DNA of 20,000 nucleotides from IMG/VR virus record IMGVR_UViG_3300028800_000070; one strand, 5' to 3'. Shown here in pieces: positions 1 to 20,000 of the stretch. Positions within the stretch are counted from its first letter, which is position 1; each line of letters opens with the position of its first letter. Position numbers and translations under genes: made by a program. The notes under the pieces are model-generated. The model saw nothing but the letters and a program-made list of their open reading frames with translations, was not told where the DNA came from and did not search any database. This DNA is from an uncultured virus (IMG/VR IMGVR_UViG_3300028800_000070) (taxonomy: Duplodnaviria; Heunggongvirae; Uroviricota; Caudoviricetes).

Positions 1-3000
1 CCAAAAGTGTTACTATTCTGAAATCCTGCATACAGCTTACCATCTCTCGCAATAAGGCATCCTACTTTTACCATGTTATTTGTGTTGTCTCCAATAGACA
101 ACGGGTTATCAAAGCCTACACTCATGGGATCTTGATCTGTATATTGACCATAACTATAAATACCATTATGAATAGTTGAAGAATTACTGTTAAGTGCAGC
201 ACCAATTCTATTAATCCCGTTCCACATTGTCATGGCTCCTGGCGCAATCTCAACCGTGTCACCCAGAGCAACATTAGGTAATCTAAAGGCAACAGTAGCA
301 TCCGTACGGGCTGTATATCTGAAGGTTGATGGATAACCAGTATACTCAAGCATTGTCCCTTTATATCCTGCTGCTATCAGTAACCCACCTTGAGTGCCAA
401 TCATGGCATTAACCCCACCTTGCGAGACTAAAAGACTATCAATATATGTATCAGACTCACCATCCCAGAAGAACAAAATACCCCTGTCACTATCAGTAAT
501 TTGATTACCAAACCACATACCAATAACAATATATTGCTGCCAGAAAGTCAGACTTCGGATTCGATAACCAGAGGGGAAAATAAGACGGGCTGGATTATAC
601 ACATTTCCTGCCTGTAATGTGGCTAAATACCTCTCGTTTGCGATACAAGTAAAGTTTTGAAACTGTACTGCCATATGGTAAATATCATCAACAAGTATTT
701 GGAAATAGGTTGCAAGGTACGCTGTTCCTAATTGTGAGGCTGTTCCAGTAACAACTTTACCATCATTAACAGTTGAGGTTACATGAACATGATAATCAGC
801 GTTTAAAACAATTCGCTCAGAATTTGGGAATTTAAACTCATAAATACCAGTTTGCAAATCAGCGTTAAGAACAGTCATTGTCGCCACAACATCGTTTAAC
901 TCATCATGTACCGTTACTGTCCAGTTACCAGTTCCTACCGTATCAATATCAAGAGCAAGCGATTTGAATGGCTCTTTGGTAGGAGTAAAAGGAAGTTTGT
1001 TTGCTGTTGCTTCGCTCAGTGAGGTCAATAATGTATACGTAAATCCAGTGTTACTTAAAAGTACATCCTGATCGCCACGAATTGTCACACCTTTAAAAGC
1101 TACATCTGTTGAATACGTTGGAGTATTATTGCCAGTCAAGGTATTGTTTGCGCTCGTCTGTACATCTGTCAACGCTCCATCAAACGGATAGTAAGCCACT
1201 AAGTTATCTTCAGCTCCCGACAATACTTGGTTGTAATAAGCGGATATTTCAGCGGCACTTCTTACATCAGCCCAAATACGCACATCATCTATCAAACCAT
1301 CATAAAAGCCTGTCTTTGCACTACCACTATTCACATAACAACCAATACCAAAGATTGCAGCGTTTTGATTGATTGCTGTTTTCGTGCCTATTTTTGTGCC
1401 TATTGGTTGAGCATTTTCATAAAAAATAGCAGTCGAAGTAGACGATTGCCAAGAGACACTATAGAATTTATACACTTCCGTAAAATCATCAATGCTTTGT
1501 GTGTATGTTTCAAAAGTTGAATCATCAGAAGAAATATAGAGCCTGAGAGCGTAACCATTAGCTAATCCCAGGTTATTATCTTGAATTGCATTAAATGTAG
1601 GCAACGTAGTTCCCGTGGGTGTAGACGAGAAATAATCAATAACAACACGACCATCTGATCCAGCAGGAAGTACTCCAGATGCCTGTCCACCTGTTGCTGT
1701 AATAGTATTCGTTCCCACATTAGGTGCTGATTGTATTCTAAGATAAACAAAGCCTCCGGCTCCTGCTGCTGAATAATGTCCATCATTCCCGTCTTGATGC
1801 GCATTTCCACCATTTGCCTGAATTAAACCAGTACCAGTCATACTTGCCCCTGTTATATAAACTCCTCCACCACCACTTGAGCCTCCCCATACGTCAATTG
1901 ATTCACGACCTGCACCACCACCAGCCGCACCATAAAGAAATGTTGTTAAATCTGATGCATCAGGTGCGATATTTCCTGCCTGCCCAACAATGTATCCCGC
2001 TCCGCGACCATACCCATTATTTCCTGTATTTGCGTGTCCTGCTGAACCTCCACTGGCTGTACCCCCCGAGCTATTTGTATTTTCTCCACCACCACCAGCT
2101 GATCCATTAGATGAGGTTGATCGAATACCAACTCCTACTTCTGACTCACCTTGATATCCTGGAACATTAACACCACCGACACCATTACCACCTCTGAAAC
2201 CACCACCCGTTGCACCCGTATTAGAACTGGTAAACGTACCATTTGCTACAATATTCCCATTTCTTGTAAAAATACCATTATATAGAAATGCTAAAAGTCC
2301 TCCGGTTGTTCCATTCCACGCTTTTGCTGTCCATGTAACACCAGTATTTATCGTAACGTTTATATATTGTTTCAAGACTAATACTTGGGCACCCGTCGTA
2401 TAAGTTCTTTGAAGTGGATTCACTAATGTAATTGTTCCACTGGTATAACTCTGAATTGTTCCGCGTTCTTTTTGTCCTGCATTTGTTCCCTGTGTCTGAT
2501 AAATAAGAATCTCTTGGCCATTTGTAAATGATGCGTTTGTAGCTGATAAATTGATACTCCCAGTAGTTCCCGTACAAGCTGAGTCAATTGGTGCATCAGT
2601 GGTGTTCGTTGAGATCGTGATTGAGCTATCTTGTCCATTACCAATTTCAGCAGAAGTAGGAATAATATCTAATTTATACCCTAACTTTGAGCCTGACTCA
2701 TCCCATTTGGAAATAATTGACATTTTATTTGTGCCAGTTGGTAAAGAGGTAGGTTTCAAATATGCCTCAAGCGTCATATCTCCTGCCAGTTGGAGCGATG
2801 AAGTTGAGGCACGTGTAGCTGATTGACTGGATGCTGCAACAAGTAGTAAAGCATCAAGGTTTGTTGGTGCGCCTCCTGATGTTTCAAGGAAGTTATTATA
2901 ATAATTACCCGTTGCCATATCCCGTCTGGTAATTGAAGTATTTGTTGGAATATAGAGCTGATTTGTTTCAGCAAAATAGACTATCCCGTTACCGCTTGAA

Positions 3001-3320
3001 TCTGGAACTGTATAGTCAAGAGTGACATTATCGCTTTCATCTACTGCGTAAATGTTCCCTGTATTACCATGCCAAAAAAGCGTGTTTGTTTGATCGTCTT
3101 CAAGCGCATCATCGTTATGGGCAACATCCGCAAACATAGGAAGATCAGTCACGATAGATCCGGATATTTTGACAGTTTGTGGATAGGTGGTTTGTTGAGC
3201 TGGATCACTACGAAAGTCAAGCGAACGAGCCCAAGCAAAAGAATTTGGTGGGCCTAATTTCTTACTGATTGTAGAAATGCCACCACTAAGAGTTTGTAAT
3301 TTACCTAGTTGAGCTGCCAT
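1..3320 (-). CDS. Large tail/nozzle (DNA-stabilization-type) virion protein containing a split LamG/concanavalin-like domain and a Gly-rich adhesin-like insert; 3' end outside the window (>1106 aa)
   Basis: Manual translation from ATG at 3320 (MAAQLGKLQTLSGGISTISKKLGPPNSFAWARSLDFRSDP...) is open to the window edge (...KLYAGFQNSNTF). It has LamG motifs (MTLEAYLKP...SIISKW; FYDGLIDDVRIW; LVAYYPFD) and lies directly after the adaptor gene. It is missing from the ORF track because its stop is outside the window. Confidence 0.8.
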   Translation of the reverse strand, partial: MAAQLGKLQTLSGGISTISKKLGPPNSFAWARSLDFRSDPAQQTTYPQTVKISGSIVTDLPMFADVAHNDDALEDDQTNTLFWHGNTGNIYAVDESDNVTLDYTVPDSSGNGIVYFAETNQLYIPTNTSITRRDMATGNYYNNFLETSGGAPTNLDALLLVAASSQSATRASTSSLQLAGDMTLEAYLKPTSLPTGTNKMSIISKWDESGSKLGYKLDIIPTSAEIGNGQDSSITISTNTTDAPIDSACTGTTGSINLSATNASFTNGQEILIYQTQGTNAGQKERGTIQSYTSGTITLVNPLQRTYTTGAQVLVLKQYINVTINTGVTWTAKAWNGTTGGLLAFLYNGIFTRNGNIVANGTFTSSNTGATGGGFRGGNGVGGVNVPGYQGESEVGVGIRSTSSNGSAGGGGENTNSSGGTASGGSAGHANTGNNGYGRGAGYIVGQAGNIAPDASDLTTFLYGAAGGGAGRESIDVWGGSSGGGGVYITGASMTGTGLIQANGGNAHQDGNDGHYSAAGAGGFVYLRIQSAPNVGTNTITATGGQASGVLPAGSDGRVVIDYFSSTPTGTTLPTFNAIQDNNLGLANGYALRLYISSDDSTFETYTQSIDDFTEVYKFYSVSWQSSTSTAIFYENAQPIGTKIGTKTAINQNAAIFGIGCYVNSGSAKTGFYDGLIDDVRIWADVRSAAEISAYYNQVLSGAEDNLVAYYPFDGALTDVQTSANNTLTGNNTPTYSTDVAFKGVTIRGDQDVLLSNTGFTYTLLTSLSEATANKLPFTPTKEPFKSLALDIDTVGTGNWTVTVHDELNDVVATMTVLNADLQTGIYEFKFPNSERIVLNADYHVHVTSTVNDGKVVTGTASQLGTAYLATYFQILVDDIYHMAVQFQNFTCIANERYLATLQAGNVYNPARLIFPSGYRIRSLTFWQQYIVIGMWFGNQITDSDRGILFFWDGESDTYIDSLLVSQGGVNAMIGTQGGLLIAAGYKGTMLEYTGYPSTFRYTARTDATVAFRLPNVALGDTVEIAPGAMTMWNGINRIGAALNSNSSTIHNGIYSYGQYTDQDPMSVGFDNPLSIGDNTNNMVKVGCLIARDGKLYAGFQNSNTF

Positions 3321-3324
3321 AGTA

Positions 3325-4305
3325 TTAGCTTGCTGAAATTATCGTAGTCCAAGAAGCGTCACGTATGATATCAGCCATTGCCGTTGATCCACCTGTCTCA
3401 ACAAGACCGCTATTATCACGGCCTTTTTCAAGTAGATCATTCAAAACATTTAATACGCCACCGTTAAACTCACCTTCACGATTAGCATTGTTATAATCTC
3501 CCGTGTAGTAATAATTAAGATATGACTGTGCAAGCGTTGGGTTTCGTCTTCGTATTCCATAATATGCAGCCCCAACACGATACGGTATAAATTGGTGTAA
3601 ATCTTCAGGTACTTCAGGTGATTGACCGATAACAAAGGTGAGTCCACTAGCGGATGTATCAATCACATTTCTATCAACTGCGATATGGGTAGCATCTGTG
3701 TATGTTGCAACTCGGTAGAAATTCCCGTTCGGGATTCCATTTGTATCGGTTGTTGCAAGCCACGAACCAACCATACTAGCAGTAAAGGTGGTACCACTGC
3801 CAACGATATTAGGAGTACCATTATCTAATGTTATTGTTCCCGTATTATAATCCGTTGCAGTCATGTTTAGTGGTATCCAAAGGCCAGTAAGTGTCATTGT
3901 GTAAACCGATTGTGGAGTTGGATAAATGCCATAAGTGTCACGTCTTGGGAAAACTGCTTGCGGCCATCCTGAGATTGTAGGTACGGATTGTAGTACATTC
4001 CACTCAGCTTCTGACTCAACAATTCTTAATGGTGGTACGTATGTTCCGACATTAACCGTCAATGAAGTAAGTTTTGAGAATCCTGGACGGAAATTATAAT
4101 AGATTTGATTTGCGACAGTTACATCAGTATATGGTGGTGGTTGCAGTTTATACTTTTTTAGAAGATTGAAAAGATCAGTGTTGGTATTGTTGATTTCCCG
4201 TTTGATAAAAGTTGCTGTATCAGAGAGTCCAGTATAAGAAGTTGCATCATCATCAATACAAACATCCTGTGAATCTTGAATCAGTTGACTAAATGTCATT
4301 CTCAT
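3325..4305 (-). CDS. Head-to-tail adaptor/connector protein with an inserted beta-rich domain
   Basis: 326 aa. The pattern MTFSQL...FIKREIN...TVANQIYY...GIYPTP...PEDLHQFI resembles podophage adaptors, with a TGTITLDNGTPNIVGSGTTFT insert. It lies before the nozzle-type gene. Confidence 0.65.
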   Translation of the reverse strand: MRMTFSQLIQDSQDVCIDDDATSYTGLSDTATFIKREINNTNTDLFNLLKKYKLQPPPYTDVTVANQIYYNFRPGFSKLTSLTVNVGTYVPPLRIVESEAEWNVLQSVPTISGWPQAVFPRRDTYGIYPTPQSVYTMTLTGLWIPLNMTATDYNTGTITLDNGTPNIVGSGTTFTASMVGSWLATTDTNGIPNGNFYRVATYTDATHIAVDRNVIDTSASGLTFVIGQSPEVPEDLHQFIPYRVGAAYYGIRRRNPTLAQSYLNYYYTGDYNNANREGEFNGGVLNVLNDLLEKGRDNSGLVETGGSTAMADIIRDASWTTIISAS

Positions 4306-4325
4306 CTAAATTATTGTAGCAGATT

Positions 4326-4811
4326 TTAGGAAGTTGTAGGAGGATCTGGTACGGGTTCAAGTGCTGGTGTTGGATCTGTTATATTTTCAGGGGTAAGTTC
4401 TGAAATTGTTGCAGTAGCAGTTCCATCATCAACGCTTTCATTGTCAACAATTGGCTCTGCTGGTGTTTCTGGTGTTGGTTCAACGGCTGTTTGTGCAGGT
4501 GGGGTTGGTTCCGGCTCTGTAGGGACATCTGGTGACGTTGTAGGCTCAGGATTTGCGGGTGTTTCCTCAACTGGTGGCGTTGGTTCATCAACAACAGGTG
4601 CTAATGGCTCAGCTTCTTTTACCGATGCTTCAATATTTGCCTCATCTTCCTGTTTTCCTAGTCTATCCAAAATGATAGCAAATACCGCAACCTTTTTTGG
4701 CTCATCAAATTTCCCTGCTTCCGCTAATTTCTTAACGTAAGGAATTATATCCTCGTTAGAATTGCAGCGATATTTAAATAATTGTTCTAGTTGCTGGTGT
4801 AATTTTGCCAT
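4326..4811 (-). CDS. Hypothetical protein with an acidic Pro/Glu/Thr-rich disordered C-terminus
   Basis: 161-aa ORF in the operon; helical N-terminus followed by PEPT/PTPP low-complexity sequence. Confidence 0.7.
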   Translation of the reverse strand: MAKLHQQLEQLFKYRCNSNEDIIPYVKKLAEAGKFDEPKKVAVFAIILDRLGKQEDEANIEASVKEAEPLAPVVDEPTPPVEETPANPEPTTSPDVPTEPEPTPPAQTAVEPTPETPAEPIVDNESVDDGTATATISELTPENITDPTPALEPVPDPPTTS

Positions 4812-4818
4812 AGTGTTA

Positions 4819-5433
4819 TTATACTATACTTTGTATTAGCTCAGCCTTGCGTTTATCTTCATCAGACATACTCTGTTGCTGAGCATCATGTGCAAGTGAA
4901 ACTTCCTTATCAGTCATTCCTAACTTTTCCATGATTTGTCTGACATTACTTTGTGAGGTATCAACTGGCTTTTCCTGTACGACTTCACCCATTCCTATTT
5001 CTTCATTACTTCGTCTGACACATCCAAGCATTAACTGTGGGATAATCTTTTCTTGTAACTGTCTATTATTAACTTTCAGTGCTAACCGTTCTTCCATTTG
5101 GCCTCGTTCTTCTAGGCGATATTGTAGCTTATCGACATCCCATTTAGCTCGTGAGATTGCTTGAATCATCAAGGCACATTTTTGCTCAGCGTATATTTCA
5201 GCGAGATAATACTTAACTTCAAGATTGCCCTTACCAAAGCCGACATCTTTATTACACCCTGGCACAATATATGGATTTGGTTCAAACCGTCTATTGTAGT
5301 AAAAAGCATAATCTTCCTCATCAGGATTGTGAATAAGCCAAATATCCTGAGTCTGATTGTACAACTCCATGTGTGCTTTGATTTGCGCTGGTGTACGTTC
5401 CTCTGGTGGAATTGAGTTCATGTTAAATGGCAT
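4819..5433 (-). CDS. Hypothetical phage protein
   Basis: 204-aa ORF tightly packed with its neighbours (TAACTATG stop-start junction). Confidence 0.75.
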   Translation of the reverse strand: MPFNMNSIPPEERTPAQIKAHMELYNQTQDIWLIHNPDEEDYAFYYNRRFEPNPYIVPGCNKDVGFGKGNLEVKYYLAEIYAEQKCALMIQAISRAKWDVDKLQYRLEERGQMEERLALKVNNRQLQEKIIPQLMLGCVRRSNEEIGMGEVVQEKPVDTSQSNVRQIMEKLGMTDKEVSLAHDAQQQSMSDEDKRKAELIQSIV

Positions 5434-5435
5434 AG

Positions 5436-5669
5436 TTAGCTATCTCCTTTCTTTTTTATTGTCATAACCAAAACAGGTTTATCAGTAAAAATATAGCCTT
5501 TGCCCTCAACATACGGGTTTTTATCCGATAGCGCATCAAGTGATAATTCGTAGTTATTCATTGTAAGCCACTGTTGAAAGTGAGCGTTTGGATCATCAGG
5601 TAACATGGGTGTAACAGGTGGTGTTTCTGTTTGAGGAGCTTCTACAGGATTTTCTTTAGGGTCAGCCAT
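5436..5669 (-). CDS. Hypothetical protein
   Basis: 77-aa ORF with an upstream TGGTATACT extended -10 (5685-5693). Confidence 0.7.
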   Translation of the reverse strand: MADPKENPVEAPQTETPPVTPMLPDDPNAHFQQWLTMNNYELSLDALSDKNPYVEGKGYIFTDKPVLVMTIKKKGDS

Positions 5670-5712
5670 AAGTTAATTAATTATAGTATACCATAATTCT
5701 ATAAAGCAAGAG

Positions 5713-5799
5713 TTATGATCGAGATAAATACTGAATAAAGTTCTTTTCAGCTATAGTAACTACACGTTTGCGCTTGAATAATCGTCGTAACCACTTCAT
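5713..5799 (-). CDS. Small cationic amphipathic peptide (28 aa, MKWLRRLFKRKRVVTIAEKNFIQYLSRS)
   Basis: Manual translation. It fills the gap between 5669 and 5819 on the coding strand, with the TATG start context seen in many other genes here. Confidence 0.45.
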   Translation of the reverse strand: MKWLRRLFKRKRVVTIAEKNFIQYLSRS

Positions 5800-5818
5800 A
5801 CTAAAGTATTCCCTTCGG

Positions 5819-6346
5819 TCATATATCACTCATTATACGCTTTTGTTTAGCATCTCTGATATCTGCATTTTTCTCACGGATAACAATAACCTGCTGCTTC
5901 TCATCAAGTAATTCTTGCTCTTTTTTGAGTAGAGTTTGTGCCTTTAACAGTTCAGCTTTTTCAAGTTCCAGCTTTTCTTCACTTGCTTTGACCTTAGCCT
6001 CACGTTCTTCAAGTAACTTGATATTTTTCTCACGTAATTCAAGCTCATTTTCTTTCATTCGCACCTCAGCTCGCATAGTTTCTGCTGTTTCAAGCTCACC
6101 AACTGCTGCTTTCTTTAATTTCTCAGCCTCAAGCATTTTCTGTTCTGACTTTTCCTTTTGACCACGTAAGCCATTAACCTGCTCAACGATTAGATTGCTC
6201 TTACTGATGAGTTCTTCACGCTGGCGTTTGATACTGGCATTATCCTTTAGCACTTGTGACTCTTTGATTGCTAGTTCTTCTTGCCATGTAGTTAAAGCCT
6301 GGCGTAAGGTAGTTAATTCACGGTTAAAACTGTCAAGATTTATCAT
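5819..6346 (-). CDS. Coiled-coil protein
   Basis: 175 aa, E/K/L-rich heptad pattern; ATGA overlap with the upstream gene. Confidence 0.75.
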   Translation of the reverse strand: MINLDSFNRELTTLRQALTTWQEELAIKESQVLKDNASIKRQREELISKSNLIVEQVNGLRGQKEKSEQKMLEAEKLKKAAVGELETAETMRAEVRMKENELELREKNIKLLEEREAKVKASEEKLELEKAELLKAQTLLKKEQELLDEKQQVIVIREKNADIRDAKQKRIMSDI

Positions 6347-6627
6347 GGTTTTTTTACCTCGTACATTCTGATTTGATCTAATAATAGCTGATGATATATT
6401 GGTGTGATTACGCCTGACTTCCTGCTTTCCATCTGTTGTGCTAATCGTTCTGATACATGATCTGCTGCATAACGTGGCAACTTCAAGCTCTCACGCGCTT
6501 TTACCGTATAGGTTATGAACGCACCTTTATTATGGATGTCTGTTACTTCAAGACTGAAATCGTGCGCTGAAGGGTTGACAATTGAAACAAGCTCATCAAC
6601 GTCAACTTTGTCAATTGGTTCTAGCAT
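6343..6627 (-). CDS. Hypothetical protein
   Basis: 94 aa; TTGATT-17-TATACT promoter 6 nt before the ATG. Confidence 0.7.
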   Translation of the reverse strand: MLEPIDKVDVDELVSIVNPSAHDFSLEVTDIHNKGAFITYTVKARESLKLPRYAADHVSERLAQQMESRKSGVITPIYHQLLLDQIRMYEVKKP

Positions 6628-6663
6628 GAATTGAGTATAGTAGAGTATTTAAGGAAAATCAAT

Positions 6664-7191
6664 CTATAGAGTGGTGAGTTGAGCGTTTATACTAAGCGGT
6701 AGCCATCTTACGAAAAATTGCATGGCTCCTGTAGTTCCAGCGTCGCTCGTAGTATATACGTATTCTATATTAGTCGTAACTGTACCATTCGCATTAATAA
6801 CAAATGGTGAAAAGTACGTTGTCTCAAGTGTTGTAGGTTCAGAAACTACCGCTGCTGCTGAAGAAATAGCCACAAGTGCTGCTGCTGCCAATCCTTTTTT
6901 AACAACCATTGAACCAACCGCTTCGCTTGTTAAACTAACGCCTGTTGATAGTGTGATAGCTGGCGTGTTTGTAGCATCATTTAATCGAAAATATGCAGCC
7001 GTATGATTGCCTAATACTGTTGTGACAACTGCCCAAATTCCTAGGATTTGTACTGATCCTGCAACTGTGAAAATAGGGACATTAACTGTGGTATTATTAC
7101 CTACGAAAATCTTGGAGTTAGTGGCGAGGCATCCATTCGCGACATCCGGAACACCGTTACCGTCACGTGAGAATGAGCCTTTATATGTCAT
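6664..7191 (-). CDS. Putative virion structural (beta-sandwich, decoration-like) protein
   Basis: 175 aa, T/V/A/G-rich beta-strand composition, within the head module. Confidence 0.55.
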   Translation of the reverse strand: MTYKGSFSRDGNGVPDVANGCLATNSKIFVGNNTTVNVPIFTVAGSVQILGIWAVVTTVLGNHTAAYFRLNDATNTPAITLSTGVSLTSEAVGSMVVKKGLAAAALVAISSAAAVVSEPTTLETTYFSPFVINANGTVTTNIEYVYTTSDAGTTGAMQFFVRWLPLSINAQLTTL

Positions 7192-7210
7192 ACATAAAGT
7201 ATATCACAAA

Positions 7211-7816
7211 CTAATAGAAGTACGTACCGATATGGTTCATCTGTATTGTTGGAGAACACCAAACATCAAAACCTGCCTTACCAGCCTTAGCACAAAAATC
7301 TATATCCTCAGTGTGATGCTCACCATTTTCATCCTCATACGCTACAAAATATGGTTTTTCTAGTTTCTTAAACACGCTTGTTTTTATCAGCATAAAGCCA
7401 GTACCAAGACCAAACACTTTGAATAATCCTGCTGGAAATTCAGTGTTTACAAACTCTCCTTTTTTTGGATCTTTTTCAGGATCAGTTGGTTTAACGGTTG
7501 AGATAATCGGTTGTCCTGGAACACCACGAGCATTATACATAGCTGCAACAATGTCTTTATCATGGTCAATTAAGCGCATGATCCCTGATGGCGGAAAAAC
7601 CATATCAGCATCAATAAACATAATATGCGTTGATTTATTTTGCTTTGCTATCTCAACAATCTTATTCCTATTATGCGCAACATAGCCTCCGATTTGAATA
7701 GTAAGTTGATGCTCAACATTTTTTTCTTTCAGAAGATTCATTGCGCTAATAAGTGAGGTCATTGTTTCGGCTCTAACCGTACCGCCTGATGGCATACCAA
7801 TAGTGAGTGAATACAT
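7211..7816 (-). CDS. Glycosyltransferase family 2-like (GT-A fold) protein
   Basis: IGMPS N-terminus, HNRNKIV, FIDADMVF (DxD motif), GTGFMLI, EDIDFC and HIG motifs typical of phage GT2-like proteins. Confidence 0.85.
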   Translation of the reverse strand: MYSLTIGMPSGGTVRAETMTSLISAMNLLKEKNVEHQLTIQIGGYVAHNRNKIVEIAKQNKSTHIMFIDADMVFPPSGIMRLIDHDKDIVAAMYNARGVPGQPIISTVKPTDPEKDPKKGEFVNTEFPAGLFKVFGLGTGFMLIKTSVFKKLEKPYFVAYEDENGEHHTEDIDFCAKAGKAGFDVWCSPTIQMNHIGTYFY

Positions 7817-7867
7817 TGAAGGAATTATACTACAGTATGGAAGAGTAAGTCAATATGGTAGAGATTT

Positions 7868-8518
7868 TTAATAAGTATCGGCAACAGGGCCACGAGCGGT
7901 TGTGAAGGTTGTTGTTGCGTATGAAGCTGTTGTCACAAACGTTCCGTATGTCTCAGTTGTCTTAAGTGTTGCGCCAAAGTTACCGATTGCATGTGTCACA
8001 ATATATCCGGTTGTTGTTGAGCCTTGAATAGCAATGTAATACTTACCTGGACCAACGGCTGCATAAGGTGCTGTAAAAGGAATTTGTTGATACGCGTCTG
8101 CTGTTGCTTGTGCTGTAGTTGTCGCACTTTTTGCAACAATCGTACCTGCTGAGTTTGCTAACCCTACATTAAGACTTACTCCTGCATTTGTTGTGTGTCC
8201 ATTAAGAACTGAGATACCTGTGATTGTTGTATTAGCAGGAATGAAAACCTCAACAAAATAGGTATCCGTTGTAACAAGCTGAGTTTGTGTCAAACCTGTT
8301 GTAGCAACAGGGCCGATTTGTCCTGAATGAAAAACAGTAGGAACGGCTGCACTATTTGGTGGAACTATACCGCCTGTTGGAGGTGTCCATTTGCCACTCG
8401 ATGCTGAATAATCAATATTAGCAGTAGAGCCTGTAGGTGCCTTAAGATTACCCGCTCTATCCGAGTTTAAATTATTGGAAAGGATTCCTGGTAAAAATCG
8501 TTCAATATTGATAGCCAT
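7868..8518 (-). CDS. Putative virion structural/decoration protein
   Basis: 216 aa, Thr/Ala/Gly-rich beta protein (VGPGKYYIAIQ), second gene downstream of the MCP. Confidence 0.55.
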   Translation of the reverse strand: MAINIERFLPGILSNNLNSDRAGNLKAPTGSTANIDYSASSGKWTPPTGGIVPPNSAAVPTVFHSGQIGPVATTGLTQTQLVTTDTYFVEVFIPANTTITGISVLNGHTTNAGVSLNVGLANSAGTIVAKSATTTAQATADAYQQIPFTAPYAAVGPGKYYIAIQGSTTTGYIVTHAIGNFGATLKTTETYGTFVTTASYATTTFTTARGPVADTY

Positions 8519-8520
8519 AA

Positions 8521-9240
8521 TTAGATATTGATTTTAGCCGTAATGAGTTTGGCTGAAGATAATGCGCGGGTAACGTGGCCTAAAAATGCTCGTCCAGTTC
8601 CTGCAACAAATACTCCTGCTGCTCCTGCTGTTGCACCTGAGTTTGCAATTGCTGATCCTACTGCGCCTGATGTGTTATCAGAGAGAACACCACACTCACC
8701 GTATGTTTGAAGCCAACCATAAGCATTTGCTGGAATTGCGTATATTGCTACACCAACTATTACGCCTGTTAAAGTCGTTGGTGCTTGAACCACACCACCG
8801 TATAAGTTTCTCATTGTTGCAGTGTTACTGGTTGTTAATGCAACCGCGAGTGGTGCATCAAGCTGTAAGATTACATTACCTGTGGTCGTACTTTGTGCGG
8901 CATGAGCGACAATTGTTCTTTCTTCACCTGTTGAAAACGTAACTGATCCACCTTGAAATTGATTAGCAGTGACGGCAGTTCCGCCAAGTGTTACCGTTAC
9001 TTGTCTATCGCCAATTGCCTGAGCATTAACAATGACTAAATCATCAAAGTTAGCTGAGATTGCTGGTGCTTGAATGACATTACCTACAACAAGTGCGGTT
9101 CCAGCGTTTAGCACTCGGACAAATTTTTTGCCAACTGATCCATCAATTTGATCTCCTAATGCTTCACCAGCACCGAGTACTGTTTGTGAGACATATGGTG
9201 ATCCTCCTGCTATAATGTTTGGTCCTGTTATTTTAGCCAT
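8521..9240 (-). CDS. Capsid cement/decoration protein
   Basis: Immediately downstream of the MCP. Motifs GKKFVRV...ALVVG and VGVAIYAIPANAYGWLQTYGECGV are typical of post-capsid cement proteins. Confidence 0.65.
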   Translation of the reverse strand: MAKITGPNIIAGGSPYVSQTVLGAGEALGDQIDGSVGKKFVRVLNAGTALVVGNVIQAPAISANFDDLVIVNAQAIGDRQVTVTLGGTAVTANQFQGGSVTFSTGEERTIVAHAAQSTTTGNVILQLDAPLAVALTTSNTATMRNLYGGVVQAPTTLTGVIVGVAIYAIPANAYGWLQTYGECGVLSDNTSGAVGSAIANSGATAGAAGVFVAGTGRAFLGHVTRALSSAKLITAKINI

Positions 9241-9242
9241 AG

Positions 9243-10418
9243 TTAAACTCCTGTAAAGTTAATCCATCGTCCTTGTCGTCTTGGTTGGAATGATGTCAAC
9301 TGTCCTGAAATCCAGAATCGTCCAATTGATCCACCTTGGGAAGGCATCATTTGTTCTTCCTGATAGAAGAATCCTGCATAATCAGATGGTCGAAGCGTAA
9401 CTTGACCTTCTTTAACACTTGATTTACCAAGCGTTACAGGTGACAACCATTTAGAATGACTTGCTGGAACTTTTTGATCTCCATAGTAGTTAAGGTAATT
9501 CAAATTCAACATATACCCATATCCTGATGCGATTGCTTTATCTCGAAGAATTGGAATACCTCTCCAATCCATTGTAGAAAATCCATTACCCATGCCGTCT
9601 GCTGTTTGTGCTGTTGGGTATCTGCCTCCAACTGGAAGCGTTTTGTATTCATGTCGAACCGTGGGCAGGTAAAGCGATTCGATTAAATCAAATTGGGAGA
9701 AATCAGTTGCGATAAGTGAAGGTGTTTCATTTGGCCCTGTATCAGAAATTGCTGAGTACAATGTTGCAATCTGTGATAACGATCCAGTACCAGACATGTT
9801 TTGCACTTTACCCTTCATGTTGGTATAGGTTGCGCGACTAACTCCACCGATGTCATCGTACAAGACACCATCATCCGTAAGCTGATTTAAGCCGATGAAA
9901 TTTACCCCACCATTGAAGAATACCCCTGTCAAACCGTACAAAGTTTCGTCCAGTACATCTTGATATTCAAATGCGTCATAGTCAATCGCTTGATTATATT
10001 GCCTGGCAAATGCTTCAGCTAAGATTTTAACTGTAGGCATTGAGAACAAAGCTCGGTTAAATGCCATCTGAATAGTGACGTTTTCTGCTGCTGAGTTTAA
10101 TGGTTCAAGTCCGGTTACTTCTTGAAACTGTGTTCTTCGGATTGCTTTAACTGTTTTTAAGAGTGTGTAGACATTGAAATTCTTAGCGTTGTAGAGGATA
10201 TGTGAGGCAAGTGTAGTTGAATTAAGAATAGCGTCAACGACTGTTGCTTGCGCTTCTGCATAATTAAAGTTTGATACGGTTGTATCATAGGACATTCCGT
10301 CTGGCGTTACATGATAGGTGTGGTCAATACCATTCAGTTTAAGTTCTTGATTACGATTGATTGTTTTATCAAGAAACTTTGGTTGTGATCGTTGTAGTGA
10401 TAAAAGATTATTTAACAT
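9243..10418 (-). CDS. Major capsid protein (HK97 fold expected)
   Basis: About 391 aa, after the scaffold gene. Motifs FIGLNQL, IGGVSRATY, GFSTMDWRGIPILRD and C-terminal QPRRQG. ATG 10418 is preferred over the TTG start at 10433 in the ORF track, which lies inside the leader hairpin. Confidence 0.85.
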   Translation of the reverse strand: MLNNLLSLQRSQPKFLDKTINRNQELKLNGIDHTYHVTPDGMSYDTTVSNFNYAEAQATVVDAILNSTTLASHILYNAKNFNVYTLLKTVKAIRRTQFQEVTGLEPLNSAAENVTIQMAFNRALFSMPTVKILAEAFARQYNQAIDYDAFEYQDVLDETLYGLTGVFFNGGVNFIGLNQLTDDGVLYDDIGGVSRATYTNMKGKVQNMSGTGSLSQIATLYSAISDTGPNETPSLIATDFSQFDLIESLYLPTVRHEYKTLPVGGRYPTAQTADGMGNGFSTMDWRGIPILRDKAIASGYGYMLNLNYLNYYGDQKVPASHSKWLSPVTLGKSSVKEGQVTLRPSDYAGFFYQEEQMMPSQGGSIGRFWISGQLTSFQPRRQGRWINFTGV

Positions 10419-10464
10419 AAAAAAAGCCACCAACCCTTATAGGGATTAGCGGCGTAGTTAGCCA
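10419..10464 (-). promoter_or_regulatory. Conserved leader/attenuator element, copy 1 (upstream of MCP)
   Basis: Minus strand TGGCTAACTAC-GCCGC-TAATCCCTATAAGGGTTG-GTGGC-T7-ATG. The 18-mer at 10447-10464 is identical to 13583-13600. Confidence 0.8.
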
Positions 10465-10482
10465 TTTAATTTAACTGTAATT

Positions 10483-10512
10483 AGTGTAATAGACAAGTAA
10501 GATACTTGTCAA
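10483..10512 (-). promoter_or_regulatory. Sigma70-type promoter (TTGACA-18-TACACT) with an overlapping palindromic operator candidate
   Basis: -35 at 10507-10512 and -10 at 10483-10488; inverted repeat GACAAGTA-N3-TACTTGTC at 10492-10510. Confidence 0.65.
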
Positions 10513-10531
10513 GCATCAGTTTTCACAGAGG

Positions 10532-11206
10532 CTAAAAGCCAAACTTTGCTTTGCGATTTGCCTTTATTTGATCGTATGTATATTCTTCAGTTGGTGCTGG
10601 CGTTGGAGTTGATCCACCCAAAACAGGAGCTCTTGCACCTGCTGGCTGTTTACCATAGAATTTTGTATACGTACGATAGAGGCTTGTTGATTCACCTTTT
10701 TGTTTTAACTGAGCATGAAGCATAATTCCTTCGTTATATGCTTTGAGTCCTGGATCTTTTTGCTCTTCTGCTGTTAATGCTGAGTACTCAGTACCGCTTT
10801 TCAATTTCTCTTTGATAGCTTGATTGATATCAGGAATGATACCGTCTTTGACTGCTTCAGCCCATTGTTGACTGTTGGTAGCCCATTCTGCTTTTTGCTG
10901 CGCTGCTGTTTGTTCAAGCGTTTGTTTAGTTCTGTCTTCAACTTCTTTGTCTCTTTTGGCAAGTGCAGCCTGTACTTTTTCATCAGCGATTCTTTCCGCT
11001 TCTGCTGTTGATCTGGCAACTGATCTGTTTTCTAATTCCTCCCAAGTCTTTGGTGCTTCGTAACCTGACTTGCCACTGATTGATTGAGCAAGGTCTGATT
11101 TCATTTGCTCGATACGTTCATCGGCAATTGCTTGAGCTTTTTCAGTTGCGAGTTTATCAATAGCGGCTGTATCTATTTGCGGTTCAATTACTGTAGGTTC
11201 TGGCAT
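10532..11206 (-). CDS. Capsid scaffolding protein
   Basis: 224 aa, helical and charged, between portal and MCP; C-terminal Pro-rich linker plus a short basic helix. Confidence 0.7.
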   Translation of the reverse strand: MPEPTVIEPQIDTAAIDKLATEKAQAIADERIEQMKSDLAQSISGKSGYEAPKTWEELENRSVARSTAEAERIADEKVQAALAKRDKEVEDRTKQTLEQTAAQQKAEWATNSQQWAEAVKDGIIPDINQAIKEKLKSGTEYSALTAEEQKDPGLKAYNEGIMLHAQLKQKGESTSLYRTYTKFYGKQPAGARAPVLGGSTPTPAPTEEYTYDQIKANRKAKFGF

Positions 11207-11223
11207 AGATTGAATAAATTATA

Positions 11224-11433
11224 TCACATTGGGATTATGGCTTCTACACTATCCCAATCGACATAATAATATTTACCGTTATATACGATTCTCTCATCAT
11301 CTTGCTTGAGCCATGCGCCAGGTACGGTATAAGTTCTACCATCAAATGTCGTCACTTGATAATTATCATCAGGATTGACAGGATCGGTAAATTTCGTTTT
11401 AGCTTCGTTTGTCTTTGCAAATAAACTGAACAT
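11224..11433 (-). CDS. Small hypothetical protein (moron-like, own promoter)
   Basis: 69 aa; TGCTAGAAT 6 nt before the ATG. Confidence 0.6.
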   Translation of the reverse strand: MFSLFAKTNEAKTKFTDPVNPDDNYQVTTFDGRTYTVPGAWLKQDDERIVYNGKYYYVDWDSVEAIIPM

Positions 11434-11456
11434 AATTATATTCTAGCATAACCCTA

Positions 11457-11546
11457 CTATGGACTTGCAATAGGAAAGTAGTGAGGCAAAACTGTAAACC
11501 AGAGGATGAGAAAGATGATAGCTCCGATAGTGACGATCCATTTCAT
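11457..11546 (-). CDS. Small single-pass membrane peptide (29 aa, MKWIVTIGAIIFLILWFTVLPHYFPIASP)
   Basis: Manual translation; one hydrophobic helix, preceded by TGATATAAT (11558-11566). Confidence 0.55.
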   Translation of the reverse strand: MKWIVTIGAIIFLILWFTVLPHYFPIASP

Positions 11547-11568
11547 ATTACTCTACCATTATATCACA

Positions 11569-13557
11569 TTATTGTGGTGCTTGTCCTGGCGGTGGCGCAG
11601 GTGCAAACTGAGTTGTTCGTTGTACTTGATTTGGTAATGGCATATCAGTTGAAACAATACCTGCGCCTGGTGCTGGCGGTTGCCCAGGGTTTGGTGGCAT
11701 ACCTGGTTGTGGTGCTGGTGGTTGATTCTGTGCGCCTGGTTGCGCTCCTGGTTTTGGAGATGCAACACTATCAGGTACTAAATACTGCTGAGCATACATT
11801 TGTGGTGAAGACTGTTGTAAGAACGCTCGATAAGCTCGTTCTTTTGGATTTGACTGATCTGTATCTTCGTAATAGCTAAGCAGATCACCAACACCCATTT
11901 TCATGTTTTGTACAGCCAATTGCTTCCTCATCATTTTATCAACTGCACTTGCTGAAACTTCAACAACCATACCTTGACTGACATAGTTTTGATTGATTGC
12001 GGTGAACACACTCTCACCATCTTTACCAACAATCTGCACCATGTGATCTTTGGTATAGAAGAGTCTAATCATTTGCATTGTCCATCCACCTTGCCACTCT
12101 GCAAACTCGTTAATGGTATTTTCTGCAAGGTCATCTATGAAGCCAAAGTCCTGTTCTCGAAACATCTGAGATTGACCAAGCGTTACGTCACCAGATTGCT
12201 GTACGCCACGAGTTGTGTCATTGAGTCCTAGCATTTCAAAAGCAATGCTTCTGTTCTCTTGTTTTGCGTTGTACAGTCCTTGTGGAGCTTCTGGCATTTG
12301 AGCAACTGCAAACGCCTTATTAACATCCTCTGTGTTCACGACAACTGCCTGTCTAGTATTTCGCCAGTCCAGATTTTTAGCTTCTTCTTTATCAATCGCA
12401 CCGCCATTAATTACTGGTTTGCCTGTACTTCGATCATTCATTTCAATGATCTGTCTACCTGTATCGTTGATGTGATCTTGGAATGTGAGTATCTGTTCAA
12501 TACGGTTTGTCTCATCAATCGGATCACGACCCAAAGATTCATACACCATGAAATAATATGGCTTGCGAGGATTTCTGAAATAGTTGTAATAGATCGTATC
12601 TGCTGGCTGTTGGATAGAATCAAAGTATTGTTTCATTAACTCTGCTTCAGATAGTCCGTTGACCTCCTGCATAGTTGGATCAAAAAGTTGTGGTTTACCT
12701 TCATAATCGAAGTATGGATTACGCATTTTACCTAACACGAGATTGTCATACTTCCACACAACGGCATGAATTTTCTCCCATTTTGATTCCTTGGTATCAG
12801 GATCTTTTGTTTCTTTCCACCAATGAAACCAAACCTCCCAGATTTTGATAGGTGAGGCGAGTCGCTTTTCTTGTGTTTCACCATTTGTTGTATCTAATGG
12901 TTTGTTAAATCCTAATCTTGCGGTCAAAGCATCAGCGGTTTTAGGAAACATCATCATCACTTGTTTCGCTCGAAGCTCTGCGTTTTCAGCTACAAACATC
13001 ATGTCATCAGCATTGTTTGTCTTGCAATTCTGATCCCAGACAATGTTGTTGGGAAAGATATTGATGTACTCATAATCGCCATCGTCGCCTTTTTCTGGAT
13101 TCCAACGAGCTTTGATTACTGCGTAAAAGAATAACTGTTCGTGAACGTGAGCCAAACCTATGAGTTTACGGTTTGCCCGTTTCTTCGCATCAGTGTTTAA
13201 TAGATCAGTTAGCGTATCAGCGGTTGTGATATCGTCACTGCTTTTAACAGTCATGTCAGGCAGTTGTGAGGTTGCGATAGGCTTGATACGCATCACACCT
13301 TCATACACAATGTTCTCAACAAACTTAGGTTGAAATTCTTTGAGTCCATCTTTGCCACCAATTTTGAGTTGATCTCCTATGTAATACTTGAGGTTTTTTT
13401 CTTGCCGTTCATAGAGGTGTTTCTTTTGATAAAACTTTTGTGAGCCTTCAATGAGAGCATCAATTGTGTCGATAAACTCATCATCAGCAAGTTCGAGTTG
13501 CAATGGATCTTGTTCTGAAACGATTGTGTCGTGTAGTGCGATTGCGTCTGTATCCAT
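11569..13557 (-). CDS. Portal protein (podovirus P22-like size) with a Pro/Gln-rich C-terminal tail
   Basis: 662 aa, after TerL. Motifs YYIGDQ, ENIVYEGV, IWEVW and EMLGLNDTTRG...TLGQ are typical of podophage portals. Confidence 0.85.
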   Translation of the reverse strand: MDTDAIALHDTIVSEQDPLQLELADDEFIDTIDALIEGSQKFYQKKHLYERQEKNLKYYIGDQLKIGGKDGLKEFQPKFVENIVYEGVMRIKPIATSQLPDMTVKSSDDITTADTLTDLLNTDAKKRANRKLIGLAHVHEQLFFYAVIKARWNPEKGDDGDYEYINIFPNNIVWDQNCKTNNADDMMFVAENAELRAKQVMMMFPKTADALTARLGFNKPLDTTNGETQEKRLASPIKIWEVWFHWWKETKDPDTKESKWEKIHAVVWKYDNLVLGKMRNPYFDYEGKPQLFDPTMQEVNGLSEAELMKQYFDSIQQPADTIYYNYFRNPRKPYYFMVYESLGRDPIDETNRIEQILTFQDHINDTGRQIIEMNDRSTGKPVINGGAIDKEEAKNLDWRNTRQAVVVNTEDVNKAFAVAQMPEAPQGLYNAKQENRSIAFEMLGLNDTTRGVQQSGDVTLGQSQMFREQDFGFIDDLAENTINEFAEWQGGWTMQMIRLFYTKDHMVQIVGKDGESVFTAINQNYVSQGMVVEVSASAVDKMMRKQLAVQNMKMGVGDLLSYYEDTDQSNPKERAYRAFLQQSSPQMYAQQYLVPDSVASPKPGAQPGAQNQPPAPQPGMPPNPGQPPAPGAGIVSTDMPLPNQVQRTTQFAPAPPPGQAPQ

Positions 13558-13600
13558 AAAAAAGCCGCAACCATTAAACAGGTAGCGGCGTAGTTAGCCA
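13558..13600 (-). promoter_or_regulatory. Conserved leader/attenuator element, copy 2 (upstream of portal)
   Basis: Minus strand TGGCTAACTAC-GCCGC-TACCTGTTTAATGGTT-GCGGC-T6-ATG, preceded by the extended -10 TGCTATACT (13609-13617). Confidence 0.8.
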
Positions 13601-13618
13601 ATAAATAAAGTATAGCAT

Positions 13619-13849
13619 TTACTTAATTAACTGAATAGCATAATACGTTTTGCACTTGGGACACTGTGATTTGATAGGAGCTATTAAATCAGTGGTATCA
13701 ACTGGTGCAGCTTCTTCAACCTTGACAACTCTACCTTTAGTTGCAAACAAACCAAACCTACAATTGACACAAAACACTAATCTTTCATCTTGTGAGGCAA
13801 CTAAAACATAGGTGATACCATTGCTTTTTACGGCTGCACGGTCAAACAT
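13619..13849 (-). CDS. Small zinc-ribbon protein (Com-like regulator candidate)
   Basis: 76 aa with CVNC...LF and CPKCK pairs, a layout reminiscent of Mu Com-family Zn ribbons; own promoter TGATATACT. Confidence 0.6.
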   Translation of the reverse strand: MFDRAAVKSNGITYVLVASQDERLVFCVNCRFGLFATKGRVVKVEEAAPVDTTDLIAPIKSQCPKCKTYYAIQLIK

Positions 13850-13861
13850 AACTGTAGTATA

Positions 13862-15397
13862 TCAGGTATTCTTCTCATACATTTTTGCAAAGTCTGTCGG
13901 ACTAAATGGCACTTGTTGACCTTTGTTATCAAACTGAACTTTAACAGGTGCAATACCTTGTGTGTAGTTGAGCGCACCAGTCTTGACACCGATGAACTTC
14001 ACGCCACCATACAGATAATATGTCACGCTGTCATATGGATCATCAAGACCGTCTGTATCAACATCCTCAAAGTTATGCTCATCAACCTGCAATATCGGTA
14101 ATGTTGTCAATAACTGATAACAGTTTTCAGTAATCAACCAATATGGCAACTTATCAGGTGCGATTGATAACCAGTCATGCGTTGTGGCTTTGCGTCCAAC
14201 ACGATCTTTTGTGCCTTTACCAAGTTGCAACCATGAATCACCATTGTTTAACTCACGCCATTCTTCCATGAATAGTTGAGAGATTGACTTACCATAATCT
14301 GAACTTGGATTGAACATTGATGAGTCAGCAATACCTCGTTGTGGTTTGATGCCTAGCTTTGCACAATCTTCATAGATGATCTTTGCCCATTCTTTCGGAC
14401 GCTTGAGATTACCAGACCATTCGTTGTACGTTATAACTCTATGAAAATTCTGTCCATCAGGTAGTTTCATTTTAATAAGAGCGTGTAAATATGCAGCAAA
14501 TGAGCATGGTTTTTTATCTGTGTAACCCCAATCAATTGATAATCCATGCTCAAATGATAGCGATGGTTTAACAGATTTGATCTTATGTGTTGTTTGTCGA
14601 AACTCAGGAAATGCTTGACCAGCAAATATATCCCAATCACCCTCACGCCATGCACGTCCAAGCTCACCAGTCAACGATTCAAGATACTCAATATATTCTT
14701 TGTTAAGTGCAGGATTTTCTTTATATGTTGAAGGTATAAAACGTGTTGCTGTTTGCTCATCTTTCATGTGTGGCATGATGTAACGCTCTTTTACAAATTG
14801 ATGTCCAATACCACCAGGATTAAATGATGTATACATGCGTGGCCGCCAATTTGGTTTACTTGTACGCAAACTTCCTCGTAGCTTTGTGTACTTGTCTTCT
14901 GTGATTTGATTTAGCTCCTCAACAATAATGAAGTCATACTCAATACCGATATACTTATCAATGTCTTTTTCATATTGAAACCCACCAAGTAACACTCGTG
15001 AGCCATTAGGAAATGATAATACTGAGCCAGTTTTCTTATACTGAACACGACCACGTACAACCTTATCCACAAGGTCATCAAATGATTCCTGTGCTGCAAT
15101 TCCAGTTTGACGAAGAAACAATCCTTTGAGGTTTGGTATACGTTGACAATCATCTAATGCAACTTGTGAGAGTACAGCGTGAGATTTGCCAGGCCCACGC
15201 GCGCCACCCAAGCCAACATCAACAGGGCCATCTGGTAAATCAGCCAGTCGAGCGATTGCGTGAAATTTCCATTGCCAGGGATAGGGGAAATAGCCATGTG
15301 AAACTAATGCTTGTGCTTGCTCTTTTGACACTCCGGCAGCTTTGGCAGCTAAGAAACAATTAAGTAGTGCTTGTTGATTCAGGGGTTTTGTTTCCAT
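13862..15397 (-). CDS. terL: Terminase large subunit
   Basis: Walker A GGARGPGKS, Walker B FIIVEE, coupling motif SFNPGG, RNase H-like nuclease motifs IDWG and DDPYDS. ATG 15397 is preferred over TTG 15409. Confidence 0.95.
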   Translation of the reverse strand: METKPLNQQALLNCFLAAKAAGVSKEQAQALVSHGYFPYPWQWKFHAIARLADLPDGPVDVGLGGARGPGKSHAVLSQVALDDCQRIPNLKGLFLRQTGIAAQESFDDLVDKVVRGRVQYKKTGSVLSFPNGSRVLLGGFQYEKDIDKYIGIEYDFIIVEELNQITEDKYTKLRGSLRTSKPNWRPRMYTSFNPGGIGHQFVKERYIMPHMKDEQTATRFIPSTYKENPALNKEYIEYLESLTGELGRAWREGDWDIFAGQAFPEFRQTTHKIKSVKPSLSFEHGLSIDWGYTDKKPCSFAAYLHALIKMKLPDGQNFHRVITYNEWSGNLKRPKEWAKIIYEDCAKLGIKPQRGIADSSMFNPSSDYGKSISQLFMEEWRELNNGDSWLQLGKGTKDRVGRKATTHDWLSIAPDKLPYWLITENCYQLLTTLPILQVDEHNFEDVDTDGLDDPYDSVTYYLYGGVKFIGVKTGALNYTQGIAPVKVQFDNKGQQVPFSPTDFAKMYEKNT

Positions 15398-15722
15398 ATA
15401 CTTTCTCAAGTGTAGTATTTACGTTTAGATCAAGTCCACCTGTTTGTTCAATCTCTTGCTTTGGCATACCATCCATGTAGTTCCAAGCAAGTTTAACAAA
15501 TACAGGATCTCCACCCTCAGCGAGTGTAATTATCTTTTCAATGATCTTTTTTTTACGTTCAGGATTTTTAGTGAGTAAATCTTTTACTGCTTCAGTAAGT
15601 GAATAGCCTTTGGGTGGCCTACCATGTGGGTTTGCATTGTTGCCTGGTTTAAACCATGAGGGATTCCGTTTTTCTTCCGGTTTTTCTGCTTCAGTAATCG
15701 GAACTAACTCAAAGTCTTCCAT
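15360..15722 (-). CDS. terS: Terminase small subunit (DUF5681-like N-terminus)
   Basis: WFKPGNNANPHGRPPK motif, YMDGMPKQ; overlaps the TerL start. Confidence 0.8.
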   Translation of the reverse strand: MEDFELVPITEAEKPEEKRNPSWFKPGNNANPHGRPPKGYSLTEAVKDLLTKNPERKKKIIEKIITLAEGGDPVFVKLAWNYMDGMPKQEIEQTGGLDLNVNTTLEKVYGNKTPESTSTT

Positions 15723-15738
15723 TAGATAATTCTACCAT

Positions 15739-15809
15739 AAAAAGTAAAACAACTCCTCTTCATCGTATCGTCAACCAGGCAGGCATTGATTCGGATAAAA
15801 ACGAGTTGT
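15739..15809 (-). terminator. Long imperfect hairpin with a U-rich tail upstream of terS (terminator/attenuator or sRNA candidate)
   Basis: ACAACTC/GAGTTGT arms (15749-15755, 15803-15809), extended on the minus strand by TTTTTATC/GATGAAGA (G-U pairs) and followed by TTTACTTTTT. Confidence 0.45.
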
Positions 15810-15853
15810 AATACTAAATAAACTCTTTACTCAATAAATATATAACCCTACCA

Positions 15854-16099
15854 TTACTTTGTCAATGGCTTAGTTACACTTACTGGTGTACCAATTCTAG
15901 TCTTAAGCGTTGCGGCTGGTGTTGCCGTTACAACTACTGGAACACTTGTGGGTGTGACAACTACTGTTCTAACTAATACTGGCTGTTGTAAATGAGAGAT
16001 AACTTGAGACTGATGATAGACAGCTCCACCGACTCCTGCAAACCCTGCAAGAATAATAACTGCTACAGCTCCAACTCCTATTTTTGTTATTTGTATCAT
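15854..16099 (-). CDS. Small membrane-anchored protein with a Thr/Pro/Val-rich tail
   Basis: N-terminal TM helix and VVVTPTSVPVVVTATPAAT; promoter TGGTATAAT (16143-16151) and GGGGTGA (16110-16116) upstream. Confidence 0.7.
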   Translation of the reverse strand: MIQITKIGVGAVAVIILAGFAGVGGAVYHQSQVISHLQQPVLVRTVVVTPTSVPVVVTATPAATLKTRIGTPVSVTKPLTK

Positions 16100-16218
16100 G
16101 ATTTATTACTCACCCCGCTTTCAAAAACTCGTGTAGAACTAGATTATACCATTGATGAGGATTTCGCAATTCGTTGCTTCCATGTTTAGCTTTAATTATG
16201 ATATAATATTGTAGAGTT

Positions 16219-16791
16219 ATGGTTAAAAATTGTCTCGTTTGCCACAATCCGCTATATACAAAACCTTCGGCAGTTAAAAATGGTAGGGGTAAATATTGTT
16301 CAAGGAAATGTTACGACCTTTATCGAAATAACTCTTACAGTGAACGTTTCTGGAAATGGGTTGATAAAACAGATGGGTGTTGGATATGGAAAGGGGTACG
16401 TCCAGATGAACGCTATGGAGTTTTTAGATATAGAGATGAGAATTGGTATACTCATAGATTTTCATGGTTCTTAACTTATGGATATTTTCCAAAACAATAC
16501 ATTCTACATAAATGTGATAACCCTCCATGTGTACGACCAGATCATCTATTTGAGGGTACGGCTAAAGAGAATACGCAAGATGCTATTAAAAAAGGGCGCG
16601 TTCCTCAAATTGGAAGAAATAATTTTAAAAACTTAATAGCTCCGATGCGAAAATTAACACTGGAACAAGCAAATGAAATAAGAAGAAAATATGAACTCGG
16701 TAAAGTTACAATGAAACAATTAGGTATTTCATATAAAGTACATGAATCAAGTATTCATCTAATTATAAATAATAAAACTTATCGCCGATAA
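16219..16791 (+). CDS. HNH endonuclease (free-standing homing-type) with an N-terminal Zn motif and a C-terminal HTH-like region
   Basis: CLVC...YCSRKC; RFWKWVDKTDGCWIWKG; HRFSW; LHKCDNPPCVRPDHLFEGTAKENTQD; KLTLEQANEIR. Own promoter TGATATAAT at 16199-16207; the only convincing plus-strand gene. Confidence 0.9.
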   Translation: MVKNCLVCHNPLYTKPSAVKNGRGKYCSRKCYDLYRNNSYSERFWKWVDKTDGCWIWKGVRPDERYGVFRYRDENWYTHRFSWFLTYGYFPKQYILHKCDNPPCVRPDHLFEGTAKENTQDAIKKGRVPQIGRNNFKNLIAPMRKLTLEQANEIRRKYELGKVTMKQLGISYKVHESSIHLIINNKTYRR

Positions 16792-17069
16792 TGTTTTATT
16801 TTATCCTCTATATATTGTGTTAGATAGTAAACACTTATTTCTAATAAACTCTCACCATCATACCCAATCATTAATTCTTTGAGTTCCAGCGAGTTATTAT
16901 ATGTACCATATAAAATACTTTCTTTATGATGTGCTGGAGATTCTAAAAGAATTTCTAATATCTCGCATAAGCAGATATAAGAGGAATAAGGATACTTCTT
17001 TTTTGCTCTATATCGAACAATAAAATCCCTTACATTTGGTCGGAGTAGTCCGATAGGCTTACGTTTCAT
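16779..17069 (-). CDS. Hypothetical protein
   Basis: 96 aa; ATGA-coupled to the upstream small ORF and convergent with the HNH gene. Confidence 0.55.
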   Translation of the reverse strand: MKRKPIGLLRPNVRDFIVRYRAKKKYPYSSYICLCEILEILLESPAHHKESILYGTYNNSLELKELMIGYDGESLLEISVYYLTQYIEDKIKHYRR

Positions 17070-17224
17070 TTGGATAAATTCTTGATAAATTCTTCAATCT
17101 TGCTTTTCGACTGTTGGACACAAACTGAGCAATACATATAGAGTGCGTCTAAATATTTGATAAATAATATTTTATCTCCTGTATGAAACTCTGTCTTACA
17201 ATTCAAACATTCAAGGCTACTCAT
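17066..17224 (-). CDS. Small zinc-finger protein (52 aa, CLNC...CSVC)
   Basis: Manual translation MSSLECLNCKTEFHTGDK...YCSVCVQQ...; TGCTATATT 6 nt before the ATG. Confidence 0.6.
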   Translation of the reverse strand: MSSLECLNCKTEFHTGDKILFIKYLDALYMYCSVCVQQSKSKIEEFIKNLSK

Positions 17225-17251
17225 GCTATTAATATAGCACGAAATTAATTC

Positions 17252-17419
17252 TTAATTATGCTTTTCTTTCGCCATCGGTGTTAATAACCCCAACCGTTCA
17301 CAATCATCATTGATGCACATATAAACAAAAAGATTATCCGTCGTAAATGGATAATTGGGATCTGGCAATGCTCCCATTATTCTTAACTCTTTGTTACACT
17401 TAGGATTTATGCAATTCAT
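17252..17419 (-). CDS. Small zinc-binding protein (55 aa, CINPKC...CINDDC)
   Basis: Manual translation; TAAATG coupling to the upstream gene. Confidence 0.6.
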   Translation of the reverse strand: MNCINPKCNKELRIMGALPDPNYPFTTDNLFVYMCINDDCERLGLLTPMAKEKHN

Positions 17420-17635
17420 TTATTTAGCCTCACTTTTTAACTTCTGTACTTTAAGCAATAATTCATTTGCGAGAGCAATTAAATCATCTTGTGGTGTTTT
17501 CGCAACTACCGTTACACCAAATTTTCTTGAACGAAACTGAAACTCCCAAGCGTTCGCATATATAATATTGATCCATTCTTTTTCATTAGAATCAACCAAT
17601 AATGATAACTCTTTTAATATTTCTTGTAATGTCAT
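17420..17635 (-). CDS. Hypothetical protein
   Basis: 71-aa ORF in the small-gene array. Confidence 0.65.
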   Translation of the reverse strand: MTLQEILKELSLLVDSNEKEWINIIYANAWEFQFRSRKFGVTVVAKTPQDDLIALANELLLKVQKLKSEAK

Positions 17636-17652
17636 ATTCTAGCCTCATCTAT

Positions 17653-17775
17653 TTAGTGACAAAGTACTAACTTTAAACAATGTCCCGATGTGTTTAAGCC
17701 TACAGTTTTCCAATTTAATAATATATACAAAATAAGAATAACTATGATAATCGTTAAAATAATGTTAGTTTTCAT
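17653..17775 (-). CDS. Small membrane peptide (40 aa, MKTNIILTIIIVILILYILLNWK...)
   Basis: Manual translation; a single strongly hydrophobic helix. Confidence 0.5.
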   Translation of the reverse strand: MKTNIILTIIIVILILYILLNWKTVGLNTSGHCLKLVLCH

Positions 17776-17981
17776 CTAGCCTTACTATTATGGGATACTT
17801 TCGACTTAAAATGCGATTTTAGCCCCCCTCAAAATGAGGCTACCCACAAATTATTTTTTCTCGCTCTGCTATATCCCGTCGGGCGTGTATTGATGTTAAA
17901 CACGTTCGACTGGAAAAAATCTTCAAATTTAGCCTCAAAAAACACCCTTTTCTCAGTCCGAATAATCCACATTATTAGAAC

Positions 17982-18317
17982 CTAGGCACGTTTAGCCTCA
18001 GATTCTTGTATCTCCTTTATGGTTTCGCCCATACCGTGATCCCATCTATCGGCATGTTTCTCGCACATTTTAAATCCTGATGTTGATACTCTTGCTACTT
18101 CATAACATCCAGTTATAGAGCAACTCCACCCTGTATCTATTCTTGAAAGTGACAAAGTATAAGCTGGTGATCTAAAAAATTTCTCTTCTGCTGTTTCAGT
18201 TCGATGCTCTACTCTCGGATACGCTTCATACCAAGCTATATGACATTTTTTACAAGATTGTACTTCTGGCTTCCATGCCTCTCCCACCCATTCATGTTTG
18301 CAAGTTTCTTCTTTCAT
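17982..18317 (-). CDS. Cys/His-rich hypothetical protein
   Basis: 111 aa; CKHEW, CKKC and CSITGC...CEKH motifs. Confidence 0.7.
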   Translation of the reverse strand: MKEETCKHEWVGEAWKPEVQSCKKCHIAWYEAYPRVEHRTETAEEKFFRSPAYTLSLSRIDTGWSCSITGCYEVARVSTSGFKMCEKHADRWDHGMGETIKEIQESEAKRA

Positions 18318-18344
18318 ATTTTCATTATTCTGACCTAGCCTTGA

Positions 18345-18518
18345 TTAGCCTCGTAATCTTGCCCTCAAATTCTCTCTATCTTGTTGTGCTGACTGACAAA
18401 ACATATTAAACAACGGGTCATTCCGTTCAAACGAAACCGCACCGCATCTTTGACATTTACGGTATTCCTCTTGTGTTCCCTCGTCTTTTAATACTGGTGT
18501 AAATTGATGTCCTTCCAT
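18345..18518 (-). CDS. Small zinc-binding protein (57 aa, GHQF...CQRC...C)
   Basis: Manual translation MEGHQFTPVLKDEGTQEEYRKCQRCGAVSF...; ACTATG start context. Confidence 0.6.
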   Translation of the reverse strand: MEGHQFTPVLKDEGTQEEYRKCQRCGAVSFERNDPLFNMFCQSAQQDRENLRARLRG

Positions 18519-18538
18519 AGTTTTAATAACTTCTGTAA

Positions 18539-18781
18539 TTAGGCACGGTTAGCCTTAAATAATTTTAAAATCTCATCGGCATAATATTCATCTTGTTCTT
18601 CAAGTTTTTCTTTATCCTCAAACAAATTCAAATTCTCATTACCTCTATCATTTGCCCTATGCCTAAAGAGAATTTTTATAATTTCTTTTTTCGTTTCCAT
18701 TTTACTTAATGCACACCATGATCTATGCCATGCATTACCAATTCGATCTCCTCCGCAAGTACATCCTTTATCTTTACTCAT
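18539..18781 (-). CDS. Hypothetical protein (CTCGG...HRSWC Zn motif)
   Basis: 80-aa ORF in the array. Confidence 0.65.
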   Translation of the reverse strand: MSKDKGCTCGGDRIGNAWHRSWCALSKMETKKEIIKILFRHRANDRGNENLNLFEDKEKLEEQDEYYADEILKLFKANRA

Positions 18782-18792
18782 AAAAGTAATCC

Positions 18793-18900
18793 TTAGTTGA
18801 ACTCAAAGTTAGGTACTCGGCTTATCACGGGTTACTCTCATCGTCACATCTGTCTTGAGCTGGAACAGATTTCGCCATACCTAACTTTCAATCCGACTAA
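18793..18900. ncRNA. Structured intergenic RNA candidate (multi-stem junction)
   Basis: Perfect 11-bp arms AAAGTTAGGTA/TACCTAACTTT (18805-18815/18878-18888), outer TTAGTTG/CGACTAA, inner ATCTGT/ACAGAT hairpin and GGC/GCC junction stem. Confidence 0.5.
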
Positions 18901-18916
18901 ACATAATAATTACAAC

Positions 18917-19126
18917 TCATATTGCATCCTGTACTTTATCGATCGCTTTCTCCTTAGCATTATTATAAATCCCGAAATCGTGTTGAGCTGAAGCACAAGG
19001 TACGTTTTTATCACCGCACATATCGCAAGTATCTATCCAACTACCAATCATTCCTCCTTTGTGAGGCTTTTTATTATTTGCGACTCCGCATTTAATACAA
19101 ATTGTGTTTATTTTTTTCTTGGTCAT
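18917..19126 (-). CDS. Small zinc-binding protein
   Basis: 69 aa; CIKC...CDMC and HDFG motifs. Confidence 0.7.
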   Translation of the reverse strand: MTKKKINTICIKCGVANNKKPHKGGMIGSWIDTCDMCGDKNVPCASAQHDFGIYNNAKEKAIDKVQDAI

Positions 19127-19173
19127 AAGTTCACTTATATTTCAGCGTGATAAGTATGCGCTGCCACTCAAGA

Positions 19174-19728
19174 CTATTTGAAATCTTTAGTCTTTATTTT
19201 CATCATAGTACCGTCTGAACAATGCCAAACGATCCCTTCAATGAAACCATTGCCGTATTTACTCTTTGTCTTTGGCAACCATTCCCGTAAACCCTCAAAG
19301 GTTGTAGGGACATCTTCAAATACAGGAGCTTGACCAAGAGTAAAAAACATTATGATGTTTTTATCAAGTCCTAACGGATTGCCCTGTATATTTGTTCCCA
19401 TTGCTTCACCTGACCATTCACCGTCTTCTATTTCTGATAGATCAGTATTTTTCAAAGCGTCATATATCCATTTATCGGATGGCTCATTTTCAAAAGCGTC
19501 TACATACCAAGGTTCTGATATGCCCTTATGTTTCTGGATCTTGTCAGGATTCCTGCGCTTCTCAAGTCTTACCGCTGTATGATTACGAACAGTGACACGA
19601 ACATTTGTACCGTCTACTTTTTCCGTAGCTGTACCAATCATAAACTTTTCAGGATCAACAACGAGTTTATCTATGACTCCTCGTTTGCCTTCCCAATCTC
19701 TTTCAAATATTGTTGGAATTTTATTCAT
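19174..19728 (-). CDS. RNA ligase-like nucleotidyltransferase (RLIG1/DUF5565-like)
   Basis: Motif I ATEKVDGTN, motif III-like GEAMG...IQGNP, motif IV EGIVWH and motif V MKIK..DF; MNKIPTIF N-terminus; GGGGGTGA upstream. Confidence 0.75.
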   Translation of the reverse strand: MNKIPTIFERDWEGKRGVIDKLVVDPEKFMIGTATEKVDGTNVRVTVRNHTAVRLEKRRNPDKIQKHKGISEPWYVDAFENEPSDKWIYDALKNTDLSEIEDGEWSGEAMGTNIQGNPLGLDKNIIMFFTLGQAPVFEDVPTTFEGLREWLPKTKSKYGNGFIEGIVWHCSDGTMMKIKTKDFK

Positions 19729-19770
19729 AATTCACCCCCGATCTACTTCAACTTCTGATTCATTTTACGC

Positions 19771-19887
19771 TCAACAACCTATGCGTTTCGCTAAAAAATC
19801 ATTTAGACCAATAAGCGCAAATGTAAATAAAGTTCCTTCAACAATTGCAAAAATCAAACCAATAGTTATTCTCTGTTTTTTGGTCAT
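19771..19887 (-). CDS. Small membrane peptide (38 aa)
   Basis: Manual translation MTKKQRITIGLIFAIVEGTLFTFALIGLNDFLAKRIGC. Confidence 0.45.
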   Translation of the reverse strand: MTKKQRITIGLIFAIVEGTLFTFALIGLNDFLAKRIGC

Positions 19888-19901
19888 ACTAATCAATGTG
19901 T

Positions 19902-20000
19902 TTACGCTTGTGTTTCATATCTTTCGCATTTACAATCAGCTTCTTTACAATGTTCTTCTTCTCCGAAAAAATGTCTATCTATTCCATGTCCACAAGAGCA
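19902..20000 (-). CDS. 3' end of a small Cys/His-rich protein (start outside the window)
   Basis: ...CSCGHGIDRHFFGEEEHCKEADCKCERYETQA*. Confidence 0.5.
   Translation of the reverse strand, partial: CSCGHGIDRHFFGEEEHCKEADCKCERYETQA

Follow-up and report, generated by a model that had tools for sequence, protein, structure and literature searches.

Closest described systems

Late control in lambdoid phages relies on the PR′ promoter, the 6S leader RNA, the tR′ terminator, and the antiterminator Q. The locus described here resembles this arrangement: a promoter-like element is followed at close range by an intrinsic terminator ahead of late genes, a short RNA would be the default product, and late expression would need the terminator to be overridden. 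Moreover, a candidate regulator gene lies directly upstream of the first copy of the element, as Q does before PR′. Two protein-bound antiterminators that work by hairpin competition are RAT, an element of about 29 nt (BglG/SacY/LicT), and the ANTAR target, which consists of two hexaloop hairpins. Here, too, a weak hairpin shares the 5′-bottom bases of the terminator and could prevail only with a protein bound to it; the action would be local, with one element per terminator. Finally, Com of phage Mu unmasks a translation start; as in the Com/mom system, the gene of a small zinc protein of the Cys4 type lies just upstream of an RNA hairpin, which is that protein's candidate target here.

Two similar leaders before the portal and capsid genes

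The window (the whole 20,000-nucleotide stretch of phage DNA that was analyzed) bears two similar leaders on the minus strand, which is the gene strand. One precedes the portal gene (11569..13557; PHROG portal, E 2.4e-14), and the other precedes the major capsid gene (9243..10418; PHROG major head protein, E 1.6e-11, and alignment with relatives). A sequence-only reading had drawn attention to the 18-mer TGGCTAACTACGCCGCTA common to both, and it is indeed exact at 13583-13600 and 10447-10464. The window contains no third site even when three mismatches are allowed; the chance expectation is 0.01, and two matches were reached in 0 of 200 shuffles.

In the portal copy, a predicted extended −10 element, TGcTATACT (13609..13617, with the −10 itself at 13614-13609), lies within the 61-nt gap after the stop codon of a Zn-ribbon gene. 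Nine nucleotides further on, GGCTAACTACGCC (13599-13587) can form a small hairpin, P1 (GGC-UAACUAC-GCC, 13587..13599), whose GCC also supplies the first three bases of the terminator stem. This second hairpin, P2 (GCCGCTACC/GGTTGCGGC, 13589-13564), contains a single T-T mismatch and is followed by T6 (13563-13558) and the portal ATG at 13557, so that P2 (GCCGCUACC/GGUUGCGGC in the intrinsic-terminator hairpin) and its U6 run, at 13558..13589, abut the start codon. The capsid copy begins with a predicted promoter, TTGACA-18-TACACT (10483..10512, 10/12 matches), and the same 13-mer, hence an identical P1 (10451..10463), follows after 19 nt. The P2 hairpin of this copy (10453-10426, 11 pairs), found by a terminator scan, runs into T7 (10425-10419), which abuts ATG 10418 (P2 and U-run, 10419..10453). 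This start is favored over TTG 10433 by alignment with relatives, and TTGACA with a −10 occurs at the matching place upstream of the capsid gene in L078, L079, L080, and L081. A generic promoter scan found 62 promoter-like sites in the window vs. 61.4 in shuffled sequence; since this is no excess, the promoter calls rest on conservation in relatives.

P1 and four further nucleotides are identical between the two copies, while the rest of P2 differs; folding confirms that the inner stems, although unlike in sequence, both pair. The minimum free energy (MFE) folds are the terminators, at −14.8 kcal/mol (portal) and −17.8 kcal/mol (capsid), and a covariance model of the cassette matches the two P2 hairpins with E 0.17 and 0.11, respectively. 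The competing hairpin postulated from the sequence does exist, but it amounts to only 3 bp (4 counting a U-G pair) and about −2.1 kcal/mol alone; in the portal copy, forcing it costs 5.2 kcal/mol relative to the MFE. As had been reported, a GC-rich hairpin leads through T6 or T7 straight into the ATG, with no AGGAG-like site between hairpin and ATG in either copy. The further suggestion that the start codon is occluded does not fit, for the hairpin stops six or seven U short of the ATG, and in distant relatives the U-run lies 15-35 nt ahead of a normal AGGAG site. The Zn-ribbon ORF (CxxC...CPKC) is present upstream of the portal copy at 13619..13849 on the minus strand; it encodes 76 aa with the pattern CxxC-N32-CxxC and has its own predicted leaderless-type promoter, TGaTATACT-N6-ATG. 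Translation without a Shine–Dalgarno site in the window would fit the many leaderless-type starts of the same phage.

A conserved cassette at the head of virion operons

To judge from sequence conservation, both leaders represent one control cassette, specific to this phage family, that heads virion (late) operons; the design noted for the portal and capsid genes is real and reaches far beyond this genome, through a whole family of uncultured phages. A curated set comprises 35 cassettes from 14 related sequences, with portal identity down to 44%. The order of elements is a host-type, promoter-like −10 (usually TGnTATAAT), P1 (GGN-loop-NCC, 3-4 bp), P2, U6-9, and the gene, where P2 is a canonical intrinsic terminator whose bottom 2-4 pairs are made with the 3′ arm of P1 (CC). 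Genomes carry two to five cassettes, all on the coding strand; complete relatives have four or five, and the complete relative G002 only one. In complete genomes, they stand not only before portal and capsid genes but also before SU10-type adaptor/nozzle, M23-peptidase, and tail-fibre operons, which makes the idea of a switch for a pair of head genes too narrow. Each of 13 additional metagenome contigs also carries one cassette or more, always in the orientation of the genes. In a search of 241 kb, the covariance model made 38 matches with E ≤ 1, every one of them on the gene strand; training sequences account for most, and five are new. It found no cassette in L129 or L126, the early and replication gene halves of G003 and G002. 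The comparison with Rfam that had been proposed returned no matching family. The exact GGCUAACUAC occurs only in this phage and in one contig that is nearly identical to it, while relatives have GGAU-N7-AUCC.

In six contigs (L078, L080, L170, L171, L174, and G005), the capsid gene is preceded by a tandem pair of cassettes, each with its own P1, the second copies lacking a promoter of their own. G002, a close relative, has none before its portal gene, and with its single cassette it indicates that the gate is dispensable at individual operons. A TGn −10-like hexamer (TGn-TAnnnT) lies 4-31 nt ahead of P1 in 29 of the 35 curated cassettes, that is, upstream and not downstream of the terminator, so the cassette's own transcripts must pass the terminator.

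In terms of sequence and folding, P2 behaves as a true intrinsic terminator, as its appearance had suggested: the full P2 is the MFE fold in 35/35 copies (mean −11.3 kcal/mol, range −8 to −18 kcal/mol), always followed by U6-9. Both-side changes are seen in five of the seven stem pairs, and 82% of cells pair, compared with 38-41% after the 3′ partner has been shifted one column along. P2 lies 60-110 nt past the stop codon of the upstream gene in every case, and the predicted transcription start is 0-6 nt ahead of P1 in most copies.

P1 consists of one hairpin, 10-17 nt long, with three or four pairs. The claim that a small 5′ hairpin uses the 5′ arm of the terminator holds throughout, with 2-4 bases shared with the stem bottom in all 35 copies, and the P1-to-terminator spacing is fixed, whereas the promoter-to-P1 distance ranges over 4-31 nt. 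Six ordinary operon-end terminators checked on the gene strand all lack P1; among them is a strong terminator of G004 at 30317, which a promoter follows. The third P1 pair is formed in 35/35 copies (30 A-U and five C-G; where it is C-G, P2 has a matching GGC at its 3′ end), with a G-C variant in the second G005 hairpin; a fourth pair is present in 19/32. P1 alone averages −1.3 kcal/mol, and forcing it costs 3.9 kcal/mol on average. Of its three constant pairs, two are invariant and the compensatory changes amount to one or two events, so the hairpin is not statistically established; the GG...CC complementarity could partly come from a conserved 5′ AGGA motif and the GC-rich base of any good terminator. 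The P1 interior is more alike within genomes (identity 0.77) than between them (0.57), compared with 0.63 and 0.54 for P2, and this difference for P1 was reached in 0 of 1000 label shuffles. Gene conversion could be an alternative source of the within-genome similarity.

Possible mechanism and alternatives

Because P1 always overlaps the bottom of the terminator stem (35/35), an antitermination switch is the most economical reading. We tentatively suggest that the cassette is a terminator gate that is closed by default and that antitermination opens, P1 being the element that competes with the terminator, and would put the likelihood of this a little short of even. By default, RNA polymerase would stop at P2, whether it had started at the cassette promoter or come in from the operon upstream; the product would be an RNA of 40-60 nt, and the genes for portal, capsid, and tail would stay silent. 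At a later stage of infection, a putative trans-acting factor would keep P1 closed or bind P1 together with the adjoining 5′ arm; with P1 held, P2 would lose the pairs beside the U-run, termination would fail, and the operon would be transcribed. The read-through mRNA would be translated in the window without a Shine–Dalgarno site, since the U-run abuts the ATG. Expression of the portal, capsid, and other virion genes thus probably depends on something that overrides the stop signal. A pair of strong terminators ahead of the gene for the most abundant virion protein is sensible only if they are overridden. Since no cassette terminator lacks a P1 of its own, the second member of a tandem pair included, the override looks local, one terminator at a time, rather than processive. 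The putative factor is probably phage-encoded, given that P1 sequences are more alike within than between genomes. Among 56 ORFs of G004 and 25 of the window, no known antiterminator domain (Q, CAT/PRD, ANTAR, NusG-like, or cold-shock) was found at E ≤ 0.01.

The stop signal might instead be overridden by a general RNA polymerase modifier, with P1 being at most a loading or pause element or incidental; we regard this as rather unlikely. A phage protein of the kind represented by gp39 of Thermus phage P23-45, p7 of Xp10, or lambdoid Q would make the host polymerase terminator-resistant and turn on all cassette promoters at once. P1 is indeed thermodynamically too weak to act alone, and the cassette promoters are mostly of the extended −10 type without a clear −35 (29/35). 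The middle and late promoters of P23-45 belong to the same class, and gp39 spares them and antiterminates, according to a section of PMC3351154; time-dependent read-through of terminators is documented in other phages in a passage of PMC9163698. A processive mechanism, however, needs no element at each terminator, yet P1 overlaps all of them, including the promoter-less second tandem copies, and is lacking at ordinary terminators, which disfavors a general modifier; the variable promoter-to-P1 distance likewise disfavors a Q-type promoter-anchored loading site. Pfam recognized no relative of Q, gp39, or p7, although gp39 and p7 have no broad families. A comparably low, though not negligible, probability is given to an attenuator or insulator that works constitutively, with no dedicated switch, through which a fixed fraction of transcripts from a strong promoter leaks. 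P2 would then end the upstream operon, whose RNA it would protect as a 3′ hairpin; 5′-terminal hairpins would stabilize the mRNA, and, where there is no Shine–Dalgarno site, the U-run would serve as an unstructured S1-type ribosome landing site. The position of P2 after the upstream stop codon, the predicted starts just before P1, which would give the RNA a structured 5′ end, and the SD-less junction of U-run and ATG in the window all agree with this, and fixed-ratio termination in a leader is described for greA (GraL) in a part of PMC2836576. Nevertheless, strong terminators, doubled before the capsid gene in six contigs, would starve the most needed protein, and the U-run, being 15-35 nt from a normal AGGAG in distant relatives, is not conserved as a translation element. 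Leakage also leaves unexplained why P1 occurs only with these terminators and is genome-specific.

The short terminated RNAs could themselves be the product. Each cassette would then be a very small sRNA gene: its transcript would have a single-stranded AGGAU... at the 5′ end as its seed and a terminator hairpin followed by a U-tail, and would find targets in the host or the phage, or else sequester an RNA-binding protein. A promoter with a terminator 40-60 nt downstream is the minimal architecture of an sRNA gene, the 5′ part is conserved within a genome, and early-terminated RNAs from a late promoter can function, as described for an Stx phage sRNA in a portion of PMC7547250. This is nonetheless very unlikely: the 5′ segment varies among related phages (GGCUAA... 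vs. AGGAU-N7-AUCC), the second tandem copies have no promoter, and the place directly before virion genes, which an independent sRNA gene would not need, is kept in every contig. No complementary site for such an RNA was found in the window, nor is there an antisense site there for the antisense partner that had been envisaged for the leader. Still less probable is that P1 acts as DNA, its GGAT-N7-ATCC inverted repeat being an operator for a dimeric DNA-binding protein just past the start site. P1 is a short palindrome near the −10 in most copies, and G004 has a gene for an HTH protein of the Mor family, which passes the Pfam cut-off with 31.5 bits. However, the spacing is fixed to the terminator and not to the promoter (4-31 nt), promoter-less tandem copies retain P1, and arm length past 3 bp is not kept; several arms pair via G-U only (the G003 copies, the outer U-G in the window), which is meaningless in duplex DNA.

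The Zn-ribbon gene as a candidate factor

By its position, the Zn-ribbon gene is a candidate for the trans-acting factor of the antitermination switch, and it had been proposed as such. That its product is a Com-like binder of RNA hairpins that clamps P1 and opens all cassettes seems improbable. The gene lies between the terminase and portal genes in 11/11 relatives with that junction on the contig, usually directly upstream of the first cassette, as com stands before its target in Mu, and in 7/11 it has its own −10 element 6-9 nt ahead of the start codon; its transcript would end at the portal-cassette terminator. The protein is mildly basic, and its family is narrow (64 representatives at E ≤ 0.001 in 1.84 billion proteins). 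Aligned by hhalign with Mu Com, the family scores a probability of 54.5% over 29 columns that include both zinc knuckles, with lower values for the controls (P2 Ogr, 11.8%; P2 DksA-like finger, 0.4%). One of eight members matches Pfam Zn_ribbon_Com (E 0.016), and the Atlas Com cluster gives a TM of 0.43/0.51, under the bar of the tool.

On the other hand, none of these similarities reaches significance, and any CxxC...CxxC ribbon would typically show them: Pfam returns 52 different weak zinc families, and the best PDB sequence match is RNase P component 4 (E 0.043). The predicted fold has pLDDT 72.6, no Foldseek match reaches E ≤ 0.001, and VIA Z-scores do not exceed 3.7. As the resemblance to Mu Com is only weak, the link is unproven, and the case for this protein consists of that resemblance and its position. 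The gene is kept beside the portal cassette in relatives, but G002 retains it without a portal cassette. Co-occurrence, a check that had been recommended, is uninformative because both gene and cassette are whole-family traits. A structural or packaging role fits equally, since the gene sits inside the packaging and head module.

Comparison with known systems

Polymerase-binding antiterminators are known from P23-45 (gp39) and Xp10 (p7). P23-45 shares with this family extended −10 late and middle promoters and, possibly, a small phage protein that overrides intrinsic terminators (gp39, as a part of PMC3351154 describes). However, no sequence relative of either was identified here, and gp39 acts without an RNA element, whereas each gated terminator here has a conserved hairpin.

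Compared with the lambdoid PR′/tR′/Q system, there are two to five cassettes per genome instead of one, and each terminator has its own overlapping small hairpin. The variable spacing of promoter and element misfits a Q-binding element with a sigma-dependent pause, and Pfam sees no Q-family protein. Com changes neighboring RNA structure, and the Zn-ribbon family aligns with it over both zinc knuckles, homology being not established; the family differs in having an extended N-terminus and an insertion of 15 residues between the knuckles. Unlike in mom, the ATG lies outside the hairpin, the element is a terminator, and there are several targets per genome. With respect to RAT and ANTAR systems, no CAT/PRD or ANTAR domain is present in the scanned phage ORFs, P1 has just one hairpin, of 10-17 nt and 3-4 pairs, and the operons are not those of sugar or nitrogen metabolism but the late operons of a phage.

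Leaders of the portal and capsid genes

In the window, the terminase, a Zn-ribbon ORF, the portal, a scaffold-like gene, the major capsid, and the tail genes follow one another in this order, all on the minus strand, and two of them, the portal and the capsid gene, are preceded by leaders of a common design. The 18-mer TGGCTAACTACGCCGCTA is present in exactly two copies (13583–13600 and 10447–10464); no third site was found in the window when up to three mismatches were allowed, and two matches were obtained in 0 of 200 shuffles. On the minus strand, the portal leader is composed of TGcTATACT, 9 nt, GGCUAACUACGCC, a 9-pair hairpin with one mismatch, U6, and the ATG, and the capsid leader, also on the minus strand, of TTGACA-18-TACACT, 19 nt, the 13-mer GGCUAACUACGCC, an 11-pair hairpin, U7, and the ATG. 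The inner stems of the two hairpins are unlike in sequence and pair in both, and neither ATG is preceded by a Shine–Dalgarno-like site. The sequence-only reading had described all this (the 18-mer, the hairpin, the U-run leading into the ATG, and the missing Shine–Dalgarno site) correctly at both sites. Its idea that the hairpin occludes the start codon had to be abandoned because the ATG is outside the hairpin, 6–7 U past it, and is unpaired in the MFE folds.

Each leader can be divided into a promoter-like −10 element, a small hairpin (P1), a GC-rich terminator hairpin (P2), a U-run, and the gene, a unit hereafter called a cassette. Between the window copies, P1 and four more bases are identical, and the remainder of P2 has diverged. 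Apart from these two cassettes, the late genes of the window phage have a −10 hexamer 6–7 nt before the ATG, which is a leaderless-type design. Such a hexamer, often TGnTATAAT or TATACT, is found at exactly this distance at many window genes (minus-strand starts at 13849, 7816, 7191, 6627, 4811, 4305, 15722, and 17224), and the spacing suggests putative leaderless mRNAs and a host able to translate them. Early genes of the window instead use GAGGCTA(A/G), a Shine–Dalgarno site merged with the stop codon of the preceding gene. In the early region there is also a 184-aa ORF (19174–19728, minus) with RNA-ligase family matches (RLIG1, E 2.8e-12), and just past the portal gene a tiny hydrophobic ORF of about 29 aa, read from the sequence (MKWIVTIGAIIFLILWF...; 11457–11546, minus), is preceded at 12 nt by an TGTGATATAAT element of its own.

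Conservation of the cassette

The search for the exact motif, which the sequence-only reading had proposed, gave a divided answer: the sequence is private to the window phage and a near-identical contig, while the architecture is kept in relatives. The 15-mer GGCTAACTACGCCGC occurs at 74 loci in IMG/VR, 72 of which fall in coding regions or elsewhere with no relation to the leader, so that the family cannot be traced by the exact sequence; the leader context is common only to two loci, both in the near-identical 15-kb contig G001. Searches with the portal and capsid proteins yielded relatives at 7 and 15 viral loci and at 18 metagenome loci, and these keep the architecture with other sequence, at portal identities down to 44%. 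Common to them are a −10-like hexamer (usually TGn), an AGGAU-N7-AUCC element or a shorter GGA...UCC, a GC-rich hairpin that starts at the CC of this element, U6–9, and the gene.

The manually curated set comprises 35 cassettes from 14 sequences: two of the 30 script calls were dropped (G003_3602 and G005_8790, the latter later read as a GGG-type second copy), and seven copies mis-parsed or missed by the script were added. Run on 241 kb, a covariance model built from these 35 copies gave 38 matches at E ≤ 1, every one of them on the gene strand; five were new, and most belonged to the training set. In 13 further metagenome contigs, it gave 18 matches, at least one per contig and again all on the gene strand. 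The strict pattern AGGAT-N7-ATCC...GGTTTTTTT was found at 34 loci in IMG/VR, of which 11 are true cassettes, all from this phage family or from two new contigs of the same design, and the remaining 23 are devoid of a hairpin or promoter. At this stringency, IMG/VR gave no sign of a cassette outside the phage family.

No curated Rfam family matches the window at E ≤ 1, and of three Rfam matches obtained from 55 kb of relatives, none coincides with a cassette. A megablast search with 5 kb against isolated phages returned no match, tblastn matched the capsid protein at only 21–27% identity, to a TM7 phage and to one from a spring metagenome, and terminase matches are dispersed across many hosts. 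The early region of the complete relative G004 bears a tRNA gene (L130 13957–14029; Rfam tRNA, 70.6 bits), which might aid host assignment.

Placement across the virion operons

Complete relatives with terminal repeats have 4–5 cassettes each, and the overall range is 2–5 per genome, with the exception of the close complete relative G002, which has the capsid cassette only and whose portal gene begins 21 nt after the Zn-ribbon gene. In G004, the five cassettes stand before the portal, before the capsid gene, before a 519-aa protein followed by an SU10-type adaptor and a 1255-aa tail protein, before a block containing an M23 peptidase, and before a block containing a 912-aa depolymerase-like fibre; the relatives G003 and G005 follow the same pattern. 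The covariance model detected no cassette in the replication/early-gene halves of G002 and G003. Thus, the design shared by the portal and capsid genes is indeed conserved in relatives, as had been anticipated, but it does not mark a head-gene pair, since further virion operons carry cassettes.

Tandem double cassettes precede the capsid gene in six contigs (L078, L080, L170, L171, L174, and G005) from at least three lineages; their positions are L078 3265–3354, L080 4065–4158, L170 196–283, L171 2266–2363, L174 835–925, and L132 10423–10514. The second copy of a pair keeps its own P1 and has no promoter of its own. Architecture, conservation, placement, and the P1/P2 overlap are features read directly from the sequences.

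P2 and the U-run as a predicted terminator

In the window, P2 has the form of an intrinsic terminator, with 9 stem pairs and T6 in the portal copy and 11 stem pairs and T7 in the capsid copy. The full P2 is the MFE fold in 35/35 copies (mean −11.3 kcal/mol, range −8.1 to −17.8), with U6–9 directly after it. P2 stems vary in sequence yet pair: both sides change at five of the seven stem pairs, and 82% of the cells are paired, against 38–41% after the partner is slid by one column. On these features, the hairpin with its U-run is, by prediction, an intrinsic terminator. In distant relatives, 15–35 nt separate the U-run from an ordinary AGGAG-ATG start, and its conserved function is therefore not translational. 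Furthermore, 29 of the 35 copies have a −10-like element ahead of the terminator, so that the cassette's own transcripts must pass it. RNase III sites have a stem-length requirement, and P2 as such a site was ruled out on its stem of 6–11 bp.

The small hairpin P1

The 3′ arm of P1 coincides with the first 2–4 bases of P2 in all 35 copies. P1 is 10–17 nt long with loops of 4–11 nt, and there is one such hairpin per terminator. When pairs are counted in the structural register, all 35 copies have G-C at pairs 1 and 2; at pair 3, 30 have A-U and five have C-G, and pair 4 is formed in 19/32. The five C-G copies come from the window and L078, and their P2 likewise has GGC at its 3′ end; a GGG/CCC variant is represented by the second G005 hairpin. 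MAFFT and covariance-model alignments place the GGC-type copies out of register, and tool-based P1 counts therefore understate the pairing. Two of the three constant pairs never vary, and one or two compensatory events are seen, so the P1 hairpin should be regarded as plausible but not established.

Judging by its position, P1 accompanies the terminator and not the promoter. Its distance from the −10 element varies from 4 to 31 nt, and it is absent from six ordinary gene-strand terminators, including the strong G004 30317 terminator, where a promoter comes after the terminator, as is usual. The interior of P1 is more alike within genomes than between them (identity 0.77 vs. 0.57), a difference reached in 0 of 1000 label shuffles and exceeding the gap for P2 (0.63 vs. 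0.54). P1 is weak: alone, it has a mean energy of −1.3 kcal/mol, and enforcing it costs 3.9 kcal/mol on average; to act, it would need a factor bound to it. The AGGA of P1 as a split Shine–Dalgarno or CsrA site was considered and dropped: the window/L078 type is GGCUAA, without GGA, and the AGGAU-bearing relatives have a normal AGGAG beside the ATG.

Two further elements of the P1 form GGCTAA-N4-GCC, GGCTAAACGTGCC and GGCTAACCGTGCC, lie on the minus strand of the window at 17985–17997 and 18542–18554, at the 3′ ends of two early ORFs, 13–27 nt before the next start codon and without a following terminator. The form occurs four times on the window gene strand against 0.07 expected, and GGCTAA alone 11 times. 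The same factor might bind at these elements as well, or their form may be coincidental and due to coding, as both early ORFs end in ...A(K/N)RA.

The Zn-ribbon gene as a candidate factor

The Zn-ribbon gene (window 13619–13849, minus), which the sequence-only reading had put forward as a candidate regulator, lies between the terminase and portal genes in all 11 relatives with that junction on the contig, and in seven of them has its own −10 element 6–9 nt before the start codon. HNH or homing-endonuclease-like ORFs have varied insertion points around this region among relatives (window 16219–16791, on the plus strand opposite to the surrounding genes; L080 68–709; G005 gene-strand 4026–4604; L083 about 2272–2440).

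Only 64 representatives of the Zn-ribbon family were found at E ≤ 0.001 among 1.84 billion proteins, which makes it a narrow family, and a distant single homologue (P0030) used as a query led to just one marginal locus. The predicted fold is a four-stranded zinc ribbon (AF2 model, pLDDT 72.6), for which Foldseek returned nothing from the PDB at E ≤ 0.001. A wide VIA structure search (best Z 3.7) and the best PDB sequence match (RNase P component 4, E 0.043) are uninformative, and Pfam gave generic sub-threshold zinc families only, one of eight members matching PF10122 Zn_ribbon_Com below the cut-off (E 0.016). By hhalign, the probability of a match to Mu Com is 54.5% over 29 columns spanning both knuckles, compared with 11.8% and 0.4% for two control zinc fingers, Ogr and a DksA-like finger of phage P2; the Atlas Com cluster has a TM of 0.43/0.51, under the tool's bar. 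The resemblance to Mu Com may be taken as a lead, not as membership. That the Zn-ribbon protein is the trans factor is doubtful on present grounds. We consider equally doubtful its extended form, where a small Com-like zinc ribbon, encoded immediately ahead of the first cassette, would be a sequence-specific RNA-hairpin clamp antiterminating each terminator at every virion operon, and perhaps also touching the early-gene GGCTAAACGTGCC/GGCTAACCGTGCC hairpins. If true, it would mean that a Com-type translational-activator fold has been reused as a multi-site transcription antiterminator co-evolving with its hairpin, a compact type of late-gene switch that has not been described in phages.

Proposed mechanism and alternatives

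The reading that we tentatively prefer, with a confidence somewhat short of even, has every virion operon controlled by a default-off terminator gate, which a trans factor would open by acting on P1. By default, transcription would terminate at P2 and the virion operon would be off; the trans factor would hold P1, or P1 with the adjoining 5′ arm, thereby removing the bottom pairs of the terminator beside the U-run, and the gate would open. Promoter activity, termination, override, and timing are all parts that we infer. A constitutive attenuator or insulator, with structures serving as mRNA ends, is a rather unlikely alternative: a constitutive leak does not sit easily with two strong terminators ahead of the gene for the most abundant virion protein, an arrangement that points to override.

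A general antiterminator that modifies the polymerase, as gp39 of P23-45 does, might also bring about override; this Thermus phage likewise has late promoters of the extended −10 type (PMC3351154). We give this possibility the same low weight as the attenuator; in the default-off gate, override would be local, with one element for each terminator. It is very improbable that the short RNAs are themselves the product, and even less credible that P1 is a DNA operator, given a hairpin that goes with the terminator. The early region of G004 encodes a 61-aa HTH protein of the Mor family (L130 19182–19364; Pfam Mor, 31.5 bits, above the cut-off) that might serve as a late or middle activator; among the window ORFs, no Mor counterpart was recognised.

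If the default-off gate is correct, the timing of virion genes would be unusual throughout a family of uncultured podophage-like viruses of roughly 39 kb (with an SU10-type adaptor), which would use no late sigma factor or activator and instead 2–5 gates of identical logic, 40–50 nt each and each with its own minimal antiterminator hairpin. The cassette is small, modular, and portable (a promoter, a 13–15 nt recognition hairpin, and a terminator) and offers a testable model in which a 3–4 bp hairpin and a factor defeat a strong terminator, making it a candidate orthogonal switch for synthetic biology. With 35 curated copies and 18 further matches, it is a well-populated example of a promoter-then-terminator leader, and its interest lies mainly in being a compact, repeated, and experimentally tractable switch.

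Comparison with known systems

In the abstracts surveyed on phage late genes, antitermination, and leader hairpins, the cassette is undescribed. Known antiterminator domains (Q, CAT_RBD/PRD, and ANTAR) were not found by Pfam at E ≤ 0.01 among 25 window and 56 G004 ORFs. Lambdoid late control relies on a Q-family antiterminator encoded upstream of a single late promoter, on a Q-binding element at a fixed place, and on a sigma-dependent pause site within about the first 25 nt. Here, by contrast, no Q-family protein is recognised by Pfam (distant Q-like folds are possible), there are 2–5 gates per genome, the spacing between the −10 element and P1 is variable, and tandem copies lacking a promoter keep P1. 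As in the RAT/CAT-PRD systems (BglG, SacY, and LicT), P1 overlaps the 5′ arm of the terminator; RAT, however, is an imperfect hairpin of about 29 nt, against 10–17 nt for P1, and no CAT_RBD or PRD protein was matched. ANTAR RNA has two tandem small hairpins with hexaloops, whereas the cassette has a single hairpin with loops of variable size and no ANTAR match, and the target of Mu Com has a masked start codon or ribosome site, in contrast to the free ATG of the cassette. By analogy, the logic of the cassette would be that of lambdoid PR′-tR′/Q crossed with the hairpin-competition antiterminators (RAT/BglG and ANTAR).
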